Source: an uncultured archaeon
GTDB taxonomy: Archaea > Thermoproteota > Nitrososphaeria > Nitrososphaerales > Gagatemarchaeaceae
Direction of reading: 5' to 3'
Assembly: GCA_963817525.1 (NCBI GenBank)
Contig: CAWFOU010000007.1
Span: forward strand, 480,001 to 544,000
Length of the DNA stretch: 64,000 bases
The notes under the pieces are model-generated. The model saw nothing but the letters and a program-made list of their open reading frames with translations. It ran no database searches and was not told the DNA's origin. Numbering within the stretch: the first letter of the stretch is position 1; every line of letters starts with the position of its first letter. The translations under genes were made by a program, and so were the position numbers. Below are positions 1 to 64,000 of this stretch, in pieces.

Positions 1-1337
1 TGGATGGAATTGATGAAGTTCCCGATCCACGGCGCGTTGCTGAGGGCGGTCCCCCCGACGAAGATCGTCTGGAGGTCTCCTATCGGGACGCCCTTGGTCA
101 TGATGAAGAAGGCGACGCCGAGGCTGAAGCTCGCCCCCGCGATGAACGTGGTGGTGGTCGTCCCCGTGGCGATCCCCCTCGCCCAGGCGGGCGCGGCGTT
201 CAACACCGACGCCCTGTTGGGGGATTGGAAGAGGCCTATCCCGGCGCCGACCAGCGAGAGGGGCACGGCTAGCTGCCAGAAGGTGATCGTCCTCCCGATG
301 GTCGACAGGACCAGGAACCCGGCGCTCGAGACTAACAGCCCCGCGGTGGCGAAGAACCTGGGCCCGTACTTGTCCGAGAGGTAGCCGCTCAAGGGTCCCA
401 GGAGCGCGATGGAGACTGAGAGGGGGATGAGGAATATCCCGGCCTGGAGGGCGTCGAGGTGCATGGAGGGGCCCTGGAGGTAGAAGATGAGGACCAGCGT
501 CACCGCCCCCCGCGCGAGGGCGTTCATGAGGCTGGCCACCGTCCCCGCGGTGAAGAGCCGAATCTTGAAGAGCGAGAAGTCCAGCATGGGCTGCTTGACC
601 CTCCGCTCGGTGAAGACGAACGCGACGAGGAGGAGGAGGCCGAGGCCCAAGAGGAGGACGAAGGGCTCGAATACGATCACGGAGACCGCGTAGAGGCTTA
701 TCGCGACCAGGGTTATGGCGAGGCCTCCCGCGAACGTCACGTTCCCGATGATGTCTATCTTCTGCCCCTTCCTTATCGTGCCGAGCTCCTTGAGCTTGTA
801 GTGAGACCAGACGGTCGCGAATATCCCGATCGGGATGTTGACGTAGAATATCGACTGCCATCCCGCCGCGGCCGTGAGCACCCCGCCGAGGACGAGGCCC
901 AGCAGCGTCCCGATGACGATTGAGACCTGGTTGATCCCGAGGGCCTTGCCCCGTTCGTCCTCGGGAAAGGCGTCGGTGATTATCGCCCCGCTGTTGGAGA
1001 AGAGGAAGGCCGAGCCAACCCCCTGGAGGAGCCTGAAGACGATGAGCTCCGCGCCCGACTGGGAGAGGCTCGAGAGAGCGGAGGCGACGGTGAAGAGCGC
1101 GAACCCGAAGGTGTAGAGCCTCACCCGCCCGAACATGTCCGAGAGGCGGCCGAAGTTCACCAGGAGGGAGCCGTTGACCAGCTGGTACCCGAGGAGGATC
1201 CAGAGGAGGTCGAAGAAGGAGGTGCCTTTGAGCTCCCTGGAGATGGTCGGGAGGGCCACGAGGACGATGTTCGTGTCGAGGGAGGCCATCAGGGTCCCGA
1301 GTGTGGTGTTGGAAAGGACGAGCCATTTGTATTGCAT
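1..1337 (-). CDS. MFS transporter (DHA2/EmrB-like), 3' end runs off the window
   Basis: Reverse strand reads MQYKWLVLSNTTLGTLMASLDTNIVLVALPTI... with motif A (FGRLSDMFGRVRLY) and many hydrophobic segments; no stop before position 1. Confidence 0.85.
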   Translation of the reverse strand, partial: MQYKWLVLSNTTLGTLMASLDTNIVLVALPTISRELKGTSFFDLLWILLGYQLVNGSLLVNFGRLSDMFGRVRLYTFGFALFTVASALSSLSQSGAELIVFRLLQGVGSAFLFSNSGAIITDAFPEDERGKALGINQVSIVIGTLLGLVLGGVLTAAAGWQSIFYVNIPIGIFATVWSHYKLKELGTIRKGQKIDIIGNVTFAGGLAITLVAISLYAVSVIVFEPFVLLLGLGLLLLVAFVFTERRVKQPMLDFSLFKIRLFTAGTVASLMNALARGAVTLVLIFYLQGPSMHLDALQAGIFLIPLSVSIALLGPLSGYLSDKYGPRFFATAGLLVSSAGFLVLSTIGRTITFWQLAVPLSLVGAGIGLFQSPNRASVLNAAPAWARGIATGTTTTTFIAGASFSLGVAFFIMTKGVPIGDLQTIFVGGTALSNAPWIGNFINSI

Positions 1338-1466
1338 CCAGTTGCACCGAGAGCCTCTCTGCCTAGTCGCCGGTTTCGAGTGAGCAGTATTAACGGTAGT
1401 GGAGTCCCGCCCCGCCTGGACTGATTAAATATCGCCGCCCCCGCCCGCCCGTGGGAGTCGGCGTCG

Positions 1467-1706
1467 GTGTCAGTGCTCGCTTTCGTGATGATGAACGTGC
1501 AGGTGGGGACTGACAGGGAAGTCGTGGCCCGGCTGAGGGCGCTCAAGGGCGTCAGGGAGGTCTACGAGGTGTACGCAGTCTACGACATCTTGGCGATAGT
1601 GGAGGCTGAGACGATGGCCGAGCTCAACACCCTGGTGAACTCGGACGTCCGGAAGATTGACACGATCACGAGCACCAACACGATACTCGCGGAGAAGTAC
1701 CCTTAG
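1467..1706 (+). CDS. Lrp/AsnC ligand-binding (RAM) domain protein
   Basis: AFVMMNV...GVREVYEVYAVYDILAIVEA...T.T.I pattern; TATA-like TTAAATA ~1425. Confidence 0.85.
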   Translation: MSVLAFVMMNVQVGTDREVVARLRALKGVREVYEVYAVYDILAIVEAETMAELNTLVNSDVRKIDTITSTNTILAEKYP

Positions 1707-1773
1707 GGTCTTGCGGTCGGCACTCGGGCCACCTTATTAGGAACCCGAGGCCGCTCGGCGTTTCGGTCAGAAG

Positions 1774-2103
1774 TTGAGGAGGATTGGGCTCGGCGTCGGT
1801 CTCATCGCTACTGTGCTGCTTCCGCTAGCCCTGCTCGCCTTTGGGGCGCTCAAGGGCGGGCAGACCATCCCTGCGATACTTCTACTGAGCGGAATCTGGG
1901 CGTTCGTGTTCGGACTCTTCATGCAGGCGAAGCGGGAGAGGCTCTACTACTCGGGCTTCGGCGCCATCGTGGCCTTGCTGTCTACGTATCTCTTCATCCA
2001 GCTCAGGTATACGGTCGGGCTGGTCATCGTCTCGCTCGTGGCGCTTGCCCTGATCCAGGCGTTGTCGAGACCGGGGGCTGCTCCCCGCCCGCCGAAGGGC
2101 TAG
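1774..2103 (+). CDS. small membrane protein
   Basis: About four hydrophobic segments, TTG start. Confidence 0.6.
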   Translation: MRRIGLGVGLIATVLLPLALLAFGALKGGQTIPAILLLSGIWAFVFGLFMQAKRERLYYSGFGAIVALLSTYLFIQLRYTVGLVIVSLVALALIQALSRPGAAPRPPKG

Positions 2104-4549
2104 GGAAGCTGGCGTTATCCGGGTAGAACGCATCATAGCTCCTCCTCCGGCGGTTGCGCGTCCAGAGGGAGATCGCGAGGATCAAGATGACGGCAGCGAT
2201 GATTGCAGCGCCCAAGACCACGGGGTAGTTTGGCGACGAGGTCCCCGTCACCTCCGTGGGAGAGTCGACGACGACGGCCAGCGAGGGCTTGGTCTCGCTC
2301 GAGAGACCCGCCCCCTTCCACGACGCGAAGGAGTAGACGAAGAGCGAGGGGGACGCGCGCAGGGTGACGTTGGAGGAGGGCGGGACGTAGAGGGTCTTGG
2401 TCGTCCCGGCCGGGACGGTCCCCGACTGGGAGCCGTAGGAATAGGCGACGTCTGTCCCCAAGTCGGCGGAGATTGCGAGTCCCGGATAGAATGTGGCGTT
2501 CTCTGTCAGGGGTCCGGTCACCGTGACGTCGATGGTCGAGGTCGTCCCCGTGAAGGCGCCGGCGCCCGAACCGCTCCAACTCTCGAACTCCCACCCTTGG
2601 TTCGCCGAGGCGTTTAGGTTCAGGGTGAGTCCGGCATCGGTCCAGCTGGTGCCCTGCGTGAGGTGACCGTTGACGGACCCCTTGTTGATGATGCCAGAGA
2701 TGGTGCCGAAGATATCGCCTCCGCGGGGGTCGTTGACACCAAGGTCGGTGTAATACTGGCGGACATAGTCCGCCGAGATCATCTCGTTAGCCGCAGAGAT
2801 GACGCCCGAGACAACCGGGATGGCGGCTGACGCCCCGCCGCCGGACTGTTGCCATCTCTCCGTTGGAATAGAGCCGTTGAGGACATTCGTGAATGAATAC
2901 GCGCTTCCGACATCGAACCAGCCCGCCGTGGAGTTGTTCAAGAGTTGGATGATCGTCGGTGCACCGAACGCGGTGGAGTTGAACTCAGGAGTTTGCGGAG
3001 GAGTTCCGCCTCCGACGATTGAGTAGCTTATCGAGACGTCATATTGCTGGTAGAATTGGATTGGGTCTCGGAGAGAGTTGGCTGTAAGGATGGTCTCATT
3101 TTGCATGCCGGTGGCCCAGCGCTCTCCGGCAGCTCCAGGGATACTCTCGGTTACGCTGGCATTAAATCCCACGAGAGCCCAGATTGTGACGGGCGTCGTG
3201 CTGAGCGCCTGTTTGGTGGTCACAATGGCCGGCGCGGCGGAGGCCGCAGGAGGGGGTTCTTCGTACGTGAGCTCCGGCGCCGAGGATGTGGGGAGGGCTT
3301 GCCCGCCGCCCGCGACCACGTATGAGACCGTCTCCTCCGCCAATAGGTAGTAGACGAAAGTGGTGCTTGTGCCGGCAGCGAAGGTCACCGTTTTGCCGTA
3401 AGTTCCGTTGAACACCCAATATTCGGAAACGCTGGAGAAATCGATGGTGAGTGTGATTATGGTCCCGGGGTCCGCATCCAGCACGTTTACCCCGGGACTC
3501 ACCGACGCGCTCTGCGACTCCCCCGCCACGGTGTAGGTCGCGGAAAATGCCGGGCCGGGGGCCGTTTGTGAAACCAACAACAAGCTAGGCGTAGCCGGCG
3601 TGAGCGTCAACGTCGTCGATGTGCCCGAAGTCCCCGTGACGAACTCATGTGTGGTCATGTAAATGCTCGCGCCGTCGGCGGAGAACGGGGAGACCGTCCC
3701 GTCGCTAGACAAGGCCACGGGCGACTGGGTCTGGCTGTCGAAGAGGGCGGGCGCCGTGCTCATGCCCTGGAACTCGTCTATCCACATCCAGGCCGAGGTC
3801 AGGGCGACTGCGCTGTTGGAGTAGGTCACCTGCTCCTCGTTCCCGTAGTAGGCGGCGACGTGATACCACTCGGTCATCAGGCCGGTGAAGAAGCCGTTGT
3901 CGTCGGTCGGGCTCGCCGCGTCACCCACGAAGATCGACGACCCCTCGCTGCTGTAGCTCGCCGAGGCTGAGGCTCCCGTGCTCCAGTCCTTCGCCAGCAT
4001 CACGACCGTCGAGCCCACGAAGGTGAGGCTCAGGAGGACGCTGTCCCCGGAGCGCACCACGCCGGAGAAGTTCCCCAGGCCGGCCCCTCCTCCCGACGGG
4101 TACGTCGTCTTGCCGTTGGCGCCGTACACCTCGTAGCTGAACCCGAAGGTCGGGTCGTACCCCCCGTTGGAGTCGGGCCAGTGGTAGGAGATGCCCACCT
4201 GATACCAGAACCCCGCCGGAGTCAGGCCGTTGAGGAGGTAGGCGGGGCCGTACCCCTCGGAGTCGGTCTGCGCGACCGCCGTGACGTTGTAGGCGAGGGA
4301 GTTGAAGTCCTGGGTGAACGTGGAGCCGAGCTGCTCGTCGTAGGTGGGGGGAGGCGGCGTCGCAAGAGCCGCGCCGACCGGGCCACCCGAAAGCCCCATC
4401 GACGCGGGTCTCGGGGCGAGGGCGGCCGCTTGATGGGAGGCCCCCGTCGTGGCCACGACGTGCGACTGCGGCACCGAGGCTAGCAGGATGAGGACGGCGA
4501 TGGCCGCGGCCAAGGATGCGGAGGACTGCAACGGCGCTCGGAGTGTCAA
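2024..4549 (-). CDS. large secreted, C-terminally membrane-anchored surface protein
   Basis: N-terminal signal peptide; S/T/G/Y-rich beta domains (YGPAYLLNGL...WYQVG); GWEFESWSG repeat-like unit; C-terminal TM followed by RNRRRR. Confidence 0.8.
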   Translation of the reverse strand: MTLRAPLQSSASLAAAIAVLILLASVPQSHVVATTGASHQAAALAPRPASMGLSGGPVGAALATPPPPTYDEQLGSTFTQDFNSLAYNVTAVAQTDSEGYGPAYLLNGLTPAGFWYQVGISYHWPDSNGGYDPTFGFSYEVYGANGKTTYPSGGGAGLGNFSGVVRSGDSVLLSLTFVGSTVVMLAKDWSTGASASASYSSEGSSIFVGDAASPTDDNGFFTGLMTEWYHVAAYYGNEEQVTYSNSAVALTSAWMWIDEFQGMSTAPALFDSQTQSPVALSSDGTVSPFSADGASIYMTTHEFVTGTSGTSTTLTLTPATPSLLLVSQTAPGPAFSATYTVAGESQSASVSPGVNVLDADPGTIITLTIDFSSVSEYWVFNGTYGKTVTFAAGTSTTFVYYLLAEETVSYVVAGGGQALPTSSAPELTYEEPPPAASAAPAIVTTKQALSTTPVTIWALVGFNASVTESIPGAAGERWATGMQNETILTANSLRDPIQFYQQYDVSISYSIVGGGTPPQTPEFNSTAFGAPTIIQLLNNSTAGWFDVGSAYSFTNVLNGSIPTERWQQSGGGASAAIPVVSGVISAANEMISADYVRQYYTDLGVNDPRGGDIFGTISGIINKGSVNGHLTQGTSWTDAGLTLNLNASANQGWEFESWSGSGAGAFTGTTSTIDVTVTGPLTENATFYPGLAISADLGTDVAYSYGSQSGTVPAGTTKTLYVPPSSNVTLRASPSLFVYSFASWKGAGLSSETKPSLAVVVDSPTEVTGTSSPNYPVVLGAAIIAAVILILAISLWTRNRRRRSYDAFYPDNASFPSPSAGGEQPPVSTTPGSGQAPRARR

Positions 4550-4647
4550 GGAGGAGCCCGCTCAAATAAGCATCGTTTTTGCCGGCCTACGCCCTCAGCA
4601 GACTATTATCGTGGCGGCCTCCGTCGTCCGTGGGAGGGAGCCGATTC

Positions 4648-5187
4648 GTGACCAAGGCCGAGTCCGCGAGGTCGGAGGTGACGGTCAGGCGGGCGACCGC
4701 CCGCGACGTCGAGCAGATAGCCACGAATATCCAGTCGGTCGCCGACGAGGGGGGATACATATGGACCGAGAAGGTCACCGGTGAGTGGAAGCAGTTCCTG
4801 AGGAAGACGCTCATCAAGGACAAGGGGTGCCTTGTGATCGTCGCCGAGGTCGGGAGAGGGAGAGGCAAGTGGCTGGTGGGCGACCTTACGATACGAGGTA
4901 CGGCCAGACGATAAAAAAAGTCGCAGCACGTCCGCGTCCTCGCGATGCTCCTACTCGACGGCTACAGGGAGGTGGGGATCGGGACGAAGATGATGGACTA
5001 CGCCCTGAGGTGGGCGAGGGAGCCGTCGGGCGTCGAGAAGGTGGTCCTCGGGGTCTTCTCCAACAACGAGAGGGCCTTGCGCCTCTACGAGAAGTTCGGG
5101 TTCAAGGTCGAGGGCGTGAGGAAGAGGCATTACTACATACACGGCAAGCCAGAAGACGAGATCGACATGGCGCTCTTCGTGAAGTGA
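4648..5187 (+). pseudogene. GNAT acetyltransferase interrupted by an in-frame TAA (4912-4914); possibly an assembly indel pair
   Basis: ORFs 4579-4914 (VTVRRATARD) and 4945-5187 (YREVGIGTKMM, NERALRLYEKFGF) are in the same frame; the stop abuts an A7 run. Confidence 0.75.
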
Positions 5188-5200
5188 ACCGGGTTGCCGC

Positions 5201-6211
5201 CTAGCGGCTTTGGCTCTTCAGCGAGGACTTCATCCGGTCGACCACGCGGTCGTCGAGCCTCACCCCGGCTCTCCTGAGCAGGAGGACGACCGCGCCGCAG
5301 GCGGGAGGGAGCCTGGGCTCGACCACCTCCGCGAGCAGCGCGGACGCGCGGATGGTCTCCCCCAGCGGCGCCAGCAGCGGCTCGCCCGCCCTGAAGACTC
5401 CGCCGTTGAGTGAGACCCCGAAGCGCTCGTCAAGCATCTCGAGCTTCGAGGCGGCAGAAACCACCAGCTCCCCGAGGATGCCGGCCTTCTCTTTGAGTAT
5501 CTGGAGGGCGGCCCCGTCGCCTGCGCCTGCCGCCTCGCTGACCAGGGTCGAGAGGGAGGCTATCTCGGAGACCGTCATGTGCCCGGGGTACACGCGCGCG
5601 ATGATCCCCTGTGGCCTGCTCACCTCGAGCTTCCGCATCACCAGCTTGAGCAGCCTCGTCTTCGGGCCGCGCCCGTCGTAGTCCCTCATCGCCGCGTAGA
5701 GCGCGTCCCTACCGATGTCATAGGCGCTCCCCCTGTCGTCGACTATGTGTCCCCACCCGCCCACCCTTACCACCGTGCGGCTGAGGTCGCGCTGGGCCCC
5801 GGCCACGCACCCGGTCCCGGCGATCAGCGTGACCCCCGGCGCGTCGATGAACGCCCCCGCCACGGCGGTCCGCCAGTCGTTGACGACGAGGTCGGTGCGC
5901 TTGCCCAGGCCCAGCTCCATCGACCGGATGCCCTCCTTCACCGTCGCCAGGTCCTCCGGGGAGTCGAGCCCCGCGAGGCCGTAACACGCCGCTAGGCCCC
6001 GCCGGCTCTCGGCGACACCAGACTGGGCGAGCGCTCCCGCAAAGGCCCGCTTGAGGGAGGCGAGCGCGTTTCGCAGGCCCGTGTTGTGGTAGTTGGACCG
6101 GCCCCCAGAGCCCACCCCCAGGACCGACCCGTCCGGGTCGCAGAGGACGCAGGTCGTCCGGGTCCCGCCCCCGTCGAAGCCCGCGTAGAGCGGCGCGCGC
6201 GAGTTCGCCAT
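5201..6211 (-). CDS. BadF/BadG/BcrA/BcrD-family sugar kinase (GlcNAc/MurNAc kinase-like)
   Basis: GFDGGGTRT, GLAG, VVND, IAGTG, GGWG...DDRGSAY.IG motifs. Confidence 0.85.
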   Translation of the reverse strand: MANSRAPLYAGFDGGGTRTTCVLCDPDGSVLGVGSGGRSNYHNTGLRNALASLKRAFAGALAQSGVAESRRGLAACYGLAGLDSPEDLATVKEGIRSMELGLGKRTDLVVNDWRTAVAGAFIDAPGVTLIAGTGCVAGAQRDLSRTVVRVGGWGHIVDDRGSAYDIGRDALYAAMRDYDGRGPKTRLLKLVMRKLEVSRPQGIIARVYPGHMTVSEIASLSTLVSEAAGAGDGAALQILKEKAGILGELVVSAASKLEMLDERFGVSLNGGVFRAGEPLLAPLGETIRASALLAEVVEPRLPPACGAVVLLLRRAGVRLDDRVVDRMKSSLKSQSR

Positions 6212-6217
6212 GCGGGG

Positions 6218-7609
6218 CTAGGCCGCCTCCACGTACTTGCCGGGGTTCATGATGCCCTCGGGGTCGAAGAGCCTCTTGATCTCCTTCATGAGCCTCAGGG
6301 CCTCCCTCCCCTCGTGGGCGACGAGCTGCTCCCTCAGGAGCTTCGCCTTCTGCGACCCAACGCCGTGCTCCCCCGTCACCGAGCCGCCTACGCTAATCCC
6401 GTAGCGGCAGATCTCCTCGAAGGCCTTGTGGGCGGCCGCGCGGCTCTCCTTGTCGTCCTCGTCGTAGAGTATGACAGGGTGGACGTTCCCGTCGCCCGCG
6501 TGGCCGTTGACGAGGATCCTCAGCCCGTGCTTTGCGGCGGTCTCCTTCACCTTCTTCATGTACTCGCCGAGCCTGTCGATGGGGACGGCGATGTCCTCGA
6601 CCTGGACGGCCTTCCCTAGGCCGCGTATCGCGAGGTAGGCCATCGAGCGGATGTGGTAGAAGGCCTCGGCCTCCGCGGCGTCCTTGGCGACCACGACCTT
6701 GCCCGGCTTGTTGCGGTTGAAGATCTCCATGGCCGCGGCGAGGGAGGGCTCCTCGATGTCCACGATCAGCGTCGCCTCCGCCTCGTCCTGCTTGGTGTCG
6801 AGGTGGGCGTTGACCGCCTGGATGGTCTCCTTGTCAAGGAACTCGAAGATGTGCGGCATTATCCTCGACGCCCTCAGCTGGCAGATGGCGTCGGTCGCGG
6901 AGCGCCAGTCCCCATAGGTAAGGAGGAGGCGCTTGGGCACGGAGTCCGGGAGGGGGATGACCTTCAGCCACGCCTCCGTGACAACCCCCAGCGTCCCCTC
7001 GCTCCCGACCATGAGGTGGACGAGGTCGAACCCGGCCCTGTTCTTGGCGAGCGGCTCCCCGAAGTTCGCGACCTTGCCGTTGGGGAGGACGACCCGCAGG
7101 GCGACCACCCAGTCCTTCACCGTCCCGTACTTCACGCAGCGCAGCCCCCCCGAGCCCTCCGCGACCGCGCCCCCGACCGTGCAGAGCGAGCTGCTCGCAG
7201 GGTCGGGAGGGAAGAAGAACCCGTCCTTCGCGAGGCGCTTGTTGAGCTCCTCGAGGGTGACCCCCGCTTGGGCGCGCGCATACCAGTTCACGGTGTCGAC
7301 CTTCAGCACCGAGTCCATCCTCCGCATGTCCAGGATTATCGCGCCCTTGGCGACGGCCGCCCCCGTGAGGCTAGTCCCCGCCCCCCTCGGGACGATGGCG
7401 ACCTTCCTCTTCCCGGCGAGCGCCACTATCTTCATCACCTCCCCCTCCGAGCCAGGCCTGACCACAACGGCGGGCAGGGCGCGGAAGCCCGCCATGTCCT
7501 CTGAGTACTCCTCGAGGCGCGCCGCGTCGGCGAAGACGTTCTCCGCGCCGCTTATCCTCGCCAGGGCCCCAGGGACATCCCCGAGCCCCCTCCTCGCTCG
7601 CTTTGGCAA
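6218..7609 (-). CDS. FAD-linked oxidase, GlcD/D-lactate dehydrogenase family
   Basis: PRGAGTSLTG, FFPPDPAS, GSEGTLGVVT, GHAGDGNVHP, TGEHGVG, FDPEGIMNPGK. Confidence 0.9.
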   Translation of the reverse strand: MPKRARRGLGDVPGALARISGAENVFADAARLEEYSEDMAGFRALPAVVVRPGSEGEVMKIVALAGKRKVAIVPRGAGTSLTGAAVAKGAIILDMRRMDSVLKVDTVNWYARAQAGVTLEELNKRLAKDGFFFPPDPASSSLCTVGGAVAEGSGGLRCVKYGTVKDWVVALRVVLPNGKVANFGEPLAKNRAGFDLVHLMVGSEGTLGVVTEAWLKVIPLPDSVPKRLLLTYGDWRSATDAICQLRASRIMPHIFEFLDKETIQAVNAHLDTKQDEAEATLIVDIEEPSLAAAMEIFNRNKPGKVVVAKDAAEAEAFYHIRSMAYLAIRGLGKAVQVEDIAVPIDRLGEYMKKVKETAAKHGLRILVNGHAGDGNVHPVILYDEDDKESRAAAHKAFEEICRYGISVGGSVTGEHGVGSQKAKLLREQLVAHEGREALRLMKEIKRLFDPEGIMNPGKYVEAA

Positions 7610-7620
7610 GCGGCCAACGC

Positions 7621-8616
7621 CTACGCGAAGATCCCGAGGACCGCGTCGTCGGCGAGGGCGACCGCGTACCCCGCGATCCCCCTGATGTCCCTGAGTATGA
7701 GCGAGAGGCGGTAGGCGTTCTTCTCCTCATAGGCGGTGGGGAGCTTGTAGCCGCTCTCGTAGAGCTGCCTCACCTGTGGCATCTTCTGGAAGACCGAGTT
7801 CGCCGAGACGATGTCCTTCGAGAGGAGGGCCTTGAGCGCGAGAGCCTGCATGTCGGCGGTGGTTTTGGACATCCTCTGGACCACGGAGACGAAGTTGCGG
7901 TCGGGCCTCTGGGTGAGGGCGGCGACGTGCTGCCCGACCCACATGGCGTAGTAGGCAATCCTCCCGAGCTCCCTGGTCGCGATGGTCATCACGATTACCT
8001 GCGAGATGTCGGCGAGCTTCATCTCCTCCCTCAGCTTCCTGCTCTTCGCGGCCTGGAAGGCGAGGCGCATCATCAGCCTGTAGACCTTGGTGCTCTCCGC
8101 GCCCCTCGAGTACGCATCCTGGGCGAGGCTGGCGTCCCCCAGGTCGAGGGCGGTGACGGCGTCGCTGAGCACCGCGGCCGAAGTGGCGGAGAACCTCTCG
8201 AGCGTCCCGAGGAGGCTGAACTTCGCGGGGTCGATGAGGTTGATGAGGTCGACGTGGTCGGCGTAGTCCTCCGAGACCTCGACCCCCATTATCCCCTCGA
8301 TGGTCTGTCGTATCATCTGCTTTTGGTGGGGCTGCATCTTGTTGCTCGAGGAGAAGATCCTCGTCACGTCGTTCCCCTCGATGTAGGAGGCCGTGATGCC
8401 GAGGTCGAGGAAGCGTTGGTCTTTCAGCTGGTCGATGTCGATGGTCCTCGAGTGGCCTTCGTACTTCTGCTCAGTCGGGGTTATCACGAGGCTCCCCTCG
8501 TCCAGCTCGGTCGAGACCAGGTCTCCCTTCTTGAGCTTGAGCTGCTCGACCCACTCTTTGGGCACCGTTATCATGAACGTGCCTCCGGCCGTCGCCTGGA
8601 TCTTGCGGACTTGCAC
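7621..8616 (-). CDS. AbrB-PhoU archaeal transcriptional regulator (phosphate uptake regulator family)
   Basis: VRKIQATAGGTFMITVPKEWV (AbrB) plus two PhoU-like helical repeats; GTG start inferred at 8616; tightly packed with the two downstream genes. Confidence 0.85.
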   Translation of the reverse strand: MQVRKIQATAGGTFMITVPKEWVEQLKLKKGDLVSTELDEGSLVITPTEQKYEGHSRTIDIDQLKDQRFLDLGITASYIEGNDVTRIFSSSNKMQPHQKQMIRQTIEGIMGVEVSEDYADHVDLINLIDPAKFSLLGTLERFSATSAAVLSDAVTALDLGDASLAQDAYSRGAESTKVYRLMMRLAFQAAKSRKLREEMKLADISQVIVMTIATRELGRIAYYAMWVGQHVAALTQRPDRNFVSVVQRMSKTTADMQALALKALLSKDIVSANSVFQKMPQVRQLYESGYKLPTAYEEKNAYRLSLILRDIRGIAGYAVALADDAVLGIFA

Positions 8617-8639
8617 GTTGCCTCCACTCTCGCCCGCGA

Positions 8640-8757
8640 TTATAAAATTTCTGGAAAAATAGGTAGAGTATGTTCTATATGGAGAATATCGATATATCGT
8701 AGAGGATGTATGTATTTTATGAAAATCCTTAAAGCGGGCAGGGGCTACATTTTCCAC
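8640..8757. promoter_or_regulatory. AT-rich divergent promoter region with palindromic ATATCGATAT / CGATATATCG element
   Basis: Strongly AT-rich relative to flanks; TATA-like sequences on both strands; palindromes ~8686-8699. Confidence 0.5.
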
Positions 8758-8880
8758 ATGAATCAGGAGCTCGACGGCAAGCAAAAGGCGCGCGAGCCGC
8801 TCAACGATGACGAAAAGGCCGCCCTTCGAGCCAAGGCGTTTGCCTACGCCCTACTCAACAGGCCCTCACCCCCATTCTAG
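8758..8880 (+). CDS. small protein (40 aa)
   Basis: ATG 8758, MNQELDGKQKAREPLNDDEKAALRAKAFAYALLNRPSPPF; TATA-like CTTAAAG ~25 nt upstream; host-like codon use. Confidence 0.45.
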   Translation: MNQELDGKQKAREPLNDDEKAALRAKAFAYALLNRPSPPF

Positions 8881-8973
8881 AACGACTGTCTTCCGGCGGA
8901 ATACTTCGGGAACCCCGTTCGGACAAATGTATTAATCGCAGCACCCCTCTGACACTTTTGAGGTTCTGCTTGG

Positions 8974-10095
8974 TTGACTGCTCCACCCGCCCGGAGCTAC
9001 AGAGCTATCGCGATTGCGATCGTCATAACAGGCGTGTTGATCTCGGCGAGCCTGTATGTCGCGGTTGGGGCACCGACAAGGACGACGACCGCTACGCGGA
9101 CGGTGACCACCGCAGGAACCTCCTCCCAGACGGATTGCTCCGAAATCACCGTCAACGGCACTGGGTACTGCAGCCTTGACGTGACCGATAATATGACCTA
9201 TGGTCAAGAGTCTGGAAACGGCGCGCTCAACGCGCCTGTCACGTTCATGGGCGTGACGTTCGAAAGCACATGCCCCGGAGCGGACGTGCTTTACTGCGTC
9301 CCGGAGAGCCAGTTCGCCTCCCAGGGCGCCGTCTCCAGCGGAGTCATTTCCTTGGAACTGGTCTTTCCGGACAGTGCCATGCATGACATCTCCGCGCCCT
9401 TTTCGTCGACCCCCTGCCCGTGCCAAGAGTGGTACTACCTGACGTCCGCCGCCCAGATGTCTGCCGGTCTCTTTCTCGAGGGCGAGAACACAGCGCCCTA
9501 CCTCAGGGTCGTCCTCCTCGTGGAACCCTGGCAACAACCGACGCCGACAGCCCTCGCCAACTCCGCGAACCACCTGCAACTCCAGCTCTTTCTGAACTCG
9601 TCATCTCCGGCGAGCGGCCTTGACGTCAGCGTTGCCGTCGATGATTACAACACCCTCGCTTCCGCGAACAACGTCACCGCGGCGAACGACTGGCTAGTCC
9701 CTCTGAGTCACCTGGATGGCGCACCCTGCGGCGATGACACGCCCGGACCTCTCGTCGGTTTCGCAGTCACCGAAGGACACTACACGCCCTCGAACGTCAC
9801 TGCGGCCAAGTTCCTGGACCTTGTCAACCCGGCAGCCACCTTCAACTGCCCGCTCTACCTCGGATACGGAAGCCCGACAGGGTATCTCTTCGTGCCCATG
9901 AGCGAGGGGGCCGACTCGTACGGCTGCATCGGAGTGAGCCCGACATGCCCGACGGGGGGTGCGTCAACCGGGCTGAGATTTTCTGGGTATTGGAACCAGG
10001 GAGGGGCCTTCGTGAGCTTCCCGCGAGGCACGTACACGGTTCTGGGGGAGGACGAATGGGGCGACTCCGCCTTGACCTACTTCACCGTTTCATGA
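8974..10095 (+). CDS. membrane-anchored extracellular protein (paralog of 39429-40169)
   Basis: N-terminal TM, Thr-rich linker, Cys pairs, C-terminal GTYTVLGEDEWG. Confidence 0.7.
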   Translation: MTAPPARSYRAIAIAIVITGVLISASLYVAVGAPTRTTTATRTVTTAGTSSQTDCSEITVNGTGYCSLDVTDNMTYGQESGNGALNAPVTFMGVTFESTCPGADVLYCVPESQFASQGAVSSGVISLELVFPDSAMHDISAPFSSTPCPCQEWYYLTSAAQMSAGLFLEGENTAPYLRVVLLVEPWQQPTPTALANSANHLQLQLFLNSSSPASGLDVSVAVDDYNTLASANNVTAANDWLVPLSHLDGAPCGDDTPGPLVGFAVTEGHYTPSNVTAAKFLDLVNPAATFNCPLYLGYGSPTGYLFVPMSEGADSYGCIGVSPTCPTGGASTGLRFSGYWNQGGAFVSFPRGTYTVLGEDEWGDSALTYFTVS

Positions 10096-10115
10096 GGGGC
10101 GGATTTCCCAACCCA

Positions 10116-11123
10116 TCACCTTGCGAGGACCACTCCCTTGGGGAGGACGGCCATGATGTCGGGGTGCCTCTGCCTGATCGACTGCTCCGAGAGCGGGAAG
10201 AGGCCGCTCTTCATCGCCCTCCTCACGTTGTATCGGATGAACTGCCTGTAGCGCGCGTCCCCGATGTAGGCGAGCACGGCGTCGGTGGCCGAGGCCTCGT
10301 CCATCCCCCTCACCGTGGTGAAGTAGGGGGCGAGTATCAGCCAGATGACCCGGTGCCTCCCGTCCGTTATTGGGTGCTCTAGGAGGCGCTTGACGTACTC
10401 GAACTGGTTCTGCTGGCGCGGCGGGGGCCTGGGGATGAGGGGCCTGAACTCGTCGACGAGCGACTGGACGAACTCGGGAACCGGGGCGGACCTGAGCGAC
10501 CTCATGCCGGATATCATCAGGCCCTGCACTAGGGCGGCGAAGAGGTCCCTCACGTCGTTGACGGTGAAGTAGACCAGCCCCCCGGACAGGCGCATGTTGA
10601 CCAGGCGCCACCTGGGGTCCCTCGTCAGCTCGTACTCCGTGGTCACCTCGAGGTACTTCTCGACGGGGCAGGTTATCACCGGCGGGCCTCCGCCCCCGCG
10701 CTCGGTCCCCGGCTGGAGCCACAGCTCGAGGCCCGCGGCCTCCTTGAGGAGGACGACCATCTGCTGGGGCGGCTCCTTGACGAAGAACGTCTTGGCGCGG
10801 GCGGCCTCCGTCCTCGCGAGGGCCAGGGTGAGGAAGGGCTCGTTCTTCGAGGCGAGCACCGCGACAAAGTAGCTGTAGAACTCGATCACGTCCTCCGGGT
10901 TCTTCGTGTCGCCGCTCCACCTCTCGTAGGACTGGTAGCCCAGCTTGCGCACGTTCTGGACGTCGAAGGTGGGGTTCCTCACGGCGAGCGTGAGGCGGTA
11001 GCGAGCCTGGTCGAGGATGGGCCTGTAGACCGACTTGACCACCTCGTCGAGTGGGTAGCTGAGGAGGAAGTCCCTGGCGGACCGCATGAATGGGTACTTC
11101 ACCAGCTTCGGGTCTACGTTCAA
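10116..11123 (-). CDS. DNA primase non-catalytic subunit: PriL N-terminal domain fused to a PriX-like domain
   Basis: LVKYPFM..AR and WRLVNMRLSGGLVY are PriL-like; C-terminal YVKRLLEHPITDGRHRVIWLILAPYF..VRG...GLFPLS is PriX-like; start inferred at TTG 11123 (ORF open to 11207). Confidence 0.75.
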   Translation of the reverse strand: MNVDPKLVKYPFMRSARDFLLSYPLDEVVKSVYRPILDQARYRLTLAVRNPTFDVQNVRKLGYQSYERWSGDTKNPEDVIEFYSYFVAVLASKNEPFLTLALARTEAARAKTFFVKEPPQQMVVLLKEAAGLELWLQPGTERGGGGPPVITCPVEKYLEVTTEYELTRDPRWRLVNMRLSGGLVYFTVNDVRDLFAALVQGLMISGMRSLRSAPVPEFVQSLVDEFRPLIPRPPPRQQNQFEYVKRLLEHPITDGRHRVIWLILAPYFTTVRGMDEASATDAVLAYIGDARYRQFIRYNVRRAMKSGLFPLSEQSIRQRHPDIMAVLPKGVVLAR

Positions 11124-11305
11124 GACTATCCTCCGTTCGTCTCGGAGGCTCGACTCTGATAATGATATGTTTTCTTCCGGGTCTATTCGGCCGGCGCCAG
11201 CGGTCACGTGTCTTGCGAGATGATACTCCGCCGCGGGCTATATCCCCCGATGTCGGCGAGCGGCTTATACGAGAGCGACCCGGCCTGGAGCGCAGGTCTT
11301 GGTGG

Positions 11306-11461
11306 ATGGCGAGGCAGGCAATCCGATGCTCAGAGTGCAACTGCCACCCTGCGATATGCCTGGCCGCCGAGACCGCGAGGGACTGCAAGGGCTGCTCGCA
11401 GGCCGCGAACTCCTTCACGGCCGAGTGCTGCTGCTGGCAGGCGGCCCACGGGTTCGCCTGA
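11306..11461 (+). CDS. Cys-rich metallothionein-like small protein (51 aa)
   Basis: MARQAIRCSECNCHPAICLAAETARDCKGCSQAANSFTAECCCWQAAHGFA; GGTGG directly upstream; fills an intergenic gap. Confidence 0.55.
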   Translation: MARQAIRCSECNCHPAICLAAETARDCKGCSQAANSFTAECCCWQAAHGFA

Positions 11462-11517
11462 GGCGCGGTCGCGCGCCCGGCTAGCGCTTATATGCGGACG
11501 GCGACGGAATCGGGGCG

Positions 11518-12186
11518 ATGGCCACGCTCTCCCAAGCGAAGACGCTTGGCGGCGTTGGGTCGATCCTCATCTTCATCCCCTTCGTCAGCCTGGTCGGCTA
11601 CATCCTCATAATCGTGGCCGTCAAGCAGATCTCGGACGACCTGCAGGACAGGTCGATCTTCAACAACATCCTCATCGCGGCCATCACGGGGATAGTGGGA
11701 GCCACCGCTGGAGCGTTCTTCATCTTGGCGTCCATCGGGGCGGTCGCGAAGGTGAGCGTGTCCGCAGGCGTGGGCGCCGAGCGCGGGGCGTTCCTGGGGG
11801 TGCTCGGTGGGCTCCTCGTGGTCTGGATATTCCTCGTGATCTCCGCGGTCTTCCTGAGGAGGTGCTACGACACGATGAGCAAGAAGCTCGGCGTGAGCAC
11901 TTTCAACACCGCTGCGACGCTCTACCTCGTCGGCGCGGCCCTGACGATAGTGTTCGTCGGGTTCATCGTCCTGTTCATCGCCGAGATCATACAGGCGATC
12001 GCGTACTTCTCGATACCTGCGCGCCCGCCTGGGCAGGGGATGGACGGCTCTCTTGGCTCCACGGCCGCCGCGGCGACCCCTCAGGCGCAGTCGCCGCCCC
12101 CAGGCTCCAAGTTCTGCACCAACTGCGGCGCCAAGATATCGCCGTCGGCCACGTTCTGCTACAGCTGCGGCGCGAAGCAGGCCTAG
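11518..12186 (+). CDS. DUF996-like membrane protein with C-terminal zinc ribbon
   Basis: AKTLGGVGSIL...AYFSIP; FCTNCG...FCYSCG. Confidence 0.85.
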   Translation: MATLSQAKTLGGVGSILIFIPFVSLVGYILIIVAVKQISDDLQDRSIFNNILIAAITGIVGATAGAFFILASIGAVAKVSVSAGVGAERGAFLGVLGGLLVVWIFLVISAVFLRRCYDTMSKKLGVSTFNTAATLYLVGAALTIVFVGFIVLFIAEIIQAIAYFSIPARPPGQGMDGSLGSTAAAATPQAQSPPPGSKFCTNCGAKISPSATFCYSCGAKQA

Positions 12187-12197
12187 TCGCGGCGCGC

Positions 12198-12890
12198 CTA
12201 CTCGTTGGCCACGCTGATGCTCGCGCTGGTCTTCGAGCTGGACTGGACGCTGACCAGGGCGCAGTTCACGAGGACCACGACGTTGCCCGCGCCGGGCGAG
12301 AACTCCACGCCGTCCACCGAGCACCTCGCCAGGACGGTGGACCCCGCGGCGAGCTGGCCCAGCTGCGACGGGGTGCTCCAGAACAGGATGACGTTGCCCG
12401 AGTCGATGGAAGAGTAGTACTGGCCCGTGTTGAGGTCCCTCCCCACCCCGAAGTCGAGGTTGTCCTTGATGTACACGGTCCTGTTCGTGTAGGAGGCGGC
12501 GGCCCGCGACTGGTTGCTCGCGTAGGCGGTGAAGAGCTGGCCTCCCGTGAGGGGGTCGCTGGCAGAGTTCACCGCGGGGGCGGCCGGCGAGCCGAGCAAC
12601 CCCGTCTCGAAGGTGGAGAACACGAGGAGGGCCGCGAGGACCGCTATTATCACGAGCATCGTCCCCCTCCTTCCGGGGAAGCGCGACTGTCTCTTCTCCC
12701 CGGGGAGGGAGGGCGGAGGCGCGGCCGGCTCGGTGGTCAGCGGCGGCGAGGTCGCGGTCATGCCGGAGTTGAAGTAGGAAGGCGACATGGCAGGCTGGGC
12801 GACGGTGGAGCCCGCGGCGGCGGCCCCGCAGTCAGGGCAGAACGGGGCGCCCTGGGGCACCTCCCGTCCGCAGGTCGAGCAGGCGGTCAA
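12198..12890 (-). CDS. zinc-ribbon membrane protein with an extracellular OB-fold-like domain
   Basis: CSTCG...FCPDCG, TM segment, then LFTAYASNQSRAAASYTNRTV. Confidence 0.7.
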   Translation of the reverse strand: MTACSTCGREVPQGAPFCPDCGAAAAGSTVAQPAMSPSYFNSGMTATSPPLTTEPAAPPPSLPGEKRQSRFPGRRGTMLVIIAVLAALLVFSTFETGLLGSPAAPAVNSASDPLTGGQLFTAYASNQSRAAASYTNRTVYIKDNLDFGVGRDLNTGQYYSSIDSGNVILFWSTPSQLGQLAAGSTVLARCSVDGVEFSPGAGNVVVLVNCALVSVQSSSKTSASISVANE

Positions 12891-12952
12891 GCGGCGCTTT
12901 TGGCGCGAGCGTAAATATAAATCGCTTGGCGCGAGCGCCTATAGTCCTCTGG

Positions 12953-13195
12953 CTACTTGGTGTGGGCCGGCTTGAACACGAAGCCGTCGAGGAGCTGGCG
13001 GAGATCCTTCTTCTCCTTCTTCGACTGCTTGTAGAGCTCGTCCCTCCGCCCTGGCGGCAACTTGTTCCAGTACTTTGCCACCTCGTCCTTCACCTCGAAC
13101 ACGTAGAACTCCCCCTGCTTGAAGGGCGTGTCCCTCCCCTTCTCCACGGTCGGGGCGACGCCCGACCCGTCGTCACGAACCCTAATCGAAGTCAT
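12953..13195 (-). CDS. hypothetical small protein
   Basis: ATG 13195 with upstream TTAAA; host-like codon use. Confidence 0.5.
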   Translation of the reverse strand: MTSIRVRDDGSGVAPTVEKGRDTPFKQGEFYVFEVKDEVAKYWNKLPPGRRDELYKQSKKEKKDLRQLLDGFVFKPAHTK

Positions 13196-13315
13196 GCCTT
13201 CGTCCCCCAAGTCGTCCTCATTTAAGAAATGGCCTTGGTCCGTTGGGAGGCACCGAGGGGCGCGGGCGGGGGGCTGGAAATTCTTAAAAGCAAAGCCAAA
13301 ACGCACTCGGGCGAA

Positions 13316-13396
13316 ATGTCAGCCGAAGACGGCGAAACCGACGACGACTTCGAGGACGACTTCGAAGACAGCGACGATTCCAACGACGACGACTGA
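13316..13396 (+). CDS. hyperacidic 26-aa peptide
   Basis: MSAEDGETDDDFEDDFEDSDDSNDDD; TATA-like TTCTTAAAAG at 13281-13290; GC hairpin downstream. Confidence 0.45.
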   Translation: MSAEDGETDDDFEDDFEDSDDSNDDD

Positions 13397-13476
13397 AGGG
13401 AACCCTGAGGGGCTGAGGACCCTCGAGGCCCCCGGCCAGATCTGATCTTAGAACTGCTTTCCTAGCGCCGCTGCCG

Positions 13477-13788
13477 TCAGCCCGTCCTGCGGGCCAGGTT
13501 GAACATGTAGCGGTTTATGCAGTCGACGTCGCTGTCTATCCTCTCGACTGTCATCCTCTTGAAGCGGGCGAAGATGTCCTTGAGGGCTTCTTCGTCGAGC
13601 TGGTTGACCATCGTCGGGTTGGAAAGGAACTGGACCCAGCCGGCGTTGCTCTGCCTCATAAAGTCCATGCACTGGAGTATCCTGCTCACGGCGTCGAGCC
13701 TGTCCTTCGCCTCCGCGGTCTCTATCTCCTTCCTCAGGAGGATGATCGAGTCCCTGACTTCCTGGATGTTGGTGTCCCAGTTGCTCAT
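13477..13788 (-). CDS. DUF2153-like helical protein
   Basis: KDRLD...GWVQFLSNP.MV...EE.L...D pattern of the crenarchaeal DUF2153 family. Confidence 0.65.
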   Translation of the reverse strand: MSNWDTNIQEVRDSIILLRKEIETAEAKDRLDAVSRILQCMDFMRQSNAGWVQFLSNPTMVNQLDEEALKDIFARFKRMTVERIDSDVDCINRYMFNLARRTG

Positions 13789-13933
13789 TAGGATCGTGCG
13801 TTTGTGCCTCTAGCCCGGCTTTAACGGTTTGCCCGCTCCGGGGCGCCAGGCGACACGGCGGGGGCTTTGCGCATCCGAAGAGACGAGATTCACAACCCTT
13901 ATCTAGAGATTGCCGCTTCTGTAATAATCTGCC

Positions 13934-14338
13934 ATGCTTGTCGGAGAATCGGCAAAAGCACGGCCTGAGATGAGCGGAGACCTCCGGACAATCGGTGTCG
14001 TGGGCGTCCCTCGGGCACAGAGCGCCTCGGAGGACGTGAGCTTTGACGACATTTTCCGAACCTCGATAGAGGATGGGATGACCAGGATCCTCGGGGTCGA
14101 CGGGGCCAAGGCCACCCTCTTCCACCTCGACTTTCCCACCATTGACAGCTCGAAGAAGTTCCACGACAAGCTCACGGCCATATTCAGGGCCGGAGCGCCG
14201 TCGCTCGAGAGGGTGATACTCCAACACCTGCACGAGGCTCTGGGCATCCGGCCTGCCTCCCCCAAGGACGACTTTGTCAGCCAGGTCGAGAGCGCGAGGC
14301 GCGGCTTTGGTCCGAACAGGTCGATGATGGCGATTTGA
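13934..14338 (+). CDS. hypothetical helical protein (related to 48908-49534)
   Basis: IEDGMTRILGVDGAKATLFHL...FHDKLTAIF..GA..LER.I. Confidence 0.6.
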   Translation: MLVGESAKARPEMSGDLRTIGVVGVPRAQSASEDVSFDDIFRTSIEDGMTRILGVDGAKATLFHLDFPTIDSSKKFHDKLTAIFRAGAPSLERVILQHLHEALGIRPASPKDDFVSQVESARRGFGPNRSMMAI

Positions 14339-14763
14339 CGTCGAGCAGGGGCGCCAGGATGGAGGAGGTCGACTCCGCCCAGGTGGCCGTGGCGCGGAGG
14401 ATCGCGAAGGACCTGGTCGACTGCGACCCCTCGATACTCAGCCTCATAGTCGTGGACTCCCTGGGGCGCGTGCTGCACGTGAGCAGGTCGGCGCGCCTTC
14501 CCGACGCGGAGCAGGTCAACCCCGAACTCGTCACGGTGTTCGGGACGCTGGCCAAGGTGATAGTCGGGGCGGCCAACAGCGCAGCGCAGGTCATGGGCGG
14601 GACGGAGGCGATAGTCGGGATCTTCAAGAAGCAGAAGGTCTTGCTCATCAACCTCCAAGAGTACAACCTGCTGCTGGCACTGCGGCTCTCCAGGTCGGCC
14701 AACGCGGAGTACGTCCGCGACCAGATCGAAAAACTGTTGGCCGCGCGGGAAGAGGCTTCCTAA
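14335..14763 (+). CDS. roadblock/LC7-like (profilin-fold) protein
   Basis: ILSLIVVDSLGRVL and alternating helix/strand pattern; 4-nt overlap with the upstream gene. Confidence 0.55.
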   Translation: MTSSRGARMEEVDSAQVAVARRIAKDLVDCDPSILSLIVVDSLGRVLHVSRSARLPDAEQVNPELVTVFGTLAKVIVGAANSAAQVMGGTEAIVGIFKKQKVLLINLQEYNLLLALRLSRSANAEYVRDQIEKLLAAREEAS

Positions 14764-14854
14764 TCCAGTTTCCCGAACTCAAGCCTCGAACCTGAAATTA
14801 TGTACTGGAAATTCATTATGACTTTATACTTCTTTCAGTAATTCGAAATCCGAT

Positions 14855-15214
14855 TTGAGCCTCGCGGTGCCCGTGAGCGAAGAGAACGCCTGGAATGACC
14901 GGCGCAGGCTCATGAGCGGCGGCAAGAGGCTCCTCGTCTCCGCGGGTCTGATAGCGCTCGCGTTCTGCGTCGCGCTTATCCTCATCGTTTCCTTCGGCAA
15001 TCCTCACGACCAGAACATCGCCCTGATCGCAGGGGACTATGTCGTGACCCTCGGCATCGCCGTCCCGGGGCTGACGCTCTTCCTGCTCCGCGTCTATACG
15101 GACAGGTCGATAAGGAGGGGCAACGCGAAGGCCTTCACCACGAGGGCGAAGTTGGGGCTCCTTTCCATCAGCTGGGTAACCCTGGCGATAGCCGTCACTC
15201 TGCTGATAGTGTAG
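14855..15214 (+). CDS. small membrane protein
   Basis: Three hydrophobic segments. Confidence 0.55.
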   Translation: MSLAVPVSEENAWNDRRRLMSGGKRLLVSAGLIALAFCVALILIVSFGNPHDQNIALIAGDYVVTLGIAVPGLTLFLLRVYTDRSIRRGNAKAFTTRAKLGLLSISWVTLAIAVTLLIV

Positions 15215-15308
15215 CAGCGCGGCCTCCGAACGTAGAAGGCAAATACGGATTGGGCTTCCATAACGCAGTTATCCAAAAATCGCGTCGTGCGACCCTAGGT
15301 GTGAGTGG

Positions 15309-16034
15309 GTGCCCTCATCTCCGAAGTTGGAGACCGCCGAGCAGCCGACCAAGCTCTCCGACCTTTTCTCAAAGTGCTCCGAACTCTCGGCCGAGGAGGA
15401 GAGACAGATGGGCAAGTTCGTCTGCGCGGTGATACCCGTGCTGGGGTTCCTCGGCGAGCCGGTCTCCCTGAGGCCTCAGTCGCTGGGCGGCTACTTCCTG
15501 GGCTTCAAGAGCGTCACCCTGGGAGAGGGGGCGACGGTCACGATGACCGACCCCGAGGGGAGGGTCTCCTCGAAGCAGCTCGCGACCTTCGAGACGGAGG
15601 AGCGCCTGGCAATCCTCGAAGAGTCGCTCCCGGAGCTCCAGAGGCTCGTGTCCGAGAAGAGGCGCATCGGGGAGGCCAGGCCCGCGCTGTCCGTGAGGGT
15701 GGCGCTGGGCGGGAAGCGCTTCATCGTCGACATGAGGAGCTACAGGGTGGTGGTGGCGAACGTGAGAAGCGACTGCCTGGGCGTCCGCTTCTCGACGCGG
15801 CTCTCGGGGGGTAGGAAAAAGTCCTCGCGCCCCTGCGACGTGGGCCGTGGTCAGGAGGTGGAGGTCGACCTCGGGGTCGCGAAGGAGGTCGGCGAGGCAG
15901 GGCGGCTGGAGATAGAGGTCGAGTGCAAGGACGCCGACGGGCGCGAGCTCTTCGGGAGGGGATCGGTGAGGGTCGACGGTGACTCTCAACTGGTAGTCCT
16001 GGGCCCCAAGGCCCGCATGGCGCAGGTCCTTTAG
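15309..16034 (+). CDS. hypothetical protein
   Basis: 241-aa ORF with host-like codon bias. Confidence 0.6.
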   Translation: MPSSPKLETAEQPTKLSDLFSKCSELSAEEERQMGKFVCAVIPVLGFLGEPVSLRPQSLGGYFLGFKSVTLGEGATVTMTDPEGRVSSKQLATFETEERLAILEESLPELQRLVSEKRRIGEARPALSVRVALGGKRFIVDMRSYRVVVANVRSDCLGVRFSTRLSGGRKKSSRPCDVGRGQEVEVDLGVAKEVGEAGRLEIEVECKDADGRELFGRGSVRVDGDSQLVVLGPKARMAQVL

Positions 16035-16507
16035 ATTATCACGAGCTCGAGCCCGGCCTCCTTCATGAGGCGGACGCCCAGCTGGTCGGGGTAGGAGCTG
16101 GAGGCGACGACCTTCTTGATGCCCGCGTTGATTATCATCTTCGAGCAGTAGGTGCACGGTGAGTGGGTCGAATAGAGGGTGCACCCGGCCGTGGGGATCC
16201 CGTTCTTCGCCGCCTGGACGATGGCATTCTCCTCGCTATGGCAGCACGAACAATTTCCAAGATCCTGTCCGGACTTTAGCCTGCCCTCCTTCACCGCGAG
16301 GCACCTGGCGCACCCTCCCTCGTCGCAGTGTCTCGTCCCCGCCGGGGTCCCGTTGTATCCCGTGGAGACGATCTGCCTGCCGCTCACCAGGACGGCCCCC
16401 TTGGCGGAGGAAAGGCACGTGGAGCGGGACTTTACCACGTTGGCCACCTGCATGAAGTACTCGTCCCAGGAGGGGCGCTCTTGCTTCTTCTCCGAGGTCT
16501 TCGGCAT
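16031..16507 (-). CDS. dCMP deaminase (ComEB-like)
   Basis: RPSWDEYFM, RSTC, TGYNG, HSEENA, SPCTYC zinc motifs; ATG at 16507. Confidence 0.9.
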   Translation of the reverse strand: MPKTSEKKQERPSWDEYFMQVANVVKSRSTCLSSAKGAVLVSGRQIVSTGYNGTPAGTRHCDEGGCARCLAVKEGRLKSGQDLGNCSCCHSEENAIVQAAKNGIPTAGCTLYSTHSPCTYCSKMIINAGIKKVVASSSYPDQLGVRLMKEAGLELVII

Positions 16508-16551
16508 CGAATCTGGCGTCGGGCTCGTCCTAAGAAAAGGCTTCGGGTCGC

Positions 16552-16945
16552 TTAGACGACCTTGCACCGCATCGCCGACCAGTCGTCGTCTATGGCGATA
16601 AGGGCGACGGTCTCGAGCCCCACGCCCGTGGCGTACTCCCTTATCGAGTCGCGGTTGACGTCGCTCTTCATCTTTGAGGTCCCCTTCGGGTAGGTGGGCC
16701 AAATCATCCCGCCGGGGTTGAGGACCGCCTTGGCGATTGAGAGCGGCCTCCATCTCCTTCTTCGTGGTCGCGAAGACCTGGACCGCGCCCGCCTTGCCCC
16801 CCGCCTTCGTGGCCAGAATCACGCCCTCCGGGAGCGAGCCTAGCGCGTCCTTGTAGCCTGGCGGGGCGCCGAGCAGTAAGAACCTCTGCCCGGGTTTGAG
16901 CGCGAGCTTCTTGGAGACGGGCTTGCTGCTGCGCTGCGCAGCCAC
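16552..16945 (-). pseudogene. DUF3052-like protein with a frameshift near 16738
   Basis: N-part KKLALKPG continues in another frame as LNPGGMIWPTYPKGTSKMKSDVNRDSIRE...AIDDDWSAMR. Confidence 0.7.
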
Positions 16946-17021
16946 GCAGGGCGCCGCGCCCTTTTGCGCGTTTCGGTTCCTGCAACTTTATCTTCCTCTT
17001 CGTGTGGCGCAGCCTCCGGCC

Positions 17022-18113
17022 TTGCCCAAAGCACCGATCGCGTCCGGCCTCCCCGTCAAGATCAACAGGAAGACGCCGCCTCCCGCCCTCCAGCCCTTCA
17101 CCGACTACTTCAAAGGGTTCGAGAAGGTCGCGGCGGTCAGGAAGGTCTTCGGGAAGGACACCGAGAAGGTCCTCGCGAGGCTGAAGATAGGCTTCATCTC
17201 CAACAGGCGGATGTACATGGGGATAAGGGACGAAGACGGGAACGTCGCGGTCGGTACCTACCACCTGAGGCACAGCACGGACAGCGTGCTGTATCTCGAC
17301 GTCGTCCATGAGCTCTTCCACATCGGGCAGTGGACGCGCGACAAGGAGTGGTTCACCAATGAGCACGAGAAGTTCATGGGCGACTTCTCCCTCTATTACT
17401 CCAGCCCGCTCGAGGTGCCCGCGTACGTCCACACCGTGAGGGAGGCGGAGCGGCTGGGGATGACCAGGAAGGAGATAGCAGAGTATCTCAAGATGATGCC
17501 CGTCCCGCAGAAGGTCTGGAATCGCTTTCTCAAGGAGATGGAAATCAAGCCGCTCACCGGTGCCGAGGCGGGCAAGGCCCGGAAGAGCGCGAAGCTCCCC
17601 ATCAAGATCAATAGGAACCCCAAGCTCGTCCTCCGCAGGTTCACCGACTACTTCCAGGGGTTCGAGGACGCCGTGCCCGTCCAGTCCCTCTTCGGGGATG
17701 GCGCGAAGAAGGCCCTGAGCGGCCTCAAGGTAGAGTTCCTGGAGAGCCCCTTCGGCTCGATATTCCCTAGCGAGGAGGACGGCCACCTCGTGGTCAACAC
17801 GGACTTTGTCAAGGAAGCCGACGTGGAGTCGATCTACCTCGACGTGATACTCTGCTTGAACTTCATCAGGTGGGCGGCGGAGACAGGCCCGGCTGCGCTG
17901 GGCCCCGAAGAAGGCGAGTTCGGCGAGAGCCCCCTCGTGCTCGACTCCTACAAGGCGATGGTGGCGGAGGCGAGGAGGTTAGGGATCCCGGAGGCGAAGA
18001 TCCGGGAGAGGCTCAAGCTCCCGGAGTTCATGATGAGCGAGCCGGCCTTCAAGAAGTTCGTGGCCGACCTCGGGCTCGGCCCCGCGGCGCAGGCCCCCAG
18101 TGAAAGAGCGTAG
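17022..18113 (+). CDS. zincin-like metalloprotein with an internally duplicated domain
   Basis: HELFH at 17307-17321 with downstream PLEVPAY; second copy lacks HExxH; start inferred (ORF open from 16896). Confidence 0.7.
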   Translation: MPKAPIASGLPVKINRKTPPPALQPFTDYFKGFEKVAAVRKVFGKDTEKVLARLKIGFISNRRMYMGIRDEDGNVAVGTYHLRHSTDSVLYLDVVHELFHIGQWTRDKEWFTNEHEKFMGDFSLYYSSPLEVPAYVHTVREAERLGMTRKEIAEYLKMMPVPQKVWNRFLKEMEIKPLTGAEAGKARKSAKLPIKINRNPKLVLRRFTDYFQGFEDAVPVQSLFGDGAKKALSGLKVEFLESPFGSIFPSEEDGHLVVNTDFVKEADVESIYLDVILCLNFIRWAAETGPAALGPEEGEFGESPLVLDSYKAMVAEARRLGIPEAKIRERLKLPEFMMSEPAFKKFVADLGLGPAAQAPSERA

Positions 18114-18193
18114 CCCCCGCTCGCGCCGCATGGATTCCGGGTAAGTATTGCTGGTGCGCAACCGCTTATTATGCGCACGGGCCTTCAAGGCGT

Positions 18194-18370
18194 GTGAGCC
18201 AAATCTGCGGCAAGGCCCTGGTCGGCCAGTCTTGGCACGTCCACCACTGCGTCCAGGAGAAGGCCGAGCTCCACGCCCAGAGCCACTCATGCCCGTGCGG
18301 GCACGAGTGGACGAACGAGGAGCAGCTCACGCTCGCGCCTTACCTGAAGATCTTCGCTGAAGCCGGGTAA
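18194..18370 (+). CDS. Cys/His-rich small protein (58 aa)
   Basis: GTG start, SQICGKALVGQSWHVHHCVQEKAELHAQSHSCPCGHEW...; TATA-like CTTATTA ~25 nt upstream. Confidence 0.5.
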   Translation: MSQICGKALVGQSWHVHHCVQEKAELHAQSHSCPCGHEWTNEEQLTLAPYLKIFAEAG

Positions 18371-18420
18371 AGCCCGCTCGGGGCGGCCGGGAGGAGCAGA
18401 AGGCAGGAATAAATAGATGG

Positions 18421-19067
18421 GTCTGCTTAATCGGCGCTGGGATCAGAACGAAGAGTGGCGAGAAGCTGCTCCTTTCTGTAGCGGTCGCAGTCCTGCTCGC
18501 GGGCAGCGCTTTCGATCTCTACGAGTTCAACACGCAGGGCACAACGGCCACGACAAGCAGCTCCGGCGTCGCGCGCAGCGCCAGTAGCTCTATCGGTGGG
18601 GCTGCGACCTGGGTCGTGTCCGGCTACGCCACGGGGACGAACGTCAGCAGCCAGGTCGACACGTTCTTCACCTCCAGCGCTTGTTTTCAGCCGAACGGGG
18701 GGGAGGAGGCTTTGAGCTTCGGGTGGCCGCCGACTCCACGAACGCGACAGTAAGCGGGGAAGTCATCAACGCCGTCGACCAGACCCAGTGCATCCCTCAG
18801 GGCGGGGCCCCTGAGACGCAGTTGGTCTACATCGACAAGTTCTCGATAGGACAAGGAGGATGGCTCATGCCGATCTTCCCGTCCGACGCTATCGTGAGCG
18901 GCCCCCTGAACTTCACCGTCAGCTACCAAGGGGCGACCTATTATTTCATGGTCAAGGTCCCGTATCCGCCCCTCGGGACCAACTGCGTGACGCTTCACGT
19001 GCCCTCAGGCGTGGTGACGACCGCGACAGCCATGGACGGGGCAGGCTCATACTGCTTCCAGGGCTAG
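18421..19067 (+). pseudogene. membrane-anchored secreted protein with a frameshift at a G run (~18696-18702); start uncertain
   Basis: Frame with LLLSVAVAVLLAG plus Thr/Ser linker switches to ORF 18681-19067 at the poly-G. Confidence 0.5.
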
Positions 19068-19126
19068 CCGACGAGAACAAAGGTTGAAAGGCGGACCGGT
19101 CATGTCCGCTCAGGGCGTATTCCGTC

Positions 19127-19777
19127 TTGTTCTACTACAAGGGAGGGAAGATGGTCGTGGCCTCGCGCAACACCGACCTCCACGGGAACGGGGAGGCGAT
19201 AAGGGGCGAGCTGGGTAAGCGCATCCCGCGCGGGAGGAGGCTCAAGGTCCTCGACGTCGGGACGGGGTTCGGGATCAACGTCGCCTTCCTGGCCAAGTGG
19301 CTCTACAAGGGGAGCGAGGTCTGGACCGTCGACCCCTCGATGGAGGTCCTCGCGAATGTCAGGGCGGCGCTGGACGAGGAGAGCGCCCGGCTGGTGAGGT
19401 TCGCCATGGCCACAGCGGACGACCTCGATTTCGAGGACGGGTTCTTCGACGTCGTGGTCTCGGTGATGGTGCTCCACCACATCGAGAAGCTCGAGCCGGC
19501 ACTCAGGGAGATGGCCAGGGTGCTGAAGCCCGGCGGGAGGCTGCTCGTCATCGATTACAAGCCGGAGGCGTCGCACGAGCTGCAGTTCCAGACGAGGCAC
19601 GAGGAGGCGGACTTCTTCAAGCCGGCAGCGGTCGCGGAGGGCGTCGGGAGGCTCGGGATGAAGGGGAGGGAGAAGGACTTTGGGCTGTGGTATCTGGTGG
19701 AGGCGAGGAAGGGGAGGCCTAGTCCGCCTCGACCCTCGGCGCGGACTGGCCGCGCGAAAGCACGAGCGGGAAGATGA
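19127..19777 (+). CDS. class I SAM-dependent methyltransferase
   Basis: VLDVGTGFG, FDVV, LHHI, RVLKPGG. Confidence 0.9.
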   Translation: MFYYKGGKMVVASRNTDLHGNGEAIRGELGKRIPRGRRLKVLDVGTGFGINVAFLAKWLYKGSEVWTVDPSMEVLANVRAALDEESARLVRFAMATADDLDFEDGFFDVVVSVMVLHHIEKLEPALREMARVLKPGGRLLVIDYKPEASHELQFQTRHEEADFFKPAAVAEGVGRLGMKGREKDFGLWYLVEARKGRPSPPRPSARTGRAKARAGR

Positions 19778-20951
19778 ACAGCACGGTGTACAGACCCCCG
19801 GTGAGCCAGGCCAGCGAGTATCCCCACCCCACCACCACGAACGAGAAGAGGTAGGGCGCCCAGAAGCTGAAGAGGAGCTGGATGGAGTTGACCCAGCTCA
19901 GGGCTACCGCCCTCTGAGTCCTCGACGTGGAGGTGTGCCACGCGGTCCCGAAGGCGAACGTGTAGCCCACCCCGCTCGCGAGGCCCACGGTCACGGCGGA
20001 GGCGAGGACGGCCAGAGGCGTGGCGAGCGAGGCCAGGGCCACTCCTATCGCTATCGCCAGGCCCGCGGCCGCGAGGACGAGCTTTACCCTCTTGACCCGG
20101 TTGTGGAAGTGCCCGGCGAGGGGCGCGGTGAAGAGGCCGGAGAGGATGACGAGGCTCCCGATCGCGCCGGAGGCCCCCGCCGAGACGCCCAGGCTGTCGT
20201 GAAGGTAGACCTCGACGAAGGTGGCGTCGAGCGTGTTCCCGATGTTGTAGGCGAGCAGGACGCAGCCGACCAGGAGGAGCCACCTGTCGAGGAGCAATCG
20301 CCTGAGGTCGGGGAGGTTGACTTTGAAGCCCTCCGTGGGGCCGTCGGAGGGCACGTTGAGCACGAGGAAGAAGGTCGCGGCCAGCCCGAGCCCGCCTATG
20401 AGAGCCAGGCTGAGCCTCCACCCGAAAGAGTCCCCGATTATCGCCCAGGCGAAGAGCCCTATCCCTCCGCCGAGCGACGCGACCGCGTTGTTGAGCCCGA
20501 GGACGAAGCCCGCCCGCCCGGCGCGGGAGAAGCGCGTCATCAGCGCGATGCTCGGGGGGAAGAAGAGGGCCATGCCCATCCCGCTGAAGAACCTCAGCAC
20601 GGCGATGAGGTCGATGCTCGAGGCGAGCGAGCAAAGGAGCGCTGACCCCGAGAGGATGACCATCCCGACGACGCATATCCTCCTCGGGCCGAACTTCGCC
20701 GAGAGGAGGGCTCCCGGGACCTGGAAGAGGCCTATGCCCACGAGGAAAGCCGAGGAGATGAGCCCGAGACCTGAGACCTGCGCGTGGAGGTCGAGCGCTA
20801 TCAGGTAGAAGATGGGCGGTATCGAGAACCAGTTAATCGAGTAGAAGAGCCTGTTTCCCAGGACGATTCCGACGGCTAGGCGGTTCTGAGTCTCTTCGAC
20901 CAAATCGGTGGGGCCTGGGTGCGGCTCCTCCGCCGGTGCATCTATAGGCAT
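19719..20951 (-). CDS. MFS transporter
   Basis: About 12 TM segments; GALLSAKFGPRR, LRFFSGMG. Confidence 0.85.
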   Translation of the reverse strand: MPIDAPAEEPHPGPTDLVEETQNRLAVGIVLGNRLFYSINWFSIPPIFYLIALDLHAQVSGLGLISSAFLVGIGLFQVPGALLSAKFGPRRICVVGMVILSGSALLCSLASSIDLIAVLRFFSGMGMALFFPPSIALMTRFSRAGRAGFVLGLNNAVASLGGGIGLFAWAIIGDSFGWRLSLALIGGLGLAATFFLVLNVPSDGPTEGFKVNLPDLRRLLLDRWLLLVGCVLLAYNIGNTLDATFVEVYLHDSLGVSAGASGAIGSLVILSGLFTAPLAGHFHNRVKRVKLVLAAAGLAIAIGVALASLATPLAVLASAVTVGLASGVGYTFAFGTAWHTSTSRTQRAVALSWVNSIQLLFSFWAPYLFSFVVVGWGYSLAWLTGGLYTVLFIFPLVLSRGQSAPRVEAD

Positions 20952-21039
20952 TAGGAAGCCGGACTCGAAAGAAGCCGACCCCGGGGCGGATGTTGCGCTC
21001 CGCCCCGGGCGCTTCGAGCTAAGGTGGGTTCTACTGGGC

Positions 21040-21408
21040 CTAGCTTCCTACGACCATCGCGCGCATGGCCTGGACGGCCTCGCTGTCCTGGTCGGCCGCC
21101 GACTGGAAAGACTGGAGGGGAGACACGCTCCACCTCACCGCTCCCCAGAACGGGAGGCTCCTGAGAAGCCTTCCGACCTCGGCGTGCGAGTCGACGTCGA
21201 CTATGAATGCGGTCTCCCTCGCCCCGGCGGTGACGCCCCCGAGGATGCTCTTCTCCTCGGCCAGCTTCGAGAGCGCCTCGAGGCTAGGCTTGATCACCTG
21301 CTTGCTGAACATGGCCGACTCTTCGGGCGACTTGCCCGAGAGCGTCTCTTCGATGAATTCGCCTTTGACGAGGTAGTGCATTTGAGAGTCAATGGCAGGG
21401 GTTTGCAT
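21040..21408 (-). CDS. dimeric alpha/beta barrel (muconolactone isomerase/DUF3303-like) protein
   Basis: FIVDVDSHAEVGRLLRSLPFW...VSPL. Confidence 0.6.
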   Translation of the reverse strand: MQTPAIDSQMHYLVKGEFIEETLSGKSPEESAMFSKQVIKPSLEALSKLAEEKSILGGVTAGARETAFIVDVDSHAEVGRLLRSLPFWGAVRWSVSPLQSFQSAADQDSEAVQAMRAMVVGS

Positions 21409-21493
21409 TTACGCCTTGGCGACGTTGCCTTCGTCGGGGCAGGGGAGCGACTGTGGGCTATTGGACGCGCCGGGCGCCACGGAGAATCAGTAG

Positions 21494-22027
21494 CTAGAGC
21501 ACCATCCACTTTATGCTGCAACCGAAGGGCCTCGTGTCCGCGACCCTCACTTCCCTCCCGGCCAGGAGGTCGTCGAGCGCGTTCCTCAGGTCGGGGCTCT
21601 TCGCCTGGTTGGGGTCCCTCGAGTCGTCTATCCTCCCCCTGTAGCGGAGCCTCCTCTCCTTGTCGAAGGCGAAGACGTGTGGGGTGCAGACCGCCCCGTA
21701 GGCCTCGGCGGCCTTCTGGGTGGCGTCCCTGACGTAGGGGAAGTTGAAGCCCTTGTCCTTCGCCCTCTTGACCATCTCAGGGTACCCGTCCTCGGGGTAG
21801 GACTTGTCGTCGTTGGAGTTGATCCCGACGAGCTGGACGCCCCTAGCGTGGTAGTCCCTCTGGATGGCCACCTCCCTGTCCTCGTAGGCCACAGCGTAGG
21901 GGCAGTGGTTGCACGTGAACACGACCACGAGCACCGGCTTGGCGTCGAAGGAGCTCAGCGAGTACCTCTTGCCGTCCGCCCCCTGGAGGTCCCGAAAGTC
22001 GGGCGCCTTCGCCCCCAGCTCTAGCAT
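21494..22027 (-). CDS. thioredoxin-fold AhpC/TSA-like protein
   Basis: GAKAPDF, FTCNHCPY, INSND, CTP, YRGRIDD, GCSIKW. Confidence 0.9.
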   Translation of the reverse strand: MLELGAKAPDFRDLQGADGKRYSLSSFDAKPVLVVVFTCNHCPYAVAYEDREVAIQRDYHARGVQLVGINSNDDKSYPEDGYPEMVKRAKDKGFNFPYVRDATQKAAEAYGAVCTPHVFAFDKERRLRYRGRIDDSRDPNQAKSPDLRNALDDLLAGREVRVADTRPFGCSIKWMVL

Positions 22028-22076
22028 GGGGGCGATCAGGCTCCGGCCGGACTTTAACCTTGCCGTCGGGGCGGGG

Positions 22077-22724
22077 TCAGAAGCCTATGGGCTCGCGGAC
22101 GATGACCATGGTGACGCGCCCTGGCCAGTCCCCGTTCATCGTCAGGACCTTCAGGAGCGCGCTGGGCATCCCGTACTTCTCCCTCGCCCTGATGTCCTCC
22201 TTGGGGTAGGCGTAGAACTGCACCCTCTTCATGGCGGTGTCGATGTCGGGCACCACCTTCTGAGAGCCCACGACCCAGATCACCCTGCCCGCCCCATAGA
22301 CGTACGCGCCGAGCTGGCTGCCGCTCGCGGAAGCCGCGACCACCCTCCCGTCCTCGGTGACCGCGTGGACGCTGCCCACGACCACGTCGGGGGCAGACCC
22401 GAGCCTCCTCATCTCCGCCCTCTGTGTGTTCCTGTCCATCTTCTCGAGCTGCGGGCGTATGGCGTTGAACTTGCCTGACCTGTTGATGTCCTCGTCGAGG
22501 CCTGAGAGCCTCACCGTCTCGCTGGAGGCCGTCAGTATCGACTGGTCATTCGGGAGGACGGAGTTTACGTACGCGCGGGCTTCGGCCGGGGTGTCGAAGA
22601 CCTCGACGGCGAAGTTGTGCGCCCTGAGGGCCTTTACGGCCCTCTGGATGCTCTCCTCGGATGCCGGCCGTGCGAACGACTCGTCTATCGGGATTCCGAA
22701 CTGGGTCTGCTCAGTGGTCGTCAT
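22077..22724 (-). CDS. LUD-domain (LutC-like) protein
   Basis: GSVHAVTEDG, GSQL, VVGSQKVVPD, EPIGF. Confidence 0.8.
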   Translation of the reverse strand: MTTTEQTQFGIPIDESFARPASEESIQRAVKALRAHNFAVEVFDTPAEARAYVNSVLPNDQSILTASSETVRLSGLDEDINRSGKFNAIRPQLEKMDRNTQRAEMRRLGSAPDVVVGSVHAVTEDGRVVAASASGSQLGAYVYGAGRVIWVVGSQKVVPDIDTAMKRVQFYAYPKEDIRAREKYGMPSALLKVLTMNGDWPGRVTMVIVREPIGF

Positions 22725-22869
22725 TTAATATCGGATACCCCATATTGCATACCCAATAATAAGCCTATTGGCGCGCCCGGGCCAGGTTTCACATAGACTC
22801 TATAGCCCACCGACAAGTATAGAGGAATCTTCGACTCGGTTCATTAGCTCGAACCCTATCCGAGGGCCC

Positions 22870-23319
22870 ATGCCTCGCGTCAGGGACCTCATGAACGTCG
22901 ACATCCCCCTGACGACGATGAACACGCCGGTCAGCGACGCAGCCAGGCTGATGAGGGCGTCCGACAAGGACAGCTTGATAGTCTTCGACCTCGGGAGGGC
23001 GATCGGGATAGTCACCGAGAGGGACATCATCAGGAAGATCACCGCGGAGGGGCTAGACGCCATGCACGTCCACGTGGCAGAGATCGTGTCGTCCCCGCTC
23101 ATCACCATCCACCCCGACAAGTCCGCGAGGCAGGCCGCGAAGCTCATGCTCGACAAAAAGATCAGGCACCTGCCCGTGGTGAAGGAGGACAGGCTCATCG
23201 GGATGATCACGCTGGCGGACTTTGCCAAGCACATGAGCAAGAAGGGCGTGAAGGACGGGATCATAGAGTCGATGGGGAAGGATGCCGACCAGCCCCTGGC
23301 CATGATGCAGCCGGGCTAG
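22870..23319 (+). CDS. CBS-domain pair protein
   Basis: RVRDLM, GIVTERDI, IRHLPVV, GMITLAD. Confidence 0.9.
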   Translation: MPRVRDLMNVDIPLTTMNTPVSDAARLMRASDKDSLIVFDLGRAIGIVTERDIIRKITAEGLDAMHVHVAEIVSSPLITIHPDKSARQAAKLMLDKKIRHLPVVKEDRLIGMITLADFAKHMSKKGVKDGIIESMGKDADQPLAMMQPG

Positions 23320-23370
23320 GCGCACGACGGCCAAATTCTAAATATCCCACGCTTCTTCGCCAAGCCGAAG

Positions 23371-24096
23371 ATGAAGTTCTCGAGGAGGGGCCTCAGCCAG
23401 CTAGGCGAGATAGGGGTCGTCGCCCTGGTGATCATCGTCGTGGTGGCCGCCTACTTCTTCGTCCCGCCGCTCATCAAGGGGAGCGCGTCGACGACGACTA
23501 CTAGCATCGGAGGCCCGAACCCCATAGCGGACCAGAGCCAGCAGATATTCCCGCTCGTCACGAACTTCAAGGACATGACGCTAGTCGAGGACATCAACGA
23601 CGTGGCCGCCGGGTACGTGCAGAACACGACCTACGCCTTCACCGTGCTGGGCAAGGGCACACTGAACTCCACCCAGTACACCAGGGTAGAGTTCTCCACC
23701 TACGGAGAGACCCATTTCACAGTCGCCTGGTACAACTCGACGGGGGGGCTCGGCCGGCTGGACATCATCGGGCTCAGGAACTACACCGGGAGCGGCCTGG
23801 TCAACCTCCCCTACATCCAGACGTACATCAACGCCTTCTACGTCCTCATCTCCGTTACCAACAACGCCACGCTCAACGCGCACCTCACGAGGACGTCCCA
23901 GAGCGCCACGAGCATAGGCGACACCAAGGTCAACCTCTCGACGTACACCCTGGCGGAGCGGACACCCGTCCTCTCCAAGGTCACTGAGGAGGTCGCGTCG
24001 ATCCCGGGGACCAACATCGTGATGATGGTCTACCTCAACGAGAAGCTGAGCGACGGGTCGACCTACCTCTTCCAGGTCACGAGCCTCAAGCGGTGA
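23371..24096 (+). CDS. surface protein with a class III (archaellin/pilin-type) signal peptide
   Basis: MKFSRRG|LSQLGEIGVVALVIIVVVAAYFF, Thr linker, several NxT/S sequons. Confidence 0.7.
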   Translation: MKFSRRGLSQLGEIGVVALVIIVVVAAYFFVPPLIKGSASTTTTSIGGPNPIADQSQQIFPLVTNFKDMTLVEDINDVAAGYVQNTTYAFTVLGKGTLNSTQYTRVEFSTYGETHFTVAWYNSTGGLGRLDIIGLRNYTGSGLVNLPYIQTYINAFYVLISVTNNATLNAHLTRTSQSATSIGDTKVNLSTYTLAERTPVLSKVTEEVASIPGTNIVMMVYLNEKLSDGSTYLFQVTSLKR

Positions 24097-24120
24097 GGGC
24101 GCCAAGGCGGGCTCCCTTCA

Positions 24121-24132
24121 ATAATTATATAG
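24121..24132 (+). promoter_or_regulatory. TATA box of the ku-lig-polX operon
   Basis: ATAATTATATAG ~30 nt upstream of ATG 24161, consistent with a leaderless transcript. Confidence 0.55.
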
Positions 24133-24160
24133 TCGCCTGCCTGATTTTGGTCCGGCCGCC

Positions 24161-25003
24161 ATGGCAAAGAACATCTTCTCCGAAGTAGAGAAGCAGGCGG
24201 ACGCCGGGGGGGCGTCTAGGGCGTCCTGGCGCGGGATCCTGAGCCTCAATATCCCCACCCTGGGCCTCGGGGCGGTGGAGTACCACCTCCGCGCGGCGAA
24301 GGCCCATGGGGATCTGAAGCCCGTGACCTTCGTGAAGCTAGACAAGAAGACGGGGAAGGAGGTCGTGAGCAGGGAGGTCCCGAGGATGTATCGCTACAAG
24401 GAGGGGCCCGACGGCGAGCGCACCGACGTCGCGGAGATCTCGCCCGAGGACGCCAAGAAGAAGGTCAGGTACGACGGCAAGTACATGGTCTCCGTGAGGA
24501 CGGAGAAGAGGTACTTCCTCAAGCACGAGCTCGAGATGTCGGGCCACTGGATAGAGGTCCCCGCCGACCGCATCGTGGACAAGCAGGACGGAGAGGAGAT
24601 AGAGCCCTTCGAGAGGACGACGCGGGTCGAGGTTGAGCAGGACGGGTTCGTCCCCATCGAGCGGCTAGAGGAGTACAAGTTCAAGGAGGTGTACCAGCTG
24701 TCGCCCGACACGGACAAGAGGGTCAAGGAGACCACCGCGAGGGTCAAGCAGCTCGCGCGCTACCTGCTGGAGAAGCACACGGCGCTCGTCGCCTTCTTCT
24801 CCTGGGGGAGGGGGTACCAGTTCTACACCGCGGTCATCTACCCGTACGAGCGCAAGGACGGGAAGCTCTGGCTCCTGATGGGGATGAGCGAGGGCATACT
24901 GAAGCTCGACACGGCCTGGGCGCTCGAGAGCGAGGAGCAGGGCGAGGGCCTCGCGCCGGTCCCGACGGCGAAGAAGAAGCCCAAGGTCACGATATCGAAG
25001 TAG
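24161..25003 (+). CDS. ku: Ku-like DNA end-binding protein (divergent prokaryotic Ku)
   Basis: RASWRGILSL..LGLGAV (cf. RAIWKG.ISFGLV); F.KLDKKTG; ERTTRVEVEQDGFVPIERLEEYKFKEVYQLSPD (cf. STRTIEI..FV...IDP.YF..PYYL.PD); LARYLLEKHTALVAFF...TAVIYP; basic C-tail; directly upstream of a ligase. Confidence 0.75.
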   Translation: MAKNIFSEVEKQADAGGASRASWRGILSLNIPTLGLGAVEYHLRAAKAHGDLKPVTFVKLDKKTGKEVVSREVPRMYRYKEGPDGERTDVAEISPEDAKKKVRYDGKYMVSVRTEKRYFLKHELEMSGHWIEVPADRIVDKQDGEEIEPFERTTRVEVEQDGFVPIERLEEYKFKEVYQLSPDTDKRVKETTARVKQLARYLLEKHTALVAFFSWGRGYQFYTAVIYPYERKDGKLWLLMGMSEGILKLDTAWALESEEQGEGLAPVPTAKKKPKVTISK

Positions 25004-25021
25004 CTTGCCGAGAGTCCACCC

Positions 25022-25861
25022 ATGAGCGAGCTGCCGGACTACGTCGCGGAGCACTTCGCCCACGCGGTGAAGCAGGACCTCGGGACGTGGCTACTTCACA
25101 ACCCCCTCCCAGCGCTCGTCGAGCCGAAGCTTGACGGGATCAGGGTCTTCCTCTTCAAGAGCGGGGACAAGCTCGTCATCTCGAGCAAGCACGGCGGGAT
25201 GTACACGCCCCAGTCTAGCCCCAAGGTCTTCGCTACGTTCCCCGAGCTGCTGCACACCCCTCACAGGATGATCCTAGACGGCGAGTACGTGTCGAGGGAG
25301 CCTATCAAGAGGAAGGGGGTGTTCCTCTTCGACGTGATGCAGGTCGACGACAGGGACATCGGGTCGCAGCCCCTGAGCGAGAGGAAGAAGGTCCTCCGAG
25401 AGATACTGGAGGACACGGGCCTGGAGGTCCCCTACAGCATGGCGAAGACCGCCCAGGAGGTGCTGGTGCTCAAGGAGCGCTACGCGAAGGAGGGATACGA
25501 GGGGGCCGTCGCCAAGAACCCGCTGTCCGCCTACGGGGATCAAGGCTCGTGGCTCAAGCTCAAGACGTTCGAGACCATCGACGTGTTCGTCATGGACTAT
25601 GAGAAGACCCAGGAGATGGAGAGGACCGGCGTCCCCCGCTCATGGGTGGTAGGGGTCTACGACGACCAGGGTAGGAGGGTGTCCCTTGGGAAGGTCGGGG
25701 CGTTCGTCGAGAAGGTCGACCCCCGCCAGGTGAAGAAACACTCCGTGGTCGAGGTGAGGTACCAGGAGATCACACAGGACATGAAGCTGCGCGGGGCGTT
25801 CATCCTGAGGGTCAGGCACGACAAGGTCCCCAGCGAGTGCCTGCTCTCCCAGGCCAAGTGA
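25022..25861 (+). CDS. minimal ATP-dependent DNA ligase (adenylation + OB domains; LigD-LIG/LigC-like)
   Basis: Motifs I EPKLDGIR, III ILDGE, IIIa FLFDV, IV EGAVAK, V WLKLK, VI LRVRHDK. Confidence 0.9.
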   Translation: MSELPDYVAEHFAHAVKQDLGTWLLHNPLPALVEPKLDGIRVFLFKSGDKLVISSKHGGMYTPQSSPKVFATFPELLHTPHRMILDGEYVSREPIKRKGVFLFDVMQVDDRDIGSQPLSERKKVLREILEDTGLEVPYSMAKTAQEVLVLKERYAKEGYEGAVAKNPLSAYGDQGSWLKLKTFETIDVFVMDYEKTQEMERTGVPRSWVVGVYDDQGRRVSLGKVGAFVEKVDPRQVKKHSVVEVRYQEITQDMKLRGAFILRVRHDKVPSECLLSQAK

Positions 25862-25870
25862 GGAGAGAGG

Positions 25871-26413
25871 ATGCCCTCCCTGAAGAAGGACCTCGACCCG
25901 AAAGCCGCCGGGAGGATTGCGGGCGACTTTCTGAAGAAGACCTCCGACCTCTATTACAGGGCGGAGCTTGGCGGGAGCATCCGTAGGAAGGCCCCGGTCG
26001 TCCATGACATCGACTTCGCTGTCATCCCCAAGGGGGACGACTTTCCAAAGTGGAAGGAGGAGGTGACGGACCGCGTCGTCGAGATCGGCGGGAGGGTCAT
26101 CACCTTCGGCGAGGTCATCTCTGACTTTTTCTACAAGGGGGCGCAGGTAAACCTCTTCCTCTGCCCCGGGCCTGACTCCTGGGGCGTGACCCTGATGTGG
26201 GCCACGGGCCCGAAGGGCCACACCATCGGGATGACGATAAAGGCGAGGGACAAGGGGCTCCTCATCAACTCTAGGGGAATATGGACCCGGGAGGAGCACC
26301 CCCGTCTGGTGCCCGCGAGGACGGAGCACGAGGTCGGCAAGATACTGGGGTGGAAGTACAAGCCCCCGGAGGAGCGCGGGAAGGACGTCAAGGAAAAGCC
26401 GGCCTTCTACTAG
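25871..26413 (+). CDS. polX: minimal family X DNA polymerase-like protein (palm + thumb only)
   Basis: GGSIRRKAPVVHDIDF, QVNLF, WATGPKGH, KGLLINSRG, TEHEV...LGWKYKPPEER; AGGAG-rich spacer upstream. Confidence 0.85.
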   Translation: MPSLKKDLDPKAAGRIAGDFLKKTSDLYYRAELGGSIRRKAPVVHDIDFAVIPKGDDFPKWKEEVTDRVVEIGGRVITFGEVISDFFYKGAQVNLFLCPGPDSWGVTLMWATGPKGHTIGMTIKARDKGLLINSRGIWTREEHPRLVPARTEHEVGKILGWKYKPPEERGKDVKEKPAFY

Positions 26414-26428
26414 GACGGTGGACGGAGC

Positions 26429-27424
26429 CTACTCGGGCCACTTGCCGAGCTCGCTGAGGGCGCGGTCGACGAATCGCATGTCGACCCAGTCCTTTACGGG
26501 CGCGGAGGGGGCCGCCGGGACCTGTCCGGACTTTACGAGCACCGCCACGGTGTCCTTCACCCAGCCGGGGTCGAGACTCCCGTTGACCGGCCAGTGCCCG
26601 CGGGTCTGCTCCCAGAGCTTCTTGATCGCGTCCCTCCCCAGCTCAGGGCGTCTCTTCGCCGCCGCGGCGACCCACACTGACGGGTGCTCGCTGAACTCTC
26701 TGGACGCCTTCACCAGGCCCTTCACTGCCGAGAGGACAGTCTGGGGCTCCTCCTCGACCAGCTGAGCTCTCGCCACGACCACGAGGTACCCCACCTCGCC
26801 ACCCTCGGCGACCTCCCTGCCCTTTGCGAGGATCCTGAAGCCCTTCTTCCCCTCGAAGAGGGCCATCGTCTGCGACGTCGTCCAAGCGGCGTCCAGCTCG
26901 CCGTCGATGACCTTGTTGATCCTCTCGCTGGGGACGGTGCCTCCCTCGACCCAGCGCACGCCCGACTCGGGGTCGATGCCGTGGTCCCTGAGGTAGGAGG
27001 CGACCGAGCGATGGTTCGTGGCCCCCTTTTGTGAGATGCCGATCCTCTTTCCCCTCAGCTGTTCTGCGGTCTTGATGGACGCTGAGGTGACCAGCATCAC
27101 CCCTCCGTCGGGAGGGACGGAGCTGGGTGGCGGCGGCTTTAGCGGGTTCCCGTGCACGCTCCCCCACACCACCCTGAGCGCGGCACCCTTCGCCACTTCG
27201 GCGACGACGGGGGAGATGTTGACCTGCGCCATGTCCGCTTCGTCCCTCTCCGTGGCCGCGAGCGCCTGGGGTGTCCCGTCGCACCCCAGGATCTTGACGT
27301 TCAGGCCCTCCTTCGACATGAAGCCGAGGTCGGCCGCGAACGCGGGGACGGAGCCCGTGTTCAGCGACACCGGCTTGACCCGGTCGGCAAACGTTATCGT
27401 GCGCGCTTTTCGCTTGGCTGCCAC
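26429..27424 (-). CDS. SsuA/NMT1-THI5-like ABC substrate-binding protein
   Basis: GFMSKEGLNV, IKTAEQLRGKRIGIS, GELDAA. Confidence 0.8.
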   Translation of the reverse strand: MAAKRKARTITFADRVKPVSLNTGSVPAFAADLGFMSKEGLNVKILGCDGTPQALAATERDEADMAQVNISPVVAEVAKGAALRVVWGSVHGNPLKPPPPSSVPPDGGVMLVTSASIKTAEQLRGKRIGISQKGATNHRSVASYLRDHGIDPESGVRWVEGGTVPSERINKVIDGELDAAWTTSQTMALFEGKKGFRILAKGREVAEGGEVGYLVVVARAQLVEEEPQTVLSAVKGLVKASREFSEHPSVWVAAAAKRRPELGRDAIKKLWEQTRGHWPVNGSLDPGWVKDTVAVLVKSGQVPAAPSAPVKDWVDMRFVDRALSELGKWPE

Positions 27425-27472
27425 GCCTCGAAAAAGGCCCCCCGCGAATATATTGCTTGGGTTCGGATGAAT

Positions 27473-27934
27473 CTAACCAGGGCGCGAGAGCTCCCTGTCC
27501 ATCTCGAGCGCGTCGTCCCCGTCTGAGTAGTACTTCGCGAAGACCTTGCCCGTCTCCTCGAAGGAGAGCTTCCGGTATAGGCGGAGCGCCGCGTCGTTGC
27601 CGGCCGCCACGAGCAGCCTCACCCGCGAGGACCTGGCCGAGAGGTGGTCGAGAGCCGACCTCATCAGCAGCTCCCCGACACCCTTGCCCCTGGCCTCCGG
27701 CGAGACTGCTATCGACTGGATGGACCCCTCGCCCCCCTGGGAGAGGGCAATCACGTATCCTACTACCGAGCCCCGGTCCGAGGCGACGATGAAGCCTTCG
27801 CGGGCGATGAGCATGTAGGCGACAAAGTCCAGCCTGGTGTACGGGCGGTCGGGGAAGGAGGCCCTCTCCACCTTCGATACCTGGGGGAGGTCTGCCATCT
27901 CGCACCTCCGCAGCACGGGGCCCTCGGGCGGCAT
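27473..27934 (-). CDS. RimI/Ard1-like GNAT acetyltransferase
   Basis: VERASF, SIAVSPEARGKGVG, NDAALRLYRKLSF, YYSDGDDA. Confidence 0.85.
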   Translation of the reverse strand: MPPEGPVLRRCEMADLPQVSKVERASFPDRPYTRLDFVAYMLIAREGFIVASDRGSVVGYVIALSQGGEGSIQSIAVSPEARGKGVGELLMRSALDHLSARSSRVRLLVAAGNDAALRLYRKLSFEETGKVFAKYYSDGDDALEMDRELSRPG

Positions 27935-27944
27935 TCGGCCCGAC

Positions 27945-28631
27945 CTACTGGGCTTCCTTGTAGACCCTGCGGCCGACCCCGAATATCCAGATGGAGGAGG
28001 CGGCGATGAAGAGGGCGGTGACGAGGTCGTAGCCCGCGAGGAAAGGCAGGTACCTCACGATGTTGAGTGCCCCCACGAAGAAGCCCAGGTACGGGAGCCA
28101 CTTCTCGAACGCGCTCCTCATCATCGCGACGGAGACGAATATGACGCCCATGCCGATGAACGAGGACCCGATGAGCGGGTTGTTGCCTGCGACCACGGCC
28201 TCGGCGGCGATCGCCAGGGCCTGCTGTGAGACAGCGTTGGTCGACGCGGAGAACGCGGCGCTGAGGGTGAGGAGGGCGGGGTCGGTGCTCGAGACGAGCG
28301 TCACCGTGAAGCCGACGACGAGCAGCCCGGCCCCGATGAGCGCGAAGCTCCTCTCTGCAGCCCTGGTGGCCACGTAGATGCCCAGAGCGCCGACGACGGA
28401 CAGCGAGTTGCCTATGGTGAAGAGGACGTAGGAGACGACGTAGAACGACCTGTACTCGGCGATGTACTGGAGGTAGCTCTCGGTCGTCAGGCCTGGCTGG
28501 GGAAGGACGAACACGGCCATGAACGCCCAGACGAAGAGGACGGCTGCCACCACGAGCGACGCGCCCGCAATCCTGTAGAGGTTCTTGAGAGACCCGCCAG
28601 GGCCCCAGGCGAGTTCCTGCGTCTGCTCCAT
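27945..28631 (-). CDS. DUF4386-like membrane protein
   Basis: About six TM segments; family assignment tentative. Confidence 0.6.
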   Translation of the reverse strand: MEQTQELAWGPGGSLKNLYRIAGASLVVAAVLFVWAFMAVFVLPQPGLTTESYLQYIAEYRSFYVVSYVLFTIGNSLSVVGALGIYVATRAAERSFALIGAGLLVVGFTVTLVSSTDPALLTLSAAFSASTNAVSQQALAIAAEAVVAGNNPLIGSSFIGMGVIFVSVAMMRSAFEKWLPYLGFFVGALNIVRYLPFLAGYDLVTALFIAASSIWIFGVGRRVYKEAQ

Positions 28632-28681
28632 GTTTTCTCGGGAGGGCTTTCGATATTTAAGGGGGGACGGGCTGTCTGCGG

Positions 28682-29605
28682 TCAGGCGTAGCCCTTCGCC
28701 CCGAAGAAGCGCCTCGCCTCTCCGGCCTCCGCCTCCTGGAAGCCACGCACGTCGCCTCTCATCATGGAGTCCATGTGCTCGAGCATCAGCCTCCTCGACA
28801 CGGTCCTGTAGAACTCCTTGCAGACCGAAATCGCCCTTACGACCTCCGCGTCGCCGACGTAGACTCCCCGCTCCTCGACCTGGTACCCCTCCGCCTCAAG
28901 CGCCCGGACGAAGGAGGAGAAGCGGCTCTTCGGGTCGCGGATGGCCGCGACCTTGGCCTCCGAGATGGTGATGGTCTCGGGCCTTGAGGCCCTGATGAAC
29001 TCCAGCACCCGGGACATGGACTGCAGGACACCCGGGGCCGGGTTCATTATACGGGTATAGACCTCCTTCTGCATCTCCTGCATGTAGTCGACGTCCACGT
29101 CGAGCAGCCACGAGCCCGCCCTCTTCATCCTGCGGGCAAGGGCTTGGAGGGGCCTCGGGGGGCTTTGGTACACCTCAATCCCCATGGTCTCGGCAAGGAA
29201 CTCGACCGCGGAGGCTATCGACTCCTGCTGGTCGGAGACCCGGAGCGACCGTGGGAGCTTGGACTCGACGTCCATGGCGTGCCTCGCGAGCATCGCCTCC
29301 GGGACGACGAGGACGAGGTCAGGGGCCTTCTTGCTTGACTCGCCCTCCCTGAGGGACGGGAGGCCGCCCGTGATGTTTCGAAGCGCCGAGTGGGCGCCCG
29401 TGCGGGCCGCGATGATCCGCAACTCCTCCGGGTAGATGCTGTCGTCTCCTCCAAGGGAGACGTCGAGGTGCGAGTCCATGCTGACGATGGCGTCGAGCCG
29501 CAGGCCCAGCTCGGATACGGTCGCGGGGACCTGCGAGTGGATGCTGTGGATTATCGCGTGCAAGTTCGGTTGCAGAACTGGGCCTTCTCGCGGCGTCCGA
29601 TTCAT
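28682..29605 (-). CDS. arginase/deacetylase-fold protein (UPF0489-like)
   Basis: SMDSHLD and WLLDVDVDY metal-binding motifs; ITISE. Confidence 0.6.
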   Translation of the reverse strand: MNRTPREGPVLQPNLHAIIHSIHSQVPATVSELGLRLDAIVSMDSHLDVSLGGDDSIYPEELRIIAARTGAHSALRNITGGLPSLREGESSKKAPDLVLVVPEAMLARHAMDVESKLPRSLRVSDQQESIASAVEFLAETMGIEVYQSPPRPLQALARRMKRAGSWLLDVDVDYMQEMQKEVYTRIMNPAPGVLQSMSRVLEFIRASRPETITISEAKVAAIRDPKSRFSSFVRALEAEGYQVEERGVYVGDAEVVRAISVCKEFYRTVSRRLMLEHMDSMMRGDVRGFQEAEAGEARRFFGAKGYA

Positions 29606-29643
29606 TAAGATTCTCGGCGGGACGAGCCCGCGAGCGGGATCTT

Positions 29644-29910
29644 CTAGACTGGTATGGACGCGATGACCTTGCCGTTGGTGTCGTCCGTGATGTTGATCTG
29701 CTGGGGGTGCCTCGCGAAGACGACGCGCCTCATGCTCACGATGAAGTCGGAGCCTTCCTTGCCGTCCAGCTTCAGCTTGCTGCCCGCCGCGACCATGTCC
29801 CTGAACTCCCCCGTGCGCTTGGGGATCCCGACGGTCTTGATGTATCTTACCACAGCGTCGCTGCCGTAGAACTTCGCCCGCGCGTCCTGGCCTTGCTTCT
29901 CGTCACTCAT
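29644..29910 (-). CDS. hypothetical small protein
   Basis: 88-aa ORF, host codon bias, upstream TTTTATA on the minus strand. Confidence 0.55.
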   Translation of the reverse strand: MSDEKQGQDARAKFYGSDAVVRYIKTVGIPKRTGEFRDMVAAGSKLKLDGKEGSDFIVSMRRVVFARHPQQINITDDTNGKVIASIPV

Positions 29911-30034
29911 GAAATATTCACATGTTCATGCCCTGGGGCGGTATAAAAGGTGGACAAGGCGGGTGTTCTTGCTCGGTCTTTGGCCTCCAAATCAGGCCTA
30001 CCATAGTCTTAATAGGCCCCGACGGACATCCACA

Positions 30035-30263
30035 ATGAAGGTCTTATCACGTAGTAAACAACGGTTATCTCTGGAAGACTGACGAGCACCTGAACCACGT
30101 CGCGAAGGTCAGGTACATGCACGGCGACGAGCTGACCGACCTCCCCGGAGTGACTGGGATTGGGATAGGCAAGGACCACATAATCGTCTATGTGTCGACC
30201 AGCGAGGTCGAGGTCCCCGCCATGGTAGAGGACGTCCAGGTAATCAAAGTCCAGCGACGCTGA
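30035..30263 (+). pseudogene. small protein with an apparent +1 frameshift just after the start
   Basis: ATG AAG GTC, then shifted frame YHVVNNGYLW...DLPGVTGIGIGKDHIIVYV...PAMVEDVQV; TATA-like CTTAATA upstream. Confidence 0.4.
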
Positions 30264-30288
30264 CCGAAATCTCCGCCGGAAGACGATT

Positions 30289-30516
30289 TTACCCGAGCAG
30301 GTAGTCTGCAAGGCCGTCGGGGTCTATGATGCCGACCTCCCTCAGGGCCTCCTGCAGGTTGTCGAGGCGTATGGAAATCTCCTTGGTCAGCGTCTTGCCC
30401 GAGGCGTCCTTGTATGTTAGGAGTGACTTTTCCCTGTCGCTCGTCGACTCCTCAATTGAGACGTAAGTGAGGCCCTTGGCCTTGAAAGCCTCCTTTACCT
30501 CATTCATGAGAGACAT
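30289..30516 (-). CDS. hypothetical small protein
   Basis: 75-aa ORF. Confidence 0.5.
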   Translation of the reverse strand: MSLMNEVKEAFKAKGLTYVSIEESTSDREKSLLTYKDASGKTLTKEISIRLDNLQEALREVGIIDPDGLADYLLG

Positions 30517-30597
30517 GCCCGCATGCTCGCCTGGTGGAGCCCATGCCGAATCGCCCCTATTAATGCTCGCGCCGCGCCCCGGCGAGAGCCGGCGCCC

Positions 30598-31008
30598 CTA
30601 CCTTCCCGACCTGCGCTTTTCGGACGCTATCGAGGCCACGGTGATCCACAGAGAGAACGGGTCCTCGACTCCATGGTCCTTGTCCTTCTCCTCCACGATG
30701 AGCGCCTTCAGCTCCTTCGAGGCGCCCTTGCACACCTTGCACCCGCCGCGGGCGCTCCCCTTTACCATGTGCTCCGCGATGTAGTGGTGGACCGTCGAGG
30801 TGGGCCGGGAGAGCATCTTGGCGAGGTCGGTGAAGCTCATGCGCCGCAGCTCGCCGGAGATGCCTTCGTGCATCATGACCGCGAAGTAGTGCTCGTCCTC
30901 GGGGGTCTTCACCGTCTTGTTGACGATCTCCCGCAGGACCTGCCTGGCAATCAGCGCGCCCGCGGCGCTGTTTATGGCCTCAGGCGGCATCATTATCTTT
31001 ATTCCCAA
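30598..31008 (-). CDS. hypothetical protein with HTH-like segment and CxxC
   Basis: SFTDLAKMLSRPTSTVHHYI, CKVC. Confidence 0.5.
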   Translation of the reverse strand: MGIKIMMPPEAINSAAGALIARQVLREIVNKTVKTPEDEHYFAVMMHEGISGELRRMSFTDLAKMLSRPTSTVHHYIAEHMVKGSARGGCKVCKGASKELKALIVEEKDKDHGVEDPFSLWITVASIASEKRRSGR

Positions 31009-31144
31009 AGGTTCTCTGGCCTGAGAGCCGGTCCGCCATAGTTCTCCTTTTGCGATGTTCCGGAGAGCCGAAGGTCGGTTTCTTCTGGAATCGGGAGGGC
31101 CGGCGTGGACACTATAAATATAGCCGGAGTCGCAATATTTCGTC

Positions 31145-31936
31145 TTGTTCTCGACGAAACCGAGGTATTTTCCAAGGAACGTCGGCGTCTCCGCACCCCC
31201 GGGCGAGAACGTCCACGAGTTCTTGGTGGTCTGGACTCATGAACTCGGCGCCCTGGAGAAGATCCTTCAGGTCTTTTCGATGCACAAGGTCAAGGTCATC
31301 GTGACGAACTCCCAGCCGGACGAGGCCACGGGCACGGTCATCGGCACGTACTACTGTGAAATGGCGAAGGGCGGCCAGACCGTCGAGGCCGTGCGGATGG
31401 CGATCAAGGCGCTGAGCTTCGTGAGGAGCGTGGACTCCGCCAGCTCCGAGCAGTCTCTCTTCGACAAGTTCTTCTTCCCGGTCACCGTGTGGGGGCGAGA
31501 GAGGGTCATCATAATGAGGCTGGACCCTCTGGTGAACATCGAGAAGAGCTTGGCGCAGGAGCTCGGTTCGGCGGGAAGCGCGATCATGTTCAGGGAGGGC
31601 GAGAGCTACGCGACCGAGACGATCGGCCAGTACAGGAGGGTCCTGGGGGACGTGTCGACCGAGACGCTCCTCGAGAACGTGAAGGACGGTCTGCGCGCGA
31701 CGGGCTGGGGGCTCTTCGAGTTCAAAGAATCGAACGACGGCTACGACGTGACCGTCCGCGACGCCCCTAGGTTCGGGGGCACGACCGAGCCGAGCAGGTT
31801 CCTTTGCGGGATAATCGCCGGGATATTGGAATCGGTCTTCTCGGTCAGGATGAAGATCGTCGGGTCCACGTTCGACCCCAAGAGCGCAAGCGTGTTCGTG
31901 AGACTAACGAGGATCACGAGCGGCCCACTGGCGTAG
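31145..31936 (+). CDS. ACT + V4R domain protein
   Basis: ELGALEKILQVF (ACT); GLRATGWG, FLCGIIAGILE (V4R). Confidence 0.75.
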   Translation: MFSTKPRYFPRNVGVSAPPGENVHEFLVVWTHELGALEKILQVFSMHKVKVIVTNSQPDEATGTVIGTYYCEMAKGGQTVEAVRMAIKALSFVRSVDSASSEQSLFDKFFFPVTVWGRERVIIMRLDPLVNIEKSLAQELGSAGSAIMFREGESYATETIGQYRRVLGDVSTETLLENVKDGLRATGWGLFEFKESNDGYDVTVRDAPRFGGTTEPSRFLCGIIAGILESVFSVRMKIVGSTFDPKSASVFVRLTRITSGPLA

Positions 31937-31937
31937 G

Positions 31938-32246
31938 TCACAGAGGGCGCGCGTAATCCTTGGTCGAGATGTCGTAGGTCTTGCCGTAGGTCCTCGTCTC
32001 CCCCTTCGCGAGGATGGTGACGGTGATCCTTCCCTCCAGGAGGCTGATGAGCTCGTAGACCGCGCCGCACTTTGGGCACGGGAACTTCTTGCCCACCTCC
32101 TTCTCGAAGGCGTTGAGAGCTATCTTGGTCGTGAAGTTGTTGGAGCACTCCGCGCACACCAGCCTGGCCTCCTGCCCTGACCCTGCAGCCTTCGCGGGCT
32201 TTGCCTTTTTCGCGGTCGGCTTTTTCTTCTGTTTCTTGCTTGGCAA
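31938..32246 (-). CDS. small zinc-finger protein with a Lys-rich N-terminus
   Basis: CAEC...CPKCG; start inferred at TTG 32246. Confidence 0.6.
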   Translation of the reverse strand: MPSKKQKKKPTAKKAKPAKAAGSGQEARLVCAECSNNFTTKIALNAFEKEVGKKFPCPKCGAVYELISLLEGRITVTILAKGETRTYGKTYDISTKDYARPL

Positions 32247-32376
32247 CTGGGACGCTCGGGGTGGACTCTGGTGAGGCGTATTTATTTGATGCTGCGCGCA
32301 ATCCTTCTCCGCGCACGGCTCGAAGTATTTGTTGTTCACCCCGGCTAAATAGCGTCGAGCGGTCAGATGGCTCGCA

Positions 32377-32865
32377 TTGAACGTCAGGTACGGCCAGGTC
32401 GAGCACGAGAGGCTCGGCGAGACCCTCAGGGCGGATGTAGAGAGAGGACGCGGAGGCAGGATCGCGCGTTATTTTGCGGAGAACGGGATACTATACCTGC
32501 ATGAGGCAGCGGCGCCGAGGGATCGGCCGGTCTTCAAGCGAGATTTCGCGAAGCCGGACTTCTATCTCCCCGACTTCGGCGTCTACGTGGAGTACTGGGG
32601 TATGGCGCACGTAGACCCGGAGTACGCGAGGGAGATGAGGCGGAGGATGGCCGTCTACAACACGCACAACATCAGGTTCATCAGCATCTTTCCGGAGGAC
32701 CTTGGAAGGCTCGGCCTGGTCTTCCGCGCGAGGTTCAGGGAAGTGGCGGGGTTCGAGCTGCCCCACCCAGTCTCTAGGTCAGCCGTCCTCCTGTGCAGCC
32801 GTTGCGGGACCGCACCGCCGCCCGACGTCAACTACTGCGAAAAGTGCCAGCGGCACTTGGCCTGA
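32377..32865 (+). CDS. PD-(D/E)xK-like nuclease domain + zinc ribbon
   Basis: KPDFYLPDFGVYVEYWG; CSRCG...YCEKC. Confidence 0.7.
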   Translation: MNVRYGQVEHERLGETLRADVERGRGGRIARYFAENGILYLHEAAAPRDRPVFKRDFAKPDFYLPDFGVYVEYWGMAHVDPEYAREMRRRMAVYNTHNIRFISIFPEDLGRLGLVFRARFREVAGFELPHPVSRSAVLLCSRCGTAPPPDVNYCEKCQRHLA

Positions 32866-32971
32866 AGGGACTGCGTCCGGTTCGGCGTCCGGTGCCTTGG
32901 GCGACTCTGGCATACCTACTTAGTAGCGCTTTACTACTACCTTTATTAGGCCCGGTGCCGTTCTGGGCTTT

Positions 32972-34042
32972 ATGACAGACATCTCGGGTTTGGTAAAGGG
33001 CCTGCACCACATTAGTCTGGTCACCACCGACCAGGAGCTCAACAGGCGGTTCTACACGGAGGTCCTCGGGCTGAGGCGGGTGAAGCTCACCGTCAACCAG
33101 GACGACCCCTTCCACCGGCATCTCTTCTACGCGGACGAGAAGGGGACGACGGGCACTGCGATAACCTTCTTCGAGTGGCCCGAGCTCCCGAGGGGCTATG
33201 TGGGCCTGGGCTCGCCGCACCACCTCTCCTACTCGGTCAGGGGCGTCGACTCGCTTCCAAGATGGGCTAGCTGGCTTAGGACCAACGGCGTGGGCGTCGC
33301 TGGGCCTCTCCAAAGGGACGATCGGCTGTCGCTCTATCTGAAGGACCCGGATGGAGTGCTCGTCGAGATCACCGCTAAGAACCCCGAGGGAGTCTCCTTG
33401 GACTACCTCCGCCAGCTCGAAGGCGACGAGGTCAAGGAGGTCACGGCCGACATGAGGCTGGTCAAGTTCGACCACGCGTCGCCGCTCTCGAGCGACTCCA
33501 ACGTCACGCACAAGTTCCTGAAAAACATCGTGGGCCTGGAGAGCTTCTCCCAAAGGCCCAACCCCGACCAGGAGGGCGCGTCGCTCGCCGAGGCGGGGAG
33601 CGCCGACAAGCCCGGCTTCATGAAGTACCTGACCTCGCCCGGGGCGAGGACGGGCATGGTCGGGAAGGGGAACATCCACCACATCGCGCTGGCGGTGGAG
33701 GAGGACGAGGACCAGCTCAGGATAAAGCGGAGGCTCGACGACGCGGGCATCAGGAACTCCGGGGTGATAGACAGGTTCTGGTTCAAGTCGCTCTACTTCA
33801 GGGACCCGGACTACAACCTCCTGGAGATCGCCACCAAGAAGCCCGGCTACGGGGTCGACGAGGCCCCGGAGAAGCTCGGAACGTCGCTGGTGCTCCCAAA
33901 GTGGCTGGAGGGCTCGCGCGGCGCGATAGAGGCCGCGTTGAAGGAGGCGGACAGCAAGGGCTCGCGGAAGTGGCCCCCGAAGTACGAGCCGGTCCCCTCG
34001 CCGCCAGAGAGCCTGCACGTGAGGCGCGAGCAGATTGCGTGA
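32972..34042 (+). CDS. ring-cleaving dioxygenase, VOC/glyoxalase family (MhqA/MhqO-like)
   Basis: GLHHISL, VKLTVNQDDP..HLFY, ITFFEWP, IHHIAL, DRFWFKSLYFRDP..LLEIAT. Confidence 0.9.
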   Translation: MTDISGLVKGLHHISLVTTDQELNRRFYTEVLGLRRVKLTVNQDDPFHRHLFYADEKGTTGTAITFFEWPELPRGYVGLGSPHHLSYSVRGVDSLPRWASWLRTNGVGVAGPLQRDDRLSLYLKDPDGVLVEITAKNPEGVSLDYLRQLEGDEVKEVTADMRLVKFDHASPLSSDSNVTHKFLKNIVGLESFSQRPNPDQEGASLAEAGSADKPGFMKYLTSPGARTGMVGKGNIHHIALAVEEDEDQLRIKRRLDDAGIRNSGVIDRFWFKSLYFRDPDYNLLEIATKKPGYGVDEAPEKLGTSLVLPKWLEGSRGAIEAALKEADSKGSRKWPPKYEPVPSPPESLHVRREQIA

Positions 34043-34667
34043 CCTCGGCTTCGTCCACAAGTTCGTCCCTCCCTCGGGCGGGTCGCAGCTCACCCTACTG
34101 CTCCTACACGGCACTGGGGGCAACGAGGGCGACCTCATCCAGCTCGGGCACGAGCTCTCACCGGGCGCGGCTCTGCTGAGCCCGCGGGGCAAGGTCCTCG
34201 AGAACGGGATGCCACGCTTCTTCCGCAGGCTGGGCGAGGGAATCTTCGACATCAACGACCTCAACGACCAGACGCACAATCTGGCGGTCTTCGTGAGGGA
34301 GGCCTCCGAGGCCTACGGCTTTCACCTGGGCAAGGTGGTCGCGGTGGGATACTCAAACGGCGCGAACATCGCGGGTAGCGCGCTCATACTTCATCCAGAG
34401 ACGCTGGCCGGCGCTGTCCTCTTCCGCCCCATGGTCCCCTTCGTTCCAGACACCATGCCTCGCCTCTCGCGCAAACCCATTCTCATCATGGCGGGCTCAC
34501 GGGACAGCATCGTCCCGAAGGACGAGACGGAGCGCCTCGCGGGCCTGCTCGAGCGGGCCGATGGCGACGTCACCCTCCTCTGGGCCGACGCGACGCATGG
34601 GATTACAGGAGGCGAAATCTCTGCGGCGAGAGAGTGGCTGGCTTCCAAATTCCTCAACGCAGCCTAG
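34035..34667 (+). CDS. alpha/beta hydrolase (MhqD-like carboxylesterase)
   Basis: LLLHGTGGNE, LSPRGKVLENGMPRFFRR, GYSNGANIA; overlaps the dioxygenase stop. Confidence 0.9.
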   Translation: MRDLGFVHKFVPPSGGSQLTLLLLHGTGGNEGDLIQLGHELSPGAALLSPRGKVLENGMPRFFRRLGEGIFDINDLNDQTHNLAVFVREASEAYGFHLGKVVAVGYSNGANIAGSALILHPETLAGAVLFRPMVPFVPDTMPRLSRKPILIMAGSRDSIVPKDETERLAGLLERADGDVTLLWADATHGITGGEISAAREWLASKFLNAA

Positions 34668-36589
34668 TCGAGCGGGAGGCCGACCGACCTCAGGAGGTCC
34701 CGGTATCTCTTGGTCTTCTTCACGGGCCCCCAGAGAGGGTCCCCCCTCAGCCAGGAGACGAACGCCTCCTTCTTCGAGAAGGCGTACTCGAGCCAGTCCA
34801 ACGAAGCCTCGATGTCCCCGAGCGCGACGAAGACCAGCGCAATCAGCTCCCCCTTGACCCGTTGCCCCTCGGGGACTTTTTTGAGCTTCTCGACGAGCTC
34901 CAAAGCTTCCGCCCTCTTTCCGCTCATCGCGTAGATGTAGGCGAGGTCTGCATCGAGGTAAGGGTCGGCGGGGTCACGTTCGATCATCCTCCGCAAGGCG
35001 AGCAGGGCCCCCTCCCAGTCCTTGTGGTGGAACGCTAGGACCATGAGCGCCTCATCCACGCTGGGAGCGTCGAGCTGCCTGAGCTTGCGTATCCTCTTCT
35101 CCGCCTCGTCGAGCCTGCCGCTGTGGATCATCCTATAGAAGACGCTCAGCGTCACCCTTGGGGAAAGTGGGTCGAGCTCCTCGGCGATGAGCGCCTGCCG
35201 GACGGACTCCTGCTGGCGCCCGAAGCTCTCCAAGCTAATGGAATACCAGATGCGTCCCGTCGCGTAGCTGGGGTTGGTCTCCACCGCCTTTCGCAGCTGC
35301 GTCTCCGCTTCGACGAACCTGTATTGGAAGAAGAGCAAGGTGCCGAGGGAGACCCTTGCCTCGGCCTGGTCGGGGTCGAGCGAGAGCGCCTTGGTGAGGT
35401 ACTTTTGCGCCTGCTTGAGTGCCGTGGGGACCGGCGAGAAGAGGTAGTCCCCGAGCATGATCATCGCGTCGGCCATTCCCACGTAGGCCTTTGCGTAATT
35501 CCCGTCGGCCCTGATCGCCGCCTCGAACTGCGCCTTCGCGAGCGGGATCGACTGGTCCGACCCCTCCGTGAGGAGGCTCCTCCCTTTGAGGTACGCGATG
35601 TGGGCAGGTACGCTCTCTGTCTCTTTGATCTGCCTCCTCTCCGCTCCGCGGGCGGCCAGCCTTGACTTCAGCGCCTCAGCGACCCGGGCGGCCATGTCCC
35701 TCTGGATAGAGAAGACGTTGTCAAGGTCCTTCTCGTACCTTTCTGACCAGACCTCCTCCTGAGACCCGGTGTCGACCAGGCGGGCGGTCACCCTCACCCG
35801 GTTTCCCGCCTTCCGTACTGAGCCTTCGAGCAAGTGCGAGACACTCAGCTCCGCGCCGATCTGCCCCGCGCCCTTCGAGGTACCTCTGTAGCGCTCGACC
35901 GAGGTCCTCGCGATAACCATTACCCCGCCGACCCCCGAGAGCTCCGAGATCAGCTCCTCGGTCAGGCCGTCCGCGAAGTAGGCATCGCGCTGGTCGGGGC
36001 TGATGTTCGCAAAGGGAAGGACTGCGATCCGGCCGGTCTGCTTTGGCGCCGGCACCTCGGACGGTGCGCGCCTGCCGGCGAGGAGGTAGAGCTCGACCTG
36101 CGACTCGATTCCTCTGAGCCTGCGCGTGGGGAGCCTCTCCGCCTCCACGTCGACCTTGTTGCGCACCTGGTCGTACACGGGCCCTGAGACGCAGACCTCG
36201 CCGCCCTGGGCCTCTTCGACTATCCTGGAGGCGATGTTTACCGCGTCTCCGAAGAGATCCCCGCCCCGGCTGATGACGTCTCCTACATGGATCCCGATCC
36301 TTACCGAGACGCCCTCCCCCGAGCGCCCTTCGTTGGCGGACCCCATGAGCTCCCTCTGGGCTTCTAACGCGAAGCGGACCGCCTCCAGCGCGCTGGGGAA
36401 CTCCAGTAGGAACGCGTCCCCGATGGTCTTGACCTCGCGCCCGCCGTGGCGCCCCATCGCCCCCCTGACGATGGAGTTGTGCGAGTCGAGGAGCCTCATC
36501 GCGAGGGCCTCGTTCTGCTCCGAGAACGCGGAGTACCCCACGATGTCCGTGAAGACTATGGCGGCGAGGCGCCTAACCTCCTTCGGCAT
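34664..36589 (-). CDS. class III adenylate/guanylate cyclase + TolB-like + TPR protein
   Basis: IVFTDIVGYS, VKTIGDAF, RIGIHVGDV, DLFGDAVNIASRI; IAVLPFANIS...YFADGLTEELI; TPR repeats. Confidence 0.9.
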   Translation of the reverse strand: MPKEVRRLAAIVFTDIVGYSAFSEQNEALAMRLLDSHNSIVRGAMGRHGGREVKTIGDAFLLEFPSALEAVRFALEAQRELMGSANEGRSGEGVSVRIGIHVGDVISRGGDLFGDAVNIASRIVEEAQGGEVCVSGPVYDQVRNKVDVEAERLPTRRLRGIESQVELYLLAGRRAPSEVPAPKQTGRIAVLPFANISPDQRDAYFADGLTEELISELSGVGGVMVIARTSVERYRGTSKGAGQIGAELSVSHLLEGSVRKAGNRVRVTARLVDTGSQEEVWSERYEKDLDNVFSIQRDMAARVAEALKSRLAARGAERRQIKETESVPAHIAYLKGRSLLTEGSDQSIPLAKAQFEAAIRADGNYAKAYVGMADAMIMLGDYLFSPVPTALKQAQKYLTKALSLDPDQAEARVSLGTLLFFQYRFVEAETQLRKAVETNPSYATGRIWYSISLESFGRQQESVRQALIAEELDPLSPRVTLSVFYRMIHSGRLDEAEKRIRKLRQLDAPSVDEALMVLAFHHKDWEGALLALRRMIERDPADPYLDADLAYIYAMSGKRAEALELVEKLKKVPEGQRVKGELIALVFVALGDIEASLDWLEYAFSKKEAFVSWLRGDPLWGPVKKTKRYRDLLRSVGLPLD

Positions 36590-36787
36590 TTGGTCCAGGC
36601 GAACGGTGCGCGAGAATAAAGATTTTGTTGACGAAGCCGGACCGATTACTCGGTGTAGATTAGCATGGGCTGGTGTGTTGGGGCACCTTCCAGATGGGTT
36701 CCCGCCTCGGTCACATCGGCAAAATCGGCCAGACGCATCCTCGCGAGCTTAAATCCGCACGACCCCCGACCGAGCTCCTCCTACCAA

Positions 36788-38623
36788 ATGAAGTTCTGTC
36801 CCAAGTGCGGCAAGCGCCTCAGGCTCCTGACTGGAAAGTTCCGCGGCCAGGCGTTCTGCCCCGAGTGCGGCACCCGAGTGAGCGCGGCCGAGATGCTCGA
36901 GGCGCCTCAGGTGGAGGCCGTGAGGACGCCGCTCGTGCGGTCGTTCCCCTACGGCGCGATGAGGCCGTACCAGAAGGACGTCCTGGAGAAGATCGAGGCG
37001 GCGCTGGGCTCCGGGAAGAAGTTCATCATCCTCGAGGCGCCGGTGGGGTTCGGCAAGTCGGCGGTCGCGGCCGCTCTCTGCCGCCACCTCAGGTCGGCCT
37101 ACGTCCTCACCTCGACGAAGCAGCTCCAGGAGCAGTACTCCGCAGACTTTGGGTTCACCACAGTGATGGGCAAGTCGAACTTCACGTGCCTAGTCCCCAC
37201 CAGCTCCGGGAGGCTGGTGGCGTGCAGCAAGGGGAGGTGCGAGGCCGACTGGAGCCTCTCCGACTGCCCGCACTACCTGTCCTTCGACCAGTACGAGGCC
37301 CACCTCAAGGGGCTGTGCGATAAGAGGGAATCCAAGTGCGAGAAGGACTATAGGACCGCCGGGGAGGGGAAGCTCTGCACCTACTACAAGCAAAAGTGGG
37401 ACTCGTTCAGGCAGAAGGTCACCGTAGGCAACTACGCCTTCTTCTTCAGCGAGCTTAGGTTCACCGAGGACGTCAGGAAGAGGAAGCTGCTGGTCTGCGA
37501 CGAGGCGCACGACCTGGAGAGGCAGCTCGTCGGCTCCGCCTCCTTCACGCTGAAGGCGTCCACCATACGCCAGTACCCCTCGGGCGCGGAAAAGGAGTTC
37601 GCAATCCCCTACGAGGAGGGGATGGACACGCACGCCGAGGATTGGCTCAAGGCCCTCGGCGCGGCGAAGGACACGCTGCAGGGCTACTATGACGCTCACG
37701 ACGGCGACCTCACGATGCAAGACAGGCTCACCTCGTGCAGGGGGATGCTCGAGTCCCTGGAGGGGTTCATCGACGCGCTCAAGTCCGACCAGGAGAACTG
37801 GGTGGTTTGCGACATGAGGAGGTCGACCACCATGGACGCCTACGGGGGAGGTTCGACGCTGGTGGACGAGGTCGTCTTCCAGCCGTTGGACGTCTCGGCC
37901 TACACCTCGCAGCTCTTCGACGCCGCCGAGACGGTGCTCTTGATGTCGGCGACGGTCTTCTCGGATCAGCTCCTTTGCAGGACGCTGGGGATACCTGAGG
38001 AGAGGGCCCACTTCATCAGGGTCTCCGAGTCCTCGTTCCCCGTCGAGAACAGGAGGATCCATCCGATGGACGTCGCGCAGCTCAGCTGGGCGACCATGAA
38101 CTCCTCGATGGACGGCATCGCGAAGGCCGTCGACGAGGTGATGGACAGGCACGCGGGCGAGAGGGGCGTCGTCCATACCACATCCTACCAGCAGGCCAAC
38201 TACATCATCGAGCACGTCTCCGAACACAACAGGGGACGGCTCGTCACCACTGAGGGGAGCGCGGCGAGGTCCGAGCTGCTTCACGCCCACGGGGCGACGG
38301 AGGCCTCGGTGCTCATCTCGCCGAGCCTCTACCAGGGGGTCGACCTGAAGGACGACCTAGCGAGGTTCCAGGTGATCGTGAAGGTCCCCTTCTCCGACCT
38401 CTCCGACAGGAGGACCCAGGTCAAGATGCACAGGGACAGGGGCTGGTACGATTATCAGACCGCGGTGCGTCTAGTGCAGACCTACGGAAGGCCTGTGAGA
38501 AGCGAGACCGACCATGCGGAAACCTATATCCTCGACTCGAACTTCACAAGCTTCGTCAAGGCACACCGGGAGATGTTCCCGCAGTACTTCCTGGACGCGC
38601 TCTCCGACCCAGGAATGCCCTAG
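36788..38623 (+). CDS. DinG/XPD-family SF2 DNA helicase with N-terminal zinc ribbon
   Basis: RPYQ, EAPVGFGKS, Cys-rich Fe-S region, DEAH, MSAT, QGVD, QTYGRPVRSETD. Confidence 0.9.
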   Translation: MKFCPKCGKRLRLLTGKFRGQAFCPECGTRVSAAEMLEAPQVEAVRTPLVRSFPYGAMRPYQKDVLEKIEAALGSGKKFIILEAPVGFGKSAVAAALCRHLRSAYVLTSTKQLQEQYSADFGFTTVMGKSNFTCLVPTSSGRLVACSKGRCEADWSLSDCPHYLSFDQYEAHLKGLCDKRESKCEKDYRTAGEGKLCTYYKQKWDSFRQKVTVGNYAFFFSELRFTEDVRKRKLLVCDEAHDLERQLVGSASFTLKASTIRQYPSGAEKEFAIPYEEGMDTHAEDWLKALGAAKDTLQGYYDAHDGDLTMQDRLTSCRGMLESLEGFIDALKSDQENWVVCDMRRSTTMDAYGGGSTLVDEVVFQPLDVSAYTSQLFDAAETVLLMSATVFSDQLLCRTLGIPEERAHFIRVSESSFPVENRRIHPMDVAQLSWATMNSSMDGIAKAVDEVMDRHAGERGVVHTTSYQQANYIIEHVSEHNRGRLVTTEGSAARSELLHAHGATEASVLISPSLYQGVDLKDDLARFQVIVKVPFSDLSDRRTQVKMHRDRGWYDYQTAVRLVQTYGRPVRSETDHAETYILDSNFTSFVKAHREMFPQYFLDALSDPGMP

Positions 38624-39018
38624 CTTTCGGAGGGCCACATCTTTCTTCTGAGGTCGATTATGCCTTAGCTGTCTTGCGTATTCTGGGAATGATTCAGGGT
38701 CCCTGTACCACGCTCTCGGCAACCTCTTCCTGTACGCAGCTTCAACGTTTGCGAGAAACAGGCGCAGGTCTTCGTCTGACATTTCCGCTACCTCTCACGG
38801 CTCTATCCACCCTTTCCTCATACCATTTCATGGGCTTCTTCAGCGCATCCTTGAGTAGCCTTTCGAACTCCTCGTCTTCCGGAATGCTGACTGTCAAGTT
38901 CTGCCTCTTCTCATTGATGCACGAGGAGCTAGATAAACGCCTTCATCGAGACCTAATGCTACGACTATGGGACGTCCGCGCCGTAGGATGCGCCCTCCTA
39001 GCGATGATCTCTTCCGAA

Positions 39019-39294
39019 TCAGGCCTCGATCATCGGGACGTGCATCGGCGCTCTCACATCTTTCAGCACGACCGAGATGGCTGTGGCCCTTATCCCTTCG
39101 ATGCTCCTGATCTTTTCCCTGAGGATCTCCCCGAACTCCGCGCTGTCGGCGGCCGAGATTAGCGCCACTACGTCAAACTCCCCCGTGACCTCGAAAAGAG
39201 CCTCCAGGTTGTCGAGCTTGCTGAGCGCGCGCTCGACGGCGTCGAGGCGTGTTGACTCTGCGAAAATCTGTACGAGCGCGGTGAAGCGAGCCAA
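39019..39294 (-). CDS. Lrp/AsnC ligand-binding domain protein
   Basis: LFEVTGEFDVV...IRSIEGIRAT...VLK. Confidence 0.85.
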   Translation of the reverse strand: MARFTALVQIFAESTRLDAVERALSKLDNLEALFEVTGEFDVVALISAADSAEFGEILREKIRSIEGIRATAISVVLKDVRAPMHVPMIEA

Positions 39295-39428
39295 TCGATC
39301 TCCTCGACGGCTCTCAACCCACGATATCGGGTATTACGCCTGGCAATCGAAATTGTTTCTCCTGTGGGTCAGGAGCATTACATCTGTTTGGATTCGCTTC
39401 AGCCGGTCCAGGACCCGGGGGTAGCGTG

Positions 39429-40169
39429 CTAGGCGTTCACGGTGGCGGTCCCGTCCGCGGCTATCGTGAACTGGACGGCCACCAGAGCACCCCACTCGTC
39501 GCCTGCGACGGCCGTGTAGGTGCCAGGCGGCAGGGGCGCGGGCGAGGAGAGCATGCTGCCTCCGCCCGAGTAGAGGCCCGTCGCGTTCACCATGGAGAGC
39601 ATCTCTGTGGCGTTCCCGCTGCCGGGGAGGATGAGGGCCATGTCGCTCGCCGGCTGGAAGAGGTAGCCCGTCACCAGCCTAATGAACATGGGGCAGGGGA
39701 CGATTGGATAGATCTGGAGTGGCTGGGCGAGGGACAGGTTAGCGGCCGAGTACGCCCCGCTGTAGAGCGCCACCCCGTACGGCGAGGCGAACCTCCCGCA
39801 AGAGCCGAGGGAGAGGCCGTCGAGCGCGAACTCCGTGGATGCGGAGGCGTTGTTGGCCTTGGGGAGAGTGTTGTACTCGTCCGCGACCATGCTGACCATC
39901 ACGCTGCCGTTGGCCCCGTCCCCGGGGTAGAACCTGAGCGCCAGCTGGACCTGGAGGCCGTTGGGGTCGGTCGAGTTGAAAGTCCCCGAGCCTGTCGCGT
40001 TAATCGCGAAAGTGCTGGAGATGCTGCTAGCGGAGGCGCTCGTCGTGGTCTGCGTCGCCGTCCCCTGGAGTCCGCCCTGCTGGCTCGCGAGGATCCCCGA
40101 GACCACTATGACCACGATGACCACGGTCGCCGCGAAGGCAGAGCTCGCTTTCAACCTCGTTCGACCCAC
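39429..40169 (-). CDS. membrane-anchored extracellular protein (paralog of 8974-10095)
   Basis: TM, Thr/Ser linker, DEYNTL...NN, GTYTAVAGDEWG. Confidence 0.7.
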   Translation of the reverse strand: MGRTRLKASSAFAATVVIVVIVVSGILASQQGGLQGTATQTTTSASASSISSTFAINATGSGTFNSTDPNGLQVQLALRFYPGDGANGSVMVSMVADEYNTLPKANNASASTEFALDGLSLGSCGRFASPYGVALYSGAYSAANLSLAQPLQIYPIVPCPMFIRLVTGYLFQPASDMALILPGSGNATEMLSMVNATGLYSGGGSMLSSPAPLPPGTYTAVAGDEWGALVAVQFTIAADGTATVNA

Positions 40170-40250
40170 AGTGGGATGGGCGGGGTAATAATCCTAGAGG
40201 GCAGAACGGCCTGTTCTGCTAAAATATCGCAGGTCCCAGCGTGCCGCGAC

Positions 40251-40670
40251 ATGCCCGCGAAAGTGGTGACGACGAGCTTCGAGGTCGAGACCGAGCTAGA
40301 GAACCAGATGGTCGACATCACGAAGAAGGTCAGGGAGGCCGCGTCGGCCCTCTCAGACGGGCTGGCGACCGTGTTCGTCGTCGGCTCCACGGCGGCGGTC
40401 GTCACGATGGAGTGCGAGCCCGGGCTCGTCATGGACTTCCCCGCCATGCTGGAGCGGGTCGCCCCGAAGGACGTCGGCTACGAGCACCATCGCAAGTGGC
40501 ACGACGCGAACGGGTATTCGCACGTGAAGGCCTCGCTCCTCGGGCCGAGCCTGTCGATCCCCATTGTGGGCGGGGAGCTCGTCCTGGGAGAGTGGCAGCA
40601 GGTGGTGCTCGTGGAGCTCGACATCAGGCCGCGCACCCGGAAGGTCGTCGTCCAGCTCATCGGGGAGTAG
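40251..40670 (+). CDS. yjbQ: YjbQ/UPF0047 family protein
   Basis: DIT, GSTAA...E, NGYSHVKASLLGPS, LGEWQQV...E.D..PR.R. Confidence 0.9.
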   Translation: MPAKVVTTSFEVETELENQMVDITKKVREAASALSDGLATVFVVGSTAAVVTMECEPGLVMDFPAMLERVAPKDVGYEHHRKWHDANGYSHVKASLLGPSLSIPIVGGELVLGEWQQVVLVELDIRPRTRKVVVQLIGE

Positions 40671-40862
40671 CTCCTGGTCGATGCGCCGAATTCCGGAGAT
40701 TGCATAAAGAAACGGGCCCCTCACGAAGGTAGTTCTATAATCTCAGTCGACGTGAACAGGGCATTGAGCCTGCCAGCCCGCGAAGGGTCTCAGACCGCGA
40801 GCCTTTCCGACGTTGTCGGTGGTGTCAGACGAGGGCGGCTTGCCAAGTGAGAATCGAGGAGG

Positions 40863-41204
40863 ATGCGAAGCGCAGACCAGCTGTTCGAGCAGGCTGGGAA
40901 AGTTGCAGGCTACCCGGAGTGCGTCGTGAAACAGGGAAACGGAGTGACGTATCGCGAAATCAAGACGAGCGCCAGCGTCCAGAAGGGGTCGACCAGGTAC
41001 CTGAAGTCGTTCTCGTTCTCATCAGGTAAGAAGATAAAGTGGGACGCCAGGCATCTTCTTTTGGAGGAGCAGCTTGAAGAAGAAGACAACAGGGTATGGA
41101 AGGTAGTGGCGTGTGAGATGCGCTACCTCTCAACCGAGTTCAACGTGAGGTTCAGTGACCTCGTTGGCGTGCGGCTCTTCGGCTCCTCGGACGCCGTTGG
41201 CTGA
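40863..41204 (+). CDS. hypothetical protein
   Basis: 113 aa; strong SD GAGGAGG upstream. Confidence 0.55.
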   Translation: MRSADQLFEQAGKVAGYPECVVKQGNGVTYREIKTSASVQKGSTRYLKSFSFSSGKKIKWDARHLLLEEQLEEEDNRVWKVVACEMRYLSTEFNVRFSDLVGVRLFGSSDAVG

Positions 41205-41208
41205 GACT

Positions 41209-42396
41209 ATGGAGGACATGAAGAGATCTGAATCTCCGAGGCGGAGGCTCAACCGGGAGCTCGTACGGATGGCGCACTGCCTCGCGGAGGTAGGGCCCAG
41301 CGTCAACGAGATCGCCAGACGCACCGGGCAGTACAAAGAGACGGTGCGCTACAGGTACCACAGGTTCTTCCTGGATAAGGGCATCACAATCCAGGCAGTC
41401 CCAAGCTATACCAAGCTCGGGTTCAAGAGGCTCATAATCATAGCGAAGCTCGCCCGTTCCTCGGAAGCCAACGCGGAATCGATCTTCATGGAGCTGTGCG
41501 AGTATTGCTATCTTCACAGCTTCACTCGCGTCCTGCTCACGGGCCGGTACGTCATCCACGTCGCAGTGCCGTCAGAGCTAGCTGGGAGGTGCTCCGCGGT
41601 CTATCGGAGTCTGCAAGAATCAGGGTTGTTCACGGAAATGGAGATCCTGGAGTTCGACGAGATGAGGAATCCGCCTATGAAACCAGAGCTGTTCGACTTT
41701 GTCCGGGGGACGTGGTCGTTCGACTGGGATTCGGTCCGCGCCAATGACCTGGAGCTGCCGGTGAGCGTCAGGCCGAAGGTCGAGAGATACGACAGGGTCG
41801 ACCTGCTAATCTTGAAGGAGCTCGACATCGACGCGAGCAGGACACTGGTGAAAATGGCGGAAAACGTGAAGGTGAGCTTGAACGCACTAGAGTTTCACTA
41901 TCGCGACCACGTCAATGCCCGGGGCCTGATCAAGGGCTATCGGCTGGTCTGGCAGGGGACCAAGTACGACCGGGAGCAAAGGAAGGTCATCTCTAGGAAG
42001 GAGTTCTACATAGAGCTCACAATCCTCCTAAAGGGCGGCACGCGTGAGGAGGTCGTCGAGCTAATGTTGCTCCTCAACAAGACGCCGTTCCTTTGGAGCG
42101 AGGCCCATGGAGCGTCGTATTGTGCCGAGGTCTTCCTCCCCCACTACGCCTACGAGGGGTTTCTGGAATACATGGACGAGTTCGCCACGAGTGCGGGAGA
42201 GAAGCTGAGCATCTTCGTAATGGACCAGAGCCGCGCGATGAGGTTCGTATTACAATACGACCTCTTCGACGCCGTGTCGAGAAAATGGCTCCTGGACCCG
42301 CACGCGATTCCGAAGGCGTTGGAGAGCCTGGCCGCCACTACCGGCAAGGAGAGGCGCCCAGGGGAGAATGAATCCAAGAAGCTCCTTAACTCTTAA
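41209..42396 (+). CDS. tandem HTH/Lrp-like archaeal transcriptional regulator
   Basis: SVNEIARRTGQYKETVRY and DRVDLLILKELDIDASRTLVKMA; two HTH+RAM-like halves. Confidence 0.75.
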   Translation: MEDMKRSESPRRRLNRELVRMAHCLAEVGPSVNEIARRTGQYKETVRYRYHRFFLDKGITIQAVPSYTKLGFKRLIIIAKLARSSEANAESIFMELCEYCYLHSFTRVLLTGRYVIHVAVPSELAGRCSAVYRSLQESGLFTEMEILEFDEMRNPPMKPELFDFVRGTWSFDWDSVRANDLELPVSVRPKVERYDRVDLLILKELDIDASRTLVKMAENVKVSLNALEFHYRDHVNARGLIKGYRLVWQGTKYDREQRKVISRKEFYIELTILLKGGTREEVVELMLLLNKTPFLWSEAHGASYCAEVFLPHYAYEGFLEYMDEFATSAGEKLSIFVMDQSRAMRFVLQYDLFDAVSRKWLLDPHAIPKALESLAATTGKERRPGENESKKLLNS

Positions 42397-42421
42397 ATTC
42401 CTTCGAGAAGCCTTCGACCTC

Positions 42422-42970
42422 ATGGACTCACCGCTCGCAGGGAAGCGAATCGCTGTGCTGGCGGAGAACATGTACGAGGATTTGGAGCTTTGGTACCCGG
42501 TAATTCGCCTTAGGGAGGCCGGCGCGGAGGTCTCCGTCGTGGCGCCGACGGCGGGCGCGACCTACAAGAGCAAGCACGGGCTAGAGGTAAAGGCCGACCT
42601 GGCTGCCGAGGCAACAAAGGCGAAGCAATTCGACGCGGTGGTGATCCCTGGGGGGTTCGCCCCGGACTACATGAGGCGATCAGAGGCTATGGTCAAGTTC
42701 GTGAAGGACGCGAATGACGAGGGTAAGGTCGTCGCGGCGATTTGCCATGCGGGGTCGATGCTTGTCTCGGCGAAGGTGCTGAAAGGGAAGACCGTCACCT
42801 GCTACAAGTCGATAAAGGACGACGTTGTCAACGCGGGAGGGAACTACGTGGACAAGGCCGTCGTGAGGGACGGCCAGCTCATCACCTCGAGGGTCCCTGA
42901 CGACCTCCCCGCGTTCTGCGCTGAGATAATAGCGACTCTTTCGACGAAACCCCAGACTCGCTCTCGATGA
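42422..42970 (+). CDS. pfpI: PfpI/DJ-1 family protease/deglycase
   Basis: YEDLELWYP, VIPGGFAPD, AAICHA, ITSRVPDDL. Confidence 0.9.
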   Translation: MDSPLAGKRIAVLAENMYEDLELWYPVIRLREAGAEVSVVAPTAGATYKSKHGLEVKADLAAEATKAKQFDAVVIPGGFAPDYMRRSEAMVKFVKDANDEGKVVAAICHAGSMLVSAKVLKGKTVTCYKSIKDDVVNAGGNYVDKAVVRDGQLITSRVPDDLPAFCAEIIATLSTKPQTRSR

Positions 42971-42985
42971 TCCGAAGAGTCCGGC

Positions 42986-43387
42986 TCACGTCCGACGAGT
43001 CGGCTTGGCTGAAAGGTACTTTCCGATGATCTTCTCCGCCGAGGGCGTCAAACTCGGGCCCGAGCCGTCGTAATACGCGACGCCCTTGACCTCCTGCCCC
43101 GGTTTCGGGGCTCCCGTCGCCGTCACGAGAAACACCTCGTGGGCGTTCCTGAAGGTCCCTCCTTTGGGGCCCGTGTGAACCCCTCCAGCGAACTCGAAGA
43201 GGCGGATCAGCTTGACGGCCTTCATGCCCGTCTCCTCCATGAGCTCTCGAATCGCGGCGCCGCGCCTGCTCTCGTTCAACTTCGCGCCTCCCCCGGGAAG
43301 GGTGAAGACGTTGCCGTCCAGGCTAACGACGAGGATGCCTTTCGAGGTGTCGACGATGGCCGTGCCTCTCCTTCTCCTATAGACCAC
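42986..43387 (-). CDS. NUDIX hydrolase
   Basis: LPGGG...ES...AAIRELMEETG Nudix box. Confidence 0.9.
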   Translation of the reverse strand: MVYRRRRGTAIVDTSKGILVVSLDGNVFTLPGGGAKLNESRRGAAIRELMEETGMKAVKLIRLFEFAGGVHTGPKGGTFRNAHEVFLVTATGAPKPGQEVKGVAYYDGSGPSLTPSAEKIIGKYLSAKPTRRT

Positions 43388-43481
43388 TGGTTGCCCACTC
43401 GATGCTCACCGAATATAAATTGAGAGTAGCTTGCTGTGGTGCCGTTAGCGTCCGTAAATGGTCAGAAGGCGCTGAGCAGCG

Positions 43482-43955
43482 TCACACGGCGGCGGCTCTG
43501 GACGCAATGATTGCCATAGTCTTGGCCAGGCGCGCCTTCCTTCCCTCGAGGCTATCCGTGTGCGCCTTTAGGGCCGCGACCTTCGCCTCCATGACAAGAA
43601 GCTCCCCTTCCTTCCTCGACCTCTCGATCTCGGCGCTCAGGCTCTGCGACCTCCTCGCCATCGTGTCGAACAGCCCCTGCATCTCGGAGTTGATGCGCTG
43701 GGCTTCCTCGAGGTCTGCCAGGAGGGCTGAGAGCTTATTGTCGCCGACCAGCATGTAGTTGCGCCTTCCCCTCACGGCGGGAATGTCCGCCCCGCATCGC
43801 TTGCAGCTCATCAGGTCGACTATCACTGGCGACGAGGCAGTGCCCAAGATAGGCTCGCTCGCCGTCTTGAATGAGCTACCCTCGGCGAAGCTGTCCCCGT
43901 TGCAGTTGGGGCACAGCAAGGCGGCTGGGCGCCTCGGTGGCGCCGTCTGGGGCAA
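43482..43955 (-). CDS. zinc-finger + coiled-coil protein
   Basis: CPNC...CKRCG then heptad repeats. Confidence 0.65.
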   Translation of the reverse strand: MPQTAPPRRPAALLCPNCNGDSFAEGSSFKTASEPILGTASSPVIVDLMSCKRCGADIPAVRGRRNYMLVGDNKLSALLADLEEAQRINSEMQGLFDTMARRSQSLSAEIERSRKEGELLVMEAKVAALKAHTDSLEGRKARLAKTMAIIASRAAAV

Positions 43956-43981
43956 GCGAATGACCGCGTCCCTGTGGCGTC

Positions 43982-44245
43982 CTAGTTGGACGGGACGGGG
44001 GAAGCGGCTTCGTCGTGCTCGAGCGCGGGCTTGCCTTCCGCCAGCGTCCGGAGCATGTCCCTGACCAGACTGAGGGAGTTGTTGTTCGACTCTAGGAGTG
44101 CCGCGTACCTCGACAACTCCAGGATTGGGATCTGCTCTACGAGCTCGGAAATCTCGTTCTCTAACGACGACTTCTTCTGCTCCAGGTCTCCCAGCCGTGC
44201 CTCAATCTCCTCTCTCCTTCCTTGCGTCTCGCTCATGGTTTCCAT
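43982..44245 (-). CDS. small coiled-coil protein
   Basis: Heptads IEARLGDLEQKKSSLENEISEL. Confidence 0.55.
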   Translation of the reverse strand: METMSETQGRREEIEARLGDLEQKKSSLENEISELVEQIPILELSRYAALLESNNNSLSLVRDMLRTLAEGKPALEHDEAASPVPSN

Positions 44246-44373
44246 GAGCCTTCCCGCGCCGTGCGAGTATGTTTGGCACACCGCCCAAATCAGTTGAGCC
44301 GCTGGTGAACTTTGGTGGACGAGCCTACGATTGGTCGTAAACTCTTAACTAAGACAGGGCTGTAAAATCGCAC

Positions 44374-44688
44374 ATGAGTGGTGAGGAGTTCAAGTCCAAG
44401 GCCAAGCAGACCGCCAAGAGCGCAGGCGAGCTTCTCGACGCGGTGGAGAAGGCCGCGCGCGCCCGGCTCTCGAAGGAGGCTCCGAAGGTCGTGAACGCCC
44501 TCGACAGCTCGTTCGACAAGGCTTCGAAGACCCTGGCGGACACGCTGAAGACGATCGACAAGAGCACCGCGAAGGAGCAGGCCGAGCTTCTGAAGGCCTA
44601 CAAGTCCTTCCTGGACAAGCAGGCCGAGATCATCGAGAAGCGGATGGCCTCGATGAGGGACAAGGAACCAAAGTCCGAGAGCGGCTAG
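44374..44688 (+). CDS. small amphipathic helical, Lys/Ala-rich protein
   Basis: 104 aa, host codon bias. Confidence 0.6.
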   Translation: MSGEEFKSKAKQTAKSAGELLDAVEKAARARLSKEAPKVVNALDSSFDKASKTLADTLKTIDKSTAKEQAELLKAYKSFLDKQAEIIEKRMASMRDKEPKSESG

Positions 44689-44709
44689 GGCCGCCTCGAC
44701 GAGCTTTGA

Positions 44710-46200
44710 CTAGGCGGTGGTAGCAGAGTCGCCGGACGCGGCGACCGTTATCTCGGGCGCCCCCTGTTGCGCAGCGTTCTCGATTGCGTCCTTTGCCACG
44801 GAGGATACCGCCTGCGCTGGAGCCTCGACCGCGACGGCCTCGCCGATTGCCGCGTCAGCGCCGCGCGCCTCCTGTGTCTGCGAGCTGATCTCTGCTAGCT
44901 GGGAAGCGACCTCACGGATTTCTGGGACAGCAGTCTCTGTTGCGACTGGCGCGGAAATCGACTCGGCGATCGGCGCGTCCGCCTGGACGATGGGCTCCGT
45001 TGCCTCTGGAATCGACTGCTCGCTGACGGCCGTCGCCACCACCTCGATTGGAATCTCGGCTGCGGGTGCCACCGTTATGATTTCTGGCTCTGGGGTTGCG
45101 ATTGTCTCCGCGACTTGCGCCGGGGTCTCTGGCGCTGCGATTTCGATGCCCTCCGCCGTCGCGACTACGACCTCTGCGATGGGCTCCGGCGCGGAGATCT
45201 CGCTGGGCGCTGTCACCTCGGCAGCGACTTCGATGACGGGCTCTGGTGCACCGATTACCGCTTCGGGCTGTACCTCCACAGTTGCCGGCACCACGGGCTC
45301 GGGCGCAGCGACCTCGATGGCCTCGACCTCGACGGTCTGGACTTCGACCGCTGGAGCGGCTGGCTCTGCCACCGTTGCCTCAGCCTGCGCCTCTGTCCTG
45401 GCCTCCTCCGGCTGGACGGCGCCTCCCGTCACCGCCTCGGCGAGGGAGACGACCCTTGAGACGAGCTCGTCGTAGACCGACTGGGGGACGTGCTCCGCCA
45501 GCCTGCTCTCGAGCTCCTTCACCCTCATCTCGCTGGAGACGAGCTGCTCTCTCGGCGCCATCGTGTACATGGCGCCCTCGAGCTCCTCGACCTTCTGCTT
45601 GATCGCGATGTAGTCAGACGCCGGGACCATCTCGGCCAGCTGCCTTGTGGCCTCGTCGAACCTCTCCTTTAGGGAGTTGTAGTCGGAAGCCGGGATCATC
45701 GTGCCAATCTGGCGCGAGACCTCGTTGAACCTCGCCTCTAGGGAGTTGTAGTCGAACCTCCTGACCATCCCGCGCTTGTCCTCCTCGAGGTCCCTGATCT
45801 TGGAGAGGGCCTGGAGGTGCACGTTGGACGGGACCGTGCCCTGGGCGATCTTCGTCGCGATGGCGTCGAGGATCTTGCCCTGGGAGGTGAGCGCCTTGCC
45901 GCTCGTGGAGGCGTCGTCCTCTATCGAGTCGAGGATCTTGCCCTGGGAGTTTGCGGTCTTGCCGAGGGAGGCGATGAGGTCCTCCACCCCGGAGATCTGC
46001 TTGTTGATCGCTATCGTCTTCTGGTTCTCGAGCCTGGAGCGGTCCAGATCCCTCTCAAGGGAGTCTATCTGTTTCTCCAGCTTCGAGGTAATCTCGTGGT
46101 GCTCCTTCTTGGACACCGACTGCCTCAGCTGAACCTCAAGAGTCTTGCACCTCAGCGCAAGCTTCTTCGCGTCGTCGACCTGGGTCTCTACCTTGCTCAT
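44710..46200 (-). CDS. coiled-coil repeat protein with a long Ala/Glu/Pro/Val-rich tail
   Basis: ~23-aa repeats (MIPASDYNSLKERFDEATRQLAE / MVPASDYIAIKQKVEELEGAMYT); low-complexity acidic C-terminal half. Confidence 0.75.
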   Translation of the reverse strand: MSKVETQVDDAKKLALRCKTLEVQLRQSVSKKEHHEITSKLEKQIDSLERDLDRSRLENQKTIAINKQISGVEDLIASLGKTANSQGKILDSIEDDASTSGKALTSQGKILDAIATKIAQGTVPSNVHLQALSKIRDLEEDKRGMVRRFDYNSLEARFNEVSRQIGTMIPASDYNSLKERFDEATRQLAEMVPASDYIAIKQKVEELEGAMYTMAPREQLVSSEMRVKELESRLAEHVPQSVYDELVSRVVSLAEAVTGGAVQPEEARTEAQAEATVAEPAAPAVEVQTVEVEAIEVAAPEPVVPATVEVQPEAVIGAPEPVIEVAAEVTAPSEISAPEPIAEVVVATAEGIEIAAPETPAQVAETIATPEPEIITVAPAAEIPIEVVATAVSEQSIPEATEPIVQADAPIAESISAPVATETAVPEIREVASQLAEISSQTQEARGADAAIGEAVAVEAPAQAVSSVAKDAIENAAQQGAPEITVAASGDSATTA

Positions 46201-46361
46201 GTCAGTAATCGAGATGAAATCGCGCGCTTCGCTGATATCGCGCTAAGTCAATACGATTTTACCTAGACATGAACTCTTGTGAGTGTTGCTGCCGGGGCGC
46301 GGGCGTTCCGCTTGCGCCTCTTGAAAGAGGCGTCGAAGGTGAAGGGGCGCCAGGTGTAAGC

Positions 46362-46402
46362 CTTCTCAGGCAGAGCGTGGGAGAACGTCCTCTGCCTAGA
46401 AG
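46362..46402. other. intergenic stem-loop (terminator or structured RNA)
   Basis: CTTCTcAGGCAGAG...CTCTGCCTAGAAG inverted repeat with inner CGT/ACG pairing. Confidence 0.5.
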
Positions 46403-46443
46403 CGGTAGTCTCATCGGTGTAAAGGCTTGAGAAAAAGTCCGGC

Positions 46444-46965
46444 CTAGGCCCAGGTGGGCTTGTAGGCTAGCAGCGTCTCGCTCGTCTTCACGCCTTGCAC
46501 GTCGGCGATCTTATTCACTGCGGAGAGGATCTCGTCGGTGTCCCTTCCGTAAACAGTGCATAGGACGTCGAATTCGCCCTGTACGACGAACGCGTTTCTG
46601 ACCTGCTCGATCTGCTGGATCGACTGTAGGACCTTCTGTGCCTGCTCGTTGACTTGCAACAGGACTAGCGCAAGAGAGTCGGCTGCCTGGACTGTCTTGG
46701 TGGTTGCAGAGCCGTCGACCGGGTTATAGGTTCTTGTCGCTGTGACCCCGCTCAAGGATCGGATCTGGGTTATGGTCTCGTACACGCGCCTCGAGTCCAT
46801 CGCCTTTAGCTCGACTGCGATGTCGAACCTTCCGATGGTCGGCGAGAAGTAGTTGATCCCCTGCATGCTGCTCAGGTGCTCGGTAACTTGGCCGAGCATC
46901 TTTGGGGTGATTGAGACGAAGATGGTTGTTGGATAGGTGGTCTGTGCGGTCATTGTAGTGGACAT
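46444..46965 (-). CDS. tandem Lrp/AsnC ligand-binding domain protein
   Basis: Two RAM units: TIGRFDIAV...GVTATRT and VQGEFDVLC...GVKTSET. Confidence 0.85.
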   Translation of the reverse strand: MSTTMTAQTTYPTTIFVSITPKMLGQVTEHLSSMQGINYFSPTIGRFDIAVELKAMDSRRVYETITQIRSLSGVTATRTYNPVDGSATTKTVQAADSLALVLLQVNEQAQKVLQSIQQIEQVRNAFVVQGEFDVLCTVYGRDTDEILSAVNKIADVQGVKTSETLLAYKPTWA

Positions 46966-47151
46966 ATCTATTTCAGAATCGCATTAGATATATCGACTAT
47001 ATAAAGGTATATAAGGAGAAAGTCGACTCTGGCCAACGGTCCGGGGATGTGAAGGGCTGTCCAACGGCGGGTGATGCCTTTATCCTTCGTCGATCGGGAA
47101 GTAAAGGTGGATGGAACTGCTTAAGAAATCCCTTGAGCAAAAGAAGTCGGA

Positions 47152-47400
47152 TTGAGACGCAAGGTAACTGTGATAGTCATAGTTATTTTGGCGCTTTTGT
47201 TCATGTATTTTCCTTTTGTAAGCATGTCCACTTATCTTGGACCCTGCCCGACCCATACATGCCGTCCGTCAGATTTCGAAGTGTCTCCCAGTTGCTACTT
47301 GCTGGCGATGGGCCCTAGCTGGTTGGTTGCCAACACGGCGTTTGGGGCATACTACTCGAATGGAGAGGCGGGCATCGGCTGCTCGCCCCTCATTGATTAG
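47152..47400 (+). CDS. small membrane/secreted protein with Cys residues
   Basis: RRK + hydrophobic segment, 4 Cys; AT-richer than flanks. Confidence 0.4.
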   Translation: MRRKVTVIVIVILALLFMYFPFVSMSTYLGPCPTHTCRPSDFEVSPSCYLLAMGPSWLVANTAFGAYYSNGEAGIGCSPLID

Positions 47401-47473
47401 CTGTCTCACCCGTCATTGGACACACTTGGAAATCACCCGCTGATTGGAGAGAGCCCGCCTCCGGCGCCACCAG

Positions 47474-47583
47474 GGTTAAATAGGCGGCCGCAGAGTCTGT
47501 TTTTGCAGGCAGTTCGGTTCGACGATTCGGAGCTTCTAGGTTCTGATTCTCTGACGGGATAATCCTGTAGAAGCAAAACAAAA
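47474..47583 (+). promoter_or_regulatory. TATA box plus structured 5' leader of the DEAD-box helicase
   Basis: GTTAAATAG ~47474; GCTTCTA (47532-38) pairs with TAGAAGC (47568-74); A-rich stretch before the TTG start. Confidence 0.45.
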
Positions 47584-48813
47584 TTGAGTACATTTGAAGA
47601 AATGAAGCTCGACCCCTTGATAATGAAGGGAGTCGAAAAGATGGGTTTCACAAAGCCCACCCCCATCCAGGAGAAGACGATCGGGCCTCTGATGCGAGGC
47701 AAGGACGTGATAGGACAGGCCAAGACGGGCTCGGGGAAGACCCTTGCCTTTTCGGTGCCCATGTTGCACTCCATAGACCCGAGAAACCGGCAGGTCCAGG
47801 CGCTCGTCCTGGCGCCCACGCGGGAGCTCGCGGTCCAGATAACCCACGAGGTGAGGAAGCTCGGCGCCCACACCGGCGTCAGAGCGGTGACGATCTACGG
47901 CGGCCAGTCGATAGGCATGCAGCGGGATGAGCTTAGGCGCGGGGCGCAGGTGGTCGTCGGCACCACTGGCAGGGTCATCGACCACATCAAGCGCGGGTGG
48001 CTCGACCTTCGCTCGGTCAGGTTCGTCGTCCTGGACGAGGCGGACACCATGCTCGACATGGGCTTCATCGAGGACGTCGACTACATCCTGGGCTGCATCC
48101 AGGGGAAGAGGCAGTTGTGCATCTTCTCCGCCACCATGCCCCAGAGGATTGCGGAGCTCTCGAGGAAGTACATGGTCGACCCCGAGAAGATCCTCGTGGA
48201 CTCGGACGAGCCCTCTGTCGAGACCCTCGACCAGTACTACGCCGTGGTCAGGCACGACGAGAAGCTCGAGTTCCTCACGGACCTCCTCCAGAAGGAGCGC
48301 CCGGTCAGCACGATAATCTTCCGAAGGACCAAGCACGGCGCTGACAAGCTCGCCACGGAGCTCCACAGGAAGGGGTACGAGGTCGTGCCCCTCCACGGGA
48401 ACCTCTCGCAGAACCAGAGGGACCACTACATGGACGCCTTTAGGAACGGGCGCGCAGACGTCCTAGTCGCGACGGACATCGCCAGCAGGGGCATCGACGT
48501 GTCCCAGGTGGCGTGCGTGGTGAACTACGACGTCCCCGTAGACCCGCTGGTCTATTTCCACCGGGTGGGCAGGACCGCGAGGGCAGGGAGAGCGGGGAAA
48601 GCCTACACTTTCGTCTCGAAGGAGGAGTCCGGCGACTTTGGGCGCATCCTCAGGCTGACAAAGGCCCCGATACTACCCATAAGGCCGGAGGACAAGCTGC
48701 ACACGTTCGTCCCAGGCACGTCAGTCCACAGTAGTGGAGGCGGGGGGTACGGCGGTCGAGGCCACCGCGGCCAAGGGAGCCGGAACCAGCACGGCTACCG
48801 GCGCTACCGCTGA
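47584..48813 (+). CDS. DEAD-box ATP-dependent RNA helicase (DeaD/CshA-like)
   Basis: PTPIQ, AKTGSGKT, PTRELA, LDEAD, SAT, YFHRVGRTARAG; Gly/Arg-rich tail. Confidence 0.95.
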   Translation: MSTFEEMKLDPLIMKGVEKMGFTKPTPIQEKTIGPLMRGKDVIGQAKTGSGKTLAFSVPMLHSIDPRNRQVQALVLAPTRELAVQITHEVRKLGAHTGVRAVTIYGGQSIGMQRDELRRGAQVVVGTTGRVIDHIKRGWLDLRSVRFVVLDEADTMLDMGFIEDVDYILGCIQGKRQLCIFSATMPQRIAELSRKYMVDPEKILVDSDEPSVETLDQYYAVVRHDEKLEFLTDLLQKERPVSTIIFRRTKHGADKLATELHRKGYEVVPLHGNLSQNQRDHYMDAFRNGRADVLVATDIASRGIDVSQVACVVNYDVPVDPLVYFHRVGRTARAGRAGKAYTFVSKEESGDFGRILRLTKAPILPIRPEDKLHTFVPGTSVHSSGGGGYGGRGHRGQGSRNQHGYRRYR

Positions 48814-48819
48814 GCTAGA

Positions 48820-48844
48820 ATTCGGGGTCCTTGGGACTCTGAAT
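48820..48844 (+). terminator. hairpin immediately after the DEAD-box gene
   Basis: ATTCGGGGTCC-TTG-GGACTCTGAAT (with G-U pairs). Confidence 0.4.
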
Positions 48845-48907
48845 ATAGAATAGTGGTCTGGACCAGAAAACCGTGGGCGTTTTTATAACAACGATAGAGT
48901 CTTTTTC

Positions 48908-49534
48908 GTGAATTTGTCCGCCGTGGGCTCGGACCCGTTGGAGTCTCGGATGCTCGATTCGATAAAGGCGACCCTCACCAGGGTGCTGGGCACGGAGAGC
49001 GCCCGGGCGGTGGAGTTCTACGTTGACAATCACCTGGCCCTGCAAGACCCGGCGGCCTTCGAGCAGGCCCTCGCCGACTTTTTGGGGTCGCAGGCGGGGG
49101 GCCTCCTCATCGAGGCGATAAAGGCCGACCTGCGGAAGGAGGGCGTAAAGTCCAAGGTGCCCGAGCCTGTCTCCAAGTTCCTGTCCCACGAGGTCACCAT
49201 CGCCAACCGGCCGCCCGTGGCCCCTGTAGACAGGCGGCCGTCCAAGCTTCCCCCAGCCGGCGCTCACTTTGAGCGCTTCGTCGAGGCGACCACGCTAGCG
49301 ATGGAGGCGGGGATCACCTTCAAGGACCTTGTCATGGAGGGCCTGGTGTCGAGGCAGGGCGAGACCTGCGGGTACGCCACAATCGCGTGCCTTGGCAGGA
49401 AGGCCCTGGAGGACCCCGCCGCCTTCGCCCAGAGGGTCGCGACGGTCTTTGGTCTGCAAGCCATGACGATGCTGAACAGCCTGACCTCCTACTGCGAAAC
49501 GAGGGCCAAGGCGCGTCAACTTACCGCGTCCTGA
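48908..49534 (+). CDS. hypothetical protein with a duplicated helical module
   Basis: ALQDPAAFEQALADFLG and ALEDPAAFAQRVATVFG. Confidence 0.6.
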   Translation: MNLSAVGSDPLESRMLDSIKATLTRVLGTESARAVEFYVDNHLALQDPAAFEQALADFLGSQAGGLLIEAIKADLRKEGVKSKVPEPVSKFLSHEVTIANRPPVAPVDRRPSKLPPAGAHFERFVEATTLAMEAGITFKDLVMEGLVSRQGETCGYATIACLGRKALEDPAAFAQRVATVFGLQAMTMLNSLTSYCETRAKARQLTAS

Positions 49535-49621
49535 ATGGACAGGGCGCCGAGGACGCGAGCTTCCGCGTACTGAAAGGTTCAGGTGCCAATCCTTATACTC
49601 CGAGTTCGACCAAAACGAGTC

Positions 49622-50983
49622 GTGCCGGTGACGATCACCTGCTACGGCGGGGTGGGCGAGATCGGGGGTAACAAGATCCTCATCTCGGACAGGGACACGA
49701 GGGTCTTCCTCGACTTTGGTGCCGGGTTCTCGGAGGGGACCGATTTCTTCTCGGGAGGGATCGAGCCGAGGGGGGTGAACGGCGCGGGGGACTATTTCGA
49801 GTTCGGGCTCCTGCCGGAGATAAAGGGGTTGTACTCAGAGCAGGCGCTCCAGAACACGGACCTGAAGCACACCAAGACCCCCGAGATCGACGCGATCATC
49901 CTCAGCCACTACCACTATGACCACTTTGGGAGGATAAGGTTCACGGACCCGAAGATCCCGATATACTGTGGCGAGACCACCGCCCTGATACACCAGGCGT
50001 ATAGCGAGTCGAGCGGCTCACCGCTGGACGGCCACAAGATCGAGACCTTCAGGACGGGCGACAGGTTCAAGGTAGGGAGCCTGGAGGTGCAGCCTATCCA
50101 CGTGGACCACTCCATCCCTGGGGCATACGGGTTCGTGATCCACACCTCGGAGGGCGCGCTGGCCTACACGGGGGACTTTAGATTCCACGGGCCTGCGGGG
50201 AGGATGACGGAGGATTTCATCGCGGGCGCGGCGAAGGAGAAGCCAGTGGCTCTTGTCAGCGAGGGGACGCGGGTGTCGGACTCCGGGCCGGGGAAGGAAT
50301 CCACCGAGGAGGACGTGTTCGTGGCCATGCAAGAGCTGCTGAAGGGGGCCGGGCACCTGGTCTTCTCGTCCTTCCGGGGAAACGACGTCGACAGGATAGT
50401 CTCGTTCGACAGGGCCTGCAAGACGGCCGGCAGGACTCTGGTCGTGCCCCCGAAGATAGCGATCCTGCTAGATAAGCTCAGGGACGACAAGAACCTGAAG
50501 GTGCCCAGGGTCGGCAAGGACGTCAGCGTCTACCTCAGGCGAAAGAAGGGAGGGACCTACGACGACAAGGACTACTTCCCGTGGGAGAGGGACTTCCTCG
50601 ACCGCGGGGTCACGGCCGAGCAGGTGAGGAAGAAGGAGAAGGAGTGGCTCCTCCACCTCGACCAGTGGTACCTGCCCGAGCTGATCGACATAAAGCCGAC
50701 CAAGGGCGGCTCTTACGTCCACGCGACTACGGAGGCGTACAACGAGGAGGGGGAGGAGGAAGAGCAGGTAATCAAGAACTGGGTGGATTATTTCGGCTTT
50801 AGCTACCACCAGATACATGCGTCGGGGCACGCGCCCATGGACAAGGTCAGCCACCTAGTCAATGGAGTGCATGCCAAGAACGTCATCCCTGTCCACACAG
50901 AAAGGCCAGAGCTCTTCAAGTCCTTTGCCAAGGGAAGCCAGGTGCTGATTCCCGCCCTCGCTCAAGGTCTTGAGTTGAAGTGA
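49622..50983 (+). CDS. MBL-fold beta-CASP nuclease (RNase J-like)
   Basis: GGVGEIGGN, SHYHYDH, VDHSIPGA, YTGDFR, HASGH, PVHTE. Confidence 0.9.
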   Translation: MPVTITCYGGVGEIGGNKILISDRDTRVFLDFGAGFSEGTDFFSGGIEPRGVNGAGDYFEFGLLPEIKGLYSEQALQNTDLKHTKTPEIDAIILSHYHYDHFGRIRFTDPKIPIYCGETTALIHQAYSESSGSPLDGHKIETFRTGDRFKVGSLEVQPIHVDHSIPGAYGFVIHTSEGALAYTGDFRFHGPAGRMTEDFIAGAAKEKPVALVSEGTRVSDSGPGKESTEEDVFVAMQELLKGAGHLVFSSFRGNDVDRIVSFDRACKTAGRTLVVPPKIAILLDKLRDDKNLKVPRVGKDVSVYLRRKKGGTYDDKDYFPWERDFLDRGVTAEQVRKKEKEWLLHLDQWYLPELIDIKPTKGGSYVHATTEAYNEEGEEEEQVIKNWVDYFGFSYHQIHASGHAPMDKVSHLVNGVHAKNVIPVHTERPELFKSFAKGSQVLIPALAQGLELK

Positions 50984-51212
50984 CCCACGGACAAGCGGTT
51001 CTGCGAGGCGAAGACCAAAGAGCGCCAGGTCACCGCGTCGTGACAGGACAGGACGCACGACCTATCGAGTCCAACTCCCACGGGCGGCCTGCTTCGCGAC
51101 TTTCGCGATATCAAGACTTGAGCGTGGTAGTAGCGGGCGAAGGCGACCCTAGCGAGAGACTTCGCGCTTCTGCCGTGGAGACATCGTTCAGAGTGCAGAA
51201 GTGATCTGTATG

Positions 51213-52445
51213 CTAAGACGGAGTGTGTTTTCCGCAGTAGTTCTTCTTCAGAAGGAGACCCTTCGTCACGATATGGTCAACACAGAAGCTCTTTCCACAG
51301 GTAACACAGACAGCGCTGTGGTCTTCGCACGCAAGGCCTCCACATTCCACGCACAATTGAGCGCCACCCTCGCTCTTATGTTGGCCGTCCACATTGCAGT
51401 AGATGAAGTCGTCGGAGACCATGTGGTTGGTCGCAACTTGTAATTTGCGCCCATAGGTTCTGTCCTTGTACCTGAAGGTCGCCGTCACCAAAGGTAGGTT
51501 TGCCTGCTTGACTGAGACTATCCGCACATGCGAGATGGACGGCCTCAATGTCATCGATCTGAATGTGCCGTTCTTCAGCGTGCGCGTAAACTCTTGACAG
51601 AGGTTCCTTGCGATTTCTATCCTTGCTATCTTCTCTGCTTCATACTGGCTGACTTTCACTGGAATGGCCTCGAGTTTGTTGAATTGCGTTCCCTCGGCGA
51701 TTGTCGACCTTGGAGTCTCAACAGCTTCGATTTCTCGGCAGTCGGCAAAATAACCTCTCATCGGCAAATTCGGTCGGACGCCTGATTCTACTTCCACGTC
51801 GACCACCTGTCCTTTCTGGCCTTCGATCACAAGCACGCCTTTGCTGGAGAAGTTCACCCTTTGGTAGAGGAAACTGCCTTCAGTGAAACAGTCATACTCC
51901 ACGAAGAAGCAAGGCATGTATTCCAAATTTAGTCCTGAAAGCTCAATCTGACTCGAAACCCCATTCCTGATTGTCTGTTTGAGGCCTGGTAAGATGGGGA
52001 GGGCATAGACAGTTTTCTCTCCGACCGGCCCTTTTGCGAGGTCCCTGCCAAGCACCTTCCTAAATTCCGCCTTGAAGGCCCCATCGAGGTCGTTAAGATT
52101 CCAAGGGTATAATGAAATGAGTTTGATTCCATTCTTGCGGTATTGCTCTGTCTTCCATTCCTTATCCTGACGGTACTTGTTCCTGTCCTGCCAATCGCCC
52201 ACGTCGATTAGACCCCAATACTCGACGTGAACTCCGTAGTCGGGGAGATGGAAGTCTGGCCTGCTGATTTCAGTTCTGAATGCTGATTGGGTAGTCTTCG
52301 CTCGGTCTTCGTAGACGTATCTTATGTTATTTTCATTGAAATAGTCAGCTATCTGCTTCTCCGCTCGACTCTTCACAATCTCGCCTCGCACTGTTTTGCT
52401 TTGCTCTCCGTACTGCCTGCCAGGATATGAGCGAGGGGTACTCAA
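51213..52445 (-). CDS. PD-(D/E)xK-like nuclease domain protein with C-terminal Cys/His zinc fingers
   Basis: VKSRAEKQIADYF...RPDFHLPDYGVHVEYWG; CVECGGLACEDH..VCVTCGKSFCVDH. Confidence 0.75.
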   Translation of the reverse strand: MSTPRSYPGRQYGEQSKTVRGEIVKSRAEKQIADYFNENNIRYVYEDRAKTTQSAFRTEISRPDFHLPDYGVHVEYWGLIDVGDWQDRNKYRQDKEWKTEQYRKNGIKLISLYPWNLNDLDGAFKAEFRKVLGRDLAKGPVGEKTVYALPILPGLKQTIRNGVSSQIELSGLNLEYMPCFFVEYDCFTEGSFLYQRVNFSSKGVLVIEGQKGQVVDVEVESGVRPNLPMRGYFADCREIEAVETPRSTIAEGTQFNKLEAIPVKVSQYEAEKIARIEIARNLCQEFTRTLKNGTFRSMTLRPSISHVRIVSVKQANLPLVTATFRYKDRTYGRKLQVATNHMVSDDFIYCNVDGQHKSEGGAQLCVECGGLACEDHSAVCVTCGKSFCVDHIVTKGLLLKKNYCGKHTPS

Positions 52446-52545
52446 TGAACGAAATCTGCAATTCTCGCATATTTATCCGATATTGACTTGGAATCCGGTC
52501 CGATTTCTGGACTTTCCAGGGAGCAAATTATTCCGTTGGCCTAAA

Positions 52546-53540
52546 TCAGGCCATAAACCCGAACTCGTTTGCAACTCCGTCCACCCACTTCTTGTCGACG
52601 TCTGAGACGACCACATGTCTGCCCATCCTCATCGCTTCCTTCGCCCATTTCGCCACGCCGCAGAAAAAGTCGGCTACGACGTCGCCCGCCCCTGCTGTAG
52701 GCCTTGATAATCTGGAGGAATTCGACTGGATCCTTCACGGCCTCGTGCTTCACGAACCCCGGCTTGGCAGGATTCCTGACCCTCTTCGCATCGATCACGT
52801 TCGTCGCGCCCAGGTCCCATCGGACCCCGTTCCGCTCCCCGGCGTGGAAGACCAGCCACTTCGCCCCCAGATCCCGGCCCGCGTCGTAGCCCATCCCTAA
52901 CACGTCGAGAGCGACGAGTATCTCGCCTTAGTAGACGAATCCGAGAGACTCCGCCAAGGCGATCATAGACTGGATGCTCGGCCTGGTAGTCTTGTTCTCG
53001 AGCGGGACCCTGATGATGCAGGCCGCGCCGCCCCTCGGCCAGTCGCCGCTCCTCCTCCGCTCGAGGTTGAGGGTGTTCCATTGCTTGTTCTTCTTGAGGA
53101 TTCTGAATGCTTCTCTGAAGAAGTCGGCGTCCAGCTCGGGCTGGTGGTATGTCCTTCCCCCCCAGGAGCCTGTGCGGCCTCGTGGTGCCGGTGCCTGCCC
53201 ACTCCCGGCCGAACTTGCCTGGAACGTCAGAGAGGAGAAGGTCGAGCGAGTCGTCGTCCAGCTTCTTCATGATGTCCCAAGCGTTGCCCTCGACGAGGAG
53301 TATCTGGGCCTCACCTGAACGCGCGAAGTATACCCCCTCCTCGACCCGGACTATCGTGCCCTCCTTCACGGCCTCGTGGAGTCTAGCCCTTACGGAGTGT
53401 TCCGGGACCTCAGGCTTCCAGCTGTGAACGAAATCGTAGATTGAGCGAAGCGGTTCGGGCTGCTCTGAGCAGGCGTTGATAGCGAGCTGCTTCGTTGTCA
53501 GAGCCTGCCCAAGCCTGTCAGATGCTCGTGGCGGATTCAT
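52546..53540 (-). pseudogene. beta-class N4/N6 DNA methyltransferase with N-terminal wHTH, disrupted
   Basis: EGNAW...DDSLDLLLSDVPG (motif IV region), HEAVKDP, GDVVADFFCG (motif I); frameshifts ~53160 and ~52690, in-frame TAA ~52928. Confidence 0.7.
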
Positions 53541-53594
53541 ATTATGTCGGATCGGTATGGATCACTGACTGAGCTGATATAAGCGCCCATCTGC

Positions 53595-54368
53595 TTACAA
53601 GGACTGGGAGTCCACATAACGATACTCTCCTGACTCTAAGAACTCGATGAAACCCAAGTCGCGCAGGAATTGGAGCTGTTGCCTGATTTTTGGTCTCACG
53701 TTGTGGTTGTCAGGGTGCTTTGCTGCAAGCTCGCTCTCGAAGTCGTAGATATTCGCGAGGGTGAAGTTTGTGAAGCACCTTTCAACGCATCTCAGGACGT
53801 CTGCCAGCCATCCTCTCGTCTCTGGCCTCGACTTGAGAAGGGAATCCGTCTGCTTCCACTGCGCGAGTACCTGTGATTTCTCCCGGACCTGTCCCCCGCG
53901 GACCACCGCAATCTGTCCCTGAGCGGGAATCTCTCTTAGCGTGATCGTGTAGCCTTGCCAGCCCGCGCGCCTGGCGGTGGAGGAGAGCGGTATCCGGGGT
54001 GCGATGCAACTGGTTGTGATGCAGGCCCTGTGCACGAGGGAGAGGTCCTGCACAGCCCACTTGGCGCGGTCGTAGTGAAGCAGAATCAGCGAGGGGAACG
54101 CGTCTTTCAAGATGCTCTCTCGCGTCGTCTCGTATTCCCCGCCGAGTATCGATGTCGAGAAGATGCGGCTCGCAGACTTGAGCTGGAACTTCTCCCTGCA
54201 TTCGGCCGAGTAAAAATCGTAGATCTTGGTGTTGGGAGGGTAGGTAATCAGGTCGGTGCCGCAGGCGGCGCAGTAGAAGTTGTCGGCGGCCCAGCGCTCG
54301 GTGGATACCCGCGCCATCTGAGAAGCACTCTTGAGCCCAGCGGGGGGTGTTGGAAGTGCGAGGTCCAT
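53595..54368 (-). CDS. DpnI-like (Dam-replacing protein family) restriction endonuclease
   Basis: SQMARVSTERW...YCAACG, DFY, FQLKS, STARRAGWQG, C-terminal winged helix HPDNHNVRPKIRQQLQFLRDLG. Confidence 0.9.
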   Translation of the reverse strand: MDLALPTPPAGLKSASQMARVSTERWAADNFYCAACGTDLITYPPNTKIYDFYSAECREKFQLKSASRIFSTSILGGEYETTRESILKDAFPSLILLHYDRAKWAVQDLSLVHRACITTSCIAPRIPLSSTARRAGWQGYTITLREIPAQGQIAVVRGGQVREKSQVLAQWKQTDSLLKSRPETRGWLADVLRCVERCFTNFTLANIYDFESELAAKHPDNHNVRPKIRQQLQFLRDLGFIEFLESGEYRYVDSQSL

Positions 54369-54373
54369 TGCAA

Positions 54374-54910
54374 TCAGTCTAGTGAAGGGGAAGTGATAGC
54401 GCTCAACAAATCACCGATGTTGTACCTTTTTTCTTTGAGTTCTAATCCAGCAATCTTCTTCAGACTCTTGATTGTTATCTTCACAGGACCGCTGAATCGG
54501 GCCTCTCGGTGAGGAAGCACGTAAAGCGCGAAATTCCTACCGCCTTTCCTGAGCAACTCTTCGAAATCAAACCACATCAGGTAATCGGCGTTGATATCCT
54601 TCTCGCCGAAATACTCGAATCCCTTTGTAGTGCCTTTGACTTCGATTCGTACTTCGGTCTGACCGTGCGACCCTATAATGTCTGCTTCGTTGCCTCCGAA
54701 GCGGAAGTCATACCCCTTCACTTCCGTGATGAGACCGCCTCGAAGGAGATGAATCGCTAGAGACTCGGTAAGTTTCGGCGGAAGCTTTGGATACTGGATG
54801 TCAGCCGCAAGTGGGTTGCTCTTCTTCAGATTAGTAATGTAGTTGAAAACGTCATTTAGTAGCAATACAAATTGGTTAATCTCGCGGGGAGAAAGGAGCT
54901 GTCTCGCCAA
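54374..54910 (-). CDS. putative PD-(D/E)xK restriction endonuclease
   Basis: TES...EADI...IEVKGT catalytic-like motif; operonic with DpnI. Confidence 0.6.
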   Translation of the reverse strand: MARQLLSPREINQFVLLLNDVFNYITNLKKSNPLAADIQYPKLPPKLTESLAIHLLRGGLITEVKGYDFRFGGNEADIIGSHGQTEVRIEVKGTTKGFEYFGEKDINADYLMWFDFEELLRKGGRNFALYVLPHREARFSGPVKITIKSLKKIAGLELKEKRYNIGDLLSAITSPSLD

Positions 54911-54913
54911 GGG

Positions 54914-55186
54914 TTAGACCTTGGCCCCCGAAATTTCTTTGACTTTGGAAGAGACCAGTCGACCTTGCTTCGAGGCAACGAATAATTTTCCTGATCTTTG
55001 CTTTGGAGTTAGGGACTCGACGAGTTTCCTGGCGAGAAGTTCGCGTAATGCTCTACTGATATTTGGTATGCTGGTATGGAGGTCCGTCGCGAGAAGGGTA
55101 GGAGTACTAGGGGCGTCTAACTTGGCGAGGACCGCTTTCCTAGTCTTGCTGCGCAGGACGTAGCTTACGTCCTCCCACGACATCAC
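54914..55186 (-). CDS. ArsR-like winged-HTH regulator
   Basis: SYVLRSKTRKAVL..L..PSTPTLLA...NISRALREL..KLVE. Confidence 0.8.
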   Translation of the reverse strand: MMSWEDVSYVLRSKTRKAVLAKLDAPSTPTLLATDLHTSIPNISRALRELLARKLVESLTPKQRSGKLFVASKQGRLVSSKVKEISGAKV

Positions 55187-55197
55187 GCGAGCGACAG

Positions 55198-55262
55198 TTA
55201 ACAGATCATATTGATCTAGTTATCAGATGATTAACAAAGAATTAACAGAATATCCTCTAAAT
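55198..55262. promoter_or_regulatory. divergent promoter/operator with a palindrome and phased repeats
   Basis: AGATCA-TAT-TGATCT palindrome; TTA(A/T)CA(G/A)A at 55198, 55220, 55231, 55242. Confidence 0.6.
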
Positions 55263-55285
55263 CTTGGAATTTTTTCCCATTTCGG

Positions 55286-55981
55286 TTGATGGTCAAGGCA
55301 GGAGATGTAATCTCGTATCTTCAAATGTGCGCTGAAGAGAATACGAGCTTTCGGAGAGGTATGAATTTTGGTCGGAAAGGAAGGCCAAGTGTGATTCTAA
55401 TGAGTACTAGACCAGGTGCTCCATACAAGGACCGAGTGGAGGAGAACGGAAGAGTTCTGATCTACGAGGGACATGACAATCCCGTGCCCGGCAACGGAAG
55501 AAAGCCAAAGGAGGTGGACCAAGAGTCGAGAACGCCTGAAGGAGGTCTTACCCAAAACGGTCTATTCTATGAAGCTGCTCAGAGTTACAAAGATGGAAGT
55601 TCAGCTTCTGAGATAGTCAAAGTGTACGAGAAAATTCGAACCGGAATATGGGTATACAACGGTCTATTCAGGTTGCTTGACGCTTCCACAGTGGTCATTG
55701 AAGGAAGACAGGTGTTCAAGTTTCGTTTGGAATTGGTAGGGAATGTAGAAACAATTGATTCAGGAAGAAAGGAACTGGAAGATACCAGAATTATTCCGTC
55801 TCCCGTAAAGTTGGAAGTTTGGAAGAGGGACGGCGGAAAGTGCGTCAAGTGTGGCTCCAAGAATAACCTTCATTTTGATCACATAATTCCATATTCATTA
55901 GGCGGCACTTCGCTTTATGCCAAGAACATTCAGCTGCTTTGTATCAGACACAACTTGGAGAAGCACGACAAGATAGAATAG
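55286..55981 (+). CDS. SRA-like + HNH endonuclease (type IV restriction candidate)
   Basis: SVILMS...YKD...LIYEG...DQ...VKVYE...WVYNGLF...FKFRL (SRA-like); RDGGKCVKCG...FDHIIP.S.GG...NIQLLC..HN. Confidence 0.8.
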   Translation: MMVKAGDVISYLQMCAEENTSFRRGMNFGRKGRPSVILMSTRPGAPYKDRVEENGRVLIYEGHDNPVPGNGRKPKEVDQESRTPEGGLTQNGLFYEAAQSYKDGSSASEIVKVYEKIRTGIWVYNGLFRLLDASTVVIEGRQVFKFRLELVGNVETIDSGRKELEDTRIIPSPVKLEVWKRDGGKCVKCGSKNNLHFDHIIPYSLGGTSLYAKNIQLLCIRHNLEKHDKIE

Positions 55982-56060
55982 GGAAGATCTGAATTTGCCG
56001 GGTTTCATCTTGCTTCCGCCGGGGCATTCCATTAACACGTTGAGCGATAGGTAGTAGAGT

Positions 56061-56174
56061 AAGACGGTGATAGTCCAAAAGGAAGTCGTTAAGGTTGCCT
56101 GCAAGTATTGTGGAGTTCTCAACGAAATTGCCACAGCGAGGACCTGTATGAGCTACGGTGCGGCGCTGAAGTAG
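56061..56174 (+). pseudogene. C-terminal zinc-ribbon gene remnant
   Basis: KEVVKVACKYCGVLNE...TCMSYGAAL without a convincing upstream gene. Confidence 0.4.
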
Positions 56175-56254
56175 ATGGGAGTCGACTCAGAAATCCTGCC
56201 GGAGAGAACTACAGATTCACAACCATGATAAGCCAGTAAAGGCGATAAATCGTA

Positions 56255-56647
56255 ATGGTAGTTCGCCAAGGCGTTAGAAAGCTGCTGGTTGAAGTAGCAC
56301 GCAGAAGGGAAACAATTACCTATGGTCAAGTGGGAGCGCTGACAGGACTTCCACATCAGGGCAATGTCTTAGGCAACATTCTAGGTGAGATAAGTGAAGA
56401 CGAGGTCGCCCATGACAGGCCACCGTTGTCTTCGATCGTGGTCGTCGGAGGCACGATTGGATACGCAAGCTCCCCAATGGGACTACCCGCAGAGCGCTTC
56501 CTCCGTTGCAAATTCGTTCCGACTGACTTGAATGACAAAGAGCAAATGTTGAGTTATATGCGAGAGATGCAGGAGAAGACTTGGGCCTATTGGGCCGGTT
56601 TGCCGCAGGACGAACAAACACGCCGCGTTCTAATCAAGCTCGGTTGA
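56255..56647 (+). CDS. winged-helix domain protein
   Basis: ITYGQVG..TGL...LG.IS.DE...RPPLSSIVV. Confidence 0.65.
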   Translation: MVVRQGVRKLLVEVARRRETITYGQVGALTGLPHQGNVLGNILGEISEDEVAHDRPPLSSIVVVGGTIGYASSPMGLPAERFLRCKFVPTDLNDKEQMLSYMREMQEKTWAYWAGLPQDEQTRRVLIKLG

Positions 56648-56817
56648 CCAGGAGTTAGCGGCAGGGCTGAACCGGTCGCCCTAAGGCTTCCAGCGTACAC
56701 CCAACTCCTTCAACGCGATCTTCTATCGCCGCCCTCCTCGGCCCCCATCTCCCGGTAATGGGAAGGATGGAAAAGGCGCTCGAAGTCAAGATGCGGCTCC
56801 TTGTGAGGCTAAAGAGC

Positions 56818-58110
56818 TCATCCGTGGGACGCCCCTGGCCTGACGTACCGCAGGGACCTCATGTCCTTCGAGAGTATGAAGAGGAGTCCCGAGACCAGCA
56901 GGCCAGCGGCCGCCACCGAGTACTCGAACCGCACGCCCGAGGCCTGGATGAGGAACGCGCCCACCACCTGCCCGACTGGTATCACGCCCAGGCTCCCGAG
57001 TTGGTCGACCCCGAAGTACCGCCCCTGCATCTCTCCCGGCACGGCGAGCTGGACGAAGCTCAGCCAGGTCGCGTTGCCGTAGCCCAGGATGAACCCCGTC
57101 AGCAGCATGGAGGCCGCGGCCACGGCTAGGTCAGGGGAGAGGGCGAGAAGGAGGACCGACGGCGCGAGCCCCAGCATGCAGAGGCACCACACCCACCCGG
57201 CGCGGGCGACCGCGCGCGTCCGGCCGACTATGATGGCCCCGGGCGCGAAGCCGAGGGTGAAGAGGGCGAGGAGGAGGCCGTAGACCTCGGCGCCCCCTTG
57301 GAAGACGTCCGCGGCGTAGACCACGACGAAGGTCGAGACCATAGTGATGAAGAGGTTCGAGAGCCCGCCCGAGAGCGTGAGGTAGAGCAGCCCCCTCCAC
57401 CTCAGGAGGTAACTGACCCCCTCCCTGGTGTCGGCGAGGAAGCTTCTGCCGACCGCGGCGCTGGCCTGGGGTTTTGAGCTCCCGCGGACGGCGATCGAGG
57501 TGATCAGTAGGGCCGAGACCGCGAAGGTAGCTGTGTTTAGGCCCAGGGCTACGACCACCCCCGCAATGGCCACAAGGGCTCCCCCGACCCCATTCGCCAC
57601 GGCCTGGAAGACGGAGTTCGCGGTAAGGATGAGCCCGTTCGCATCCGCGACCTCCTCTGGCCTGATGAGGGTCGGCAGGAGAGACCTCTGGGCGGGATAG
57701 AACAAAGCGGTGAAGGTCCCGAGGACGAAGGAGACCGCGAGGACGAGAGGGAGGCTGAACCCCGCAAGGTAGAGCTCGAGCGCCAGGACCGCTATGCTGG
57801 CCGCCCGGAAGGCGTCGGAGTATATCATCATCCGGCGTCTGTGGCGCTGGTCGCCCCTGTCGACGAGCGTCCCCGCGAAGAGGCTGAAGGCTATGACCGC
57901 CACCATGTTCGACAGCGCCACGTAGGCGACGTCCGCCGCGGAGCCGGTCCTACTGAAGACCAGCCAGGTCAGGGCGACGGTCCCCAGGGACTGCCCGCCG
58001 ATGGAAGTGGCGTCCGCGGAGAAGAGCCTGACGAAGCTCCGATTCCGGAAGAGCCCCTGTTGGCTCGCGTCAGCGCGGGGAGTGTCCTTTTCCTCCGTCG
58101 GCTCAGCCAT
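56818..58110 (-). CDS. MFS transporter (MFS_3/DHA3-like)
   Basis: FRNRSFVRLF, AGTLVDR...RRRMMI.SD, VPGEMQGR. Confidence 0.9.
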   Translation of the reverse strand: MAEPTEEKDTPRADASQQGLFRNRSFVRLFSADATSIGGQSLGTVALTWLVFSRTGSAADVAYVALSNMVAVIAFSLFAGTLVDRGDQRHRRRMMIYSDAFRAASIAVLALELYLAGFSLPLVLAVSFVLGTFTALFYPAQRSLLPTLIRPEEVADANGLILTANSVFQAVANGVGGALVAIAGVVVALGLNTATFAVSALLITSIAVRGSSKPQASAAVGRSFLADTREGVSYLLRWRGLLYLTLSGGLSNLFITMVSTFVVVYAADVFQGGAEVYGLLLALFTLGFAPGAIIVGRTRAVARAGWVWCLCMLGLAPSVLLLALSPDLAVAAASMLLTGFILGYGNATWLSFVQLAVPGEMQGRYFGVDQLGSLGVIPVGQVVGAFLIQASGVRFEYSVAAAGLLVSGLLFILSKDMRSLRYVRPGASHG

Positions 58111-58172
58111 GGTTCCCTGACCTTGCGCGCTAGCTCGCATATTAAGCCGGTCTGTAGGAAATACCTCTCGCA

Positions 58173-58877
58173 ATGACGGACTCTTCGAACCTGCCAGTCG
58201 GTCCAACCACGGACCCGAGCCCCGCGAAGCGCCCTGAGAAGGTCGTCCTCCATGGCCGGCTAATCGACTTGGAGCCGATAGACCCGCAGCCCCACGGAGA
58301 TTCCCTCTTCCAACTCACGTGTGGTAAGGACAAGGAGTACCTGTGGACGTATCTTTTGAAAGGCCCGTTCACCGACCGCAAGGAGTTTGATGCATATCTG
58401 CGGCAGCTGGCCAGGTCCGAGGATCCCATCTGCTTCGCAATCGTGGAAAAGCGTTCGGGAAAGGCGGTCGGCTGGGCGAGCTACATGCGGATCGAGCCGG
58501 CGCACAGGGTTATCGAGGTAGGCAACGTCATGTTCTCCCTCGCGGTGAGGCGCACGAGCGGGGCGACGGAGGCCATCTACCTCATGGCGCGCAACGCCTT
58601 CGAGGTGCTGGGGTACAGGAGGTTCGAGTGGAAATGTAACGCGCTCAACGCCGCCTCAAGGAGGGCCGCCCTGCGGTTCGGCTTTTCCTTCGAGGGGATT
58701 TTCCGGCAGCACATGATCGTCAAAGGTCGCAGCAGGGACACCGCATGGTTTGCGATGATTGACGCTGAGTGGCCGAAGCGCAAGGAGGCGTTCGAGACTT
58801 GGCTTCAGCCGTCTAACTTTGACGAAGAGGGTCGCCAAACGACATCTCTGTCGGCTCTGAACGGAGTCGGCCGATAG
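58173..58877 (+). CDS. RimJ/RimL-type GNAT acetyltransferase
   Basis: IEVGNV, LGYRRFEWKCNALN..SRRAA.RFGF.FEG.FRQ...KGRSRDTAW. Confidence 0.9.
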   Translation: MTDSSNLPVGPTTDPSPAKRPEKVVLHGRLIDLEPIDPQPHGDSLFQLTCGKDKEYLWTYLLKGPFTDRKEFDAYLRQLARSEDPICFAIVEKRSGKAVGWASYMRIEPAHRVIEVGNVMFSLAVRRTSGATEAIYLMARNAFEVLGYRRFEWKCNALNAASRRAALRFGFSFEGIFRQHMIVKGRSRDTAWFAMIDAEWPKRKEAFETWLQPSNFDEEGRQTTSLSALNGVGR

Positions 58878-59203
58878 CAGCGAAGAACAAAAATAGCTTG
58901 TTTCGACACATCGCCAGCGAGCGGCGACAAGAAAAATTGTGCAAGAGCTGCGCCACTGCCTTTGGTCCGTGCAAATGCAATTGCCAGATGAACAACACCT
59001 ACAAAGACAAAGGAGGCGCTACCAAATGTCTCCACTGCAGGCACAAACTCAAGATATGACCAGTCTTTGCGCGAACTGATTTGCTGCGCTTAATGGTCCA
59101 TCGCACCTCCTCCGGGGCAATTCTCACTCACAACTTTCTTCACAACAAAAGCAATGAATCTTGACGGCGTACCTTACGACGCCCGCTCCCCGTCTGAAAG
59201 AAC

Positions 59204-60418
59204 TTGGACACCAGGCGGTGGATGCTCAGCCTCGTCCCGCAGGGGGTCGCGGTCGGCCTTTCGAACCTGCTGATCGTCCTCTTCCTGGCGACGAGCCTCA
59301 AGGGCAACGTGCTCGAGGTCGGCCTCCTCGCCGGCGTGACGTCCCTGGTCCTCATGCCCTCGATGATGTTCTGGGGATGGGCGACCGACAGGGTCGGAAG
59401 GTTCAGGCCCTTCCTCATCCTCTCTTTCGTCGCCACCGGCATCGTCCTCCTCCTCATCCCGACGGTGCACAGCATCGCCGAGCTCTTCATCCTCGCCATC
59501 GTGAAATCCGCGGCGTATGCGGGGAGCCTGCCGTCGCGTCAGATACTGATGGCCGAGTCGGAGAGCCACACGACCTGGCGGAGCGGGTATGCCCGCCTCC
59601 AATTCGTGGAGAGCACGGGCGAGACCATCGGGCTTGGCATAGGGTTCGTGTCGAGCGCGGCCCTGGGGTTTGAGACGCAGTTCGTCCTGTGCGCAGCGCT
59701 CTTCTTCGCCTCCGCGTTGGCCACGGCTGTCTGGGTCCGCGACCCGGGCCTTATCATCGAGAGAAGGCTGGTAGGCATCGAACGCTTCGCCAGCACGCTC
59801 GTCAGCGCCTCGGTTCTGGTGGCGAACGCCGACACCTACGCCAGGTACACCACTCCCGGCAGCATCAGGAGGATCTTCAGACCGACTCTGGGGTTCTTCA
59901 TGGTCGGGGTGTTCTGCTTCTCGCTGGGCGCTACCGCCCTGTCCTCGCCCCTCCCCGTCTACTTCCTCAGATACTACTCCGCCTCGAGCGTCTTTCTTCT
60001 CTTCTTCGCCAACGATCTTGGGAACGCCTTGGGGTACCTCATGGTAGGAGGGATCGCCGAGAGGGCGAGGCGGAGCCTGCTTCTGGCCGCGGGGCTGAGG
60101 ATGCTCATGGTACCCGCCCTCCTCTTGGCGGGCGGTCAGGTCGGATTCACGGCAGACTTCGGCGTGCTCGCCATAATGGGAGGCGTCTGGGCGCTCTACG
60201 ACGTCGCAAGCACGTGCATGTTCTTGGAGCTAGCCAGGTCAGGGCGGGTCGGGCTCTACGGCGCTATTGCAGGCCTCGGGACGGCGACCGGGAGTCTCTT
60301 GGGAGGAGCCATCTCGATGAGTTACGGATTCGGGGTCACATTTGCGGTCTGCAGCCTGGTGTACGCGGTCGCTATGGCCATGTTTCTCTTGCAGTTCAAA
60401 GGGACAAGACGCGTCTGA
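59204..60418 (+). CDS. MFS transporter
   Basis: WGWATDRVGRFRPF; about 12 TM segments. Confidence 0.85.
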   Translation: MDTRRWMLSLVPQGVAVGLSNLLIVLFLATSLKGNVLEVGLLAGVTSLVLMPSMMFWGWATDRVGRFRPFLILSFVATGIVLLLIPTVHSIAELFILAIVKSAAYAGSLPSRQILMAESESHTTWRSGYARLQFVESTGETIGLGIGFVSSAALGFETQFVLCAALFFASALATAVWVRDPGLIIERRLVGIERFASTLVSASVLVANADTYARYTTPGSIRRIFRPTLGFFMVGVFCFSLGATALSSPLPVYFLRYYSASSVFLLFFANDLGNALGYLMVGGIAERARRSLLLAAGLRMLMVPALLLAGGQVGFTADFGVLAIMGGVWALYDVASTCMFLELARSGRVGLYGAIAGLGTATGSLLGGAISMSYGFGVTFAVCSLVYAVAMAMFLLQFKGTRRV

Positions 60419-60524
60419 CATCTGGGTCATGCGCTCAAGAGAAAGGCCCACCCGTGGTTCAAATGAAAGGCTCGTCGCCATGCGTAAGGGTTCGTTGCGC
60501 CCGCGTGGCATTTCATCCGCACGT

Positions 60525-61309
60525 CTAGCCATGGGTGGCGGACGGGACTTGCATCAATCGCTCGAGGGGTCGGTGCTCCGGGTCTCCTCGCTCGAGCACT
60601 GATTTCTTCCAGTGGAGCACAGCAGCCTCCCCCAGGACGGGTCGTCGGCCGTCCCACAACAGCCTGCCGCCTACCAATGCGGCGTCCTGGTCTGCGAGCA
60701 CGGCGGCTTTCGGGACCCTCTCGAGTTGATCGGCATTGCCTCCGCCAAGGACTACGTAGTCGACCCCGGAGAATGCCTTGAGCCTCTTCATCGCTTCGTG
60801 TACGTGCCGCTCCCAAGCCGCTCGCCCCAGCTGCCGCAGGCTTTTCTTAGCAAGGTAGTCGCCATATCCGCTCCCCCCGAGGTATTCGAGTTGATCCAGA
60901 GTGAGCAACGCCATGATGCCATCGATGATCAGCACTGCGCCGACGCCGGTGCCTAGGCCGATGTAGAGCATCCTGCCGCCTTTGTAGCTCCCGAGCGCCG
61001 GAAGGGCTGCGTCGTTCACTATGTTGACCGGCAGGGCGAAAGCCCGTGGAAAGTCAAAGCGAATCCAGCCCCGGGCAAGGTTGGGAGGCTCCCCTATCAC
61101 ACGGCCGAAGACTACAGGCCCCGGGTAGCCGAGGGAGATCACGTCGTATTCCCAGTCGGCCGTGGCCCTTTTCACCTGGGATACCGTCGCGCTCGCGGTG
61201 AGGCCTGGACCGCTGGGGAATCTCCTCCACTCCCGCTCGCACTGACCAGCATCTTCACGTTGGTGCCCCCCACGTCGACGACGAGAACCCTGACTTGCGA
61301 GCGCGCCAT
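60525..61309 (-). pseudogene. ROK-family polyphosphate glucokinase-like, frameshift near 61235
   Basis: VLVVDVGGTNVK in one frame; FPSGPGLT...GYPGPV, VNDAA..ALGSY, GLGTGVG, VLGGGN in the next. Confidence 0.75.
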
Positions 61310-61423
61310 GGGGTCGGTAAAGGACCGTCCTGGATGCATTGGAGCCCTCAAGCCCTTCCGCTGGTACTTGTGATGAAGGCAGATATTGATGAGCGTACTT
61401 AGTTCTGGCCTGCCGAACCCGCC

Positions 61424-62089
61424 ATGAACGACCCGAAGACCAAGATCTCTGCCCTCGCCGTTGATTTCGACGGTACCATCCGCTCCCCAGGAGGCTCGGT
61501 CTCTAACGACCTGCTCGCCCAGCTGGCCTCCCTGCGCAGGAGTGGCATCAAGGTCATCCTGGCGACTGGGCGCGCCCTTTTCGACCTGAAGGCGCTGGTC
61601 GATGTGGGCGTCTTCGACTCGGTCGTCGTCGAAAATGGGGCCATCGTGATTGTAGGTGACGAGCGAAGGAGCCTGGCGCCGACGGAGTGGAATGCCCAGA
61701 GGGAGAGCTTGCTTGGGCTCTTCGGCTCCACCGGGCATGAGGAGGTCATCGTTTCCTTGAGGAGGGAGGCAGAAGCGCAGGTGAGGGAGCTCCTGAAAGG
61801 CACCGTCAGGATAGAGCTCAACAAGGAAGCCATGATGCTTGTGCCGTGGAACGTCTCAAAGGCCTCGGGCCTTTTGTCCGCGCTCGACTGGCTGAAGGTG
61901 GATGCCAAGAGCGTGATGGTCGTGGGCGACGCGGAGAATGACGTCTCGATGCTGCGGCTGGGAGCCGTAAAGGTGGCGGTCAAGAACGCGGTGCCTGCCC
62001 TCAAGAGCGAGGCTGACTATGTGACCACTGAGGAGGACGGCAAGGGGGTCTCCGAGGCGATTGCGAAGTTCCTCGGTCCCATGACCTAG
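61424..62089 (+). CDS. HAD-superfamily (Cof-type) phosphatase
   Basis: DFDGT, ATGR, ENGA, VSKASG, GDAEND. Confidence 0.9.
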   Translation: MNDPKTKISALAVDFDGTIRSPGGSVSNDLLAQLASLRRSGIKVILATGRALFDLKALVDVGVFDSVVVENGAIVIVGDERRSLAPTEWNAQRESLLGLFGSTGHEEVIVSLRREAEAQVRELLKGTVRIELNKEAMMLVPWNVSKASGLLSALDWLKVDAKSVMVVGDAENDVSMLRLGAVKVAVKNAVPALKSEADYVTTEEDGKGVSEAIAKFLGPMT

Positions 62090-62166
62090 GCGCAACTCCC
62101 GAGTGGAACTCTATGGGACGAGAAAGACTCGGAGGCGATAGAGGAGGAAGTCAAGCAGAAGCGCTC

Positions 62167-62277
62167 TTGAGGTACGAAGTAAGGCTCTCGAAAAAAGCTG
62201 ATCGAGAACTTGCCTCGCTCGAGCAGTCAACTAGGTCGAGGATGGCGATATTAGAGGAACTACTCAGGAGGTTATGA
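62167..62277 (+). pseudogene. truncated RelE/ParE toxin remnant
   Basis: LRYEVRLSKKADRELASLEQSTRSRM, stop after 36 aa; TTGA overlap with an upstream fragment. Confidence 0.5.
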
Positions 62278-62482
62278 CTTGGGCTTTGCCCTTGGCCATC
62301 GCCTGGACCATCATTGGCACCACCTTGCTGGCGTTGAGGACCTCGAAGAAGAGAGGCCTCCCCTTTGAGTCCACGTGCATGACCACGTCTCCGACCTCCC
62401 ATGCATGAGATAGCTTCCCCTTGTCCTTCAGAAGCACCAGCAGGACGTCGGCGTCTGAATCGTACTTCAGCTTATAGGTCAT
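62264..62482 (-). CDS. DUF2283 family protein (putative antitoxin)
   Basis: YDSDADVL.V...D..G.P...EVLNAS. Confidence 0.85.
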   Translation of the reverse strand: MTYKLKYDSDADVLLVLLKDKGKLSHAWEVGDVVMHVDSKGRPLFFEVLNASKVVPMMVQAMAKGKAQVITS

Positions 62483-62630
62483 TGTCTTTTCTCTTCACGG
62501 GATAGAAGGTTATCACAACTATATGCCTTTGCGCTCTTCGTGAACCACCCGGAGCGCGAACTTTCCAGCGCTATTTCATGTTCTTGATGGTGGCTAGGTC
62601 CTCGTTGAACGACCGCTCGAGCATCTGCTT
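62479..62630 (-). pseudogene. degenerate DUF4258-like toxin remnant
   Basis: Broken frames LRVVHEE and HIVVITFYP just upstream of and overlapping DUF2283. Confidence 0.4.
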
Positions 62631-62642
62631 CCGAAAAGACCT

Positions 62643-63011
62643 TCATGGAGGGGCCTTTGGGATGAACTTGAGAGATATGGAGTTGGCACAGTGCCTGGTG
62701 TTCTTCGTTGTGAGCCCCTCTCCCAGGAAGACGTGGCCAAGATGTGCGCCGCAATTCGCGCACTCGATCTCCGTCCTCTGTCCGTCCGCGTCTGGGATCC
62801 TCTTGACCGAGCCCGGTATCTCGTCGTCGAAGGCCGGCCAACCGCACCTCGCGTCGAACTTGTCTTCAGAGCGGTAGAGGGGCGCCTCGCACCTCCTGCA
62901 GACGTACGTCCCGGGCTTGAAGTTGCGCTCGTACTCGCCGGAGAAGGGCCTCTCGGTTCCTTTGCGGACTATGACCCTCTCCTCTTCCGGAGACAGCTCG
63001 TTCATCTTCAA
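62643..63011 (-). CDS. msrB: peptide methionine-R-sulfoxide reductase
   Basis: [39 protein letters not shown]. Confidence 0.95.
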
Positions 63012-63089
63012 TTGTCCTCGCCTCGGTGTTTTTCACGGCGGTGTCTATTAAACGCGGCCGGCCGAGCAGAGAAGGCTTCGAGATAGTCC

Positions 63090-63917
63090 TTAGGGTTCGT
63101 CCGTGGGGTCCCAGACCGTGTGCAGGTCCTCGCCGAGGGCGTCGAGCTTGGACATGTCTGCCGGGGAGATCTCAAAGTCGAAGACCTCGCTGTTCTCCTT
63201 AATCCTCTCGGGGTGGGTCGACTTTGGGATGACGACGAGCCCGTGCTGCAGGCCCCACCGGATCATGACCTGGGCCGGGCTCTTGGAGCACTTTTTGGCG
63301 ACGGCGAGGACCACGGGGTGGTCGAGCTTGTGCCCGCGGGTCAGGGGGCTGTAGGCCTCGAGCTGTATCCCCTTGCCTTCGCAGAAGCGTAGCAGCTCCC
63401 TCTGGTAGAGGAAAGGGTTGAACTCGACCTGGTCGACGGCGGGGGTGACGTCCGAGCCGCCCAGCAGCTCCTGGATGTGCCTGACGGTGTAGTTGCTCAC
63501 GCCTATGGCCCGGCACGAGCCCCGCCGCTGGAGCTCCACGAGCGCCTTCCAGGTCTCGGCCCTGAGCTCAGGGACCGGCCAGTGGATCAGGTAGAGGTCG
63601 ATGTAGCCCAACCCGAGCCGGCGCAGGCTCTTGTCGCAGGCGGACAGGGCGGAATCGTAGCCGTGGTCGCTGTTCCAGAGCTTCGTGGTGATGAAGACCT
63701 GCTCGCGTGGCACCCCGCTGTCCCTGACCCCCCTCCCGACGTCCTCCTCGTTCCCGTAGAGGCTCGCCGTGTCGAGGTGCCGGTAGCCCACCTTCAGGGC
63801 GTACTTCACGGCCTCCTGGGTGGCCCTCCCGAGCGGCGTCTGGAACACTCCCAGCCCGAGCACGGGTATCTCCGTGCCCGAGTTGAGCTTCCTAGTGGAC
63901 GTGATTGTTAGAGCCAC
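63090..63917 (-). CDS. aldo/keto reductase
   Basis: GYRHLDTASLYGNE, FITTKLW, DLYLIHWP, IGVSNY, AYSPL, IPKS. Confidence 0.95.
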   Translation of the reverse strand: MALTITSTRKLNSGTEIPVLGLGVFQTPLGRATQEAVKYALKVGYRHLDTASLYGNEEDVGRGVRDSGVPREQVFITTKLWNSDHGYDSALSACDKSLRRLGLGYIDLYLIHWPVPELRAETWKALVELQRRGSCRAIGVSNYTVRHIQELLGGSDVTPAVDQVEFNPFLYQRELLRFCEGKGIQLEAYSPLTRGHKLDHPVVLAVAKKCSKSPAQVMIRWGLQHGLVVIPKSTHPERIKENSEVFDFEISPADMSKLDALGEDLHTVWDPTDEP

Positions 63918-64000
63918 GGCATGTTCGCCAAGCCGGCGGAGTTCTCCCCGACCTTAAACCAATCGAGCCAATTAGCTGCCGATTGATTTGGTAGGTCGCC

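What the first reader, a model, noticed from the sequence alone, without database searches (positions are those of the whole stretch)
24121..26413. Candidate archaeal NHEJ operon: Ku + minimal ATP ligase + PolX (eukaryote-like composition)
Seen: three co-oriented genes separated by only 18 and 9 nt, preceded by one TATA box and closed by a convergent gene. Gene 1 has Ku-core signatures, gene 2 all ATP-ligase motifs, gene 3 PolX signatures. There is no AEP/PolDom or phosphoesterase. Established: prokaryotic NHEJ (bacteria, Methanocella) pairs Ku with LigD, whose polymerase is an AEP, while eukaryotic NHEJ uses Ku, ligase IV and X-family polymerases (lambda, mu, TdT); Ku is rare in archaea. Inference: a dedicated end-joining module in which PolX replaces the AEP polymerase. 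I do not recognise this architecture as described. Codon use and GC look like the surrounding chromosome.
Basis: partly seen in the sequence, partly recalled or inferred. Interest (0 to 1): 0.92.

Follow-up and report, generated by a model that had tools for sequence, protein, structure and literature searches.

The report
Archaeal Ku, ligase, mini-PolX repair operon
A group of soil archaea keeps three small DNA-repair genes together as one unit (an end-binding Ku ring, a minimal DNA ligase and a tiny polymerase-X-like protein with an altered active site), which looks like a previously undescribed variant of the machinery that rejoins broken chromosomes.

Summary
ORFs 24161-25003, 25022-25861 and 25871-26413 are co-oriented, 18 and 9 nt apart, behind one A/T-rich TATA-like element and closed by a convergent gene.

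- **Gene 1** is a very divergent Ku. It passes the Pfam cut-off, a confident model hits only Ku structures, and a homodimer is predicted.
- **Gene 2** is a 279-aa ATP DNA ligase with no DNA-binding domain.
- **Gene 3** is a 180-aa PolX, collinear with the 174-aa ASFV Pol X.

The order Ku-ligase-PolX is kept in 40 of 47 related loci, all from Nitrososphaerales MAGs, while the flanks differ. All three genes are under purifying selection.

The third catalytic Asp of the PolX is Asn in 40 of 40 relatives, so a robust polymerase is doubtful. By sequence, Ku and PolX resemble prokaryotic proteins, not eukaryotic ones.

No LigD-type AEP was found in the genome. A stand-alone LigD-type phosphoesterase lies elsewhere.

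My searches found no description of this operon. I rate it a new variant of prokaryotic end joining.

The parts
24120..24131 (+). A/T-rich TATA-box-like promoter element (AATAATTATATA), 29 nt before the Ku start codon
   Evidence: Read directly. An all-A/T octamer occurs at -60..-16 of the Ku start in 31 of 46 relatives. It occurs in 2.1% of random windows, 0 of 41 ligase starts and 1 of 40 PolX starts. Relatives share TTAAATA/TTAATTA-type cores. Promoter function is inferred; no transcript data were available.
24161..25003 (+). Divergent Ku homologue, 280 aa (end coordinate includes the stop)
   Evidence: - Pfam Ku: 36.3 bits against a cut-off of 25, E 7.1e-9, residues 144-237 only.
- NCBIfam Ku_bact: 15.8 bits against 150.
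- AlphaFold2 on a 46-row alignment: pLDDT 84.1, pTM 0.66.
- Foldseek against PDB: 108 matches at E <= 0.001. All listed top matches are Ku (Ku80, B. subtilis Ku, M. tuberculosis Ku), probability 1.00, about 250 aligned columns, TM 0.35-0.51.
- hhalign against canonical Ku of sister families: probability 74.7, E 2.6e-5.
- Profile against PDB sequences: mycobacterial Ku at 8.7e-6.
- Homodimer prediction: 0.61 against a best control of 0.00.
- Median dN/dS 0.124.
25022..25861 (+). Minimal ATP-dependent DNA ligase, 279 aa (nucleotidyltransferase + OB, no N-terminal DNA-binding domain)
   Evidence: - DNA_ligase_A_M: 72.6 bits against 26.2. DNA_ligase_A_C: 26.6 against 27.5.
- Best NCBIfam model: NHEJ_ligase_lig, 92.1 bits, below its cut-off of 227.75.
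- PDB: archaeal ligases at E 2.4e-16 over residues 99-263, M. tuberculosis LigD ligase domain at 3.9e-8, ligase IV at 7.2e-6.
- Motif I KLDG has K36. KxDG is present in 38 of 41 relatives and KYEG in 3.
- Motifs III, IIIa, IV, V and VI were read by eye in the sequence printed. The motif definitions are recalled.
- Median dN/dS 0.222.
25871..26413 (+). Mini PolX-like protein, 180 aa: palm + C-terminal ('thumb' in Pfam) subdomain only, with active-site triad D46-D48-N94
   Evidence: - DNA_pol_B_thumb: 43.4 bits against 25.
- T. thermophilus PolX residues 181-314 at E 7.8e-11.
- A family profile matches ASFV Pol X end to end: profile 15-168 against chain 18-173 of 174, E 5.4e-6.
- QVNLF aligns with QVDL of T. 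thermophilus PolX and of the genome's own 563-aa PolX.
- The triad is DDN in 40 of 40 related loci and in all 18 sequences.
- No 8-kDa, HhH or PHP domain was found (for contrast).
- Median dN/dS 0.197.

Best explanation
This is a single-promoter operon for joining or sealing broken DNA ends. It is conserved in non-ammonia-oxidising soil Thaumarchaeota: the window's own GTDB family, probably Gagatemarchaeaceae, and a second family of Nitrososphaerales.

**Proposed mechanism.**
1. A divergent Ku forms a homodimer that threads onto DNA ends. The fold and the pairing are predicted here. End binding is inferred from the family.
2. Ku brings in the 279-aa ATP-dependent ligase encoded 18 nt downstream. 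This ligase has all the catalytic motifs but no DNA-binding domain of its own, so it should depend on a partner for substrate engagement (inferred).
3. The third protein is an ASFV-Pol-X-sized member of the X family. It keeps the two-Asp motif, the GS..RR motif and the TG.K.H motif, which I recall as the nucleotide-contacting residues. It has Asn in place of the third catalytic Asp in every member.

I judge the PolX-like protein most likely to work as an end- or gap-binding and aligning subunit, with weak, Mn-dependent or otherwise altered nucleotidyl transfer. I do not expect a robust gap-filling polymerase (inferred).

The kit therefore differs from prokaryotic Ku-LigD end joining. An X-family protein stands where the AEP polymerase domain would be, and end cleaning is left to unlinked genes: a stand-alone LigD-type phosphoesterase and a full-length PolX with a PHP domain elsewhere in the genome.
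For: **Operon structure**
- Spacers are 18 and 9 nt, with one TATA-like element upstream of Ku only.

**Conserved linkage**
- Ku-Lig-PolX is present in 18 of 19 loci from the genome search relatives. The 19th locus is cut just after the ligase.
- It is present in 40 of 47 genome-contig loci. The two sets overlap and the genomes are kin.
- Both loci from a second family (f7) also carry it.
- The window's flanking genes recur in only 5 and 2 of the 47 loci.

**Ku identity**
- Supported.
- Predicted homodimer: score 0.61, best of 3 controls 0.00. The three runs (0.59-0.62) agree in at least 85% of contacts, and the partner's pLDDT is at least 78.
- The mark was reached by 20 of 30 proteins solved as pairs of one chain and by 1 of 23 solved as single chains. 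These counts hold only roughly, because my own alignment was used.
- Ku homodimers are solved, so the pass may reflect likeness rather than this copy's binding.

**Ligase**
- Motif I lysine and the NTase and OB matches are present.

**PolX-like protein**
- Collinear with ASFV Pol X.
- DDN in 40 of 40 loci.
- The most invariant stretch is WGVTLMWATGPKGHTIGM.

**Selection**
- Purifying selection acts on all three genes: median dN/dS 0.124, 0.222 and 0.197.

**Contrast within the order**
- Sister families carry canonical Ku (E 1e-41 to 1e-49) beside a LigD primase-polymerase or a LigD-type ligase.
- No LigD_Prim-Pol was found in this 95%-complete genome.

**Literature**
- Altered-triad PolXs lack polymerase activity, yet they are enriched in NHEJ-encoding genomes and neighbour LigD in Alphaproteobacteria (PMC9226535, passages read).
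Against: - No biochemical or expression data exist for any of the three proteins.
- The ring topology of the dimer was not inspected, because no coordinates were returned.
- Foldseek TM-scores are only 0.35-0.51.
- The Pfam Ku match covers only residues 144-237, and the Ku_bact equivalog model fails.
- Physical contact of Ku with the ligase or the PolX was not tested. The single complex job went to the Ku dimer.
- The triplet is missing in part of the family. The Ku query found nothing in 12 of 36 family genomes, many of them incomplete.
- Four loci have room downstream but no ligase match (L069, L076, L083, L088), and one has Ku + ligase without PolX (L087).
- An Asn at the metal-A site does not prove inactivity. 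The invariance of the surrounding active site could equally mean that catalysis is retained.
- A role at nicks, gaps or abasic sites rather than at double-strand ends cannot be excluded from sequence.
Confidence: 0.55

Rival explanations
1. The same end-joining operon is present, but the mini-PolX is a fully competent gap-filling or end-extending polymerase that replaces the AEP domain of LigD, as Pol lambda and Pol mu do in eukaryotes.
For: - The protein is collinear with ASFV Pol X, which I recall as an active 174-aa polymerase.
- The two-Asp motif, the GS..RR motif and the TG.K.H motif are invariant.
- It is under purifying selection.
- No LigD-type AEP was found in the genome.
Against: - The residue matching the third catalytic Asp is Asn in 40 of 40 relatives.
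- Asp is kept in the same genome's full-length PolX, in T. thermophilus PolX and in two phage mini-PolXs.
- According to PMC9226535 (passages read), the Asp triad is essential in this superfamily, and single substitutions strongly reduce polymerisation.
- No nearby acidic residue is conserved that could stand in. Positions 81 and 85 vary (E/Q/D and D/N/T).
- The genome already has a canonical PolX.
Confidence: 0.2
2. This is a nick, gap or abasic-site repair module rather than a double-strand-break module. Ku would act as an AP/dRP lyase or nick-protecting clamp, the PolX-like protein would bind the gap, and the ligase would seal it.
For: - Bacterial Ku proteins process abasic sites (PMC4245934; title and abstract seen in the listing).
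- ASFV Pol X works with a viral ligase in base excision repair (recalled).
- Minimal ligases are nick sealers (recalled).
- The operon contains no end-cleaning nuclease or phosphoesterase.
Against: - The Ku fold with a predicted extensive symmetric dimer is, in every studied case, an end-threading ring.
- A gap-filling step is doubtful with the DDN triad.
- The genome has three other ATP ligases and a full PolX for ordinary excision repair.
Confidence: 0.12
3. This is a domesticated or still mobile module of viral or plasmid origin. Its job would concern foreign or linear DNA (end protection, circularisation, or interference with invading DNA), not chromosome repair.
For: - The nearest look-alike clusters of the mini-PolX in the ESM Atlas are 158-197-aa proteins that are 71-90% viral (Uroviricota). 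This is a lead only.
- Two tailed phages encode related short PolXs, at E 5e-8 and 5e-5.
- Minimal ligases of this size occur in SPO1-like phages.
- Some phages carry Ku (PMC11936186, passages read).
- The flanks of the triplet differ between relatives.
Against: - No relative of this Ku or of this PolX was found in IMG/VR contigs.
- No Ku match was found in 50,697 phage records.
- No PADLOC defence model matched.
- G+C is like the surrounding DNA.
- No tRNA or Rfam match is present in the window.
- The module is present across two families, with divergence that looks vertical and low dN/dS.
Confidence: 0.07

Closest known systems
Archaeo-prokaryotic NHEJ: Ku + LigD (bacteria), or Ku, Lig, Pol (AEP) and PE as separate proteins (Methanocella paludicola)
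   Same: - A homodimer-type Ku is paired with an ATP-dependent ligase of the NTase+OB type, and the genes are linked.
- The ligase scores best against the LigD-ligase model.
- The Ku profile hits mycobacterial Ku.
   Different: - No AEP primase-polymerase is present in the operon, and none was found in the genome.
- An X-family protein occupies that place.
- The PE is unlinked and not co-distributed with the Ku.
- The Ku fails the bacterial Ku equivalog model, at 15.8 bits against 150.
- The Ku belongs to a small isolated family of 59 clusters among 1.84 billion representatives.
Canonical NHEJ genes of Nitrososphaeraceae-type ammonia oxidisers (reported as acquired from bacteria; PMC7554672, passages read)
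   Same: - Same archaeal order.
- Ku lies next to end-joining enzymes.
   Different: - Those Ku proteins match Pfam Ku over the whole profile, at E 1e-41 to 1e-49.
- They sit beside a LigD primase-polymerase or a 325-aa LigD-type ligase.
- The window's family has the divergent Ku with a mini-PolX instead.
Eukaryotic NHEJ core: Ku70/80, DNA ligase IV, Pol lambda/mu/TdT
   Same: - The same three protein superfamilies are combined: Ku, ATP ligase and family X polymerase.
- Pol mu is among the PDB matches of gene 3, at E 4.5e-5.
   Different: - This Ku is predicted to be a homodimer, not a heterodimer.
- No Ku70/80 chain is hit by the family profile at E <= 10.
- The ligase has no DNA-binding or BRCT domains, and the PolX has no BRCT or 8-kDa domain.
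- The triad is DDN.
- The resemblance is one of composition, not of demonstrated descent.
African swine fever virus Pol X (174 aa), and the short PolXs of tailed phages
   Same: - Same size and the same two-subdomain architecture.
- The family profile aligns with ASFV Pol X from residue 18 to 173.
- Phage proteins of 243 and 254 aa align over 79-93% of the query.
   Different: - Both phage proteins keep Asp at the third catalytic position. ASFV Pol X does so by my recollection; its residue-level alignment was not displayed in any call. This family has Asn.
- The phage genes are not next to a Ku or a ligase in the two records examined.
Noncanonical prokaryotic PolXs with altered catalytic triads (PMC9226535)
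   Same: - An altered triad in an X-family protein is associated with end-joining genes.
- That paper reports LigD as the commonest operon neighbour of noncanonical PolXs in Alphaproteobacteria, and an ATP ligase next to canonical PolXs in Methanomicrobia (passages read).
   Different: - Those proteins are about 573 aa long, with 8-kDa and PHP domains, and they act through the PHP exonuclease.
- This protein has neither domain, so it cannot work that way.
- Only 10 sequences under 400 aa were in that survey.

Membership tests
Ku (Pfam PF02735, Ku70/Ku80 beta-barrel) | Sequence match to the family model above its curated cut-off | tested here: met
   The score is 36.3 bits against a cut-off of 25, E 7.1e-9. 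The match covers only residues 144-237, profile positions 68-162 of 190.
Ku (Pfam PF02735, Ku70/Ku80 beta-barrel) | Ku fold (beta-barrel with bridge and pillars) | tested here: met
   The model has pLDDT 84.1. Foldseek against PDB gives 108 matches at E <= 0.001, and all listed top matches are Ku chains with probability 1.00 over about 250 columns. TM-scores are modest, at 0.35-0.51.
Ku (Pfam PF02735, Ku70/Ku80 beta-barrel) | Dimer that forms a closed ring around DNA | tested here: inconclusive
   - A homodimer is predicted: score 0.61 against a best control of 0.00.
- The three runs agree in at least 85% of contacts, with pLDDT of at least 78.
- Calibration: 20 of 30 solved one-chain pairs and 1 of 23 single chains reached the mark.
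- Solved Ku homodimers exist, so the pass may come from likeness.
- Ring closure was not inspected.
Ku (Pfam PF02735, Ku70/Ku80 beta-barrel) | Preferential binding of DNA ends | not testable with these tools
   This needs EMSA on linear versus circular DNA.
Bacterial Ku equivalog (NCBIfam TIGR02772 Ku_bact) | Score above the equivalog cut-off | tested here: not met
   The score is 15.8 bits against a cut-off of 150. I do not file the protein as an orthologue of bacterial Ku. Homology to prokaryotic Ku is still supported by hhalign (E 2.6e-5) and by the profile hit to M. tuberculosis Ku (8.7e-6).
ATP-dependent DNA ligase (PF01068 adenylation domain + OB) | Adenylation domain match and motif I lysine (KxDG) | tested here: met
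   The score is 72.6 bits against 26.2. K36 lies in KLDG. KxDG is present in 38 of 41 relatives, and 3 have KYEG.
ATP-dependent DNA ligase (PF01068 adenylation domain + OB) | C-terminal OB domain with motif VI | tested here: inconclusive
   DNA_ligase_A_C scores 26.6 against 27.5 and DNA_ligase_OB_2 scores 18 against 28, both just below their cut-offs. PDB alignments run through residues 263-268. An R..R.DK-like stretch (RVRHDK) is seen by eye in the sequence; the motif definition is recalled.
LigD (multidomain NHEJ ligase) | Ligase fused or linked to an AEP primase-polymerase domain (PF21686) | tested here: not met
   The ligase carries no other domain. No PF21686 match was found in the 95.06%-complete genome, while the control genomes matched.
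LigD (multidomain NHEJ ligase) | 3'-phosphoesterase domain (PF13298) fused or linked | tested here: not met
   - The PE is a stand-alone 199-aa gene at G000:C7:1110870-1111241, between a ferritin-like gene and a CDC48 gene.
- Within the family, 18 of 24 Ku-positive genomes and 9 of 12 Ku-negative genomes have it. This is my tabulation.
- So the PE shows no specific tie to the Ku.
Family X DNA polymerase | Palm and C-terminal subdomain homologous to Pol beta-type enzymes | tested here: met
   DNA_pol_B_thumb scores 43.4 bits against 25. T. thermophilus PolX residues 181-314 match at E 7.8e-11. ASFV Pol X matches end to end at E 5.4e-6. The Pfam palm model itself did not hit.
Family X DNA polymerase | Catalytic triad of three carboxylates (DxD + D) | tested here: not met
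   The triad is D46, D48, N94. It is DDN in 40 of 40 loci and in all 18 sequences. The aligned residue is Asp in T. thermophilus PolX, in the own-genome PolX and in two phage proteins. I therefore call it PolX-like, not a polymerase.
Family X DNA polymerase | 8-kDa dRP-lyase/HhH domain and, in prokaryotes, a PHP exonuclease domain | tested here: not met
   The 180-aa protein has no such match. The genome's 563-aa PolX has HHH_8, HHH_5 and PHP.
Eukaryotic-type NHEJ (Ku70/80 + ligase IV + Pol lambda/mu) | Components specifically related to the eukaryotic proteins | tested here: not met
   - The Ku profile hits no Ku70/80 chain at E <= 10.
- Ligase IV matches at E 7.2e-6, weaker than the archaeal ligases and LigD.
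- Pol mu matches at 4.5e-5, weaker than bacterial PolX.
- An Atlas lead towards eukaryotic Ku clusters was not borne out.

The most novel reading that the evidence does not exclude
This would be a third, independently assembled kind of end-joining machine, beside AEP-LigD systems and the eukaryotic pathway. In it, an X-family protein with an invariant Asp-to-Asn change at the metal-A site is either the synapsis and alignment factor for Ku and a DNA-binding-domain-less ligase (a selected 'pseudo-polymerase'), or it performs a nucleotidyl-transfer chemistry not yet seen in family X. This would show that Ku + ligase + PolX was assembled at least twice in evolution, once in a TACK archaeon.
Probability: 0.3. 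Interest if true: 0.8.

Novelty: new variant of a known kind. Interest (0 to 1): 0.62.

Why it matters
- **Rarity in archaea.** End joining in archaea is rare and known biochemically only from the AEP-based Methanocella system. Papers I read describe archaeal NHEJ solely in terms of Ku, Lig, AEP-Pol and PE.
- **A different combination.** Here a whole family of abundant acidic-soil archaea keeps Ku, a minimal ligase and an ASFV-Pol-X-sized X-family protein as one operon. This is the same protein-family combination that eukaryotes use, built from prokaryote-like parts.
- **A tractable test system.** The three small proteins total 739 residues. They would allow tests of how Ku recruits a ligase that lacks a DNA-binding domain, and of what an X-family palm with Asn at the catalytic-metal site does.
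- **A caution for genome surveys.** Surveys that score archaeal NHEJ by BLAST with Methanocella or bacterial proteins would miss this Ku. It scores 15.8 bits on the bacterial Ku model.

Tried and rejected
**Analyses that gave nothing or were set aside**
- The first fold of the Ku, on a shallow alignment of 25 close relatives, gave pLDDT 50.2 and was discarded. The 46-row alignment was used instead.
- PADLOC defence models gave no match for any of the three proteins.
- IMG/VR viral contigs held no relative of the Ku or of the mini-PolX. In each scan, pattern matches were found but none was confirmed.
- GenBank phages held no Ku match. The mini-PolX matched 2 records and the ligase matched 34 records, all below 30% identity.
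- An Atlas lead said this Ku resembles eukaryotic Ku clusters (recognition 2031, below the 2300 mark). I tested it with a family profile against PDB sequences. Only mycobacterial Ku was hit, so the lead is not supported.
- No fused Ku forms of 491-2000 aa were found. The tool itself calls this weak evidence.
- The LigD-type phosphoesterase is equally frequent with and without the Ku, so I rejected co-distribution as a link.
- Rfam and tRNA scans of the window found nothing.
- No RNA holder was listed for the stretch. Read laying was therefore not used, and nothing can be said on expression.
- Only the Ku dimer was sent to complex prediction. Ku-ligase and Ku-PolX contacts were not tested.

**Literature limits**
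- Searches found no description of a Ku-ligase-PolX operon. One search was too broad to be useful.
- The main text of the Gagatemarchaeaceae paper (PMC10640624) holds none of the terms DNA repair, NHEJ, end joining, ligase or polymerase.
- Supplements were not seen. The supplements of PMC7554672 (Data Set S1), PMC9226535 (Table S3) and PMC10640624 could list these genes.

Full report
**1. The observation**

The ORF listing shows three co-oriented ORFs at 24161-25003 (280 aa), 25022-25861 (279 aa) and 25871-26413 (180 aa). Reading the junctions confirms spacers of 18 and 9 nt. The next gene (26429-27424) is convergent and ends 15 nt after the third stop. It encodes an NMT1/THI5-like binding protein.

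At 24120-24131 there is a 12-nt all-A/T run (AATAATTATATA), 29 nt before the first ATG. The surrounding DNA has 60-67% G+C, and the 24-26 kb bin has 0.629, like its neighbours.

The element is conserved in kind.
- 31 of 46 relatives have an all-A/T octamer at -60..-16 of the Ku start.
- The same holds for 193 of 9200 random 45-nt windows of the same loci, 0 of 41 ligase starts and 1 of 40 PolX starts (sequences).

This supports one promoter and three genes. Transcription itself was not observed.

**2. Gene 1 is a divergent Ku**

Pfam Ku is passed (36.3 bits, cut-off 25), but only over residues 144-237. The bacterial Ku equivalog model fails (15.8 against 150), and a single-sequence search of PDB sequences finds nothing relevant.

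A profile search of 1.84 billion cluster representatives found only 59 proteins at E <= 0.001, so the family is small and isolated.

A fold on 25 close relatives was poor (pLDDT 50.2). With 46 rows that include the distant members it reached pLDDT 84.1 and pTM 0.66.

Foldseek against the PDB gave 108 matches at E <= 0.001.
- The listed top matches are all Ku: Ku80, B. subtilis Ku and M. tuberculosis Ku.
- Probability is 1.00 over about 250 columns.
- TM-scores are 0.35-0.51.

Profile-profile comparison with six canonical Ku proteins from sister families gives probability 74.7 and E 2.6e-5. It aligns the N-terminal R..W.G motif and the T..I.V/..Y..P block.

The family profile hits mycobacterial Ku in the PDB (8.7e-6, 2.1e-5) and nothing else at E <= 10, so no Ku70/80. 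This speaks against an Atlas lead that placed eukaryotic Ku clusters nearest.

A two-copy prediction passed.
- The score is 0.61 against a best of 3 controls of 0.00.
- The runs (0.59-0.62) agree in at least 85% of contacts, and pLDDT is at least 78.
- The mark was reached by 20 of 30 proteins solved as one-chain pairs and by 1 of 23 solved as single chains.
- These counts hold only roughly, because my own alignment was used.
- Ku homodimers are solved, so the pass may reflect likeness.

**3. Gene 2 is a minimal ATP-dependent DNA ligase**

DNA_ligase_A_M scores 72.6 bits, and the C-terminal OB models fall just below their cut-offs. The best NCBIfam model is the LigD ligase domain (92.1 bits, below its cut-off of 227.75).

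PDB matches run from about residue 99 to 263-268 of archaeal ligases (E 2.4e-16). The M. tuberculosis LigD ligase domain (3.9e-8) and ligase IV (7.2e-6) follow.

At 279 aa there is no room for an N-terminal DNA-binding domain. Motif I (KLDG, K36) is KxDG in 38 of 41 relatives and KYEG in 3.

**4. Gene 3 is an ASFV-Pol-X-sized PolX-like protein with a DDN triad**

DNA_pol_B_thumb scores 43.4 bits. T. thermophilus PolX residues 181-314 match at E 7.8e-11, followed by Pol mu and ASFV Pol X. A family profile aligns with the 174-aa ASFV Pol X from residue 18 to 173 (E 5.4e-6).

In the T. thermophilus alignment, HDIDF matches GDLDF, but QVNLF matches QVDL. The third catalytic Asp is therefore Asn (N94).
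- The triad is DDN in all 18 sequences and in 40 of 40 loci. The two sets overlap.
- The same genome's 563-aa PolX (HhH domains, palm, thumb, PHP) has QVDL at the aligned place (32% identity over residues 180-307).
- Two phage short PolXs also keep Asp.

The gene is not decaying. Median dN/dS is 0.197 over 31 usable of 40 pairs. For Ku it is 0.124 (35 of 44 pairs) and for the ligase 0.222 (34 of 41 pairs). I used the NG86 method and kept pairs with dS < 2.5. Median dS is about 1, so the values are approximate.

The most invariant stretch is the nucleotide- and template-facing WGVTLMWATGPKGHTIGM. No nearby acidic residue is conserved that could replace the missing Asp.

**5. Conservation and distribution**

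Homologues of the Ku and the PolX are named Nitrososphaerales or Thaumarchaeota archaeon where named at all. A few Ku entries already carry the name 'Ku protein'.

- In the genome search, the Ku query matched 24 of 36 genomes of the window's family and 0 of 24 genomes of 19 other families.
- The triplet was present in 18 of 19 fetched loci. The 19th is cut just after the ligase.
- In genome contigs, 47 loci were found, all in Nitrososphaerales, Thaumarchaeota or unclassified archaeal MAGs, one titled Candidatus Gagatemarchaeum.
- Of these 47 loci, 40 have Ku-ligase-PolX in order and 1 has Ku + ligase.
- The other 6 have Ku only. Two of them end within about 220 nt of Ku. L069, L076, L083 and L088 have 0.6-4 kb of room without a ligase match. 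L083 is a second, 57-59%-identical Ku copy in a genome that also has the triplet.
- A second GTDB family (f7) also carries the DDN triplet, in 2 of 2 loci examined, which are the same contigs as L070 and L079.
- The window's flanking genes recur in only 5 (upstream) and 2 (downstream) of the 47 loci, so the triplet is the conserved unit.

These genomes are kin and the two samples overlap. The counts show persistence, not independent events.

**6. Contrast within the order, and the rest of the genome**

A Pfam Ku survey of 151 genomes of the order separates two kinds.
- Full-profile canonical Ku (E 1e-41 to 1e-49) occurs in f15 (12 of 23 genomes) and f4 (1 of 9).
- The partial-profile divergent Ku occurs in f1 and f7.

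The canonical genes lie beside a LigD primase-polymerase (268.7 and 250 bits) or a 325-aa LigD-type ligase. This fits the published statement that Nitrososphaerales acquired a complete NHEJ set from bacteria (PMC7554672, passages read).

The window's genome is 95.06% complete with 8.75% contamination.
- It has no LigD_Prim-Pol match.
- It has a stand-alone LigD_N phosphoesterase about 600 kb away, between a ferritin-like gene and a CDC48 gene.
- It has three other ATP ligases.
- It has the full-length PolX.

The phosphoesterase is as common in family genomes without the Ku (9 of 12) as with it (18 of 24). This is my tabulation. It also occurs in 12 of the 24 genomes from other families, so it is not specifically tied to the operon.

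**7. How it most likely works**

*Shown or predicted here*
- Operon structure.
- Ku fold and self-pairing (predicted).
- An intact ligase active-site motif.
- PolX palm-thumb architecture with DDN.
- Purifying selection on all three genes.

*Inferred from the families*
- Ku threads onto ends and recruits the ligase, which lacks its own DNA-binding domain.
- The PolX-like protein binds the end or gap, and probably a nucleotide. It aligns or bridges substrates, with weak or altered chemistry.

The literature says that the Asp triad is essential in this superfamily. It also says that altered-triad PolXs lack polymerase activity yet are enriched in NHEJ genomes and neighbour LigD (PMC9226535, passages read). 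Those proteins, however, act through a PHP domain that is absent here.

I give the end-joining reading with a catalytically doubtful PolX a confidence of 0.55.

| Reading | Confidence |
|---|---|
| End joining, PolX-like protein catalytically doubtful | 0.55 |
| Same system with a fully active polymerase | 0.20 |
| Nick, gap or AP-site repair module | 0.12 |
| Module of viral or mobile origin acting on foreign DNA | 0.07 |

**8. Novelty**

Ku in Thaumarchaeota is on record for Nitrososphaera and Nitrosocosmicus (PMC11936186, passages read). NHEJ genes in ammonia oxidisers are also on record (PMC7554672; PMC13006922).

None of my searches found a description of a Ku-ligase-PolX operon, of this divergent Ku family, or of a DDN mini-PolX. 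The same is true of the main text of the Gagatemarchaeaceae genome paper. Supplements were not available to me.

I rate it a new variant of a known kind. The 'eukaryote-like' composition is real as a list of superfamilies, but it is not supported as descent.

**9. Limits**
- There are no expression data and no biochemistry.
- No test of contacts between the three proteins was made.
- Ring closure was not inspected.
- Atlas results are leads only.

Noticed in passing
window 52000-56000: This is a low-G+C stretch (0.488 in 54001-56000, against about 0.62 elsewhere). It holds a DpnI-like methyl-directed restriction endonuclease gene (53595-54368, minus strand; DpnI 184 bits) and an HNH endonuclease gene (55286-55981) among ORFs without Pfam matches. 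It is probably a horizontally acquired defence islet.
   Followed up: partly
G000:C7:1110870-1111241 (locus L022 1315-1914, minus strand): A stand-alone LigD-type 3'-phosphoesterase of 199 aa (LigD_N 130.6 bits) lies between a ferritin/Dps-like gene and a CDC48 AAA ATPase gene. The family occurs in 39 of 61 genomes of the order sample, with or without the Ku.
   Followed up: partly
G000:C8 (locus L028 766-2457): The same genome holds a canonical full-length PolX of 563 aa, with HhH domains, palm, thumb and PHP, and with Asp at the third catalytic position. The mini-PolX is therefore an extra, specialised copy of the fold.
   Followed up: yes
L083 4001-4849 (same genome as L081): A second, 57-59%-identical copy of the divergent Ku has no ligase or PolX within 4 kb downstream, in a genome that also holds the full triplet. 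This is a possible paralogue with another partner.
   Followed up: partly
G009:C3:1963263-1964108; G020:C51:76785-77622; L084 4001-4775; L087 2102-2868: In some relatives the Ku gene is interrupted. There are two in-frame TGA codons in G009, and the match is split into two overlapping frames in G020, L084 and L087. These could be decay or assembly errors; I did not resolve which.
   Followed up: no
L045, L055, L061 (= L005), L086, L007: Insertions of about 0.5-1.5 kb lie between Ku and ligase or between ligase and PolX in a few relatives, without loss of gene order. Their content was not examined.
   Followed up: no
L089 3782-4513 (Acinetobacter phage Ab1-TPeters) and L090 3644-4408 (Vibrio phage 2.275.O): Tailed phages encode 243- and 254-aa proteins annotated as hypothetical. 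They are short PolXs (27-29% identical to the window's protein) with an intact Asp at the third catalytic position. Atlas look-alike clusters suggest such proteins are common in Uroviricota, which is a lead only.
   Followed up: partly
window 23371-24096: A co-oriented 241-aa ORF lies just upstream of the TATA-like element, with no significant Pfam match. Relatives of it lie upstream of Ku in only 5 of 47 loci, at varying distances. It is not part of the operon.
   Followed up: partly
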